The translations under genes were made by a program, and so were the position numbers. DNA of 64,000 nt. Source: Hydrolagus colliei. Taxonomy: Eukaryota. This document shows positions 1 to 64,000 of this stretch, in pieces. The DNA is taken from contig CM068744.1 in NCBI GenBank assembly GCA_035084275.1, forward strand, positions 84,382,001 to 84,446,000. The letters run 5' to 3'. How positions within the stretch are numbered: position 1 is the first letter of the stretch; each line of letters begins with the position of its first letter. The notes below the pieces were generated by a model. It made no database searches, was not told the DNA's origin, and was given only the letters and a program-made list of their open reading frames with translations.

Positions 1-79
1 ATATGTGGGCGAAATTGGAGGTTAATGCTGCCAGTGTCTGATTTGTGAAGGCGCTGGCGCAAACCAATCAAAAGGGCCT

Positions 80-737
80 CGGTAGACAAGGCTTTTAAAA
101 AAGCATACAGGATACTAGGCTTTATAAATAGGGGCATAGAGTACAAAAATCAGGAAGTTCTGACTAACCTCTATAAAACTTTGGTTGGGCCTCAGCTAGA
201 GTACTGTGTTCAATTCTGGTCACCACACTTCAGGAAGGATGTTAAGGCATTGGAAAGGGTGCAGAGGAGATTTACTAGGATGGTACCAGGAACGAGGGAC
301 TTCGGCTATGAGGAAAGGCTAGAGAGACTAGGTTTATTCTCATTGGAACAAAGAAGGGTACGAGGAGACCTAATAGAAGTTTTCAAGATTGTGAGGGGAT
401 TTGACAGAGTAAACAAGGAAAAATTGTCTCCATTGGTGGATATATCGGTGACTCATGTTCACAGATTTCAAATAGTTTCAAAAAGAAGCAGAGGGGAGGT
501 GAGGAGAAATGTTTTTACTCAGCGAGTTGTTCGAATCTGGAATGCATTGCCTTAAAAGGTGGTGGGGGCTGATTCGATAACAACTTTTAAAAGAGAGGCA
601 GACATTTATTTGGGGAGGACGGGTTTGCGCAGTTATAGGGAGAGAGCTGGAGAGTGGGATTAAATTGCTCTTTTTAAAGAGCTGCCACAGACTCGATGGG
701 CCGAATGGCCTCCTTTTGTGCCGTAAGATTCTATGAT
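80..737 (+). mobile_element. CR1-clade LINE, 5'-truncated 3' fragment (end of ORF2 plus 3' UTR)
   Basis: ORF 181-555 (LEYCVQFWSPHFRKDVKALERVQRRFTRM...RGDLIEVFKI...IWNALP) is the typical CR1 ORF2 C-terminus; tail ends GGGCCGAATGGCCTCC...TTCTATGA. Confidence 0.92.
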
Positions 738-914
738 TTTAAAAAATTGATGTGTTAACTACAGTTTGTGAATGAATCCAACACAGCTCAGCCATGCTCA
801 TAACAGGAAATCAATAGTTTAAAAAAGTTAAGGGAAATGGTGAGATGGCAATAAGGAACAGATGATCCGTAAGGAGGCAAAATAAAGCATTGAGAAGAAA
901 GGTGGAGTAGTAAT

Positions 915-1290
915 AGTCATAATCCTTACTATGGATATAGCTTCCTTCATGTTTGAAGGATATCTCAAACCACTTTGCAGTGTATACTTTTTTTTTAATG
1001 TGCGTGAATATGGCAGCCAGTTTGCATACAGCAATGTCCCACAAACAGCTATAAAGTGAATGACCAATTTTATATGAAGGATTGTTGGCCAACGCAACAA
1101 AATAAACTTCCTTCACTTTTCGAATAATGCTATAGTACCCTGAACATTCACCTGAACAGGAAAATTGGACCTTGATTTTAACAACTCATTTAAAGGATAG
1201 CACTTCCACTAATGCAGAGTCCCTAAAGCATTGGGTTGGAGTGTCAGATAGGCTATATGAGTTCCAAGTCCTGGAAGCCTTGAACTGTTA
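915..1290 (-). mobile_element. Old Deu-domain SINE (SacSINE1/AmnSINE-like), degenerate
   Basis: Motifs GCAGCCAGTTTGCATACAGCAATGTCCCACAAACAGC and CACCTGAACAGG...AACAACTCAT shared with copies at ~25270, ~33250, ~34920; family assigned from remembered consensus. Confidence 0.6.
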
Positions 1291-1601
1291 AAGTGAGTTC
1301 AGTGCTGGGCAGACAATGAATTAAACAATCAAACTTTTGGGGGAAGAAGAAAAGAAAAACTGAGAATTCGGGGCATTTGAAATAAAAACCAATATGTTGC
1401 AACGGCGAGTAACTAAACCTAGCACTGTCAAACTGCCTAAAACATCAACTCTTCTCGGGCAAATTTCAAATATTCCTTCACTTGAGTCCACCGGATAAAT
1501 GTATAGTGGAGTGTTTCAGGTAGACTGGGCTGAACAGTTGCCAATGTTTGTATGTTTATTGACAGAATCTTGAGTTGAATGTGACCTTACCTTGTTTGCA
1601 G

Positions 1602-1772
1602 GTGTCAGTGGTAACTGGATTGAGATTGCCTACGGAACCAGCTCTGGAGCAGTCCGTGTGATAGTACAGCACCCTGAGACAGTCGGCTCAGGCCCTCAGC
1701 TCTTCCAGACTTTCACGGTCCACCGGAGCCCAGTCACTAAAATCATGCTCTCTGAAAAATACCTGGTATCTG
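1602..1772 (+). CDS. KCTD3: KCTD3 coding exon ([56 protein letters not shown])
   Basis: Peptide matches the KCTD3/SHKBP1 WD40 region; ttgcag acceptor, gtacgt donor, 171 nt, phase 1-1. Confidence 0.95.
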
Positions 1773-1844
1773 GTACGTTGTTAGGTTTGTGTGTATTTCA
1801 GTGAGCAATACAATTTCTACATTGTTGGTAATTTGTTTACATCG

Positions 1845-2737
1845 GATTTTTTTAAGTCCAGCACCCTCGGGATCTGGCCAGTGCTGGTTAAAGTGCCTGC
1901 CGATATTCAGCAGAAAACCCAACAACAACAAAATTATAACTTTTTTTAAAAAAAGTAAATTTTTTGAAATATAGCATATTAATAATAGGCTAAATAATCA
2001 TTTATATGATTATAATATATAAATAATAATTAGTATCATTTTACAAGCAGCGACCATGCAATTCAGAGAGATTTTTAAACTAGTGCAAAAGTTACATGTC
2101 TGAATGACATTGTTCTCATTGGGGGCAGAAGAGAGGAAAGCAAACATGGTATTGAGAAAGCAGCCCCGCTATCACTATTCAGTTAACTTTCCTTCCAAAT
2201 GATCCAAGGATGGGCATTGAAAGCAAACGTTTCATTTCACTTTTAAAGTAGGATTTGTTTTTAACATCAGACTGGGGTAAGGGGAGGCGGTGAGTGTGTT
2301 TCTGATAAACACTGCAGCTTCCCAAGCTTAAAGGTATTTGTAAAATAAACCAGACTTGAGAAGTGTTGCAGGGGTTTGTGTTTTTTATTCTTTTATTAAA
2401 TTTATTGAAATAAAAGCTGAGGCTGTGATATGCCATGCTTTGCTTATGTGTGTGTGTTTTGCGGCTAAATTAATGAACTCGCCCTCACTCTCCCTCTTTC
2501 AAACCCGGAGAGTGTACCTCTGTACACTCTACAGAATGCTGTACCGGCAGCATTCTGAGCTAGCGCCACCATCAGGCACCTAGTAGCAGCATTCCAAAAT
2601 ACTGACGCAACACAAAACATCCCAAAAATGCATTTTTCTGGATAAATTCTGGTTTATCGAATGCGGACCTTTTTTTTGTGGTGCCGGTTATATGGAAGTT
2701 CGGTTGAACGGGTCACGGATAAACGGGCTTCCACTGT
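1845..2737. mobile_element. Tigger/pogo-like MITE family A, copy with eroded left TIR
   Basis: Right end GGATAAACGGGCTTCCACTG|TA; left CCAGCACCCTCGGGATCTGGCCAGTGCTGGTTAAAG is shared with 45224-45923 and 52311-53154. Confidence 0.7.
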
Positions 2738-2957
2738 AGTTCCATAGGCACTGGTGATTAAGTGATTAATCTTTTTAAGCCTAGACAGTGAACAGACAAC
2801 TGGAGGATATCGCATAAAACGCTAATAATATAAAGTAAAATGTTATGATGACTACCGAATTATCTAAAAAAAATCATAATTTCATTAAGATTTATTAGAC
2901 CTTGTAATGGTATCACAACGTTTTTGTCACCCTGTATTATGGCCTTGTATTTACATA

Positions 2958-3095
2958 TGCAGCAGGGCTCACTGGATAGCGATCAGGAATCGTGATTAAG
3001 TTCCCCCTAACCCCACAGAGCCCCTCTTTCTACCCCTGGGTATTGAAGTCAGTTTTGGTAGCTCTGGTGCCTGAGATTAACTATCTCAACCTGGC
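2958..3095 (-). mobile_element. LF-SINE-like fragment
   Basis: CAGCAGGGCTCACTGGATAGCGATCAGGA and CTGAGATTAACTATCTCA resemble the reverse complement of the LF-SINE core as I recall it. Confidence 0.6.
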
Positions 3096-3868
3096 AATCA
3101 AATCAACTCTGATATTTGGGTAAACCATTGAAAGACTACATTAGAATAACCTCCCAAATGGCAGACTTCAGATGGGAGCCAAACAAAACAGCCAGACTCT
3201 GCAGATGCTAACTATATTAATTAGAGCTCTATCGGGACCTGGGCGAGATCCACAAACAAAGTGGATCTCTGAGTACAATTTAACAGTCAGGTAGGGATTA
3301 GAGCAGTGGGGGAGGGGTCGGGGGAAAGAGAATAGGAAAATTGACTGTATATTTGTGGGTGAACTTTGAGGATGATTGGCACACTGATATGATAAATAAT
3401 GACATGACAGCAACTACATATGCAATGTTTGCAGTGTTTAGACACGGCAGCCGTTGTGTTGGTTTATTGTATTTAAATGACTTTTGCCAGTATATGTTGT
3501 ACAATGTTTAGTTTTGTTAGATTAAGATTCGATTTGATAGGATGGCTAATGGCAGAAGAATCCTTTATATGAAACACTTATCCGCTTAGACTGATGATTT
3601 TGTGACGATGGGCATTTGTCGTGGTGCTCAATCAGAATTCACCATTGCTGCTTTTCTTCCCTTGTCATGTCTCATCATTAACCTACTCCCTGCTTGTTGC
3701 CTTCGGGGTGAAATTTGAATACAGAGGATTTTAATCTTCCAAAGGAATGAGAATTAGAAACAACAGCGGAATATACAATATTGTTTTTTGTACTTTTTTA
3801 TTTAGATATTCAGTAAATGTAATGGTATACTGGGATTAATAGTAAGTAATCCTATTTTTGATCTGCAG

Positions 3869-4024
3869 TGTGCGCGGACAATAACCATGTGAGGACCTGG
3901 ACAGTGACACGTTTCAGAGGAATGATTTCCACACAGCCAGGCTCTACACCACTAGCTTCTTTTAAAATACTCTCACTGGAGGAAACTGAGAGTCATGGCA
4001 GTTATGCATCGGGGAATGACATTG
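3869..4024 (+). CDS. KCTD3: KCTD3 coding exon ([52 protein letters not shown])
   Basis: Hand-translated, not in ORF track; ctgcag acceptor, gtaaat donor, 156 nt, continues the frame. Confidence 0.95.
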
Positions 4025-4444
4025 GTAAATATTATTAGGATTCAAAATAATAGGTAAATTGTTTTCTTCTTAGAAGAAGAAGTAAATTGTTTTGAAAATA
4101 CAGGCACAATATAGCATTTTGCTTCCAAACTGAATCTTTCAAGTTCCAACATTTGATAATATTTTAACGTTACTATTCACAATTTCATTGTTAAAACTCT
4201 TGTCTGTTCACCTGGGGGTGAATCCAGTCAGGACCAATCGGATGAAATATGTTTTCCATTTTGATGATTCTAAGGCATCGTTAAGTTTAGGAAACTGAAT
4301 TAGTTCCCAATATGGATCCGTTATTTTCAGTCATAGATAAATGATTAAATACCAGACTTAAATGCCAAATAGCTTCTGTGCAATTGACTATGCATCCGCA
4401 GTAAAACAGTGAATATTCCATGTTCTTTGTTTTGTCACCTATAG

Positions 4445-4541
4445 GGCCATTTGGAGAGAGGGATGACCAGCAGGTTTTCATTCAGAAAGTTGTTCCAGTC
4501 ACGAGTAAGCTGTTTGTCCGCTTGTCCTCCACAGGGAAAAG
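4445..4541 (+). CDS. KCTD3: KCTD3 coding exon ([33 protein letters not shown])
   Basis: ctatag acceptor, gtaaaa donor, 97 nt, phase 1-2. Confidence 0.95.
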
Positions 4542-4666
4542 GTAAAACGTGGAACAAATCAACTGATCTACCGCATCCCATATTTTAAGGATCTATTTCT
4601 ATTGCAGTCATTGTGTAGTTGTGTTGCAACAGCAATCCTATTGCTGAACTTTTTTTTTATATTCAG

Positions 4667-4851
4667 GATTTGTGAGATCCAGGCCGTAGATTGCACAACC
4701 ATAAGTTCATTTACAGTGCGGGAATGTGAGGGATCCAGCCGGATGGGCTCACGGCCAAGACGCTATCTCTTCACCGGTCATGGAAATGGGAGCATTCAGA
4801 TGTGGGATCTAACCACAGCTATGGACATGGCAAACAAAGGAGAAGAGAAAG
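4667..4851 (+). CDS. KCTD3: KCTD3 coding exon ([61 protein letters not shown])
   Basis: T-rich tract plus ttcag acceptor, gtgagc donor, 185 nt; within ORF 4602-4862. Confidence 0.95.
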
Positions 4852-5354
4852 GTGAGCATTAAAATAAAACACCTCGGTGTGTTAAATGTTCTCTGCACTT
4901 TGCTGATGGTAGTGGGGGGTGGGTGGGGGGTAAATTAACCCATTAACACAGCCATACTGGTGTGTATCATAGACTTGCATACCATGGACTCTCCCCCCTC
5001 CCCCCCCCCCCCCCTCCCCAGAGCGTGTATGACTTTAAAGTCATATTAGCGGCAAGCCGATAATGCTCGCCCACATTGTCGCATAGGTAGTATTTCGCGT
5101 AGGTAGTATTTTGATTTGTCGCTAGTAGAGTCTAGGGCTTCGGCTTGCAGCTAGTAAAGTGGCGCGACTTTGAAATCGCGCTGTCGCTTCTTTCACCCGC
5201 CTGGCATCCTCCATTCAAAAAAGAATCACTGGATTGCAAACCTAACCAGCAAAGGTGAGAAGCGCAAGAGAGCAGCCCCAACAACAAACACCAACACAAC
5301 ATTCTGTCACTATCTGCCATTACTTAGTCTGATGTGTATGGTGTGTGTTAAAAT

Positions 5355-5462
5355 AACTTTTTTTGTAGTGGGTTTTCGGTCGCGGGCCGCCCAAATATCC
5401 GGCAGGCGCTTTAACCGGCATTGGCCAGGTCCCGCAGGTGCTGGATAAACAGGCTTCTACTG
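5355..5462. mobile_element. MITE family A terminal fragment
   Basis: GGCCAGGTCCCGCAGGTGCTGGATAAACAGGCTTCTACTG|TA matches the right end of 52311-53154. Confidence 0.7.
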
Positions 5463-5497
5463 TATGTGTTTGAATGTCGATTAAGGACAGGATTAAG

Positions 5498-5723
5498 AAT
5501 AATAATCCTTGCATTTGATATAGTGCTTTTCACATCTTCTAGAGTAGACGTCTCAAAGTGCTTCACAGTATACACTGAAATGTGAATTGACTGTATATTT
5601 GTGGGCTAAATGCAGCAGCCAATTCCTGTAATAGCCCACGGTTTTGGCCTGACCTGCCTGAATTCGAACACAGGTCTCACACGTGTATGGCAAGTGCTCT
5701 AACCACTGAGCTACAGGACTCCA
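5498..5723 (-). mobile_element. tRNA-derived SINE (main family), internally deleted
   Basis: AATAATCCTTGCATTTGATATAG tail and CTCTAACCACTGAGCTACAGGACTCCA head. Confidence 0.85.
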
Positions 5724-6149
5724 TTAAGCTTGGATGATGCTCGCTGTGGTTAAATAGCTCCAACCAACACTTACTTGTCCAGGCTCATTATTGTGTTGCA
5801 TATATTATGTGCAAACAAAATGATTTAAATGTTTGATTTAATTGCTGAAATGTATACGGTAGTTGTTTCTTTGCAATTGTAGCTGATGCCCCATAAATTA
5901 GTGCAGATGTGATGCTATGGAGGATATTGAACTAAGATTTGTGCAGAGAGAATGGTAGTTTGTGAAATATCATGTTTTGTTGCAGGAGTTCACGGCTACT
6001 TGGCAAAACTATGTTTCAAGAGATTTATTTTGAACAAATATTTGCAGATGATATCCTGCAGTCAGACACCCTGCACCATTAACAGGTGATTGCATGAAAC
6101 AGTTAATCAATGCCTGGTTCATAAACTAATCGATTCCGTTTTTGTGTAG

Positions 6150-6288
6150 ATATTGGAGGTCCCACTGAGGAAGAGCTGCTGAAGCTGTTGGATCAGTGTG
6201 ATCTGAGTACGTCCCGTTGTGTTACTCCTAATATCAGTCCAGCTGCCTCTCTCGTACAACATGCTAAACTGCGGGAGTCAAACTCAAG
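6150..6288 (+). CDS. KCTD3: KCTD3 coding exon ([46 protein letters not shown])
   Basis: gtgtag acceptor, gtaacg donor, 139 nt, phase 1-2. Confidence 0.93.
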
Positions 6289-7244
6289 GTAACGGTTTTC
6301 AAATAAACTTTAAAATATTTTTTCCCCCTTTTAACTACCGATTCTACCTGAGGCAGCATTCCATCCTGACAAAAGACAGACCCAGCGGGGAACATCTTTG
6401 TGTTGGGTTGAAATCTCTTGGAGACGTACTGAAATTCTTTCTTGGGTGTTTGTTTCTTTATCATCGCAAGCCCTTTTTGTAAGCCCGAGAGTGGGATGTT
6501 TTTCAATGTCACACTAATTGTCTCTATCCAAAGTTTTGTCACATGATGATTCCTTACAACGTTTTATTGAAAAGGCCATTTTTTAAATGGAAATAGTTAG
6601 TTAACAGCACAGATTAGACCCTGACTGTTTAATCGTACAACCTTACTTTTATATACATTGCTCCATGGTATGCCTGCATGTTACTTTTGTGTTTTTAGAT
6701 AGTAATAATAATCCTACATTTTCTACAGCCGGTTAGCGGGTGGTAGTTTGACGAGTTCAACGGAAGGTTATAGGACCTTCCTCACCTGCCCTTTCTCTGG
6801 GGTGGATTCAAAGTAGGCTTGTCAGATGTGAGAATAGTGATTAAGAACAGTGGGTCTCATTGCCTCGGTCCATTTTCAAGCAATGCTGGGGAGAAATTCC
6901 AGCTAATTCAAACAAAGGGGTTTGTGCTAGTCGTGCATTGACACTGTTCCACAGTTTCATGAGATACATGTTACAACCACACAGAACACAACTAGCAGCT
7001 CGTCTAAAGAGGGAGGGAAATTTAACCTTCAGAACTAGAGAGGGTGGTTTAAAAAGCTGTTTGCTGACAATGCCAGTAATGTGTAATTAATGGTGGTGTG
7101 GAATGGAATTGGCAGAATCTTCGTAACAGAAGTTAGTTATTTTACAACATATTTTGCTTGTGATGGTTGAACACTCACTGACTTAATTGTACTCATTAAA
7201 AAGTCATCTCTTGATTGTTTTCTTTATGTTTCTTTGTCCTGTAG

Positions 7245-7821
7245 TCTTCAGCTTCAGACCCAAGAGACTCCTCAGGAGACTGCAACATACGGCTCTGTGA
7301 GACCATACAGGGAGAGTCCACTGCTGGCGAGAGCAAGGAGGACAGAGAGCTTTCACACCTATCGTGATTTTCAGCCATTTACATTCTGTAAAAATGTCTT
7401 GGACAAGGGCAGTGCTGGCAATGAGAGTGACTCCTCAGCGCAGCTGGAGGCTGAACCAAAAGGAAAGAAGCTTGGAGCTACAGAGTGCAGCATTGTTGAT
7501 CGAAAGGGCCCGACAACAGACACGCGAGTGAGTAACAATCCGGACGGCATGTCGGAGAGCCAGAGAGCGGGCGACAGCCCGGCTGACCTCAAGAAAAAGG
7601 TACCAGATGAAGAAACTGATAAGGCTGAGAGCAAGAAGAAAAATACTTTTGAGGGAGGGTTTCTGAGCAGGAAGAAACCAGTTGCAGGGCAGCAGCAGTG
7701 GGCAGCATCACCTGAAGGAGGCAGCGAGACGCCCAGTGCTGCCTCGCTGTCACCAACTAAAGTAACCACCTCTCCTCGCCACAAGAAGTCCGAAACTCCA
7801 AGCCAGGAACACAGTGCGTGA
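7245..7821 (+). CDS. KCTD3: KCTD3 last coding exon to TGA (LQLQ...YGSVRPYRESPLLARARRTESFHTYRDFQ...SPRHKKSETPSQEHSA)
   Basis: Polypyrimidine tract plus ctgtag acceptor; KCTD3-type motif RESPLLARARRTESF; adjacency to USH2A supports KCTD3 over SHKBP1. Confidence 0.95.
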
Positions 7822-9458
7822 AGCGCCGTTACTACATTGAAACCGCTTTGATTTTTAGCCAAGAAGAGACAGACTAATTATTGAACACTACAGTATTCTC
7901 ACTTATGTTTTGTACACTATCACTTTTTTCATTTGAAGAAATACTACATTCTTATTTGTTTTCTCAGTATTACACGTTTGTATTTAAAGATTTGGGTTGG
8001 ATTATAGCTATATTTGTCCACACTAAGCACCAGCATATAAGTGATTGACACAAATTGCCCCTGCCACTACCCCCAAGTGGCTGAGTCGATGGAAGCTTGT
8101 TTTTAATTAACATCTATTTGTTTGACCAGATATGATCCTCTATATTTTTCATGGACTGTTCCTACAGGAAATGTTCATTGTTGAATTGAAGTGGTGCAAG
8201 CTATATTATTGTCTACGTGAACTTTCTTCTGCGTTGGTTCCAGGTGAATTCCTGCTAAGGTTTGTAAACCTTGGGAAATGATGCAATTGAAGTATGTACA
8301 GTATTTCTGTGAATTGTAAATGGCATTAGGAAGATGTGTTTTCGTAAGTTTCAAAATGCTCTATAAACATTTGTGCTTTGTTAAATACAGTACTTGCTAT
8401 TGCACCAATGATACACAACTTATAAATGGGAGTCAAATATGCTGTGGCATACGGCGTTGTACACAAGTAAACAGTTGCTGTGCATTGCCAACCCAACAGT
8501 CTATTGGAGGCTTGGATTTTAGACAGAACAAATCATCCTAGAGCCAGGTTTCTGGTTGGTAAATTGTGAAATCTGGCCAGGTTTGCTTTGAACAACTATT
8601 GCAAGTTTAGTGGTTCCTGTGTTTTGGGTGGGAAGTGAGGAAGCTGCCAAACAGATGACTGGAATCCCCTCCACACAACAGCTGAAATGCGTGCATCATC
8701 TTCAGTGATCCTGGGAGTGAGATTGAGATTGTTGTTCATGTTAATATCACTGAACTAGCTGCTCCTTTCAATGTTCTGCTCAGATTTTCACATTCCAGAA
8801 ATGTACAAAAGGAACTGGATGGGGTTTTTAGCCTCACCAAAACTAGGCATTGAGATGGTACACTTCAGACCTCTTTTAGACATCTCTTGTCTATCTTTGC
8901 AATATCCTCTTCCTTGCTATGTCAATGCTCTGCCTTTCACGTTGTGTCTAATCACAACCAAAATGGGAATTGCTTTCCCTAAGTGTCCATGACATCAGCA
9001 ATAGAAAGTGCCTGAGTTTGAAGCTCTTGATCCAATGCTCACTGCACGTCTTTAAGGCCTGTTGGGAGCATATACAGCTCACGGATTGTGATTCTATACC
9101 AGAGAGTTGCACAGCACTGTACAAAGAACTGAACCATCTGCTTTAAGTACCTCAACTCCTGATTTAACTGAAAACTGAGAAAGGGATGTTTATACATAAG
9201 CAGTAACTACGGTAACTAAAATATATCTGAGTCAATGGTGTAAAATTGGCTGCAGTTTTATAACTTGCACTCCACACTTTGTTCCTATTCAATTGAAAAA
9301 TTAAAAACATAGCTTGGTAAATGAACTGTGTGTGGACCTGTTAATCCTCAATATATGACTGCATTTTCTGATGTAAGATGAACTACACAAGATGAAATAG
9401 CCAGCCCTTAATTTCATTGGGTGGGAGGAAGGAATTCCTGGGAGACTTTGGTGCCAAT

Positions 9459-9833
9459 TGTGGAGACCTGTAGCTTAGTGGTTAGAGCACTCACATTGCA
9501 AGCAAGAGACTGGGTTCGATTCCTGGTAGGGCGAAATCTTGGGCATGTTTCCTTACTCCACATGCCTGATAACTACAACTTGGATTTATATCGCGCCCTC
9601 CAAGCCAGACGGCGTCTCAGAGCGCTTAAAGGCTTAATAATCCCTCAAGAAAGAAAAAAAAATACAATTGATCACTTCAATCCATGACTGTTTGTGAGAC
9701 ATTGCTATGCGCAATCGGCTGCTGCGTTTCACTCTCAAATATACAGTCAATTCACTTTACAGTATATTCTGTGAAGCGCTTTGAGACATCTAGAAGACTT
9801 GAAAAACGCTACATCAAATGCAAGGATTATTAC
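9459..9833 (+). mobile_element. tRNA-derived SINE (main family) with a nested antisense L2-type tail at 9573-9634
   Basis: A box TAGCTTAGTGG, B box GGTTCGATTCC, tail AATGCAAGGATTATT. Confidence 0.9.
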
Positions 9834-10213
9834 CATATTACATTTATGTCAGAAAGAGTAACCAATGCTTGCACGGATAGTAACTTTTTAAATTTAGACA
9901 ACTGCCCTCCTTTGCAATTAAAATACAATAATACTATCTCTTCCACTGATAGGACAATAATCCAAATTCACTTGAGGGGTACATCTCAAAGTGTGACACT
10001 GCATTTTTGCTGCAGTCAGCCAAGGGGAGGTGGAGGGGAAGAGGGTGGAGAACCTATTTCAACAACAACTTGTCAGATCACTGGAGTGCTTCACACCTTC
10101 GTTATCTGTTAAGTTTTGCTTAACATCCTGTTGAGCACATTCCACAATCTATTAGTGAGCTAATTGGCTGCCCCCTGGTCTAATCGTTGTCTACCCCTAA
10201 ATCCTGTCATTCC

Positions 10214-10575
10214 AACAACAACAGCAAAATTTCATTTATAGAGCGCCTTTCACGTCGGGAGGATGTCCCAAGGCACTGAACAGTCAGGTCAGTACCCGAA
10301 CAAGGGAGAGGGGCAGGGTAGGAGGGGAGGAGCAGGAGAGAGTTCGGAGGGGAGGGCAGCTGAAGGCACAATCAAAGAGGAGGGAGCAAAGCGAAGGGGC
10401 TGTGGGATGGAGTTCCAGGGTGGGGGCAGAGAGGCTGAAAGCCCGTCTGCCGATGGTAGGACGGGTCGGGCGGTGGACATGGAGGAGGCCGGAGCCCCCT
10501 GAATGGAGGGGGTGGGGAGGTTCATAGGGGGACAGCAGGTCAGAGAGGTGGATGGGGCAAGTCCATGAATGGCTC
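10214..10575 (-). mobile_element. L2-clade LINE 3' fragment
   Basis: ORF 10284-10577 has HLSDLLSPY...TIGRRAFSLSAPTL; (CAA)n tail. Confidence 0.88.
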
Positions 10576-12284
10576 ATAGCTCAGAATTAAAACTCTTGTA
10601 CCTCCCTGTCTTGGGAATGATACCACAAACAATTTTTATTTACATCTCTGTGCAAAGTTTTATTAAATATGCAAATGAACTCTGATGAACGATAATCACC
10701 TTAATACGATTGATATAACACAATACTCGCTTGGCAATGCTCTTATTCTCATTGTCGATTTAAACTTCACAAGTCTAAATATACAAAGGCATGATGCAAA
10801 AATATGACATTTACTCTCACAAAAATACATATACTGTACCTGGTGAATGATTATAAAACAAACCAATTTTGTTTGCAAGGATAATAACCATGCTGTTCAT
10901 ATTAGATACATCAGACATGTTTTTAAATAAGTTGTTGAATTTTCATAGACAAAACATTTTATTTTGAACAAAAGATACAATTATGTACTCGACATTGATC
11001 TCAGTTTGTGCATCAAACAGTCTTACCATCAGACTCCCTGGTCCCATTGTCATGTTTCCACTTTACTAAATTAACTGAAATGTGTCTGTCCAATATACCT
11101 TTCGTTCATTCTGAACCTAGCTGTGAAACACAGGCAGTATGGTACGAAGAGGTAGTTCATTTGTCAGGAAATCTAAATTGTAAAGTTTCAAAAGATAATA
11201 CTGTATGCTGCACATCAACTCAAAGTCTGTTTAAATCTAAGAAGTAAAACATTTGAGAATGCATTGGATCTAAATGCTATTTTCACCAATAATATCATTT
11301 CACATATCTCAAGTAAAGGCTGAATTTTAAATGGGAGTTAAACTGACTCAATGACATTCTGCCAGACACGTCATCGTGTTTATATATAACTAGTGGTACC
11401 ATTCAATATAGCCAGGAAATGAACAACAACAAATTTTCTTAGACAAATGTAAATACATTGAATGATATATTGAAGAGTATTTAATGTAATGCACAATAAC
11501 AAATGCCGCTAGTGAAAAAAAACAAAAGACAATGCATTCCTTGTTCTCGGTATCTAGGGAATTTAAATCCTTTCAAAGGTTGCCATTTCTTAATTAAATA
11601 CATGCAGTATCATGAATGAAATGTATCTTGACACATTCAGTCATTCTGTTGATCATATTCCTCCAGTTTTAAATTTCACTGGAAGCACAGGCAATCTGCC
11701 ATTGTGTGTGGTGACCTACAACAAAAGTATTTGCGTAGGTAAAAGACACTTTAGTTTGATTATGTGTGACTTTCAAAAGACAGGATTTGCAACACTTAAT
11801 TCTTCTGTAATGTTCAGAAATGTTCTCACTCGATTGAATTTCTGTTTGTATCTGCTCCCAGCCATCCCCTTCACATAGATTTAATGTGGCTACTCACTTG
11901 TAAAATACATAACTTTGGGGGTGGAGGGAGGCAACATGAAAAAAACTGGCAAGTTTGCTTCCCCTCTATAAATTGTTCTACTCTTGCATCTCTTCAATGT
12001 CAAGGCTAATGCATCCTCCTGTCCTCAATCAAACTTACACATGGTTCTAAACAGGCAGTAACCTTTTGGAACGGGCTCCTTTGGGAGTTAGTGGAAGTAG
12101 AAAATGTAATTTGTTTCAAGAACAAATTACTGTAGATGGATTTCTACTAGAAAATAATATCTCAGCGTACATAGTTTGGGACACGGCATGTCAAGCGATG
12201 GAAGAAGGCGAACTAGGTGGACCTTGGACTTCTTTTGTCCAGCAAATTCTTATGTTCTGATGCTCTCTGCATCACGATCTGATG

Positions 12285-12450
12285 TGGAAAGCCTGGCTGG
12301 TTCTCTCTTTCCTAACTGAAAGGTGCTGGGTCTGGACTGAAGCAATTCTAGTTGATTCTCTGTCTGAGATCAGCTAACTCAGACATGCCATTGGATTAAA
12401 GCATCAGGCCTTGCCGTCTGTGTGGCAGGTGTCCACTACTCGGGCACTGG
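12285..12450 (-). mobile_element. LF-SINE-like fragment
   Basis: CTGAGATCAGCTAACTCAG motif, preceded by CCTGGCTGGTTCTCTCTTTCCTAAC. Confidence 0.55.
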
Positions 12451-13019
12451 TGGAGTTGATACAAACCTGCCATAGATTAATAAATCCACAAAGTCTGCAA
12501 TAAGGTAGTGCAATGTAAATCTGGACTGAGTACATCTGTGCTCAGTGAGCTAGCACAGCTCTATTAACAGTAGTACAGGTATTTTAACAGACGAGGGACT
12601 CCATGCCACATATTGGATGGGTTTCCTGTGGTAAAACTGATATCATGTAACTAAACAGCAGCCTACAGGGAGTTTTGAAAACCCAGAGCTTTCATTATGA
12701 ATTATTTATACAGAATCTCGTGTCAGCTTGTTGCTGCTGTTCATATTGCTCGCTCATCAACATTGTTCTGATAGGCAGAGATGACCTGATTTTCCTTGTA
12801 AATCATTAACACCCCAAGAGTTTTCTCAGTTGCTAAGCTCATTGTTACACTCATGCGTGGAATACATTAAGGCAAAAAAAAGTTTCAACGCAGCTGTCAA
12901 AACTCTACAAAGAACCTGTAAGCACTCGAGCTTTGTAGGAGTCTGTCTCTTGGTCCTTAGAAGGCTTTCAAGTTTAAGAATGAAGGTGCGTGCCAATGTG
13001 CAGCTGTTTGTAAAAGCAA

Positions 13020-13250
13020 TTTACTTTGGCCAGCCAGCATGAGACATGCGGAATCCTATTACCGTGCTTAAGAGTATGAAAACCAATGAGACATGAAAAT
13101 CCCAGAGATAGATTGCTGGACTGGAATGCACACTTTCTCCTCGGAGGAACGCATCCTGCTTATGTAATTCCGGAATGTTTTAGGCGCCAGTTGGCAAGAG
13201 CGAAGACTCGTGGACCCCAGAGTGTGTGTTGGGTAACTACTGGAATCTAA
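13020..13250. repeat. Unclassified old dispersed repeat, second copy at 48590-48840
   Basis: Shared GTGGACCCCAGAGTGTGTGTT plus collinear upstream similarity. Confidence 0.7.
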
Positions 13251-14429
13251 CCAGTTAAAACTGCAGTGCTTGACATTGGTATTGAGGTCTGACGAGCTTT
13301 GCCACTGTTTGTCCAGCTAGGACCACCCTACCAGTTAGGGTTAACAGCTGAGGTGGGATGTTCCCTGCAACTGGTTTGTGAAAGCAAATCATTTCAAAAA
13401 GATTACAAAACTGAAAAGGTAAAACTCATAGTTCTTGAGACAAAATAGAGTTGTTTGAGTGGTTGATACATATACTGCTTCACAGACACAAAACATTAGG
13501 TTAGGGAATTCCCTTTTTGATGTGTATGACAAATGTATTGCGGGCTATTCCCACTACAGGCATATTGGCGTCAAAGAGACTGATAAGAGTCAATGGGATT
13601 TGAGCAGAACACTGAGTGATGATTATCAGCATGTGGAGTAAGGAAACTTGTCTAAGGTTGCGCCCTGCCTGAAATTGAACCCAGAAGTAAACAATGTAAA
13701 GGGTTCAAGAGGTGATGTTTTCCAACAGAGAAGGGATGCAAAATCAATGGGATAATGGAGGTTAAGGTCAACATAAAGACTTGTCGGACACTAACAGCCT
13801 TTCCCTGTCCAACACATGCTATGCAGTCCTCGGGAACATCTTCAGCATCAAAGTGCTACTAATATAGGTGCCCTCTGCTGGACAACAAGTGCACTTACAA
13901 ACGCATCACGTTTTACTGCACAAGCCCCTTAAAACCTCAAAGAAAAGGTCATTTTCACCAAAGATTCACATCTGTGTGTGTGTGCAGTGCATCAGTCTCA
14001 CATCTGACAGTGACGCGTATGCTCTTCAGCCGGCTACTTCACTTGCCGATATAAAGATGTTGATTTTGCCCCCAAATCAGCACTAAGCAAGTCTTTCTGT
14101 GTTAATTACAGCTGTGAAATGCGGAGACTAGCAATGGCAGAGCAATGGAAGAATTACGGTGGCTATATAAAAAGCATTTCTAGCACTCTCCAGCACAGAC
14201 TCAGGACTTGAGACCTTCTGAGGTTTTGTAGAACAAGAAAGAACTTGGAACATAGCCAATAAACCTGGCGAAAAGTTGTCTCCGTGCAGGTGTCAGAGTA
14301 CAGAAAGAAACAGCGATTTACAAAGGAAGAATTAATAATAATCCTTGAATTTAATAAAGTGCTGTATCATGTTGTTGTTGAGATGGCTCAAAGCGCTTCA
14401 AAGAATATATTCATGTAAAGTGGACCTTG

Positions 14430-14622
14430 CCCTACCTCTCCCTCTTTCTGTTAGTCCTTAATACCCTCTCCCTCCCAACGTGCCCCAGTTCTGACGAAGG
14501 ATCAGGAACCCAAAATGTTGCCTCACTTTCCTTTCTCCATAAATGCCTGACCTGCTGATTGTTCCCAGCGATTTCTGTTTTTGTTTCAGGCTTCCAGCAT
14601 CTGCCGTATTTTGCATTTTTTC
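14430..14622 (+). mobile_element. Penelope-like element terminal repeat fragment with decayed hammerhead motif
   Basis: Reverse-complement match to 41752-41940; CTGACGAAGG...CAAAATGTTG; CCTGACCTGCTGA. Confidence 0.8.
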
Positions 14623-14805
14623 CCCCCACTTATTATTCTATTCACTCCTGGGACAAAACCTCAACACAGGGGTAAAGAACATCCATATATCAACACTTGT
14701 AAATTAAACCAAGAAGAATAATTTGGGAAACATTATTTTTTAAAACATGTACTCTTCTTTACTGATCTTAATTGGCTGGTTTAGGCTGAAAGAAGGAAAC
14801 AAATA

Positions 14806-15497
14806 CAGGTATGCCCCGATTTACGACAGGGTTGCGCTCCTGAAAAATGTCACCTAAATTGAAATGTCATAAATCGGAATGGATTTTCCCATAAGGACCC
14901 ATTATATAATCCGAGATGCGATCTTTTGACAAAATTTTCAGACCCCCCCACTAAAATAACATTTTGCAACAAAGAATTTAATGATAATGAGGCAATGAAT
15001 TTAATAAATGAATAATTAATTTAATACCACATCGAGCGGGTCCCGGCGGCTCTCAATCGCAGTCGAGTGGATCCCATACCGCTAACAGATCCAGCCTCTA
15101 GGACCCAACATGAGCCCGAGACCTTGGGGAACCACTGATGTAGCGACATGCTGTTGGTCAGCTTAACATGATGTCAAGCAGCTGCCGGTTGTCGATTGGA
15201 TGAAATGATCAGGTGATCCCCAAGGTCTCGGGATTGTACTAGATATACACTTCCACTTGGGCCACTGTTTGGCTCGTTTTTCTCAACATCTACACGCATT
15301 TCAGGTTGGTATACAAAATATACTAGATATACTGCGTACTGTATTTAGATTTTTTCTCCCCCAAAAAATTCAAGTATAATTTTAAAATGTCGCTAAAACA
15401 AAACAAAATATTGTACATCGATAAAAAGGTGTCAAAAAATTACATTTGTTAAATCGAAATCATGTAAATAGAGATCTCGTAAATCGGGGGATACCTG
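14806..15497. mobile_element. Tigger/pogo-like MITE family B
   Basis: TA|CAGGTATGCCCCGATTTACGA ... TCGTAAATCGGGGGATACCTG|CA terminal inverted repeats; no ORF. Confidence 0.85.
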
Positions 15498-15866
15498 CAC
15501 AATACTTTTAACAACCTTCGAAGGAGAACTGGAAGTAATTATTGTTGTAGCCTAAACAATGCTCCCAATTCTCCCTGCTCATTTACAACATGCCCAATTG
15601 CCATTAACTTTAAAACTAGACGAGAATAAATCCCTACATTCAGAATGATAACTGCTCCGAAATAAATTAATTGAAAGGAACTTGCTGCAGCTACTTCAGA
15701 ACACCACGCACAAAACAACAAAGTACAGTATTGATGATAGTGGGCAACAGAAGTGATTGTTATACATGTGTTTACTGATATGTTTCCCAACACCTATTGC
15801 AAGGACTAGATGTTTTACACAAAACTTTATAACAGAAGCTCTTATTATGCAATTCACAATGGCTAG

Positions 15867-15956
15867 CTACAGCTGGGTGTCAGTGAATATTGTGTGCTCT
15901 TTTGTAACTGTACTGAAGCCTTTGATGGACTCCAACAATTCTTCATCATCTGGGTA
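15867..15956 (-). CDS. USH2A: USH2A last coding exon (YPDDEELLESIKGFSTVTKEHTIFTDTQL*)
   Basis: tttcag acceptor, 30 codons including TAG; homologous to the usherin C-terminus (human ...TFTDTHL). Confidence 0.95.
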   Translation of the reverse strand, partial: YPDDEELLESIKGFSTVTKEHTIFTDTQL

Positions 15957-16427
15957 CTGAAACACAAATAAAAGGGAATTAGATTAGCATCCACCGTTTA
16001 CAGCATCTTCAAAATGCTTGAAAGAGATTTAGACCACAGGGTCATTTAATCAAACGTAACGTGCAAAGTGATTTAATCATGTCGTGAAACCTTTGGTAAT
16101 TAAGATTTGATTTAATGATTAGTCATGGCTTCACTTTCGATTCTGGACTGGTACAATTTATACCGATTCTGAAAATGAGATTATTCCAATCACTGCTTCC
16201 ATGATTCTGTGCATTTCCTCTACGAATCCTGCACATTATAATAACAATAATAATCCTCGCATTTGATACGGCGCCTGATCACGTCTTTGAGATGTCTCAA
16301 AATGCTTCGCAGATTATGCTGATAAGTGAATTGACTGTCTATTTTGTGGGCAAAAAGCAGCAAACAATTGTGCACAGTAGTGTCCCACAAACATTGAGCG
16401 ACCTTTACATATTAATAATTTAATTAC

Positions 16428-16643
16428 CATTCCGCTGTCGCGGCCCTGTACAAGGGAGTCCCACATCGAGTCTTCAAGCAAGGACTTTTTGTCGTGTGTA
16501 TCAATAAGCTGACTGACACTGCGATGCAGGGAGGTCTGGGAATAGGCCTGGCTCAGCTGGCTCTGGCTTGGCATACGTAACACTGACATTGTACGATTGC
16601 TGAGCTGAGATCCAGGTTCTGGGATTTTTGTGTCAGTCAGCCC
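16428..16643 (-). CDS. USH2A: USH2A penultimate coding exon (GLTDTKIPEPG...SLHRSVSQLID...GRDSGM)
   Basis: ttgcag acceptor, gtaatt donor, 216 nt, phase 0-0; within ORF 16314-16694. Confidence 0.95.
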
Positions 16644-17134
16644 CTGCAAGTCAAAGGAATCATGAACAAAGATGAAAGTGATAACAATTTGCATTTATAT
16701 AGCACCTTTTACACAGTGGTGAGTGGTGACCAATTGGAGCACTCGGAAAGAAATGGAACAAACTGATCTAAAATAAGGCTGAACCCTAGTTTTCTGCGGC
16801 AGAGAGTGTGTCAATGAGACTGGGGGAGAGAAACAAGTTAAATACCTTTTGCTGCTTGGTGTGATGACATTGATGATGGGTATTTATAATGGGATTTTAA
16901 TTAGAGTTCTAACCACTGCTTCATTGTTCCCGTGCAGTGTTGGGAGGAATACCCACCAACAGCAGAGATATGTCATACAATTTGTTTTGCCATTTTTGCC
17001 TCTCATTCCAAGGATCAGAGCCCAGTGGGCGTTCCTATTGCTTACAGTGGTTCCAGTGTCGCTATTATGCACAGAATATGATGTTCCATGCGCACAAAAC
17101 AGGATGGCATTGCACCTTACAGTAAGCTCCTGAT

Positions 17135-17525
17135 AAATCATCGCTGCAATTCACTTTCAAGGTCATTCATGGCCTTGCCCCCTCCTATGTCTCTGACCTG
17201 CTGACTCCTTTTGATCAAATCCTTTTGCCCTACCATCGGTGGGCGGGTTTTCAGCCTCTCTGTCCCCACACTCTGGAATTCCATCCCACAGTCCCTTTAT
17301 CTGACTTCCTCCCTTGCCTTCTTCAAGGCTGGTCTCAAGACCTTCCTCTTCGTTCGTGCCTTCTGTCGCCTTCCCAACTCACTCCCTCCCCTCCTAACTC
17401 TCTCCCTCTCGTTCCCCCCTACCCTGCCCCTCCCCATTGCTTGAGTCCTGACCTGACTGTTCAGCGCCTTGGGACGTCCTCCCGACATGAAAGGTGCTCC
17501 ATAAATGTAATTTTGTTGTTGTTGT
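17135..17525 (+). mobile_element. L2-clade LINE 3' fragment
   Basis: TIGGRVFSLSVPTLWNSIP...FKAGLKTFLF; tail CAGCGCCTTGGGACGTCCTCCCGACATGAAAGG...(TTG)n. Confidence 0.88.
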
Positions 17526-18019
17526 AAGGGAAAAGGATTCAGTGGCGAGTTATGCAGAATGACTAGTTAGCCAGATGTATAAACAGTGTACATAAATAAA
17601 TGCGGCCAGGATACTGTCAGCATGATGGCTTGAGTGACGAGTTATCAGGATTTATTGGTCTGGTCCCATGCCTCAACAGGCAGCATGGATACGACTGAAC
17701 AAGAAAGAATTCTTTTTAAAATAACATTTATTTGGCAAAGGCTTTAAAGGGACGGTAAACAATAACCTGCACCATCATAAAGAATAAGAAATCTGGCCAC
17801 AGAGTGATAAGTTTCCTACAGTTTGGCAATCTGAGTTGAATTCCCTGCTGATGATATTGAATGCGTACAACAATGGATCACAAACTCAATTCACCACGCA
17901 GACAATTGACGCAGTATTTTACTCAGTCCTGCCACCATACTACAAAGTTATTTGCAGTGGTGGGGAGGGAGGGGGGAAGATTTGTTGTGTCTTGTAAATT
18001 CGTAGCACAATCTGTCAGA

Positions 18020-18290
18020 TGTTAGCCTGGTTCAGTCAACAGCACTCTCAATCCTGAATTAGAGGCTATAGATTTAAGTTGTATGTCAGGTGCTTTGTGC
18101 TTATAGTGCACCCTGATAATCCAATACAGTGCTGGGGATAAGAAGCTAAACAGAGTTCACATTTGATTGGTGGGCGTTAAGGATTCCTTGTCACTATCGG
18201 AAAAGAGCGTCATGGCTGTTCATTGGGCATTGCTGTTGACAAATTGGCTGCCACCTTTGCCTATCATGCAAGTTTGTTAGCTTGGCACTT
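18020..18290 (+). mobile_element. Old Deu-domain SINE, degenerate
   Basis: Head CAGCACTCTCAATCCTGAATTAGAGG; 3' TTGCTGTTGACAAATTGGCTGCCACCTTTGCCTA. Confidence 0.5.
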
Positions 18291-18609
18291 CAAAGAAAAG
18301 TACTGTACTGAAAAGTAACTTGAAAACGAAGGCAGTGCTTTAGAGGTCGATGAATTCTGGATGCTCTGAAATTTTAATAGGATAAATCTAGTCCCAGGTG
18401 GAATTTCTACTCGTACACCTGCATATTTTCATAAAACTTTGTCAAACAGCTTTCATTGCAGAAGTTGCCTCCGCTAACAACATTGAGGGGATTGCAAACT
18501 CAGCACACACTCCATGCAGCACAAACCATGCAATTAGTGCATTTCAGCAAGACCCAAGTCTTGCTCGATTTATTTGCACACAAGTGAGGCCACACACCCT
18601 CTGGCATAC

Positions 18610-18681
18610 CTCAAAGCACATTGTATAGCTCTTAAGTGTGACAGAACCTGAAGAATCTGAAGGCTCTGCAACAGAGTCAAA
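18610..18681 (-). CDS. USH2A: USH2A 72-nt cassette exon (FDSVAEPSDSSGSVTLKSYTMCFE), counterpart of the inner-ear-enriched exon 71
   Basis: tctttctctcctcag acceptor, gtatgc donor, 24 codons, phase 0-0; resembles the mouse peptide as I recall it (FDSVADISDVSSNVTLKSYTMHFE). Confidence 0.9.
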
Positions 18682-19714
18682 CTGAGGAGAGAAAGATAAT
18701 GTTAACAGCTACGCTCCAGTCACATTGCACAACGTAGAATGTACTTGTAGTGGTGAGGCCTGCTTTAGACAGTAAATATGAAACTTGATCTTTCTGTAGT
18801 TAGACTATCGAGAATTCTTGACATTTATATTCATCAAGCGAAGAGTAACAATTTAGATGTTTTGTGTTTATGCTCCTTGTATCAAACCACCACCATTTCT
18901 ATACAGCCTTTCATGTTGGGAGGACATCTCAGAGCTGACTGGGAGTTCAAACTGGGCCTGTGGGGGGGGGGGGGGGGACTTGAGTGAGATGGTGGTGGGT
19001 AGGGGTGCGGTGGATGAAGGTTGGTTGAAAAGATAAGTCTTAAGGTGGAATATAAAGGTGGGAGGAAAGGGGAAAGGCAGAGGGACACTGGGACATGAAA
19101 GATGGGGATGGGTTGATGGAAATAACAAGCCAGGGATCCCTCTTCCCAGCAAGCCCATATTGATTGCTTTGAGGTGGGAATAGTTTAAAGCTTGGCTATG
19201 TTGATATTGCCTTCTATGGCAGAATAGTCTGCTGACTGTAAATGTTTCCCCCTCTTCATGTCTCGGCCTCTGCCTCCGCCATCGTCAAGTGCCCTGAGAT
19301 GTCACCTGGTGAGGAGGACGCTAGATAAATGCAAGTTGTTGTTGTTGGTGGTGTTGTTTAGGCTCTCACCTGAACAATAGATGTAAAAGGCGCTACCATT
19401 CCAGTGAATCTGCACCTCTAGACTTTCAGGCAGAAAAACTGAAAATACCCTCTAACTTGAAAGGTTAAAAATAAACACGATGCAAAACAAGCCTATTACT
19501 TAAACAATGATATGATCCACAAAATAAATCATTATTTAGCAGTAGAAATTTCTGTGTAAAATCAGGCGACAAATCTCTACTGGTTGGTCCATTTACCAAG
19601 CTTGGCAATGTAAATTTGTATTGTGAATACACCAGACTTTCCCAGACTATTGATCTGAAAAAGTGTAATGGTCTGGGATCTGAGCATGGTATTGGGATTT
19701 CTGTGGTACATTGT

Positions 19715-20428
19715 GTACGCAACCTTGGCGTCAGGTTCAATCCCAACAGTCCTTCCTTCCCCACATCCGGTCCCTCACCAGCACTGCTTTTTTCCACCTC
19801 CGACGGATCGCCCGTCTCTGGCAATATCTCGCCCCAAAAGCTGCTGAAACCCTGGTCCATGCCTTTGTCACCTCTCGGCTGGACTATTCAAATGTCCTCC
19901 TCGGTGGTCTTCCCTCTATCACAATCCATAAAATTCAACTCAAAGAAAATTCTGCCGCCCGCACCAAATTTTGCTCCCCCATTACCCCAGTTCTTGCCAG
20001 ACTTCACTGGCTCCCTGTCCCGGAGAGCATCGATTTCAAGATCCTCACCATTGTTTTCAAATCCTCCTCCACTCCTCTGCACCCACCTACCTCTCCGACC
20101 TCCTCTCTCCTCAAAACAACACCCGTTGCCTTTGCTCTACCGGGTCTGGCCTCCACCTTGTCCCCCGAATCCTCCGCTCCACCATCAGTGGCCGTGCCTT
20201 CAGCCACTACACCCCGACACTATGGAACTCCCTTCCTCACTCCCTTCGCCTTGCCCCCTCTCTTCCTAGTTTCAGGTCTCGGCTAAAGACCTTTCTCTTT
20301 GACTGCGCCTTCGGTCACTTTTCTCCCCCTCCCACTGGCTCGCCCCTGGGATCCGTTATTGTGAAGCGCTTTGAGACGCCGTCTGGCGTGGAGGGCGCTA
20401 TATAAATCAAAGTTGTTGTCGTTGTTGT
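19715..20428 (+). mobile_element. L2-clade LINE 3' fragment (variant tail)
   Basis: AFFHLRRIARL...AETLVHAFVTSRLDYSN...LHWLPV; frameshifted. Confidence 0.92.
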
Positions 20429-20871
20429 CAATAGTAAAGCACGAGTGGTAGGAACCAAGCACCACAATCATAACCTGCTTTTAATGGTTCATTCCCAAAG
20501 TGCACAATGTAAATATAAACTGGCTATTTGATTGAGACCGTGAGACTGGAATAAATGAATTCAGTCTTAGAGTTAGCAAGTTAACACATGACTGAGAATA
20601 GATTCCGCCTCTGTGAGTACACACTCCTCCACAAAAGCAGTAAGAGCTGTGAATCCCTGACTGTCCAGCGCCTTGGGACGTCCTCCCAATCAGTCAGAGG
20701 CAGGACTGGTTGAAGAAGTTTCAGCCTTTAGAAGGATATGCTAGTTATCGTTAATGTGGCGGATTAACAAACACCCCAAATTTCACCAAAGAAGCTCACA
20801 TTGATCTGACTTAAAAACAGACATCACTCACCACTTGTACTTATTTATAACTCAGTAAGCCACTTACTTAC

Positions 20872-20976
20872 CTTGTCCTCGGATGTTTCTTCCACAAGTG
20901 GGGTAGGTACAAGAGGGACTTGCAACGTGGCTATATTGGAATACTGACTAGAGGCACTATCAGCTTTAGAGGTTTT
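20872..20976 (-). CDS. Candidate additional USH2A 105-nt in-frame cassette exon (KTSKADSASSQYSNIATLQVPLVPTPLVEETSEDK)
   Basis: AAG|GTAAGT donor, long polypyrimidine tract, ~137-nt AG-free zone, phase 0-0, no stop; no homology I can recall. Confidence 0.55.
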
Positions 20977-21769
20977 CTTGGTCAGGAAACACAGAACAGT
21001 TAATAATGTCAAGAAAGAAAGAGAAAAGAAAGTGCAGTTGAAATTTTGAGCACAAACAGGAATAAAGTGAGTTCAGGTAAATAATAAGGAATAAAGTGAT
21101 TCCAGATTAAGATTGCTTGATTGGTTGATAGATTTCAAATGGTCAGTACATGGCCACAGTCTTGTTAAGAACAATTCCATTTTGCCAAGATTTAAATGCT
21201 GACTTTAATGGTCATGGAGTCTTCTCCGGGTTGAATTTAAGTGACTTGTTTGAATTGCTGTGTTTATTTTGACATTCTTCCGGAGGATTCAGCACAATAT
21301 CTTATTTAACATCACTTATTTAACAGCACAAAGCAATGTGGAAAAGAAATCCAACTGTGCACGTAAATGCAAGAAGTGGATTAGCTGCCATTGCCTGGAT
21401 TCAAAACAGTAAAACGTGTCAACATCTAAAATTACAGACGTAATATAAACACTCTGTCAGAGTTTGCACCTTCCAGGACAAACACAAATAGGGCAAAATA
21501 ACTTAATAACAGCTTGCATTTATATGGCATCCTTCAAGCAGAATGGCATCTCTAGTTGCTGCACAGCAGCTCTGAGCAACGGAGAAGAGAGGGGGAGGTG
21601 ATAATTTAAGTCTGATAGATGGACTACAATGAAAGACAGGAGTTCATGGGAAGTCAATGTTATTGTCAACTGCCTTGTGTGTTTCATCTGCTATATGGCT
21701 CTTTTGTGGTACATGGTGAGGGCTTGAGGTGTCAAAGTAAAACAACTGGAATGCATATACAATATAATT

Positions 21770-22725
21770 GCAACAACAACCACAAAATTACAGTTATAGA
21801 GCGCCTTTCATGTCGGGAGGACGTCCCAAGGTGCTGAACAATCAGGTCAGGACCTGGGCAGTGGAGTGGTCGGAGTAGGGGGAAGGGGAAGGAGAGTTGA
21901 AGAAGAGGGAGAGTTAGGAGGGGAGCAGAAGGCATGGTCGAAGAGGAAGGACTTGAGACCGACCTAGAAGGAGGAAAGGGAGGAAGCGAGGTGAAGGGAT
22001 TGCGGGATGGAGTTCCATAGTGTGGGAGCAGAGAGGCTGAAAGCCTGGCCACCGATGGTAGGGTGGTTAGGGCGGTGGATGCGGAGCAGGCCAGAGCCTG
22101 CTGAATGGAGGGGATGGGCAAGCTGATAGGGAGACGGCAGGTCAGAGAGATAGGCGGGGGCAAGACCGTGAATGGCCTGAAGGTGAGGACGAGGATGTTG
22201 AAATCAATCCTCTGAGGGATGGGGAGCCAGTGGAGACGGGAGGTGGGAGTGATGTAGTCGCGGAGCCTGGTGCAGGAGAGTACATGGGCCGCAGAGTTCT
22301 GGATAATCTGCAGCCTGTGAAGGGAGAAGCTGGGCTGGCTGACGAGGAGAGAGTTCTCGTAATCAAGCCTAGATGTGATGAATGCATGAATGAATGTTTC
22401 AGCAGCATGTGGGGTGAGGTAATGGCGGAGTCTGGCAATGTTACGGAGGTGGTGGAAGGCTATACCAGTCATGGCACAAATATGGGGGAAGGAAGGACAG
22501 TTCGGGGTCAAACAAGATGCCCAGATTCCTGACTAGTTTTGAGAGGTGGAGAGAACAGCCTTGAATGCCGATGTTGTCAACTCCTGAGGTGCGGAGGCGG
22601 GGTGGACGGAGGAGCTGGTTGGTGGTGGAGAAGAGAAGCCGGGGTTGTCCTTCGCTTCCAGGATTATCCTGGAGTAGAAGGACGATTTGGCGGAGGGTAG
22701 AGAGGAGTTGTAGGACAATGTGAGG
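21770..22725 (-). mobile_element. L2-clade LINE fragment with internal deletion
   Basis: ORF 21732-22511: FHHLRNIARLRHYL...[10 protein letters not shown]...LQIIQNSAA...LHWLP. Confidence 0.92.
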
Positions 22726-22846
22726 TCCAGCCAGAATTGCAATACCATTTACACTTACATAGGGCCTTTCACCTCGTGAGATAGTGCTTGTCTAATCTAG
22801 AATAGTTTGCTGCCTGATGTTATCAGTAGATTCCCAAGCAACTTAC

Positions 22847-23076
22847 CATAAAGGATTCATTGGGCACATTTGTTCTCTTCTGTAACGGGACTAAAGGTGG
22901 TCTTTCACGTTTATATGGTTGCTTATTGACTGCTCTTTGGAGAAGCAGAGCCAAGATGATAGCCACAAACAGCAGCCCAAGAATTGCCATTAGGATAATG
23001 AACCAGAGTTCACTGTAGAATGGAGTCTTTGCTGGATGAACCCCTGTTTTTCCATCGGCAGAAGGTAGTAAAGGAC
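22847..23076 (-). CDS. USH2A: USH2A transmembrane exon (human exon 70 equivalent): FYSELWFIILMAILGLLFVAIILALLLQR...RERPPLVPLQKR
   Basis: ttgaag acceptor, gtaagt donor, 230 nt, phase 1-0. Confidence 0.95.
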
Positions 23077-23239
23077 CTTCAAAACAAGAATTCACATCAA
23101 TTTTCTTTAAAAGTTTGCTGAAAAATTATTATTTTCAAAGATGGGGAGAAAGGGTTGAAAAAAACATGTTTTGTATGAGTCATGTTTTAGTATAAAGAGG
23201 AACCTTAATCCAATGCATTTTGGTTTAGCTCTACAGCTA

Positions 23240-23552
23240 TAATAATAATAATCCTTGCATTTGAAATAGTGCTTTTCACATCTTCTAGACATCTCAAAGC
23301 GCTTCACGGAATAAGCTGTAAAATGAATTCACTGTATATTTGTGGGCGAAATGCGGCTGCCAATTGCTCACAGCAGTGTCCCACAAATAGTCATGGATTG
23401 AAATGACCAATTTAGTATTGTTTTTTTTGAGGGATTATTATTAGGCGTGTGGAGTAAGGAAACTTGCCCAAGGTTTCACCCTGTCTGGTAACTTAACCCA
23501 GGTCTCTCGCTTGCAAGATGAGTGCTCGAACCACTGAGCTACAGGACTCCAC
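23240..23552 (-). mobile_element. tRNA-derived SINE (main family), full length
   Basis: (TAA)n tail through to AACCACTGAGCTACAGGACTCCACA head. Confidence 0.9.
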
Positions 23553-25093
23553 AAACTCTTACAGTACAGTAATTGTGGACTAATCAGAAGTGTGGTGTTG
23601 ACTAGTATCTGACTGCTGGGTCATTGGGGCGCTGATGATACTGGAACAATATCACGTCCTACTGAAAACTGGAAATGACATAACCAGTGTTTTCTACGCA
23701 CAGTGTGGAGGCATGCACCACACAGGAAGTAATGTCAGGGATGACCCAGAGGGCAGCCCTTATTAGAGTCTCATTTATAATGCAATCCCTGAAATATTGG
23801 ACTACAACCAAGATTTCTTTGGAGTTCTTTTATTGAAATGACTGAGAAAACGTTTGAGATGTCTATTGAATTGATTGGGATTTTACACCAGGCAGTCTGT
23901 GTTGTATTTAGCATGCCTTACTGTGTTCAGAATTATGTACAAAGCTCTGTTCACACCAAAGTGGCTCCACTGCACAAAGCTGTGTGATAACAGATGTTAC
24001 AGATGTCATGCAGATTGGGGTTCTTCTATTACACGTTGAACTGCCCCAAGTCGTTATGTTTGCTCGTTTACTGAAGGCATTTTTGTTGTACTGCTATCAT
24101 GGCAATACTGGGTGAAAAGTGTGACATTCACTGAAACTAATCAGGATTACGCAAACTGGCTGGAAAGCTGTTGTTGGCTGCTGCTGGTAGTTTGGGGCGC
24201 CACCACTTGCACAAAATCTAGGGCAACTCGCTTTTCATCAGGTATTGAAACTGTCAGCGCCTTGGGATGTCCTCCCGACATGAAAGGCGCTCTATAAATG
24301 TAATTTTGTTGTTAGTGATGCATTCATGAGGGAGAAGGGAAAGACGGGCTTTGGAAAAGCAAGCTAGGAAGATGGAGGGGGTCGGTGGGGGTAGGGGGGA
24401 GGTATATTTGGATGGAGGAAGGCTCATGTGGAGTATAAACACCAACACAGACTAGTTGGTGCTGTGATGTCTATGTAATTCTGTATAATTGCTCATGACA
24501 TTGGCATCAGCGAAAGATTCCCAGACAATAATTATCACAAATGATATTCATTAAATTGAAAGTGCCATTTTCAACCCATTTGCTCTTAATGTTGATAACA
24601 GCCTCAAGATCTCATCCTTTGCAGACCTCACAGTGGGTGTTGTTTGATCTTACCTCTCGTGGCCAAACAATCCGTTATAAGGAAATGGAGGTCCGAATCC
24701 TCCCTCATCTTGCTACATGGACTGGCTAAGTGAGATCAGAGACACGTGAAACTTTAGTGATTAGAGATAACATGTACTGTAAACTCGAGTGCACAAAGTT
24801 GTGTGATAGCAGACATTATAGAGGTCTTGTAGAATGGGTGAACTACATGTCTAAGTCACACCTTCATGCATGTTCTAGGTCAGTGTAACCAGAATCCTTG
24901 CTCAAGGAGGGCCGTTCCCAGGAAAGCTGTAACAAGTGATGAACACTCATCTGCAAAGTCATTCCTTACGGAGCAAGCTTTTTATTTCAGACGTGCCATT
25001 TGCGGGATATTGCAAAGAGGTGTCTTCCCTGGGTTTCCCGCAGTTTCTATGCAGTTCAAAAACAAAAGCAATGGCAATGTCATCTATACTCAC

Positions 25094-25177
25094 CGACACC
25101 TGTGGCTGTGTTGTATGTAATGATGGGAGTGCTGGTACTTCCCATATCTGTTGTGCAAATAACTCGGAATAGAAAAG
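25094..25177 (-). CDS. USH2A: USH2A exon 69 equivalent (TFLFRVICTTDMGSTSTPIITYNTATGV)
   Basis: ttgtag acceptor, gtgagt donor, 84 nt, phase 1-1; hand-translated. Confidence 0.93.
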
Positions 25178-25264
25178 CTACAATACATAAGGAGATGATA
25201 ATTACTGCTCTGGTACTCAGATTTTCACATGCAATACCATTTTGGCCCAGTATCTAAATATCTA

Positions 25265-25545
25265 ACAATCCTTGCATTTGATGCCTTATCATGTTATTGA
25301 CGCATCCACAAATTTCACAAATTGCACAAAGCACTATCACACAATTAGCCACAAAGTGAATGACCCATTTTATTTTGGGGGAGGTCAGTGGGAGAAACAT
25401 CCCCCTGGCTTTCAAATACTGTCGTAGGATCCTTAATATCTATCTGAACAGACAGACGGGATCTTAGTTGAACATGTCATCCGAAGGTCAGTGCCTTTAA
25501 CCAAGTAGCACACCCCCAGCATTGGATTGGAGGTTCAGCCTCAAT
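25265..25545 (-). mobile_element. Old Deu-domain SINE, degenerate
   Basis: AATCCTTGCATTTGAT tail; CTGAACAGACAGACGGGATCTTAGTTGAACATGTCATCCGAAGG core. Confidence 0.6.
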
Positions 25546-25754
25546 AAATAAATAACATGTTCTCTTTATACTGTAGAAGTTGGCATTGACAAATGAGAAC
25601 ATGTAGATGTACTAGGGATGGGGGAAGGTTACTGTAGTGTTATTTTTGGATGAGATAAAGCAGCATATTTATCAGCACGCTTTTTAAAACAAATCCCATG
25701 ATACACAGAGGGCTTCTTGTTCAATATTGCCATTAAATTCCACACTCCAGGGTG

Positions 25755-26195
25755 AACATTTGCAATGTTTTGATGTGTTAATTAATACCTATGGTGCTAA
25801 TTAACACATGCATTGAATTTTGCGACCCAATGATAATTAACACATTGACTGGCTCCCCCAGGGTGCAGGAGCAAGCGTCCTTCCCACACACTCCCAATAG
25901 CTGCTCTGAGAAGCCGGCTGCACTGTGCAGTGGACATCCAGCTTGTGGATCACATTGGTTCGTAGATATCAGCGAAGCACTACAAGCAAAGCTAGTCTTC
26001 TGCAAATCTACTCCCTAATGCTGCAGTCTGAAAGCTAGAGTTGAACGGACACGGGCTTCCCAGACACAATGGTGTTGTGGATTTTATCTCAAACGCATCC
26101 AGGAACCAGTTGTGTTAATTATCATACAGTCTCTAAATTCAATGCATGTGTTAATTAGCAGCACAACCATTAACAAATCATAATATTGAAATTTG
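25755..26195. repeat. ~440-bp imperfect palindrome
   Basis: Arms TGCTAATTAACACATGCATTGAATTT...ATGATAATTAACACA and TGTGTTAATTATCAT...AAATTCAATGCATGTGTTAATTAGCA. Confidence 0.85.
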
Positions 26196-26915
26196 ACATC
26201 AAGCTTTAAATGAACTTCAAATGTGTAATTACACTTAGTTGCATCAGCACTGGTTGGAACATTTATGCAGAGATATGCAGAGGTAACAACAAGTCAAACC
26301 TGAAAGTACATTGAGTACAGTGAATAAACCAAAGTTCTTTCCAGTCTCACAGCTGAGGTTGCTTAACTCAGCACATGCCAGAGTGACCCTTCTTGCTCCA
26401 TGTGGCCCATCATCAAAGTACAGTTACCCGCTGAGCTTATTTTTAACTACAAAATGAAATTGCAACCTTACAAACATGGTTCACTGATAAATTGAATGAC
26501 AGAAGTAAAATTCACACAAGCAGTTGGGCAAAAGCATAGTGGGGAATAATTTGCTATGATGTACACTGGATGAGAAAGCACTGATTCTGATTTAAGTTTG
26601 CCATTGAACTCAAAAGATCACATAAACAAAAAGTCCAATGACCAAAGCTGCCACAGAGTGCAAGGAAAGAGGCCAGTGAACAAAATGGTCTGCTTTTGGG
26701 TAGTTTCTCATAGTTTTGCAACATACAATAGGAACTCTCGAGCTGAATCAAGAGATGAGGGATTATACTTTAATAATAATAATTATTATTTTTTTCGTGA
26801 CCTCTCAGTTTATAACTAAAGTCAAATGACATGCCTTTATTTGTGGGACAATTATTTTTTGTACAAAAAAGGCATAAAATGAAGAGCAACCCCAAGAAAA
26901 ATACAAACAACTAAC

Positions 26916-27092
26916 TTTTATCTGAAGTTCTTGGAATTCGTAATGTGCTGTCAAAGCCACTGTAGATTCTGATGTTGTTCTCAGTCAGTATGTACTCTCT
27001 GAGCCGTCCATTCAACTGGAATGTTTGACTCCAATCCAGGTAAATTGCTGTCAAGTTGCTGGTTACACTGAACGGTGTTCTGTACTGGGGCA
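26916..27092 (-). CDS. USH2A: USH2A exon 68 equivalent (PQYRTPFSVTSNLTAIYLDWSQTFQLNGRLREY...IPRTSDK)
   Basis: ctccag acceptor, gttagt donor, 177 nt, phase 1-1. Confidence 0.94.
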
Positions 27093-28184
27093 CTGGAGAA
27101 TGAAATACATTGAAAAACTTATTGAATATTGCTTATTTGCTTGACTGTCCAAAAATAGGAAATTCTTAAAGCACAGTATGAATTTGTTATTTTATCAATA
27201 TGTGTTGTTATTTTACCTCAAAAACTTGGACCTGGGCCTTTAACAGACTTGCTAATCATTTTCCATCCTTATCATTTCGAAAGAGGCAAATCTAATGTGA
27301 CACCAGCTATCTTTTGTGAGATTTACCAGTTACTTGTGTGGACAGGTCCTGGCGAGTCTAACAAGCTAAAGATAGTCTTTGTTTGGAAAATCTTTTAAAA
27401 ACTGGTTTTGCATTCGATTTGATAGGTTTGGGAGTACTGGGATAAAACTGAACTGAGTCACTAAAACCTAAAACAATTGACCCACCCTTCATCCTTTGGA
27501 TACAGTAGCACAATTTCTGGTTTAAAAATAGTTTATATCAAGAGGTGGTTCAACACCGTTGAATAGTAATTGCAAATTTTGAATATCTGAAAATAAAATC
27601 CTGTGAAATTGTGCCTTCTGCTGGACGTATCTTCCACCCTATCTTAAACATTTGCTTTCTTTCCCTTCCAGAACTCCTAATACACCTATCCTTTCACTTT
27701 GTAGCCTTCATCTTCCAGTTAATTCCCCCCACCCATACCTTCCCGATTCTCACTTCATATGATTTCACAATCCTCTTTGGCAATTGCTCAATTTAATTTT
27801 AATTGAGCTTCTTTTTGCCTCTGTTTTGAAATGTTTAGCTTGTGAATTCTCATTTTCTACACCCTATCTTTCCCTTCCTTTATTTCTTGTCTGATTTGGC
27901 TTTCTTATTTGTACCATTTCCTTAAATCTTATCTTGTGACTGAATGTTATGCATATGATTCAGGTGTAGAACATAGGTTTCAGTTGTGCAAAGAAGCCAT
28001 TCACGAGATAAGGCAGCTCATTTTCAGGCAAGGTACTGCTCCCTGGAAGGAATCTATATAGATGACACACCAAGGAAAAATCAACAGAGCAGTATTGTTC
28101 CACCTGAACACGCCTCCCGACGTGAAAGACGCTCTATAAATGTAATTTATGTTTTTGTTATACTGATTTTGTTGTTGTTGTACT

Positions 28185-28483
28185 CATGTCCCCCACCTCA
28201 TCCACCCTACCATTGGCAAGTGGGCCTTCAGCCATTCTGCCCCCACCCTCTAGCACTCGATCCCACAGTTCCTTTGCCACACCCCCTCCCTTATCTCCCT
28301 CAAGACCTGTCTCAAGGCCCTCCTCTTCGACAGGGCCTTCATTCACCCTTGTACCCCGACCCTCCATGCCCTCCTGATCCCAACCACCAGCTCGGGTTTG
28401 GATCGCTGACTGTCCAGCACCTTGGGACGTCCTCCTGATGTAAAAAGCGCAATACAAATGTAATTTGTTGTTGTTGTTGTTGT
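28185..28483 (+). mobile_element. L2-clade LINE 3' fragment, tail-to-tail with a SINE fragment (28484-28585, minus)
   Basis: L2 tail CAGCACCTTGGGACGTCCTCC...(TTG)n fused directly to (ATA)nATCCTTGCATTTGA. Confidence 0.85.
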
Positions 28484-28598
28484 TATAATAATAATAATCC
28501 TTGCATTTGATATAGCGCTTTTCACATCTTCTAGACGTTTCAAACCGCTTCACAGAATATACTGTAAAGTGAATTGACTGTACATGTGTTGTACTCAC

Positions 28599-28816
28599 TC
28601 TCTTTCTGTGTAGTGAGGGTAGACCAGTTGGACAAGGTACTGCCCACTGAGTTGTAGCTTATTACTTGAAAGCTATAACTTGTATAGGGCAGCAAATTGG
28701 TCAAGTTGAAACTCTGGCCTATGCCACTATACATGGCTTTATCAGGTCCAGCAGTGCAAAGCTGTGCTGTTGGCTGCATAGGCTGAGGGCAGGTGATCCG
28801 CATCTGGAGTCTGTAA
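28599..28816 (-). CDS. USH2A: USH2A exon 67 equivalent, FN3 (YRLQMRITCP...LLPYTSYSFQVISYNSVGS...TTQKE)
   Basis: ttctag acceptor, gtgagt donor, 218 nt, phase 2-1. Confidence 0.94.
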
Positions 28817-29424
28817 CTAGAAACACACAAAGGTACATTAACTAAAACAGACAACAAGGTCAGACACTGCATCTATAAATATAAAAAGGATCCCAGTTAT
28901 TTTCAACGAGGATATAACGTAGTGGTTGTTTAAAGCTATATAAAGGAAACGTTCTTGGAGTTTATGTTAGGAGAGTAAGGAAACAACGAGTTAGAAAAGG
29001 CCATTCAACCCTCCAAACCTCTCATTCCATAGACAATACAAAAAAAAAAACCTTTCATGGGCTTAACTCCACCCATTTATCTCATTGCTACATAAACATT
29101 TCTGGATCCCAAAGATGATCAAATATAAACTTAAATACAAATATAACAAAGATACAATCAAATATGACCTGATGAATGAATGAATGAATCTAGAGGATTG
29201 GGGGCCAGGATATCAGGATAAACTCATCTCTATTTTTCAGTTAGAACTATGGAATCCTTTGCGTCTACTGTAATTTTTCAAAACACTTCATAGGATATAC
29301 GTTGAAGTCCAGTGACCGTGTATATTGTAGATGGTCTTCTTGATTTAAAAAAAATTTAATCAATTCTCTTTTTACTTTTGCCCGTTTAACAACAAGACAG
29401 AGGCCTTCCTGATTGGCTCACGTC

Positions 29425-30268
29425 AGCACCTCCGCACCTTAGGCGCTGGCAACATCAGCATTCAAGGCTGCACTCTCCACCTCTCGAAGCCAATTGGAAT
29501 CTGGGCGTCTCGTTCGACCCCTAACTGTCCTTCCTCCCCCAAATCCTTGCCATGAACGGTAGAGTCTTCCACCACCTCTACAACATTGCCAGACTTTGCC
29601 ACTACCACACCCACCCATGCTGCTGAAAAACTCATCCACGCATTCATCACATCTAGGCTCGACTACGGGAACTCTCTCCTCATTGGCTCTCCCAGCTCCT
29701 CCCTTCATAAGTTGCAGATTATTCAGAACTCTGCAGCTCATGTATTCTCGCGCACTAGGCTCCGCAACTACATCACTCTCACCCTCACCCGTCTCCACTG
29801 GCTCCCCATCTCCCAGAGGGTCGAATTCAAGATCCTCATCCTCACTTTCAAGGCCATTCACGGCCTTGCCCCCGTCTATCTCTCCGACCTGCTGTCTCCC
29901 TATCAGCCTGACTATCCCCTCCATTCAGCAGGCTCTGGCCTGCTCCACGTCACCCTCCTGAACCGCCCTACCATCGATGGCTGCGCTGTCAGCCTATCTG
30001 CGCCCCCACACTCTGAAACTCCATCCCGCAATCCCTTTGCCTCGCTTCCTCCCTTTCCTCCTTCAAGACCTTCCTCTTCGACCGTGCCTTCTGCTCCTCT
30101 CCTAACTCTCCCCCCTCTCCTACTCTCCTTCCTCCTACACCGCCCCCCCTCCCTCCCCCCCCCCCCCCCCCGCCCACCCCCGTTCATGTCCCGACATAAC
30201 TGTTTTATTCCTGGGGACGTCCTTCCGCCATGAAAGGCGTTCTATAAGTGTAATTTTGTTGTTGTTGT
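29425..30268 (+). mobile_element. L2-clade LINE fragment
   Basis: ORF 29586-30233: [20 protein letters not shown]...LHWLPISQRVEFKIL. Confidence 0.92.
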
Positions 30269-30361
30269 TAACAAATAACAACAACAAAATTACACTCCTA
30301 TAGTGCCTTTCACATCAGGAGGACATCCCAAGGCACTGAAACAAACAACAAGCCCAAAGCT

Positions 30362-30575
30362 ATATAATAATAATAACCCTTGCATTTGATATAGTGCTTT
30401 TCACATCTTATCGACATCCCAAAACGCTTCACAGAATATACTGTAAAGTGAATTGACTGTATATTTGTGGGCGAATCGCGGCAACCAATTGCGCACAGCA
30501 GTGTCCCACAAATAGTCGTGGATTGAAATGACCAATTTTATTATTGTGGTTTTTTTGGACAGAATATTATTATAT
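30362..30575 (-). mobile_element. SINE main family, 3' half
   Basis: Matches body and tail of the full-length copies. Confidence 0.85.
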
Positions 30576-30699
30576 ACTAAATTTAAACAATCCTATTTGA
30601 TCAAGTAAGGTCATAGAATGCTAATATTCAGATTACAATATCTGATGAGGTTTTATAATTGTTGCCATATATCTCGGGAGTCTTTAAAAAAAAGTTTAC

Positions 30700-30938
30700 C
30701 TCTGAATAACACCATTAGGAGACAGTGGAGTATTCCACTGTAAAATGACATTCCTTGATTTAACACTCTGAAATTGTGGAGGAGTCTGGTTGAAAGGAGC
30801 TGATGGGCGAGTAACAAAATTTGCTGTTGGTCCTTTGCTACAGCATTGAAAGCATGTACATGCCTCTACACCAACAGAGTAGGTAGTAAAGGGCTGCAGT
30901 TCATGGATAGTTTGCTGTGTTGATGTTCCTTCGGAGAG
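30700..30938 (-). CDS. USH2A: USH2A exon 66 equivalent (LSEGTSTQQTIHELQPFTTYSVGVEACTCFQCCSKGP...SPNGVIQ)
   Basis: tcacag acceptor, gtaaac donor, 239 nt, phase 0-2; hand-translated, absent from ORF track. Confidence 0.95.
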
Positions 30939-31239
30939 CTGTGAATGAGAATAAACAACATGTTTGCATCACATTGGATTTTTTTTCAAAGTAATTTAAT
31001 GGGATGCATTTGAAGCAATGATAATGTAAAAATGATTGCAGTGTGATGAGTTTTTATTTGCTCTATCAGGTATGATATAGAGTTGTACAAAAGAGGTGTA
31101 ATAGGCTAGTGTTGATGTTGTTTGCAAAAATGTCCATGGAGCTTGTCGGCAGAAGGGATTGAGATTTAGGATCAGAATCTAGGTGCTGCATTTATTAGGT
31201 CTCATCTGAGACCTGTAATTCCACCTAGGCTTTGGTGGA

Positions 31240-31310
31240 ATAAGAACATAAGAATTAGGAGCAGGAGTAGGCCATTCGGCCCTTCGAGCCTGCCCCGCCA
31301 TTCAATAAGA
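31240..31310 (-). mobile_element. Short CR1-type 3' tail
   Basis: AAGAACATAAGAATTAGGAGCAGGAGTAGGCCATTCGGCCC, the reverse of GGGCCGAATGGCCT tails. Confidence 0.7.
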
Positions 31311-32564
31311 ATGGAATTTTGATTCCAATTTACGATCATGTAGAATTGTGGAAGATTCTTCATTTCAATTCTGATTTGGAAGTCAGTTCTTTTCAAGTTT
31401 CGTTTCTGCAAAAATCGACTTCCAAACATATGGACTAAATTTAAAAATTTTCCACGAAGCTGCTCAGTCTTAAAAATTAAGCTGTTTTTGAGAACTTCAA
31501 GATTTGTGCCACTCCAAAACAAGATGTGGTATATTGAAGAGAAGTTTACTTTAGCAGCACTGATCTGTGTAATCTGAATTGGCACCAACAATTCTGTGTG
31601 ATTTCCACCATGGGCTGAACTTCACCAATAGTTTGGGTGTGTATTGTGACTACAGTCATGTTTTCTCTCTCCTTCAAATGCTATTTTAAATTCAGATAAG
31701 AGACATGTTACTACCTTTGTAGTTTTCCTCGCTCCTAATCAGATTTTAGCTCCTCTGGCACACCATTAAACGTCCTGTCTCAGTACATACAAAGTCATAA
31801 GAGAGTAAGAATCTAATAACTTTCAATACTTTCCCTAAGGTATGACAAACTGTGAATGTTATATACCGTAAATTCAGCACATCTTCCTAAGGAACAAACT
31901 TGGCCTTTCAATCCATCTTCTCTGTCATACCAGCAGAATCCTAGTTGTGCTGATAAAACAATACTTCACTCACTGGTATCCTGATAGTTACAGTAAAATG
32001 TTGCATCCCTGTTTAATCTATCAGATACTCAAGGGAATGTATCAGGTTGGATGTAAGTGAAGCATTTCCTTTGGAGTGAATCTGCTGCCCAGCATTCATA
32101 GCATTGTGATTGTCAGAGACTCTTAGGAACAGAAACTGTGACAGCAACATAACAAAATTCACTTGAAAAGGAAGCATTGTCTTCATTGTGATCAGTAAAT
32201 CCATGGAGTGAGAAAGGCTGGAAAAATTGGTGCATTATTCTGTCTTGATTGTGTTTCATGCAATGCCATGCAAGATTTAGATCTTTGCTTTGATTTAGCA
32301 AACAAACTGAAACATGTTCTCTACCTAGCTTTTCCAAGAAAACTCTTTAGCTTATTGTCAGGTTCCATTATATCTGACAGCTCCACAGAGCACAGCAATA
32401 AGGGGAATCCAAAAGGTTGATCAAACACATAATGACAGAGTGCTTAGGTTGAGATTTGTTGCTCATACAGGGTACGGCTAAAATAAAAATGTATGTATAA
32501 AAAAATTTATGTTTTCAATCTGTCTGCTATTGCTGGAGTGAAACAGTCAGCCAAGGGTGCTCAC

Positions 32565-32774
32565 CAACATGTCATTTCCTCTGCTCCTCTTGGCAAACAA
32601 TCTGTATAAGGTGACTACTCCATTAGGTTTAGTTGGTGGACTGATGTTCACTGCTGCGGAGGTTGAAGATACTGTGGGGAAGGTGGGTGCATGCAAACCT
32701 TCAGGAGGAGCCTGCCCTGTTCTCGAACGACTCCAGGCACTAAATGTCCTTCCTGCAGAATTCACCGACCATAC
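32565..32774 (-). CDS. USH2A: USH2A exon 65 equivalent (VWSVNSAGRTFSAWSRSRTGQAPPEGLHAP...RGNDML)
   Basis: ctgcag acceptor, gtgagc donor, 210 nt, phase 0-0. Confidence 0.95.
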
Positions 32775-33174
32775 CTGCAGGATAGAATCACAAGTTGAAA
32801 CAGTGCAAGATTTCAATCACTGTCACCCAGCAAAACCTGCAATAAATGATCGGTTTCTGTAGTGAACAAATGTTCTGCTTTATTGCACTTCTGTGCAGAG
32901 AAACATATTACAGATAAAAAAAAATCTGCTTCTACTGGTATGACTTTATCACAACAAAGTTTAGGCATCACCAGGTTATTTCCTCTTAGTTTCTTGGATA
33001 TACAAAAATATCATTAAAATGCTCGTTAAAATGTGTTTCTTTATCTCATTCAATTGAAAACATATTGCAGGCATTATAAATAGAAAAAGCTGTAGTCAGC
33101 AGTGAGATACATTAACTATCCCAACTCACGAGGTTGATTACAACACCTAGGCACAGATATTTCGCATAGGTAGA

Positions 33175-33267
33175 ACAAGAGTTCTACCACTGGTTGGCCT
33201 ATGAAATATTCAATATTGACTAAAGCATAAGGGTCTTTCATCGGCTGACCAGTGGTAGAACTCTTGT
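33175..33267. repeat. 32-bp inverted repeat forming a ~93-nt hairpin
   Basis: ACAAGAGTTCTACCACTGGTTGGCCTATGAAA / TTTCATCGGCTGACCAGTGGTAGAACTCTTGT. Confidence 0.9.
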
Positions 33268-33632
33268 CTCTGAATCAGGAGGCTGTGAATTCAAGCCCCA
33301 AATCGGGACTTTGAGACCACAGTCTAGGAAGGGGGAGCACTGCAGTTTTGGAGGTATCTTCTTTCAGCTGAAATGTTAAACTGTTCAAACAATTAAATGC
33401 CTGTTCAGTTGATGTTAAAAATCCAATGACATTATCTGAAAAGGGAACAGAGTTTCTCCCAGTATCCCAAGACAAAATTGGTCATTCATTTTGTGGCTAC
33501 TTGTGGGAAATTGTTGCGTGCCAATTGGCTACTGTATTTGCCTGTATAACGTTGCAATGTGCAGCAAATTCCCATGGTGCGCTTGAGATGTCCTCCCAGT
33601 GTGAAAGACACTATCAAATGCAAGGATGATTA
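33245..33632 (+). mobile_element. Old Deu-domain SINE (SacSINE1-like), near full length
   Basis: CAGTGGTAGAACTCTTGTCTCTGAATCAGGAGGCTGTGAATTCAAGCCCC head; GATGTTAAAAATCCAATGACATTATCTGAA core; AATGCAAGGAT tail. Confidence 0.7.
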
Positions 33633-34397
33633 ATATCATTAAAATGAAACTTTTCATCATAAACTTGGAACAATTCTGTTTCCAGTGATTAGCATTAGAT
33701 AAACCCCCATAGCCTCTATTCATTTAACAATGTGATTTTTAAAAAAGGCATTTGCATCAGGGCACAGACTAGATAGGCTGAATGGGCTCTTTTTGTGCCG
33801 TGAAATTCTATGATTCTATGAGGGCTTTAACCAAAAGCTGTTAAAGACACGCAACTGTCAGCACTTGTTGCATCGCTTCAAACTGCAGCGTTAAATGATG
33901 AATGAGAAAACAACATAGACTCATACTGAACTGTTTCAACAAAAGCATGTACTATATTTCTGTTGAAACACAGCAGAGTGAATTGTCAAAATTCAAGTGA
34001 ATTAATACACTGATGTTGTCTGAAATGCCACAACTGTGCATCCTACCTCTGGTTACCAGTAGGTGTCTCCGTTTGCAACTTGAAGTTCCTTATTAAGGAT
34101 TCTTGTTAGAAATCATGCCTTTGAGCCCCCACTGTCTCCTGTCTTTCATTAGCTGTTCTACGTTTGTTTCACATTGCATCACTGGTACCTTTTAGAAATG
34201 TAATCACTAAAGGCGATATTTCAACCCTTCGTATCAATGCCCACAACCCCTCTGCCTCTGAATAGGGGAGATTGCCAGTGAGCTGAATGTCAGGTTCTTC
34301 AACAAGGCTATCCAGCCTACTGCCCACCCCTGTCAGCCACGCTTCGCTCCTCCCCCCTACCTCCCGACCTGCCCGCCTGCCTGCCTTTACTGACTAA

Positions 34398-34703
34398 TGT
34401 CCTGTAGTTCAGCGGTTAGAGCACTCGCCTTACAAGTAAGAGACTTAGATTCAATTCCAGGCAGGGTAAAACCTTGGGCAAATTTCCTTACTCCACACAG
34501 CTGATAATACTACCACTAAAAATACAATAATAAATTGATCATTTCAATCCATGACTGTTTGTGGGACACTGCTGTGCGCAATTGGCTGTCGCTTTTCACC
34601 CACAAGTATACAGTCAATTCACTTTACAGTATATTCTGTGAAGCGCTTTGAGACATCTAGAACATGTGAAAAGTGCTATATCAAATGCAAATATTATTAT
34701 TAA
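34398..34703 (+). mobile_element. tRNA-derived SINE (main family), full length
   Basis: A/B boxes, body and (ATT)n tail. Confidence 0.9.
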
Positions 34704-34919
34704 TACAATGGAGGAGAAGTTAAAGCTTCAATCTGCACTCTCCCTCATATCTTTTTACATCCACAATTCTTTAAATGTTTATCTTATTCTCTTTTAAATG
34801 ACACATGTGCCTTGCAATTTAGTGGATACATTCCACATCCTAGTACCATTTTGTTTAAAAAAAACTAATTCTAATCTCCCTCTCTATAATTCTATGAATA
34901 TTCTTAAATTCATAAAAAT

Positions 34920-35200
34920 AATACTTGAATTTGATATAGCACTTTATCATGCCATAGAGATGTCTTAAAGAGCTTCACAGGATATACTGTAAGGTGGTGC
35001 ACCTGTGTGTATTTTGTGGATGAACCAGACAGCCAATTTGTACACAGCCTAGTCCCACAAACAGTTGTGCAGTGAATGACCAATTTTGTTTAGTTGATCA
35101 TTGGCCAGCAGTTGGAAGGGAGAAGAAACTCTCTCCTCTTCTCAAACAATGCCATGAGGTCTTTATTGACCACTTGGACAAGCAAACAAGACCTTGGTTA
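34920..35200 (-). mobile_element. Old Deu-domain SINE, 3' part
   Basis: CAGCCAATTTGTACACAGC...GTCCCACAAACAG...TGAATGACCAAT...CAATGCCATGAGGTCTTT. Confidence 0.6.
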
Positions 35201-36989
35201 TGTCCCCTTTAGCTGATTCATCAATCAGTGGAAATAATCTTTCATTAGTTACCTTATAAAGCCTTTCAGTATTGTCAGAATTTTCAGGTACAGAAAAGCG
35301 CTATACGCAGAGTTCTGGAATTGTTTGTTAATGTTTTTGTGTTATTTTGGAGTTTAACTCCATTTGCACCCTCAGTTCTATAAGTTGGTACTCCAACTTA
35401 AATGTAGTATTACAATCATTGCAAATTGATGTATCGCTGAAGTCATGTTCTCAAAGCAATCTCCATCCAGCACAGTTCACTTTTGCATTGTGTGGCTCAA
35501 CTCCTATTTACACTGCACTTCTGCCACAAAAGTCACGGTATCAAAAAACATTGTTGTAATGTTGCAATAGCAGAGGTGTGCTGGGAAACCATCTCTGTTC
35601 ACCTTAGAAGCTTAGGAAGCGTAATGTCAAGGGAATCTAAGAAAATATGGACAAATTTTCTTACACAAAGCTTTTATTGCACATGTATCTAATGGACATT
35701 ATACAAAATATTATATTGCAGTATTGTGAGAAGGCAAAATGGTTGATTATATTTACAGATTGATGCTTTGTACGTATTTTGTTAACCCACACAATCATTG
35801 ATACTGTTCTGTTTAAGAGTAGTTTGCTGCTCATGTAAGTGAAAAGCTTAATGTCAAACGTTGCAGGATACATCTTGTTCAATATAAATTCAGGGATCTG
35901 ACAGGTAAAGAAGTTTAGCCTTTGTCCTCTGTCCTGAATCATTCTCCCATTTAAAAAAAATGGTTTGGAATAATCAATTATTCTAAGTTTTCCTTCATGG
36001 CCCATCAATTAACTTTGACTGATTCTCTTTAATAAATGGAAATGCAAGAGAGGAAATGCGGTCACTTGGCCTGTGGTTAATGAACGACTGCTTTTCATCG
36101 TACAATAGCATGTTAAAAACAACAGAAAGCTACAGATGCACCTTTCCCCTGATACAGTAGTAATTTCTAATCTCGTACACAATTTCAAAGGTAAGCGATG
36201 GGTAGATGCAGATTGTGTGTGCAATCCCCCCACAAAAAAATCTGTGTTTATTTTTCACATGATGTTTCAGAGACAAACTATGAGGAAATCAAATTTAAGC
36301 TTCATCAAGGAATGGCTAAACAAATGCACCATTCTGTAATCAAATTTATCACACACTATTTGTATAATTAAACATGATTACTGCCAAAGCTGGCGTGGGT
36401 CAACATGTGCATTTGTAAGTAATTTGTGTCATGTCAGTTGGAATGGACAGTCTAGATGTATGAGCTTATAGGGTTAAATTAGGTTCAATAAGAGCCAATT
36501 ACACAGTGATCAATCACGATGATAGATCAAAATGGCTTTGAAAGTAGACCCAGTGAGTAATTTTCAGCAGGAACACGTCTTCTTTAACTTCTTTCAAATG
36601 CAAAAAGAGAAGTGCATTGTTTGAACCCAACATACTGGAAGGAAATGATACCTTGTACCAAAGCACTCATCAGTACACTCACTCAGGAATGTATTCACAC
36701 TTTCTCATTCTGTTTTGAAATAAATATGATAAATGCGATGTGTACAGAGGAAAAAGATGAACCATTGTGTCCACTGGTATTAAGCTTGTTAAATTGCAAT
36801 CCAAACTGCGGAGCTGTAAAGGATACTCCCTGCCAAATTATTGCGCCCCCCCCATCAAGCATTGTTACTGTCAGATATATTAAATTAAATGATATTGATT
36901 CATAGCTGTCCCTCACCGCACAACTGAGTCCTGTCCATTCCCATTACCTTAACATTAACAGAAAAGGTTGAGGGGAGATCTTATGAGAT

Positions 36990-37450
36990 CAACGACTGTG
37001 CGCAATTGACTGCCAAGTTTTGCCCACATAATAATAATAATCCATGCATTTCATATAGCGCTTTTTTACATCTTCGAGACGTCTCAAAGCACTTCACAGC
37101 ATGTACTGTAAAGTGAATTGACTATATTTGTGGGCGAAATGTGGCAGCCAATTGCGCACAACAGTGTTCCATAAACAGTCGTGGATTGAAATGGCCCATT
37201 TTATTATTGTGTTTTTTTTGAGGGATATTGTTAGGCATGTGGAGTAAGGAAACTTGCCCAAGGTTTTGCCCTGACCTGCCTGGATTTGAACATGGGTCTC
37301 ACGCTTGTAAGGCAAGTGCTCTAACCACTGAGCTACAGGACTCCACAATTCACTTTACAATATATTCTGTGAAGCGCTTTGAGGTGTCTTGATGAAGTGC
37401 TTAACTTTTGTTGTTGTAAGTGCCACATCAAATGCAAGGATTATTATTAC
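36990..37450. mobile_element. Full-length SINE (37030-37347, minus) nested in an older plus-strand SINE 3' half
   Basis: Host breaks at TTTGCCCACATA and resumes at ATTCACTTTACAATATATTCTGTGAAGCGC. Confidence 0.85.
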
Positions 37451-37464
37451 CAAGATTAGTTTGG

Positions 37465-38010
37465 ATGAAAGAGTATATTCGGCCCATCTAATCTCATCCT
37501 TCCAGTATATTCAACCTATTGTCATCTCATCACAGCAACCATCTTTTTTTTAATAAGTCCAGTATCCTGTCCTCAACCACTCTTGCTAGTAACCTGTTCC
37601 AGTTGTTAATTACCCTCTGCATCAAGAAAAACTTCCTGTTTTTTGTCTTGAAATTGACCTGATAGAGGTTCTTAAAATGACATAGGATTTTGATAGAGGA
37701 AATAGGGAGAACTTATCTCTGCTGGTCAGTGACTTAGAGGGTATCAATTTAAGACAATTTGCAAATGGAGAAGATTAGGAGGAATACTTTTACAGAAAAA
37801 ATTGTTGGGATTTGGAATGCCCTGCCTGAACAGTGATTGAGGCGGAATCCATATTAGCTTTAAAGAGAGAACAAGATAGATACCTAGAAAGGAATGATTT
37901 GCAGTGTTTGGGGACAAGGCAGGTAAATGTAACTGAATGGATTGCTCTTTCAAAGAATCAGCTCAGACACAATGGGCCAAATAGCCTTCCTCTGCGCTAA
38001 ATTTCTATGA
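37465..38010. mobile_element. Two CR1 3' fragments joined head-to-head (~37465-37655 minus, ~37656-38010 plus)
   Basis: Plus part GACCTGATAGAGGT...TTGGAATGCCCTGCCTGA...GGGCCAAATAGCC...TTCTATGA; minus part AACCTGTTCCAG...ACCCTCTGCATCAAGAAAA. Confidence 0.7.
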
Positions 38011-41000
38011 TTGTATTATATCAGGGGAAGGGAGATCCTGTATTCAAACATGGGAAATTGAACTTTCTGTGTCTAGTGTCTGTAAATTACAGATCATTTG
38101 AATTAAATTAGTTCAGTTACTGCATGGCTATGCTACTGAGTAAATTGAACTATACGAACAAGATCTCTATCCTTATCTCAAACCATTTTTTTTTGATAAC
38201 CAATGTGGCATTTAAAATTTCCACAACAGTCATCCCTTCAAGCCACTCAAAGTGAAATTTCACAATTGTCTAATTAGACCTCTTTTGAGTTGTGGACTTG
38301 AGTCACGAGGAGCTGTGTTAAGACTTCCTAATCTTATTTTGAGACTCAAACATTTTTTTCTCAGAGTTAAACTACTATTTTGTAATTGACTTTGCAACTT
38401 GTTACTTTTAATTATTTAAAATATATTCTAATGTCAATTACTTTTCAATTTTAATCACAGATTGAACGGATCAAAGTAATTATCATAAATTGTGTCTGAA
38501 TCCTTGAGTGCATCTTCTAACTTCTAGGTAAACACATATATCCATTATGTTTATATATTTATATATATTTATGCATACAGTATATCCTTTGATGTTTATG
38601 CATCAAAATAAAAGCACAATTCAAGTAATACAAAAATTGCTTCTGCAATTCTATCAGTTAGTGACATATCAGTTTTATGCAGTCATATTTGCTGCGGTTG
38701 GTTTCCAATATCTGCATAGGAAATTCAGTAAATGTAGAATATTTATATACCTGACACTTTATTATGACTCTGAACTTAGCAACTGTGAACGTGGCATGTC
38801 AGGTCTTTTTTCCATTCTTAAATGCATTCTTAAATCCAGCCAAGAGCAGTTCAGCGAAAGCCCTGCTTTATTGTCTGTGACTCATTGCCGGAAAAGAGAA
38901 GAATTTCTACTTTGTAACCGATAATTATAGCTTTGTAAAGACTAGTTTGAACGTCAGTGCAAGCTGACACAGATGCTTGGCATTATCTTGACACTGCAAT
39001 CTTATCTCATCTTTAGAAGAGTGCATCCATGGCACTGAGCTCTCATTTTTATCTTGCATATCGAACATAATGCTGACCTCTTGGAGTGAAGATTACAGGC
39101 ATGCATTTATGAATGGATGAGTGGCGGTGAGGATGGTGGGGGTGGGTGGTTGAGTTCTGCTGACTTTAATAAAATTGGAAAGCTTAGTTTCCTTGTGATT
39201 CTACAGGGCCCAGCACTCTTTGGTATATTACAATAAAGAACTTAAACTCACAAAATCTTTTCTTATTTGACGCTTTAATCCTATCACCCATCCCATACTA
39301 TTAGAGATACACAATATTGCTCACTGTAAGTATACTACTTGGTGACATGTTAAGAAAATCTAGCTCTCATCTTAACTGCAGTCGAGGGTTAGTCCTAATA
39401 GCTATCGCTGGTTATTGGTAACTTTGAATGCAAAGTTAACTACTTCAGCTATTTCTGTGATTGAAAACTTATGAGGTTGATTTCTCATGATTTTATGACA
39501 TATTATCACTCAAATTCCCACATAAACACTATCAAAAATAATCCATTAATAAGTGAACACCAAATCATTCTATTGTAATCTGATTGATACAATAGATGAG
39601 GGACTTTTTGGATCGTGATAACTGTTATTGTCCGGTAACTGCTAGCTATGGGACCACAGCACACCAATTTGGCACACAGAGGGAAACTGAAGTCCTAATG
39701 AAAGTTTTTGCAGGTACAAGGCAAAAGTCACAAGTTATTCCAATGCTATGACTTGCAAATAGTGATTGGTGAAAATATTTTTAGAAACAGCAATTAAGGC
39801 ACTGTATTGATACTGAAAGATCTACAGTAATCCTCAGCCTCTGGGAGTTACAACAAATGGGGTACTTCCTTATCAGCAGAGTAGGAACTTGCAATGTAAG
39901 CTCAAATTGGCTGTAGTTATAACTGGATTTATATTGCAGTATAACTGGATTTATACTGGAGTCAATGGGATCGATTCCATTCTGAAAATACCTTCTGGAA
40001 GTGGATCAGGAAGAGATTTGGAATCAAGTCGATGTTCTATTACTGAACATTTAGTATCGTTCAATGCGAACTTTGCATTAACACTAAATGTGCAGTGTAA
40101 ATGATCCAGAAAACTATTTCACTGCCACCTTCGTTCGTTCTGCAAAATTGTCTTATAGAACATGAACTGAAATGCTCCTTTTAATTTAATTGTCTCGTCT
40201 TATAAGGAATCGATCAGAAATTTAGTTTCAAACTTCGAGAACATCTTTTTTTTCCAGCACTGAATTACCAGCTGAAGTTCGAAGTAATCATTTAGCTTTT
40301 ATCATCTAACATGATGTCTCTGTCGTTCTGTGAATTCTGAGTGTTTAGTGGCATAAATTACAGTTAAGGAAACATATGTAACCACACCCAGTGAGATGAA
40401 GATTGAAAATTGAGATGAAAACAGTGGTAATTGACACAACACCCTCACATTTCTATTCCCTGAAATAAAATAGGCAAAATCCTACTTTATATTTTGTATT
40501 TGAAGTGCAACCACAGGTGCTCTTGTCTAAGAGATAAAATCATATTTGTGTAAGGGGAATTATAGATTAAGTACTAGTTTTTTTACCAGGAATGGTACAA
40601 ATATGTTTAGAGTCCCATCATGGTAAAATAAAAGACTTATTACAAATTAATCTGAATTTGCTTTTTCTGAATTTAAAGCTATTTGCTTTAATATCAAATT
40701 CATTTAATAAAAGAGCAATCAGCAGTGATAACTCTGGCAGACAGTGTGTTTATAATTTGTTTCCTATGGGTTTGTAATAGAATGATTATCACATTCCCAG
40801 GAGACAGTCTGGCAGACTTTAAAAGGTCTTTCCGATACCTATAATGGCTGAGGGCAGCAACTAATTCAATAGATTCGATCAAAATCATCCCTGCTTTCAC
40901 TGAGCCTGATTTATTACTTCAGCTATAGGTATTCATCACTCATTTTATTTTGATGTTGAAGCCTCATAAATTATGCCTCATAAATAAGAAGAAATAATCA

Positions 41001-41751
41001 ACAAAATTATATCAGCTTATCTCCAACCTTGGCACAAATCCCTTCCCTGATGGAAATATTCTCCGCTGACTTTTAGAAAACGAACGATGTAAACTGAGGG
41101 AATTTGTAAATAAAAAACAAGGCTATTTTTCATTAGCTCACTACATTGCTATGGAATGCACAGGAAAACAATTATTTGCATACGAGGGGAAGAAGTCCCA
41201 TATTCCATGCAAAGTATACAAGGGTAGCTGCAGTGCTTTAATAATAAATCATAATCCTTGCATTTTGATATAGCACTTTTCATGTCCTCTAGATGTCTCA
41301 AATTGCTTCACAGAATATACTGTAAAGTGAATTAACTGTATATATGTGGGCGAAATGTGGGCTATTCTATTAGAGGGCACATTTCATCAATTATAACGTG
41401 GTTGACAGGGCATCAAGAGAAAATTGTTAGGGACTCTTCTACTTACTGGCAGACCATTAAGCAACTGCAATGATGGTATATTCAAGACTGTCCCATCTGA
41501 CTCTGAATGATAAGATTGAGGGTTTTGTTTCAGGTAGGTTAGTAGGGTACAACAGAATAGCCAGGATAAATGTCTTTATGACTTTGATCCTTATGCTTTC
41601 GGGAAATACAGAAAGATTGTACTAAGTGACAAAAGAGAAAAGTCACGAGTTTAATTTACCACTATTTACATGAAAGGCGCTATATAAATGTAATTTTGTT
41701 GTTTAAGTGGGGTCCGTGCATTTTTTTTACAACAACAACAACAAAATTACA

Positions 41752-42425
41752 AAACACAAAATACTAAGGATGCTGGAAGTCTGAAACAAAAATAGAAGTT
41801 GGTGGGAAAACTCAGTAGGTCAGGCAGTATCCATAGAGAAAAGAAAGTGAGTCAACGTTTCGGTTCCATGACCCTTTGTCAGAACTGGGGTATGTTGGGA
41901 GGGAGAGGCTTTTAAGGGCAAGTTAGAGAGGGAGAGGCAGGACAAGGAAGACAGAGGAGACAAAGAAGACAAATGAGAAAATGTGTTAATTGATGGATGA
42001 TAACGGTGTGAAACAAAAAGATGGTGGGTTTAAGCAAAACTGGGGAGAAGAGGTGTTAATGGTGATGAGCAGACGAAACACCAGACAGGCAAGGGATGTC
42101 TGGAGTGATGATTGTAATGGGGGAGGGGGAGCTCTTATGGTCTGAAGTGGCTGAAATCATTGTTGAGGCCAGAGAGCTGTAGGGTCCCCAGCAGATAGAT
42201 AAGGTGCTATTCTTCAAGCTTTCACTGTGGGTCACTGGAACTGCGTAGGAGACCATGGATGGAGAGATCAGCCTCTGAAAGTGAGTGTGAGTTGAAATGG
42301 AGGAAGACCTGAAGATCGGGTTAACAGTACGTACAGAATGAAGGTGCTCTGCAAATCGGTCTCCCAATCTGCGCTGAGTCCCCCCAATATAGAAGAGACC
42401 ACATCGTGAGCAGCGGATACATTGT
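41752..42425 (-). mobile_element. Penelope-like retroelement 3' fragment (GIY-YIG endonuclease remnant plus terminal repeat)
   Basis: CIRCSRCGLFYIGGTQRRLGDRFAEHLHSVR; flanked by 12-bp direct repeat AACAAAATTACA. Confidence 0.9.
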
Positions 42426-43391
42426 AACAAAATTACACTTGTATAGTGCTTTTCATGTCAGGACAATGTCCCAAGGTACTGAAAGGGAATTGGATGGATA
42501 CTAATAAAAAGAATATTAAAGGGTGTGAGACGCAAGAAGGTAGCTTGTGTGGAGGAAAAAATACCAGCGAAGACTTATTGGCCTGGATGAGTTGTTTCTT
42601 TGACGTCTAAAGGCACTGAAAGAGGTTAGCAGTAACCATGCAGACTTTACTCCTCATATTGGTAAAAGTGGGCTTTAAATCTCTTCAGTGGTCTCTACTA
42701 CTTTAGCATAGCACCTGAAGGTAGTATTTCATTTCAAATTTACAGAATACGGTTTGTAAGGTACATTGGCTGCTTCTCTGTGTGCTGCAAAGGTTTGGCT
42801 TCAATCTTATGTTCACTCCTCACTCTGTTCAGAGCCTTTCATTTTCTTTTGAAAATCAGTGTTTCCTTCAAAAAGTGCTCCCACCAAAAGTTGTGTGATA
42901 TTAATGTGAACAGATCGAGTGATAGTGGATAACAGTGGGAAAACTCAGTAGGTCAGGCAGCATGGTCAATGGGCATGGTCAGGCAGTGGTCAATACAGTC
43001 AATTTGCTTTACAGTATATTCTGTGAAGCACTTTAAGATGTTTCGAAGACATGATAAAGTGCTACATCAAATGCAAGGATTATTAATATTATTATATCGG
43101 TAATTCACTGTTTTTTTTAATAAAGGGGAAATCCTAAAATAAATAAGTGATGAAAAGATTCCTGAAGCCATAAGCATTTGATAGACCTTAGAGTCAATAT
43201 ACTCTTAAAAATTCTTAAGTTTTCCCATCACTTTTTGGATGTTATTCAGTGTTGAGCAAAATTATAAAGGCAAGAGCCTAACCTGAAGAGCTGATATTGT
43301 TTCCTTGGTTTTCAAGAGCTTATACATATGACGGAATTTTTTTTGTCCGTAATCTCCTTACGAGATACACAATATACAAAATGCAGCATAT

Positions 43392-44443
43392 TGTGGAGTC
43401 CTGCAGCACAGTTGTAGAGCACTCCTCTCACAAAGCAGAGGTGCTGGATTCAATTCCTGGACAGGACAAAACATTGGGCAAGTTTCCTCACTCCACATGC
43501 CTCTGTTTACCAAGGAGTAAGTAGGAACCTGGTTGTCAGTCGATTGTGGATCGCTTTTCCCAGGATAATAATTCCTTTAGCAAAAAAAAAGTAATTAGAA
43601 TTTGCTCACTCAATCTACGACTGCTTGTGGAACACTGCTGATTGCAATTGGTTGCTACATTTTACCTACAATAATACAGTCAATCCACTTCACAGTACAG
43701 CAGACCCTCGCCGAACATGGGTGTTACGTTCCTGGAAAACAGTGGACTTGGTAAAATCACGTTCTGTAAGCTTAATAAGTCATGGGAAAAAAGGGGTTAG
43801 GGGAATCCATCCATAGGCTATCGAACCTCAAGCCTTCAGGCACATCCAAACCCGACCAACAGAGGGTACGTACTGAGTCTACAGCCGGCTGGCCCGCTCT
43901 CCCTGCTCGTTACTCTCCACGCTCTCACTGACTCACTGGAGACAATAAAACAGCATCTTACACTACCACAGCTTGACTAAATTATTTTACCTTTAGTCAT
44001 GGAAGTGTTGGGAGACTCTCTCACTTTCTCTGTCTCTTCTGTTTACCATGCAATGCCATCAGGTTGCTCCGAGGCCGAGGAATCATCGGACATATGCGGG
44101 AGCTGGTGGCGCCCTCCCATGTGCGCATTGCATCCTGGGCCTGCGCCCTCCCAAATGCGCGTGCGCGCGGGGCCAGCCAGCCGAGGAATCATCAGATTCA
44201 GTCGGGAGCTGCCAGCGTTCTTCCAATTGCACATGCGCGCAGGCCAGCCAGCGTGTATATGCAAATTTTACTCGCATTACGCAAAAAAGTGCCGCATTTA
44301 TTTATTTGCGTATAGGCAAATCCGCAGTCAAGAAAGTCATGTTCGGCAAGGGTTGGCTGTATATCCTGTGAAGAGCCGTGAAACGTCTCAAGGACTATAT
44401 CTCAAGGTGCTATATCAAACACACGGATTAATATTATTATTAA
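43392..44443 (+). mobile_element. tRNA-derived SINE interrupted by a MITE
   Basis: Head TGTGGAGTCCTGCAGCACAG; breaks at CACTTCACAGTA and resumes TATATCCTGTGAAG at 44360. Confidence 0.85.
43698..44359. mobile_element. Tigger/pogo-like MITE family C
   Basis: TA|CAGCAGACCCTCGCCGAACATG ... CATGTTCGGCAAGGGTTGGCTG|TA. Confidence 0.9.
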
Positions 44444-44615
44444 TCGTGTGATTCCAACAGTCATAGCAAGGTACCTGGGAGGCAAACCTTTGCAATGTCA
44501 TAAGGTGGATCATCATCATGATTGTTCATCATCACAGGTAGAATGTGAGGTGAAAACAATTCACAGCCAATAATGGAGGTGAAAATGAGAGTCCTATAAT
44601 GAAAGGGCTTCTTAC

Positions 44616-44937
44616 CTGATATTCATATTCTGTGTAAGGGAGCAACATAGCATCTCGAAATGATATTGAAGAGCCATTGTAAAGGAAGGTCATCCTTGCA
44701 TCCAGTCGTTGATGTGGTACCTGCCTTCTGTATAGTTCATAGTACAATATTTTACCATTGGGCTGTTGGGGTTTGGTCCATGATATGAGAAACATCGAAT
44801 GGATTCCTTTTGTATCACTCTCTAGCTCAATGAGAGGTGAAGGCTGTGAGCTTGGAGGAGCTTCTAGAGTTCGTATGGAAGCCCATTCACTGGAAGCACA
44901 GCCAAGGACTGTGCATGCTTCTATGCGTACTTCATAC
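44616..44937 (-). CDS. USH2A: USH2A exon 64 equivalent (YEVRIEACTVLGCASSEW...LLPYTEYEYQ)
   Basis: tccaag acceptor, gtaaga donor, 322 nt, phase 2-0. Confidence 0.95.
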
Positions 44938-45223
44938 CTTGGAGGGAAAAATTCCACAGGATCATTGGATGTGTAGAGCCCAACTCAAGAGTTTTGAACA
45001 AGTGAGTTTGTTCACAGTGCTTATCAATTTCAGTATTGAAACTGCACATTCCTGTTGGTTGCCCCTCCCCCCACCACCAGCCCACCCCCCCCCCCCCCCC
45101 TCTACAGGCAGTAAAATTGAAACATATGCAAAAGCCTTCCATTTTTAACGTTTAATCTTGCGCATTTAACCTCACACAAAGAAGGTCAGTGAGTTTTAAA
45201 TAAAAAATCTATTGTGTTATATA

Positions 45224-45923
45224 TTGTAAAAGCCCATTCATCTGGCATCCTCGGGACCTGGCCAATGCTGGTTAAAGCGCATGTCAGATATTCGGCCAAA
45301 AACCCAACACAAACATTATTATTTTTAAAAATAAAATTTAAATTTTTTTAAAACATATCAAATAAATAATAGACTAAATAATAACAGAATAGTGTATAGA
45401 TACTTACCAACAAAGAATAAACATTGATTACAGTCTATTGTACACAATCAAAGGGCTACTCTCCTTTTATTCTTTCTCTCTTTCACACACACAGTCAGTC
45501 TGGAATTTCAATGGCTCCAAACCTAACCCCCCTCCACTCCTCTCATTTTCCATCTAAATTAATCCACTCATCCCCTCTCTCTCTCCCCTCCTCTCCCGCA
45601 CCTCTCTCTCCCCCTCACACTCCTCTCTCTTTCTCCCCCCACCACTCTTTCCCTCTCTCCCCCTCCCCACTCCCCACTCCCCCCACACTCTCTCTCTCCC
45701 TGCCTCTCTCTGAAAGTGCACTACTATGGCAGCATTCAGAGGTAATGGTAGTGTACTCTGTGAGGGAAAAAAATGGCAGCGCCATCTTCAGGCACTAGTA
45801 GCAGCATTCCAAAATTACTGATACTGATACATTGTGCCGGATAATTGAATGGGGACCTTTTTTGAGGTGCTGGTTATACAGAAGTTACATTTGATCGGGT
45901 AACGGATAAACAGGCTTTTACTA
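45224..45923. mobile_element. MITE family A copy with internal CT-rich tract
   Basis: GTAAAAGCCCATTCATC ... GGATAAACAGGCTTTTAC TIRs; opposite orientation to 52311-53154. Confidence 0.85.
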
Positions 45924-46639
45924 TATTGAGAAAGGAGTTAGACCTATTATGGGTCATTCCAGTGTGTCCTAAATTTCCATTGAGGTGTGAAAGTCTGTAA
46001 TTACCAAAATATGTGTTCTCAATCCTTGTTAAATGGCACCTTGTCTTTCTAAACATCAATCCGTCTCTACAAGTTCCAACATAATATTCATTAAACTGAG
46101 GTTGGTTTAATATTCATTAAACTGAGCGCCTGTTTAGATGGGCGCTAAAGATCCCATGGCACAATTCGAAAAGCGGAGAGTTTTTCCTGTTGTCTTACCC
46201 AACAATCCCCCAGATAACATTGTTCATTGATTTCATGACTGTTTGCAGGCTATTGTTATTCACTAATTTACTGTCTTGTTCACCTATAATGTACACATTT
46301 ACTGCACTTCACAGACATTTCTGTGACACACTTTGAGACTCTGACATGAAAGGTGCTACATCGAATGCAAGAATTAATATTAATAATAACAGTATTATTT
46401 CTATTATTATTATCTGGTCCATTCTCTGCATTGCTTTTTCCTCCTCTCTATGCATGTATATGTACTTGGTTTAAATGCATCAGCAGGTTGTATTCACCTT
46501 ATATTTTATAGCACTCCGAGAACTACCTCGCTTTGAAGGTCGTTATATAAATGCCAAGTTGTTGTTGTTATTGTCACTGTCTCTGGTTTGAACGTTAGTA
46601 GCAAATTAGACATAATAGATTTACTCTACTCTTAACAAC

Positions 46640-46965
46640 ACAACAACAAGATTACATTTGTACAGCACCAATCATGTAGGGAGGATGTCCCAAGGTGCTG
46701 AACGGTCAGGGGGGGTCAGAGAGGTAGGATGATGGCTAATGGAACGATTGAAAAGGAGGGACTTGAGACTGGTCTTGAACGAGACTCAGGAGGGAGTAAT
46801 GCAAAGGGATTGTGGGATGGAGTTCCAAAGTCGCAGAGAGGCTGAAGGCCTGGCCGCCATTGTAGGACGGGAGACATGGAGCAGGCCAGAGCCTGCTGAA
46901 TGGGGGGAGCAGACAGGTTGATAGTGGGTCAGCAGATCAGGAGAGGTAGGAGGGGGTAAAGCTGT
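46640..46965 (-). mobile_element. L2-clade LINE 3' fragment
   Basis: (CAA)n tail, GGATGTCCCAAGGTGCTGAA, GGAGCAGGCCAGAGCCTGCTGAATGG. Confidence 0.85.
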
Positions 46966-46993
46966 GGATATTAACAGTACAAATAATACATAC

Positions 46994-48516
46994 CTAGAAT
47001 ACACTTTTAGGCCTGTCAAGCTGAACGACTGGCTCAAAAAGGAAGCATGAGGCGGAGTAAATACGAAATGTCTAATCTTAGTTGTGGTAAGATCGCGATT
47101 GAATACTGTATAGTCCACAATCTCCCCATTTGTCTGAGCAGGTGGCTCCCATTTTACCAGAATGTCACTGGAGGTCCAGGCGTGTAGCTTGGGAGGTGCT
47201 ATTCCAGAAGGTGCTGAAGGATTAGTCCTGGCTCTTACAGTAGGGCCAATGGTGCTTCCTTGGCTGTTGTTGGCAGCCACGGTGTAACTGTACTCCACGC
47301 CCGGAGTCAGAGTGAAGTCATGATACCGAGTTTCTGGGCCTGCGTAGATGAGCACACCATCCCTCGTCAGCTCATAACTTCGAATCTTTCCATTGGGAAT
47401 GGCTGGTTCTTTCCAAGTAATTTCAATCGACTCTGATCCCGTGACCTGTAACTTTGGAGCTCCCATGTTAGACGGTGGGGCTTCCATGGTCCAATTACTG
47501 ACAGATGAGCTTGAAGTGCAACCACCGCCTGTGCAGACAATCAGGACAAAGTGGTACTGAGTGTAGGGCTGCAGGCCAGACACTAGTGTAGACAACCTCT
47601 GTCCAGAGTGAGACAGTTTGTTATTCACAAGGAGTCTATATTCTGAAATCTTCCCATTTTGTATCACTGGCGCTGTCCACGAAGCATTGATCTGCGTCGG
47701 ACTAATAATCTGGAGTTTCGGAGTATTGACTAAAGCTGGAGCTGCTTCTAGTGTCCGAACCTTAGCAGCTTCACTGGTGGAACAGCCTCCCATTGTACAG
47801 GCAATGATTGCATAGTTGTACACCTTGTATGCCATCAAGCCTTCATCTGTATAATTAAATGTGGAAGCATCAAAGCTGAAAGGAAAAAGAACGTTATCCC
47901 TTTGTAGTCTGTAGGACTGCAGCTCACCATTGATTTTTTCTGGCGAAGACCAAGAAATCACTAGCTTATGAGGATTATCTGGTACATGTTGAACTTTGGG
48001 GGCAGCAAGGCCAGAAGGTGCAGCTTGTCTGGTTTCCACAACAGTCCATGGGCTGTCTGCATGGCCAACAGAGTTCCAACTGCGTACTTTGTATTCATAT
48101 CTTGTCCATGGTTTTAAATTACGGTCAATGAATAAATATTCATCTTTGCCTGTATCATATTCTCTGAACACTGCCTCCTCGTCTATTAAGATTGCTCTTG
48201 TACCCTGGTAGTACCTAGTTTGTCCTTTGCTCCTGCGTATCAGTTCATACTGAATTATTTTTCCATTTGCATTCATTGGTCTAATCCACCTCAGTTCGAC
48301 CTGTGTTGCGTTCACTGACTGGGGAACAGGTGCAGGCTGTGAGGCTGGTGATGCTTCATCCGTCCTTATTGCTTGGGGCGTGGAACGTGTACACCCAGCC
48401 CTTGTGCAAGTTTCAAGTATCAGTGTGTAGACCGTGTAAGGCTCCAAACGTCTGAATAAGAACTGCCGTGTCAAACCACTGTACTCCAAATGGTCATCAC
48501 TAAATATACTGTAGGT
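46994..48516 (-). CDS. USH2A: USH2A large exon 63 equivalent, tandem fibronectin type III repeats
   Basis: ctacag acceptor (TYSIFSDDHLEYSGLTRQFLFRRLEPYT...), gtatgt donor, 1523 nt, phase 0-2; ORF 46786-48489. Confidence 0.97.
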
Positions 48517-48589
48517 CTGTAGAACAAAAAAAAGTTACATCAAATTAGTAAAATTCACACTTTTGTTTTGCTTGCACAATACATTTTGG

Positions 48590-48840
48590 AGATTTGGGGC
48601 AGCTAGGTGTATGACATATGAGGAAATGCATCACAAAGCTTAAAAATGTCCAAACCAGACTGAGAGTTCCATGTCTGCCTACTGTGCAGTAAATGTTCCC
48701 TTTCTCTGGAATGGAATGCGTGCTCTCTCCCTGGCGAGAAGCTCCCTGATGTTTAATTCCAGGGAGTATCAAGTTAAAATACATGTTAGTAAGAGTCAAG
48801 GCTTGTGGACCCCAGAGTGTGTGTTAGACAATAATGGAAC
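48590..48840. repeat. Unclassified old dispersed repeat, copy of 13020-13250
   Basis: GTGGACCCCAGAGTGTGTGTT; TGGAATGCGTGCTCTCTCC vs TGGAATGCACACTTTCTCC. Confidence 0.7.
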
Positions 48841-49170
48841 AAAATAGAAATTCCCATATGTTTTCCATCAGGTAGATCCCTATTGGTATCGGCCATCACA
48901 AGGCTTCCAGGGCTATTATATTTGAATCTGAGATCACAAACATTCTCTTTATTTACTGCTCTGTATCTCTTCTGTGTCTGCAGGGTGGAGGTTGACTACA
49001 CTAACAAATATCCATCCTTGCAATGCCAACTGTTGAAGTTGCAAAAGCATATACACACTAACAAGATTGACACGAAGGATGCTTTGACCATTATCGCCAT
49101 CTCCCAACAAAACATAAGTATATCCAGATCTTAATAGGATCAGTGTTGCCCAAGTCTTAAATAAGCTTAC

Positions 49171-49398
49171 CTTGATTATTCCATTCGGGTTAGTAGGTTC
49201 TGCCCATTTCAATAGCAATGCACGGCCGTACTCTTGCCCTTCAACAGTAAAATTGCTAAGCCCACTGGGTGATGTTTCCAGCGTGTGAACAGAGGCCCAT
49301 GGACTTGCCAATTGCCCAGCATTATTCACAGCAAGCACATGAAAATTATAGACCGTGAAAGGCTTCAACCCAAACACATGAGCTTGGTGGCTAGTACC
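49171..49398 (-). CDS. USH2A: USH2A exon 62 equivalent (GTSHQAHVFGLKPFTVYNF...WAEPTNPNGIIK)
   Basis: ttgcag acceptor, gtaagc donor, 228 nt, phase 0-0; no upstream exon found in the remaining 14.6 kb. Confidence 0.95.
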
Positions 49399-50480
49399 CT
49401 GCAAAGGAAATGTATTGGATTTTATAAATCAGCAGCAATTCCACAGTCAGCAAATAGCAACTTATCAAAACAAATTCATTTAGCTTAATCCCTGTGAGTT
49501 TGTTCCTATCTCTGCTTTGCAATGAATTGCTTCAAAAAAATTATGATTCAGTCAGAGAATCCTAGGATTTTATTGTTGTTTGTGCGCCTGGTAATCTGAT
49601 CTTGTGGCATACAGCATTAGGAATGTATGGAGGTATGGGTTTGCTAACATTAAACGATGGTACATTTTGGTGTACTTTTGCAAAGCCTGATGGCTATTTA
49701 AGGAATTTCAATATTTTTAGGCAACTAGAAATATGAAAATTTGACAAAGCCAGACAAGCAGATTTAAAACATATGTTCAATACTAGCCTGTTACATTCTT
49801 CTTTGCTATAAATGCCGTGATTTGTACTTTACAATAGAGAAACAACGTGTTAATAAACCAGAATTTTTTACACAATCAGGTTAACTAGACAATGTATTAA
49901 CAATTTCTTGCATCTGACAGTCACCCATCAGTACCTTGCAACATGCAAATACAAGCATCTGCTTATCATTTATTTTCACGTCTATATATAATATATCTAT
50001 CATTTTGCCCAGAAAATAAGATAACAGTTAAAACCTTCTCCTGCCAGTCAAGTAGCACTGTAGCTCCTATTGTCTTGTTGCAAACTCTTATGCAGAGCAT
50101 GACATGAAGCAGTTGAAAAGTTTTTCAAAGCTTTGACATGGTACATCGCAACTCAAAATAACTACAGCAGTTAGCATGAGTACATTAACCCAACAGGTCT
50201 GGTGGACTTCATAGATTTTATGGGAAATGTTATCAATATATCTGATCTCATTAGTTGCCATTCACTGATCTAAATTACAGCTGCCTCCTTCAGTGATTCT
50301 AAAGCTTAAATGACCAATCCCCTCACCCCACCTCCCCCCCCCCCCCCCCACCCCAGCCCCCTCTGGAAAAATAGTAAAAACTAACACGGGAAAGATATTC
50401 AAAATATTAAACACTATTTTTGATAGGTTTAATGATTCAAATGAATTAAGGCATTAATGTGTACATTAATGTACATTACA

Positions 50481-50858
50481 GAGGCCTGTAGTTCAGTGGT
50501 TAGAGCACTCGCCTCACAAGTGAGAGTCCTGGGTTTGCTTCCCGGCAGGCGAAAACTTGGGCAAATTTCCTTACTCTATACACCTGATAATAATCGCTCA
50601 AGAAAAAAAAAAATGATTTGATTACTCAATCCACGACAGTTCGTGGGACATAGCTGTATGCAATTGGCTGCTGCATTTCGACCACAAATATACAGTCAAT
50701 TCACTTTACGGTATATTCTGTGAAGCACTTTGAGATGTCCTCCCCATTGCCTTGGGACGTCCTCCTGACGTGAAAAGCGCTATACAAGTGTAATTCTGTT
50801 GTTGTTGTCCAGAAGATGCAAAAAGCGCTACATCAAATGCAAGGATTATTATTATTAT
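50481..50858 (+). mobile_element. tRNA-derived SINE with an L2 tail inserted at 50741-50805
   Basis: SINE head, body and tail present; insert flanked by TGTCC direct repeat. Confidence 0.88.
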
Positions 50859-52310
50859 TTAGTATATAAGACTGAGAGGGACTAAATAATTGTTTTGTAA
50901 ACTGGCATTAAAGGATGTCCAAAGAGGTGAACAGAGACTCTGATTTGATCAACTAATGTCATTACAAATAAAATCACTGGCAAATTACTCTCAGGCTCCT
51001 TACTAAACTTTTACTGAACACATACATTTGGAGATCAGCTCAGTATTGTGTTGTGACAGAGCAGCCTTTTAAGTGTACAGAGATTGTGATTGTGCTTCTA
51101 TTCTATCATATGTCATAAATCTAAAATTATGGGATTGTTTCAAAATAATTAAAATACCGAGTCCATCAAATGGAAGTTGGGGGTGAAACAGAATTACATT
51201 ATAATGACTCACAGCCCCCACCACCCCCACTCCCCATACACACAATCTACTTGCAGAATGGAGTTTCTATGGGTTGTGATATTTTTAACGTACAAAATTT
51301 TATTAGAAATCTTGCATTTTCGTTATTCATATTCTTTTTTTCCAAAACAAAAATTACCTGCATGTACAGTGAATCGTGAAACTGGATCATTGTGGCATTC
51401 GGGGGAATGTCACAAATAGAAATCTCTGTAACAACGATATCTGTAGTATGTGGGATTTCTGTGGTAGCAGTTGTGCTTGGTTGCAGGTGCAAAGGAGATT
51501 TATTTTCCAGTGAGTAAATCCAGCTGGCATAGGTTCGGGTCTTTAGCAATCTCTGTCTAGTTATGTGGTCTTTGTGATCTCTTGTGCTGTCATTCAATGT
51601 GCAGAGCAGTAACTGAATGTGCATGACAATATGCCATTCTCACTGCACTTCCTTGAGATTTTGCCTAAAAAATATAGTCAATTCACTTCACAGTATATTC
51701 TGTGAGAGCTTGAGACGTCTTGAAGACGTATTATTATTTATTTACTCACCCACCAGGGAGGGGTGTAGCTGCAATATTCTCTGCACTCTTCCATTATCTG
51801 GATGCATGTCCCCTTGAGCCTTTCTGTACTGTTCACTGACGTGAAGATGATCAACATGCATACATGAGATTCATGTTTCTGCAATTTTTGGTTTGTGGGA
51901 TTGCGGCTCAAGAAGGTTTTGCTTTGCTTTGGAGTTTATTTCTTAGAGGTTATGCCTCATTGAGAATTAGATAATAATCCTTACATTTGATCTTGTGCCT
52001 CATCATATTGTCAAAACGTTTCAAAGTGCTTCACCAAATTTGCTGTAAAGTGTAGTGACCGTGAACTTTGTAGATAGATGATTTTGCACTCACTGAGCAT
52101 TGGTTTGAAATTTATGCTTCGGAAACTAGATGGCTTGACGGTAATTTACCCCATACATCAATTCTGAGGTCAAGAATCTGACAGTAAAAGGGTGAGTTTC
52201 CAATACATACTATTTCAATTAGAAGAAATGTTTGGTTCAGTGAAACTCTGTGTAATGTTGAAAGGAATTGGCTGCCTTGCTGTTTGTGTTTCCAAAATTC
52301 AGTGTATGTA

Positions 52311-53154
52311 CAGTAAAAGCCCGTTTATCTGTGACCCGATCAACTGTAAATTCCGTATAACCGGCACCTAAACAAAATGTCCCCATTCGATTAACTGGAT
52401 CTTATCTGGCACAATCGCTCTGGCGCATTTAATGAGTCGATTGTTGCACTAGAGTACAGTACGATTAGTTCTGAATGCAGTGCACTTCCGATCTTTCTTC
52501 TTAAAGGGGCACTCTCCTTTTTCTCTCCCTCTTTTTCTTTTTCTTTCTCCCTCTCCTTCCTTCCTCTCTATCTCTCCCTCTCTCTTTCTATCTCTTCCCA
52601 TTTCTTTCTTTCCCTCTCTCTCTACATATTGCCTGTGTAGCCTGACGGTATTGTGGATTTACACACTGTTTTGGTGGGGGTGGGGTGGGAGAAGGAGAGA
52701 GAGGCAGGGAGAGAGAGGGAAAGGCGGTGGGGGAAGAGTGGAGGGGGGAAAGAGTGGAGGGGGTTGGGTTTGGAGCCATTGAGATGCCAGACTGACTGAG
52801 TGTGTGTGTGAAAGAGAGAGAGGGGAGGAGGGAGAGAAAGATAGAATAAAAGAGTAAAAACTGACAGTGCCTGCCCCTTTAAGAAGTAAACAAAACTCTT
52901 CCTTTCACCATTGTAGAAGTTTGCTTTGTGATTGTGGGCTGTGTTTATAGACTGTAGTTGATATTTATTGCTTTATTGGTAAGTATCATACAATATTCTG
53001 TTATTATGTAGTCTATTATTCATATGCTATATTTTTTAAAAAGTTACTTTTTTTTGTGTTGGGTTTTCGGCAGCTGGCTGCCCGAATATCCGGCACGCGG
53101 TTTAACCAGCACTGGCCAGGTCCTGAGGGTGCCGGATAAACAGGCTTTTTACTG
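52311..53154. mobile_element. MITE family A, best-preserved copy
   Basis: TA|CAGTAAAAGCCCGTTTATC ... GATAAACAGGCTTTTTACTG|TA. Confidence 0.9.
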
Positions 53155-53208
53155 TACTGTACCTGTACTGTACCTTCTGCTCAAAGGGTGCACAAACTGA
53201 ACTAACTC

Positions 53209-53505
53209 AGGAATCCTGTAACTTAGTGGTTAGAGCATTCGCCTTACAAGCAAGAAACCTGGGTTCGATTCCAGGCAGGGCGAAACCTTGGGAAAGAGTC
53301 CTTATCCACACACCTGATAATAATCCCTTAAAAAAAAAAGGGTTATTTTTCCCGACTCTTTGTGGGATGCTGCTGTGCGCTATTGGCTGCTGTGTTTAGC
53401 CCACAAATTTACATTCAATTCACTTTGCAGTGTATACAGTGAAGCTCTTTCAGACATCTAGAAAACATGAAAAGTACTATATCGAATACAAGGATTATTA
53501 TTATA
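53209..53505 (+). mobile_element. tRNA-derived SINE (main family)
   Basis: GTGGTTAGAGC...CCTTACAAG...GGTTCGATTCC; (ATT)n tail. Confidence 0.9.
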
Positions 53506-53564
53506 AATTATTATAACTTGGCCCATCAAAATACCATGGACAAAAATTCAGTGTCTGTCTAGAA

Positions 53565-54197
53565 AACAACAACAACAAAATTACATTTGTTTAGCATCTT
53601 TCATGTCAGGAGGATGTCCCAAGGCTCTGGGCAGTCAGTATTTCAGACATGAGCTGGGGTTGGGATTGGGGAGGGTGGAAGGAAAGGAGGGGATTTGGGA
53701 TGACTGATGGGACCGTCGAAGAGGAGGGTTTTAAGGTGGGACTTGAAGGAGGCCAGGGAGGGGGTGAGGCGGAGGGACTGCGGGATAGAATTCCAGAGTT
53801 TAGGGACAGAGTGGCTGAAGGCTTGCCCGCCAATGGTGGGGTAGGTGGGTCGGGTGACATGGAGCAGGCCGCAGCCTGCTGAGTGGAGGGAACGGACAGG
53901 TTGGTAGCGGGTTAGGAGGTCACAAAGATAGGGTTGGGTGAGGCCATAGAGAGCTTTGAAGGCGAGGACCAGGATCTTGAATTGAATCCTCTGGGTGATG
54001 GAAAGCCAATGGAGTTGGGTGTGAATGGGGGAGATGGGGTCGCAGAGCTTGGAGCGGTGGAGGATAAAGCCCGCAGAGTTCTGGATGATCTGCAGCTTAT
54101 GGAGGGAGGAATTGGGAAGGCCGACAAGCAGGGCATTGGCGTAGTCAAGCCTGGATGTGATGAAAGCATGAATGAAGATTTCAGCAGTCTGAGAGGT
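53565..54197 (-). mobile_element. L2-clade LINE fragment
   Basis: Collinear with 21770-22410; (CAA)n tail. Confidence 0.9.
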
Positions 54198-55914
54198 AAA
54201 GTCTTAAAAAAAAGGGATAAAATACTTAATTTATATGAAAAATGAAAATGATAATACTATTCTAAACTGCTGGAATACATAATATCTTTCACATTGGTTA
54301 CAGGTATATACGTGATCCAGTCTGTGGCACCAAAGCTGTTTTAAAGTTTCATCTACATTTGTCCACAATGCATTTTATGACAGTTCAAGTTACATGGTGG
54401 GTTAACTCGTCCTCAATCATCAGTGCAATTGGAGTGGAGCTACAAATGTACTAGCAAAGACAATAGCTTAAAGTACTGTGGGAAGAAGATTGCCAATATC
54501 TAAGGCCAGCTGTATAATGCCAGCTTTGAATGTAATTGTTTCACATACTTAATTCAAATTCAAATGCAAACTCACGAGTCTGTAGCAGATGGAGGAGAGG
54601 GCATAAATCGACTCAGCAATTATATAGTTTACAACATTTCCTATGGGAGACAAAAATCAACTTACATTTTTTCTTTTCTCATGTATTTTGTATGATTATT
54701 GCCAAGGGCATTTCCAAAGGGAACACTTGTGGGATGCTAAATAAACTACACTTAGAGGATGCAGCATAAAATCCTCCAGAAACTCAAAGGAACTTTCTTT
54801 TTTAAAAAAGAGAAAGAATCGAACGAAATTGGCCTATATCCAGAGGCTATTCTGTCTCTATTTTTAGTAATAAATACGGCAAGAATAATTCATAATTAAG
54901 CAAAACAAAAAAAAACACTCCCTGCAGATCTGGATATTTTCATCTGGTAGTTAGCCAAAGGAGAGTTACTACTCAGTTCTGGCAAACTGAGTAACAAAGC
55001 AAGACAGCCGGTGTACAAATAATCTCGGGCTGTCTATCTCTCAATCACCTGATTTTGCTTGATTTTTCCTTTGATTTGTTGTTGGCTTTGATCCTTGTGT
55101 GATCTGCTGCAGGTCTCTCGTACCTCACTGACCGTAATAAATAATACTTGCATTGGATACAGTGGCTTATCACTTCAAAATATCTCAAAGCACTCCACAC
55201 AATGACTTCCTTTGAAATGCCGTGATTGTCGTCAGACTGTCAATCAAAACACCACAACAAATCTGCACCAGGAGCACAGGATGAATGGCTAAATTCAAGG
55301 GGTTGTATCTGTTAGGACAAGGAGAGAACTCCCTCCTATTCTTTGAAGTAGTTGCAGGGGAACCCAAACAGGCATCCAGAAGACAGTACCTTTTGCTAAT
55401 GAAAGGGCTTTCATTTTTGTTTACCTTTTACTGCTCTGGTTAACTTTCATTTAACCAAATTATTTATTTCCTATACCGTGTTGGTACAACAGGGTTGTCA
55501 CTGACGACTCACTCCTCTTTATATCTTTAGGGCAAAATGTTACACTCTCAGCTCAGGCTGCCATTTCAGTATGTACAGTATTGATTTTGCTAAGAATGAT
55601 CAGAGTTATAAATACAAAGTTGTCAAAGCACCCACATCTGTTGCTTCTGGGAGCTAACAAGAACATATCATTGGTACCTAATCTGTGATAATTTCTTAAT
55701 GAGGGATTGCCATTGAAAATGTTTTAATGCGGGCATTTTCCAATATGTGAACAGTATGTCCAGAATGTGAACATAGTCAAACCAACTACAAGAAACCTGT
55801 TCTGACAAAAGCTACTTTCTGACACAAATTACTTCCAGTGAGTTTACAGGAAATCTTTTGCAAGGAATCCTCCTATTACTTATAATCAAAGATGGCAATA
55901 ACTCTCCGTAGAGG

Positions 55915-56411
55915 TCACACTCATCCGCCTCCATTGGCTCCCCATCGCTCAGAGGATCGAATGCAAGATCCTCATCCTCACTTTTAAGGGCATTCAAGAC
56001 CTTGCCCCCTCCTATCTCTCCGACCTGCTGACTCCCTAAGAACCTACCCGCCCTCTCTGTTCAGTGGGCTCTGGTCTGCTCCATGTCCCCTGCCCTGGCT
56101 GCCCTGCCATCGATGGAAGGGCTTTCAGCCTCTCTGCACCCAAACTCTGGAACTGCATCCCATAGTCCCTTCGCCTCACTTCCTCCCTTGCCTCCTTCAA
56201 AGCTGGTCTCACTTCACTCCTCTTCGATCGTGCCTTCTGCCATCCTCCCATCTCTCTCCCTCGCCTCCCAACTCTCTTCCTCCCCTTCCCTCCCCCACCC
56301 CTACCCTATCCCTCCCCTGTGCTCAGGTCCCGACCTGAGTGTTCAGTGTCTTGGGATGTCCTCCCAGCACGAAAAAGATGCTCTAGAAATGTAATTTTGT
56401 TGTTGTTGTTG
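55915..56411 (+). mobile_element. L2-clade LINE 3' fragment
   Basis: CTCCATTGGCTCCCCATC...CTCTCCGACCTGCTG...(TTG)n. Confidence 0.9.
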
Positions 56412-59171
56412 TAAGCTTTTTGAAGACATGAACACTGCACTTCCAACACAAATGAGGAGACTTCTACCACCTGTTTCTCACTCCAGAATTGGAAATAAGG
56501 AAAAGCTCATAATCCGATTGACTATGTGTGACATCTTCCAATTTAGGTGTAATGTGGTTACAAGTGGATAAAACTCTCATGCCTCTTCCATAATATGTGT
56601 TGTAGCGCAATCTCAGAAGTCTATGCCTCACTGAGCCAGCAAAACATCAAAATACCATTGATAACTTTCTTTGTGAGATTGACATATTGGAGCCAAATTG
56701 TGGTCTCTTTGCTGGGCTACTGGATTGGGATAAAACTGTCCGAACAAATTCTATTAGGCTTTTTATCCCATTATTCTGTGCTGGAATCCAAAAGCAGGGG
56801 TGAAAAAACAGTACTGTAACACAATCCTTGCTTCAGCACATTGCTGATTGATAATGTTCACAATTAGAAACAACAGGGTATTTTTTTCAGATTACAGATA
56901 TCAGAGACCATTTTGAACTGCTTAATAAGTAAGGTGTTAGAACACTCTTTTCCCAAATAAGATATAAAAATCTTTAATTTTAGTCTTGGGTGAGATTTAA
57001 ACATCGGTTTCTAATGCAGGAAACGGTTACTAATGTTGTCTTCCGAGAAAGGTGCAATAGACAGAAACCTGGGCTGAAGAATAGACAAAATGCTCCTATT
57101 CTGACCCCTTAACATTCATCCCTGGCAGCCAGACAAAGAATGTCATTTGCAGTATCATGGACTAACTGATACATGCACTGTTCATACATTTGACTAAGGA
57201 AAATGTTGTAGCTCAAATGTACGGTGATCATTGGAGACAAAGAAGAAACCACGGAAACACCAAACTAAAAATTTGTTCCAATCTTAATTTAAAACTTGAG
57301 TGAAGGTAAGCAATGTAGACAAATTAAGATAAATACTGTCGTTGGACACAGATATACTACACAATTATGTTAGTGTTATCTGAATAAAAAGGAACCTTTT
57401 AATTGTCTAACTCTACACATTGAAATGAAGAAATGCTGTAAGAGTCCTTACAAGGATTAACAGTCCAAAAAGTTCAATTAATGTGCATGGTTAATCCTGT
57501 TTACTCAGTTTCCAGCTGTAAAGCTGCAAATGCCAAAACACAATGCAAACTTAAATACTAACACTAATCAAAAGTAAATAGATCAGGGCAAAACAATTTC
57601 AGTGTCAGGAACACTGGGACATTTAAAGATACTTTTGTGAGATGAAATATGGAAACCATGTGGACTATAAACCCAAACCATATGCACATTGTCAATAGCA
57701 ACAGATGTTTAATTACAGTTTATTTCAGCAGAGAGGATTCTATTCTGCCCCTAGATGGCAATACTATCAAACACTTGCTGAAGGGGGGACAGTTAATAAT
57801 TTATAGCCTACATTCATTCATCTTAGATGCTAAAGGCAAAGTTAGACATAGATAACAGAATTGATTTCATAATGGATATTAATTGTTGTTTGACCGAGTT
57901 CATAAGAAACTGACAAAATTTGGGAATGGAAAAATACAGAGTAATTTAAAATAGATTAGATATTATTTCTTATCATTTTGTATTATGTATCCATAGTTGT
58001 ACACTCAATATAGAGACTATGACACACCCTGCCAATGGCGCATATTCAGGATTTACATTTGTAGACGCACTCTCTCATAAGTGTAGAAACACAAAGCTGA
58101 TCCTGTATATTTCTGATGCTCTTAAAATGCTAATTCAAATGTTAAAAGTCTCCTTGTTGGGATTTTAGCGCTAAAGTGTGGACTTCACATCTGTGGTGAT
58201 GTTCCTGATAAATCTGGTTTTGTCACTCAGTGCAATGCATTAAAAAATCTTAGTTTTTAATCAAAATGTTCACTAGGATTAGTGTGTGGGCATGTGTCAC
58301 AAAATAGCTAAGAGCCATTTGTGCTTCCCCTCTACAGATATATACCATAATATTCTTAATGTTGCCTTTCTCTGTTTTACTGTTTCTCTAGATCTAAACT
58401 GTTCACACTCAATAACGTGTGAATTGCAGTGAGGAGAAGGGATGGGGAATTGCATACAGTGGGTGAAACTAACAAGTGCTGCATAATTAACGTTAGATCC
58501 TCACATCGCCCTTGTGTAGGGCACAACTGTATGTTCTGAAAATTGAACATAAATTGCACCCATGTGCCTACGCAAATAGTGGGGAAGTCAAGGTTACAAA
58601 TGGGCGTTCACTTTAACGCTGTCAATATGTCTTTGTACAATTCTGACAACAGTGGGACATTTTGTTGACTTGTGCTGTGCTGAATCAAATGTTCAGCACT
58701 GTATGCTGAACAAATATTTTCCCCCCTAGTTCTAGCCAATTCTGAGCGAAGGGTTACACCTTCAACACAAACCTATCTTCCTTTCCAGATGCTGTGTACT
58801 TCTGTTTGCATTTTTCTGTTTTCATTTCAGATTTTCAGCATATGCATACTTTTAAACCTTTGCTGCAGTCTTTGATTCACCCCAGCTGCCTTTCAAGGTG
58901 TGCCAGACCTCAAAATAATTTTTATTTATCAACAATTTTGTTTTGTCTCCTATACCCTGCACACCATTTATGTTACTTCCTTTCCCTTCCTGTTCATGTC
59001 TGCATATTTGCCAGAATTCATTTTCTTCACTGGGTGAAGTTGCCGTCAGCTGTACAGTACTGACAATAGGGGGCAAGGGTTAAAATTTATTGTTCAGTAA
59101 AGATATTGATTTTACTGATGTGCACTTAAAATAGTAGGAAAAATCCCATTGCAAGCAACCACCACCTTTAC

Positions 59172-59483
59172 TGGAGTCCTGTAGCTCAGTGGTTAGAGCA
59201 CTTGCCTTATAAGCAAGAGACCTGGGTTCGATTCCAGGTTTCACTATTTGTGAAACCTTGGGCAAGTTTCCTTACTCCACAGACCTAATAATAATCCCTC
59301 AAAAAAACAATAATAAATTTGTTATTTAAATCCACGACTGCTTGTGGGACACTGCTGTGCACAATTGGCTGCCGCGTTTCACCCACAAATATACAGTCAA
59401 TTCACTTTATAGTTTATTCTGTGAAGCACTTTGAGATGTCTGGAAGACATGAAAAGCCTATATCAAATGCAAAGATTATTATC
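59172..59483 (+). mobile_element. tRNA-derived SINE (main family), full length
   Basis: GGAGTCCTGTAGCTCAGTGGTTAGAGC...GGTTCGATTCC. Confidence 0.9.
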
Positions 59484-59687
59484 ATACTACACCATGACTT
59501 TACTGACCAGTGGAGACTTTCAGCACATCACCATAGCACAGACACGATGGGTCAAATGGCCTCCTTGTAATAATACCACAAATAAACCCTGAAATAAGGG
59601 TCAAATGAGGCAAGGATTATTATTATTATTATTATTCTGTGCTGTATAATTCTATGATTAAGACTTTGAACTAGTTTCACCATACAT

Positions 59688-60265
59688 TTGTCACATCAAA
59701 GCTTGACTATGGAAACTCCCTCCTCATCGGCCTTCTCAGCTCTTCCCTTCACAAGCTGCAGATCACCCAAAACTCTGCAGCTCGTGTCCTCTCCCACACC
59801 AGGCTCCGGGATCCGATTACTCCCATCCTCGCCTAGCTCTATTGGCACCCCATCCCCCAGAGGATTGAATTCAAGATCCTTGTCTTACCTTTCAAAGCCA
59901 TCCATAGCCTTGCTCCTTCCTACCTCTCCGACCTGCTGACTCCCTACCAACCTGCCCGCCCCCTCTGTTTAGCGGGCAGAGTGAACGGACAGAGAGTCTG
60001 CTCCATGTCTCCCATCCGACCCATCCTATCATTGGAACTCCATCCCAGTCTTTTCGCCTTGCTTCCTCCCTTGCCTCCTTCAACGCCGGTTTCAAGACCC
60101 TCCTTTTCAATCGTGTCTTCTGCCTCCCTCCCACCTCTCTTCCTCACCTCCCCCCTACCCTGCCCCTCCTCCATGCTCAGGACCAGACTCCTGACTATTC
60201 AGCGCCTTGGGACATCCTCCCGATGTGAATGGGGCTCCTTAAATGTAATTTTGCTGTTGTTGTTG
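59688..60265 (+). mobile_element. L2-clade LINE fragment
   Basis: Collinear with 29640-30268; CAGCGCCTTGGGACATCCTCCCG tail. Confidence 0.9.
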
Positions 60266-61104
60266 TGGTGGTGGTGGTATAGTCCAGTTCCAATGCAATC
60301 CCGGGAGTGTGCTTATTGCTTGCCCATTGGATGTTAAAGATCCCAAAACCCTATTGAAAAAGAAAAGGGAGTTTTTCTCTGTGTGTTGACCAATAATCAC
60401 CCAAATAAATTCAGTCATTCATTTCTTGGATGTTTATGGGAAGTAGCTGTAGGCAAATTGGCTGTCGCATTCATATACAAAGTCACAGTCCCTATAAGTC
60501 ACAGTAAATACTATAAATTCTTTGAGGCATCCTGTTGACGGGAAAGGCACTATATCAATTGCAATGGTTATTATTATTATTAATAATTAGACTTTTCATG
60601 ATTTGGGAAAGGCCAGCTCAATTCCTTGGCACCATCCTCATGAAAAGCGTTCAGAGCAAAGAGAGGAGAGCCAAGGGAGCTGTGTATCATCTTCATAGGA
60701 TGAAATCGGCAGGAGTGGTGCAGTGACCCATCTCAGTGTGATTTACTGCACTATGGTGTGTGTTTGTAAACAAACAGTAAAATGATTGCCAGATAGTGGC
60801 CTTTAGATTTATGTATTGCACTGACCATTTTTGCTGGTTGCTGCCAGAATGCAGCAGGCAGCCTTTAGTTTAATTGAGAAATCTATGTGAGGAACCAAAG
60901 TCTATGTTCAGCAGGACACCACCAAGGTTGAAAAGAATGGAAGATAAATCATGAAGTAGAGGCCGGTTTGCTTACCACCAAAGCTTGAGTTTCAAAAGGC
61001 TCTAAATTCTAGGAGAAAGGGAAGACTGATAGGTGCAAGGAGGGCCACAGACTTCAAACAAATCCCGCAATGCATTGTAGCCGGAAAAGGTTTTATGAGC
61101 AAAA

Positions 61105-61240
61105 GGCTAAATACTGCAGATGCTGGAAATATGAAATAAAAACAGAACCTCTGGAATATGAAATAAAAACAAAACACTCAGTAGGTCAGTCAGCATCTAT
61201 TGAGAGAGTTAACGTTTCAGGTCAATGACCTTTCACCGGA
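61105..61240 (-). mobile_element. Penelope-like terminal repeat fragment with hammerhead relic
   Basis: ATACTGCAGATGCTGGAAAT...CTCAGTAGGTCAG...AACGTTTCAGGTCAATGACCTTTCACC. Confidence 0.75.
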
Positions 61241-61769
61241 TATAATGTTTAGTCTTTATTTCAAAGCAATGAGGTACAGGAGAAAAAAGAGAGGAATGAT
61301 CCGAGGAGAAATACTACATGCTATTTCATATGTTTATTAGTAAGTAACATATTTGTAATATTTGAGATATTTTGTAGACACAATTTGGATGACCAGTGGG
61401 TATTATTTGTATTGTTAGGATTCCACTGATGGTTAGTAATGATTGGACATTGCCAGTAAAGGAATGCAATTGTCTAACAAGGTAGGAGCAGTAACTCCCT
61501 CTAATCAGTCCACCACCCACAGATAATAGCTTTTACAATAGATTAAATTTAGTGTTGGATGGGCTTAGTTAGAAACCACATACTCTGAGACACTATCCTG
61601 TGTGAAGTGCACTCTATAAATGTTGTACTGCGTTTTCTAAATCTTAATGTTAGGTTTTGTGGGGGTGGGTGTGAGGAGAAGAAAACTGGAGGAATGTCTT
61701 GCCTCTTTTTAAATGTTATGAATTTAAAGTTTCACTATTAAACTCCTTAATATAGAAAACAGATATATC

Positions 61770-62083
61770 ATAATAATAATAATAATCTTTCCATTTGATA
61801 TAGCACTTTTCACGTCTTCTAGATGTCTCAAAACGCTTCACAGAATATACTGTAAAGCGAATTGACTGTACATTCATGGGTGAAATGCGGCAGCCAATTG
61901 TGCTCAGCAGTGTCCCACAAACAGTCATAGATTGAAAGACCAATTTATTTTTTTAAATTCCAAGGGATTATTATCCGGCATGTGGAGTAAGGAAACTTGG
62001 CCAAGGCTTTGCCCTGTTTAGAGTCGAATCCGGGTCTCTTGTTTTCAAGGTGAATGCTCTAACCACTCAGATGCAGGACTTCA
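61770..62083 (-). mobile_element. tRNA-derived SINE (main family)
   Basis: Full head, body and tail. Confidence 0.9.
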
Positions 62084-62578
62084 CGTATGTCCCATAGTTA
62101 CCACTAACAGGAACATATCACTTGTTGTTGACTCCTATTAGAATGATGAATCAAGTAGTTCAGTATAAAATAATGTTTAATGTGAGTAAGTGTGAATGAT
62201 AAAGGAGAGATAATACATATTAATTATTGTTATCAATATACCATTCATTAAGATTGCCACCCCCATTAATAGCTAATGCATCTAAGTTACTATTGATGAC
62301 ACAATTCTTTCTGTACTCAGATCACCGATATGAACTACTACATGCTTGTACTGCAGCTTAGATCATTCCTATCACACCTGATTTCCTTTATAAACTGTGT
62401 AGGCTCTGTTGACCTGAGCGATGAAGGATGTCAAACCGAGATCCTATTTATCTTAATCTACAAAAGGCTTGGAATACACCCAATATAACACTCAAACTCT
62501 AGATTTTCCTTGCCAAAGGCATCTGTAATGTCTTCTTTTCTTACTCCTTTTTCAAACTTGCCATTGTGACAGTTAATT

Positions 62579-62782
62579 TATAATCCTTGCATTTGATATG
62601 GCATTTTTCACATATTTTAGATGTCTCAAAGAGCTTCACAGAATATACTGTAAAGTAAATTAACTGTATATTTGTGGGTGATATGCGGCAGCTAACTGTG
62701 CATAGCATTGAAATGACCAATTTTTTATTATTATTAGGCATGTGGAGCAAGGAAACTTGCCTAAGGTTTTGCCCTGCTTGGA
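62579..62782 (-). mobile_element. SINE main family, head missing
   Basis: Tail through to GGAAACTTGCCTAAGGTTTTGCCCTG. Confidence 0.85.
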
Positions 62783-63762
62783 TCTATTAAATGATGGCAA
62801 CAGGCAGCTCATCTCTTCTGACTCCACCCACATAGCCGCCACTTTAAACAGGTCGTGAATCAACTACCCCTGCATGTCTGAAGAACCCAAATGCCAACTG
62901 CACTACCCCAACTGTACCCTGGCAACACCAAGTGTACCTAAGTGAAGACGGGAAATTGATTCGCTACCTCTCACATTCTAAAGGCGTTCGAACACATTCT
63001 GAAATGCATTCCTCATTATAAGTTCTGCACTGGGGAAAAAATATATTTTCACTGATGATTTCATGTTTCAGATTTTCCTTAGAAAGACAAAGGGGAGGGG
63101 GCAAACTTTGAAAGTGCAAAGCATTGTAGAACTGTAAAAAAAACCCCTTCAGATTAATACGCTAGACTTACTTATTCAGTGTGCTACCTTGTTGTTCCAA
63201 TCTCTTCATAAAACACTGGGGAGGATGAGCTCCTCAGAGTCTTGCCCTCAGGGTCAATGCATACTGCTGGGAGATCCAGCTACAGTACCAATTTCACATA
63301 CTTTACTGTGATTGTATTCAACCACTTGAAGTACCTCAGAATGTAGTCAAGAGGTCAAGAGGCTGCAAAGGCTGAAAATGATCAAAATTTAGCATTGATC
63401 TGTAGCTGTCAAGTGCTGATGTGAGTTGGACTACAGAGGCAACACAGGAAGCTTGCCAAAGAAATGTGTGCAGAACATTGCTTTTGGTTCCTAACCCTTT
63501 TACACCTTAAGTGATTGGTACCAAGTATGTGATAATGATCCTTTTTTGTTGTTTTATGTGAACACAACATTATTTTAACTTTGATTTACTTCCAATTCTG
63601 AGATTTCTGTCTTTCTCAGTTAGGAGAGAGGGGGGTATGGTGGGGAGGGGGAGAGGGGGGCTGAGGGGGGAAGGGATAGGATGGGAAAGGGAAGAGTGAG
63701 AAATCATCTGAGTCAAAGGCTCTGCCATGCCTGGCATCCATACTGATCACTGCTTCTTGGAA

Positions 63763-64000
63763 AGTAATAATAATAATAATACTACTGATCCTTGCATTTG
63801 ACATAGCACTTTACATGTATTTCAGATGTCTCAAAGCGCTTCAAAGAATATACTGTAAAATGAATTGACTGTATGTGGGCGAAATGCGGCAGCCAATTTT
63901 GCACAGCAGTGTCCCACAAATAGTTGTGGATTGAAATGGCAAATTGTTTTTTCGAGGGATTATTATCAGGCATGTGGAGTAAGGAAACTTGCCCAAGGTT
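63763..64000 (-). mobile_element. SINE main family, cut by the window end
   Basis: Tail and body match the other copies. Confidence 0.88.

Follow-up and report, generated by a model that had tools for sequence, protein, structure and literature searches.

The 105-nt segment at positions 20872-20976 on the minus strand of the window (the whole 64,000-nt stretch of Hydrolagus colliei DNA that was analyzed) is very probably an ancient exon, alternatively spliced, of USH2A, the principal gene of Usher syndrome type 2. We refer to it as exon A. Its strong in-frame splice sites, together with a homologous insert that gene models of other vertebrates optionally carry at this junction, make this reading likely; since these homologues span sturgeons and reptiles, exon A would already have been present in the common ancestor of all jawed vertebrates. 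It appears to have been lost in birds and mammals, judging from gene models alone. The original prediction of an additional coding cassette in the cytoplasmic tail is thus very likely correct, given the first rank of the segment among 880 candidate exons and the insert homology, while its attribution to "this lineage" was too narrow in view of the homologues in sturgeons and reptiles.

The 3' end of USH2A occupies the minus strand of the window with 11 constitutive exons (49398 to 15867). When joined, these form one frame of 1178 codons, in which the sole stop is terminal and the C-terminus reads DTQL. In the exons that could be aligned, identity to Callorhinchus milii usherin is 79-100% and identity to the usherins of two mackerel sharks is 62-93%, values that most likely mark a holocephalan other than C. 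milii. The upstream neighbor of exon A is the constitutive transmembrane (TM) exon (22847-23076, minus strand), which is 96% identical to C. milii usherin and whose previously given boundary needs a small correction, the start being 23076. Downstream lie the 72-nt cassette exon B (18610-18681, minus strand), the constitutive penultimate exon (16428-16643, minus strand) and the last coding exon (15867-15956, minus strand), which ends in the PDZ-binding motif DTQL. On the plus strand, a long open frame at about 7250-7818 gave no Pfam match; we take it to resemble the last exon of KCTD3, the tail-to-tail neighbor of USH2A in human.

Every sequence detail predicted for the 105-nt segment with the consensus donor AAG/GTAAGT (splice boundary marked by a slash) checked out. 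The acceptor reads ...ctgaccaag/AAAACC and the donor GACAAG/gtaagtaagt, with GTAAGT at 20866-20871 on the minus strand. Frame 0 is stop-free and translates to KTSKADSASSQYSNIATLQVPLVPTPLVEETSEDK (35 aa), and both other frames contain stops. Like the donor of the TM exon (22847), exon B (18681-18610) and the penultimate exon (16643), it is phase 0-0, so that the claim of an open, phase-compatible segment holds; all four isoform joins translate without stops. The closest AG upstream of the acceptor is at 21117, which leaves a 137-nt AG-free zone (20979-21115, minus strand). As claimed, this zone contains a pyrimidine tract (77% pyrimidines at positions -50 to -3) and the branch-like motif TTAAC (21003), to which TTAAT (21110) can be added. 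The suggested internal acceptor is likewise present: an in-frame CAG before 20943 would yield a short form of 72 nt and 24 aa (20872-20943, minus strand) that retains an LQVP core, and counterparts of this form are found in rattlesnake and Atlantic sturgeon. In sequencing run X1, which behaves like genomic contigs, we observed a G>A difference at 20927, a CpG transition that changes Thr17 of exon A to Met beside LQVP; it was seen in one contig and may represent an allele or a close relative.

In order to score these sites, splice-site matrices were built from the 11 constitutive acceptors and 10 constitutive donors of the window. With a splice score of 17.8, exon A ranked first among the 880 AG..GT pairs of USH2A introns (29,995 nt) that are in frame and open, a rank that is indicative because the matrices rest on few training sites, one of them a GTAAGT donor. 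In the same scan, exon B came third, and exon A in its short, 72-nt form came fifth. The donor of exon A is the sole AG/GTAAGT in the 29,995 nt of intron and scores 12.4, above 10 of 10 constitutive donors. Its acceptor scores 5.4, below all 11 constitutive acceptors (6.2-10.7), and its AG-free zone is the longest among 1891 intronic AGs.

The statement that exon A does not stem from a recognizable repeat withstood the tests of depth at 90% likeness, self-match, tandem repeats and Rfam, the reach of which ends short of very old repeats. Contig depth at 90% likeness was 48 in the bin 20769-21019 compared to 10^5-10^6 in the adjacent repeat bins, indicating that the segment is near single copy. 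Within the window, exon A had no self-match better than E 0.076 and did not match the FN3 exons at the DNA level; neither a tandem repeat nor an Rfam match was found in it. An origin from an FN3 linker was considered and discarded (E 1.5 or worse, DNA match absent). High-copy repeats with LINE-like frame remnants, labeled as such by appearance, lie at 19742-20317, 21763-22597 and 17226-17526. The repeats on both sides of exon A end short of it, and the closest self-repeat ends at 20687.

Homologous inserts were sought in a set of at least 257 usherin proteins, obtained from three protein searches (one of which contributed the best 120 of 183 matches) and three cluster look-ups with at most 15 members listed per large cluster. 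We classified the 223 proteins that contained both junction anchors and dropped 34 fragments, short isoforms and divergent models. An A insert was defined by length, as an extra 18-34 aa after removal of the exon-71 peptide encoded by exon B. Among the matches listed, the length of the junction segment was bimodal, with 169 models lacking and 54 of 223 carrying the A insert. These 54 represent 33 species; clade labels were assigned from source names, and the counts are not independent, many rows being isoforms of one species. The insert was present in 11/15 models listed for teleosts, 4/6 for sturgeons and paddlefish, 4/8 for gars and bowfin, 0/3 for bichirs, 1/1 for axolotl, 8/17 for frogs, 13/30 for lepidosaurs, 1/11 for turtles and 12/15 for crocodilians. 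It was found in 0/32 models listed for birds, 0/76 for mammals (monotremes not among them), 0/6 for sharks and rays and 0/3 for C. milii. Exon B is also missing from all three C. milii models, though it is certainly ancient.

In five species (Alligator mississippiensis, Crocodylus porosus, Podarcis raffonei, Lepisosteus and Engystomops), the gene models include pairs in which the insert is either included or skipped. A 23-aa short form is found in rattlesnake (10 models, P0049 group) and in the Atlantic sturgeon Acipenser oxyrinchus (one model, P0166). It begins directly past the equivalent of Q11 in the long forms of python and sterlet. Q11 is unchanged in 8 aligned long forms, which is expected if its codon serves as the second acceptor, as read from the protein rather than the codon in those species. 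The homologue evidence consists of gene models throughout, some of which are possibly ab initio or projected.

Sequence similarity supports the assignment of these inserts to exon A. In a global alignment with the alligator insert, exon A reached a score of 46 with 13 identities (0/20000 shuffles), and when this insert was compared locally with 12,780 windows covering the six frames of the 64 kb, exon A was its best match. The best of 31 distinct inserts was that of sterlet, with 14/35 identical residues, 0/2000 shuffles and a z-score of 8.0. In total, 8 of the 31 distinct inserts were at or below 1/2000 shuffles against exon A; the z-scores of the others were 6.5 and 6.2 for crocodilians, 6.2 for turtle, 6.1 for paddlefish, 5.6 for Podarcis, 4.2 for python and 4.0 for the short form of Atlantic sturgeon. 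The remaining 23, including 11/11 from teleosts, 2/2 from gar and that of axolotl, missed this level; two frog inserts were at 5/2000 shuffles and the other 21 were weaker. Some of these weak inserts are linked via a third species, namely those of axolotl and Pelobates to alligator (0/1000 shuffles each) and those of Chanos and Arapaima to sterlet (0/1000 shuffles each). Percent identity of exon A to lizard, turtle, python and gar is 31-34%, compared to 62-75% in exon B and 57-72% in the penultimate exon.

A profile of seven reptile and chondrostean inserts, from which exon A was excluded, placed exon A first among 2896 segments from the six frames (E 0.0011), and the match began at the acceptor codon. 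Profiles of all inserts also put it first, weakly (E 0.048 and 0.088); in reptile-only, teleost-only and amphibian-only profiles, exon A was outside the top four. An unbiased tblastn search of sterlet usherin against the window recovered 20976-20887 with E 0.02, again starting at the acceptor. A further tblastn match at 36008-35916 (E 0.013) lies outside the exon order and was discarded as chance, which makes tblastn alone borderline. The case therefore rests on the splice rank, the shared junction, the order relative to exon B, the ends in register and the internal acceptor. Indeed, the splice sites fall at the two ends of the peptide, KT.. and ..DK. A phmmer search with the 35-aa peptide against 1.84 billion representatives returned two matches, both to long tandem-repeat proteins unrelated to usherin, which we regard as artefacts. 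Neither A, B and the candidate cassette C (see below) nor the penultimate exon had a Pfam match, and the exon A peptide had no PDB match at E 10.

Regarding function, inclusion of exon A would add 35 aa, and use of the internal CAG would add 24 aa; the sequence keeps the frame. The insert would lie roughly 30 residues in from the membrane, with the intact PDZ-binding C-terminus roughly 100 residues further downstream. In gene models of other species, A is used alone, used with B or skipped. According to the available text of PMC10039067, whirlin and PDZD7 bind the C-terminal PDZ-binding motif, as mapped with fragments downstream of the exon A junction, so exon A should leave this binding in place. 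In an AlphaFold2 prediction of the Podarcis A+B tail, based on a shallow alignment of 13 sequences, confidence was confined to the TM helix, and exon A (pLDDT 35-47) had no secondary structure. In such a predicted disordered tail, exon A may act as a plug-in short linear motif and spacer rather than as a folded domain.

Across exon A and nine reptile and chondrostean inserts, D6, Q11, L18, Q19 and P21 are invariant and V20 is conserved in 9/10. The codons of L18-Q19-V20-P21 are at 20914-20925 on the minus strand. This LQVP (residues 18-21) is present in both the long and the short form, and an LxVP core occurs in 8 of the 9 distinct reptile and chondrostean inserts; it is absent from the gar, teleost and amphibian inserts. 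The conserved core fits the LxVP docking motif of calcineurin, for which the available text of PMC5156906 defines the core and a strict form, [NQDESRTH][YTDFILV]LxVP. Exon A departs from the strict form by A at -2; among the inserts aligned, only those of sterlet and paddlefish conform to it. In the available part of 10.1101/632547, the strict pattern misses 16 of 25 validated peptides, and a validated calcineurin-binding NOTCH1 peptide has the identical LQVP core. The main text of PMC5156906 and that of 10.1101/632547, as far as available, do not mention usherin. Of 20000 shuffles of the exon A peptide, 410 contain L.VP, and the motif was spotted post hoc, after alignment. We tentatively suggest, as a possibility less likely than not, that LQVP docks calcineurin and could thereby couple the Ser/Thr-rich tail to Ca2+-dependent dephosphorylation. 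Some other specific binder of exon A is about equally likely.

There is a considerable, slightly less than even chance that exon A is a real exon which acts only as a spacer or as a low-complexity phosphorylatable linker, with the conservation of LQVP reflecting another binder or exonic splicing signals. This reading competes with the calcineurin step alone and leaves the status of the exon untouched. It is in line with the gar, teleost and most amphibian inserts, which keep the exon without LxVP, with an identity about half that of exon B, with Ser/Thr at 10 of 35 residues, and with the presence of LxVP or Lx[ILM]P in the constitutive next exon of many species. It sits less well with LQVP having remained unchanged from chimaera-like fish to sturgeons and reptiles while its flanks drifted, and with the retention of LQVP in both forms.

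We consider it quite improbable that exon A, although ancient, is now silent or decaying in cartilaginous fishes. The 0/9 cartilaginous-fish models listed with an A insert, an acceptor below all constitutive ones and the one non-synonymous difference in run X1 would agree with such a remnant. However, long neutral decay would probably not have spared the open frame, the splice sites, the internal CAG and an identity of 40% to sterlet, the donor is the best in 30 kb of intron, and the C. milii models miss exon B as well.

Exon B (24 aa) is the orthologue of mammalian inner-ear exon 71. It matches an insert in human (model P0218), mouse isoform 3 (model P0241), rays and sharks and is found in at least 48 models, from rays and sharks through human, which makes exon 71 as old as jawed vertebrates. 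It is intact in the window, yet absent from 3/3 C. milii models, and a second GT 12 nt downstream (18598) has an equal donor score. Exon B is present in 12/32 bird and 10/76 mammal models listed; the pipelines that catch B in these clades have thus not caught A. Among the matches listed, A followed by B in tandem occurs in 20 of the 54 insert-bearing models, from 11 species. The isoforms of Podarcis raffonei contain A+B (X1), A (X2) or neither (X3), and gar likewise has A+B, A and neither. The tandem models indicate that the cassettes are combinable, one of the two options originally offered for exon A and the 72-nt cassette. The other option, mutual exclusivity, has very little probability left. 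The 34 of 54 insert-bearing models with A and without B, and the shared length of 72 nt of exon B and the short form of A in the window, would be compatible with it; against it stand the tandem models and the 2190-nt intron between the two exons, and the local scores of A versus B (about 17-23) are at background and thus give no signal of duplication.

That exon A is a chance pseudo-exon, a young lineage-specific exonization or a decayed FN3-linker fragment, resembling bony-vertebrate inserts by coincidence between Ser/Thr/Pro-rich peptides, is hardly credible: a chance match of similar E elsewhere in the window, the lack of significant similarity for most inserts and a weak FN3-linker likeness (E 1.5 or worse) could be cited for it, but composition-preserving shuffles never reach the observed score (0/20000 for alligator, 0/2000 for sterlet), the FN3 exons have no DNA self-match to exon A, and the junction, the order relative to B, both ends and the internal acceptor after Q11 all agree.

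Besides A and B, a third candidate cassette, C, lies at 24654-24725 on the minus strand, upstream of the TM exon and downstream of the exon that ends at 25094. It is 72 nt long, phase 1-1, and has the sites cacttag/...GAGAG/gtaaga, which rank 16/880. Its 24-aa extracellular juxtamembrane peptide contains two cysteines and matches an insert in sawshark model P0001 (16/25 identical, score 79, 0/20000 shuffles). A C-like insert was seen in this sawshark model only (1/204 proteins with both anchors among the matches listed). Cassette C would extend the extracellular stalk beside the membrane, and it looks conserved between chimaera and shark.

Different control of the two tail cassettes is suggested by their flanks. 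The 200 nt upstream of exon A contain 12 TCTT/TTCT motifs against a background of 2.0, the highest value of 13 exons; this number is also reached by 1 of 167 non-overlapping intron windows, and the pyrimidine richness is partly the long tract itself. Neither TGTGTG nor TGCATG is found near exon A. Downstream of exon B, three TGTGTG and two TGCATG motifs (18509-18596, minus strand) form a candidate RBM24/RBFOX-type enhancer, in which we take TGCATG to be the RBFOX-type element; each of the two motifs occurs 16 times across 33.5 kb. The weak acceptor and UCUU-rich tract may point to PTB-type repression of A, with RBM24-type sites at B, so exon A is probably under control separate from B and of the PTB type, and B would be a hair-cell-type exon as in mammals. 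A precedent is exon 68 of Cdh23, which RBM24/RBM38 activate via UGUGUG and PTBP1 represses via UCUU (available text of PMC7397384).

Crocodilians, turtles, lizards and snakes have neither a lateral line nor electroreceptors. That they have kept exon A weakens the special link to these organs that had been considered. A broader scenario is an ancestral tail code of two independently regulated cassettes giving six tail forms, with C in cartilaginous fishes and A as a calcineurin site that was lost twice. We regard this scenario as unlikely. If true, the ankle-link/periciliary USH2 complex would be Ca2+-phosphatase-regulated by cell type, with the switch lost in birds and mammals, and fish and amphibian Usher models would express tail isoforms that are missing in patients.

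In the available parts of two reviews (PMC8417766, PMC8268283), exon 71 is the sole extra USH2A tail exon named, and both cite Adato et al. 2005 for it as a 24-aa inner-ear insert. Long reads from human retina gave a 72-exon form of USH2A and no regular alternative exons in the available text of PMC12047242; Table S3 of that paper lists 41 sporadic cryptic exons, including one in intron 70, which with 55 nt fits neither A nor B by length. The zebrafish reference ush2a transcript has 72 exons according to the available text of PMC7372554. A second tail cassette is not mentioned in the available text of PMC3781144 (medaka), PMC10018040 or 10.64898/2026.03.09.710525, nor is one described in the available text of the literature searched, a scope ending at subscription papers and other papers' supplements. 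Exon A is apparently undescribed in print, though it already exists, unnamed, in automated models of other vertebrates. Hence "unrecognized", the term originally applied to it, stands for the literature searched and for the cartilaginous-fish models listed and fails for RefSeq, GenBank and UniRef models of other vertebrates.

Exon A is not a new kind of system, and automated annotation already has it in other species. It falls upstream of the PDZ-binding motif, in a tail region with little mapped function, and it is relevant when Usher models outside mammals are interpreted, since an insert that is missing in human usherin is frequent here among the gene models of teleosts and frogs. The divergence of jawed vertebrates dates back roughly 450 million years, and a cassette kept for that time implies a selected, undescribed function.

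Exon A can be compared with four known systems. The calcineurin LxVP motif shares with it the LQVP core, which in exon A sits in a cytosolic, Ser/Thr-rich region predicted to be disordered, whereas the strict six-residue pattern is absent from exon A. Exon 68 of CDH23, as described in the available text of PMC7397384 and PMC10018040, is an inner-ear cassette in the cytoplasmic tail of a hair-bundle link protein and is alike in outline, being an optional in-frame tail peptide of an Usher adhesion protein that is capable of scaffold tuning. CDH23 is a different gene, however, and in the window RBM24-type sites flank exon B and not exon A. Exon 71 of USH2A lies in the same intron, is phase 0-0 and, like exon A, provides an optional in-frame tail insert upstream of the PDZ-binding motif. 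In contrast to exon 71, whose peptide (24 aa, TLKSY) is encoded by 18681-18610 and against which exon A scores at background, exon A lies upstream, shows no sequence relationship, comes in a long and a short form with other flanking motifs, and occurs in 0/108 bird and mammal models listed. The closest counterpart is the unnamed A insert of automated models, such as Alligator KYO43601.1, Crocodylus XP_019405018.1, Podarcis XP_053239129.1/130.1, Polyodon XP_041108645.1, Acipenser XP_033872973.3 and Lepisosteus XP_069036185.1. It agrees with exon A in junction, order, length (34 versus 35 aa), short form and LQVP core and is, by these shared features, very likely the orthologous exon. No C. milii, shark or ray model listed carries this insert, and the window takes exon A to the cartilaginous fishes and thereby to the root of jawed vertebrates.
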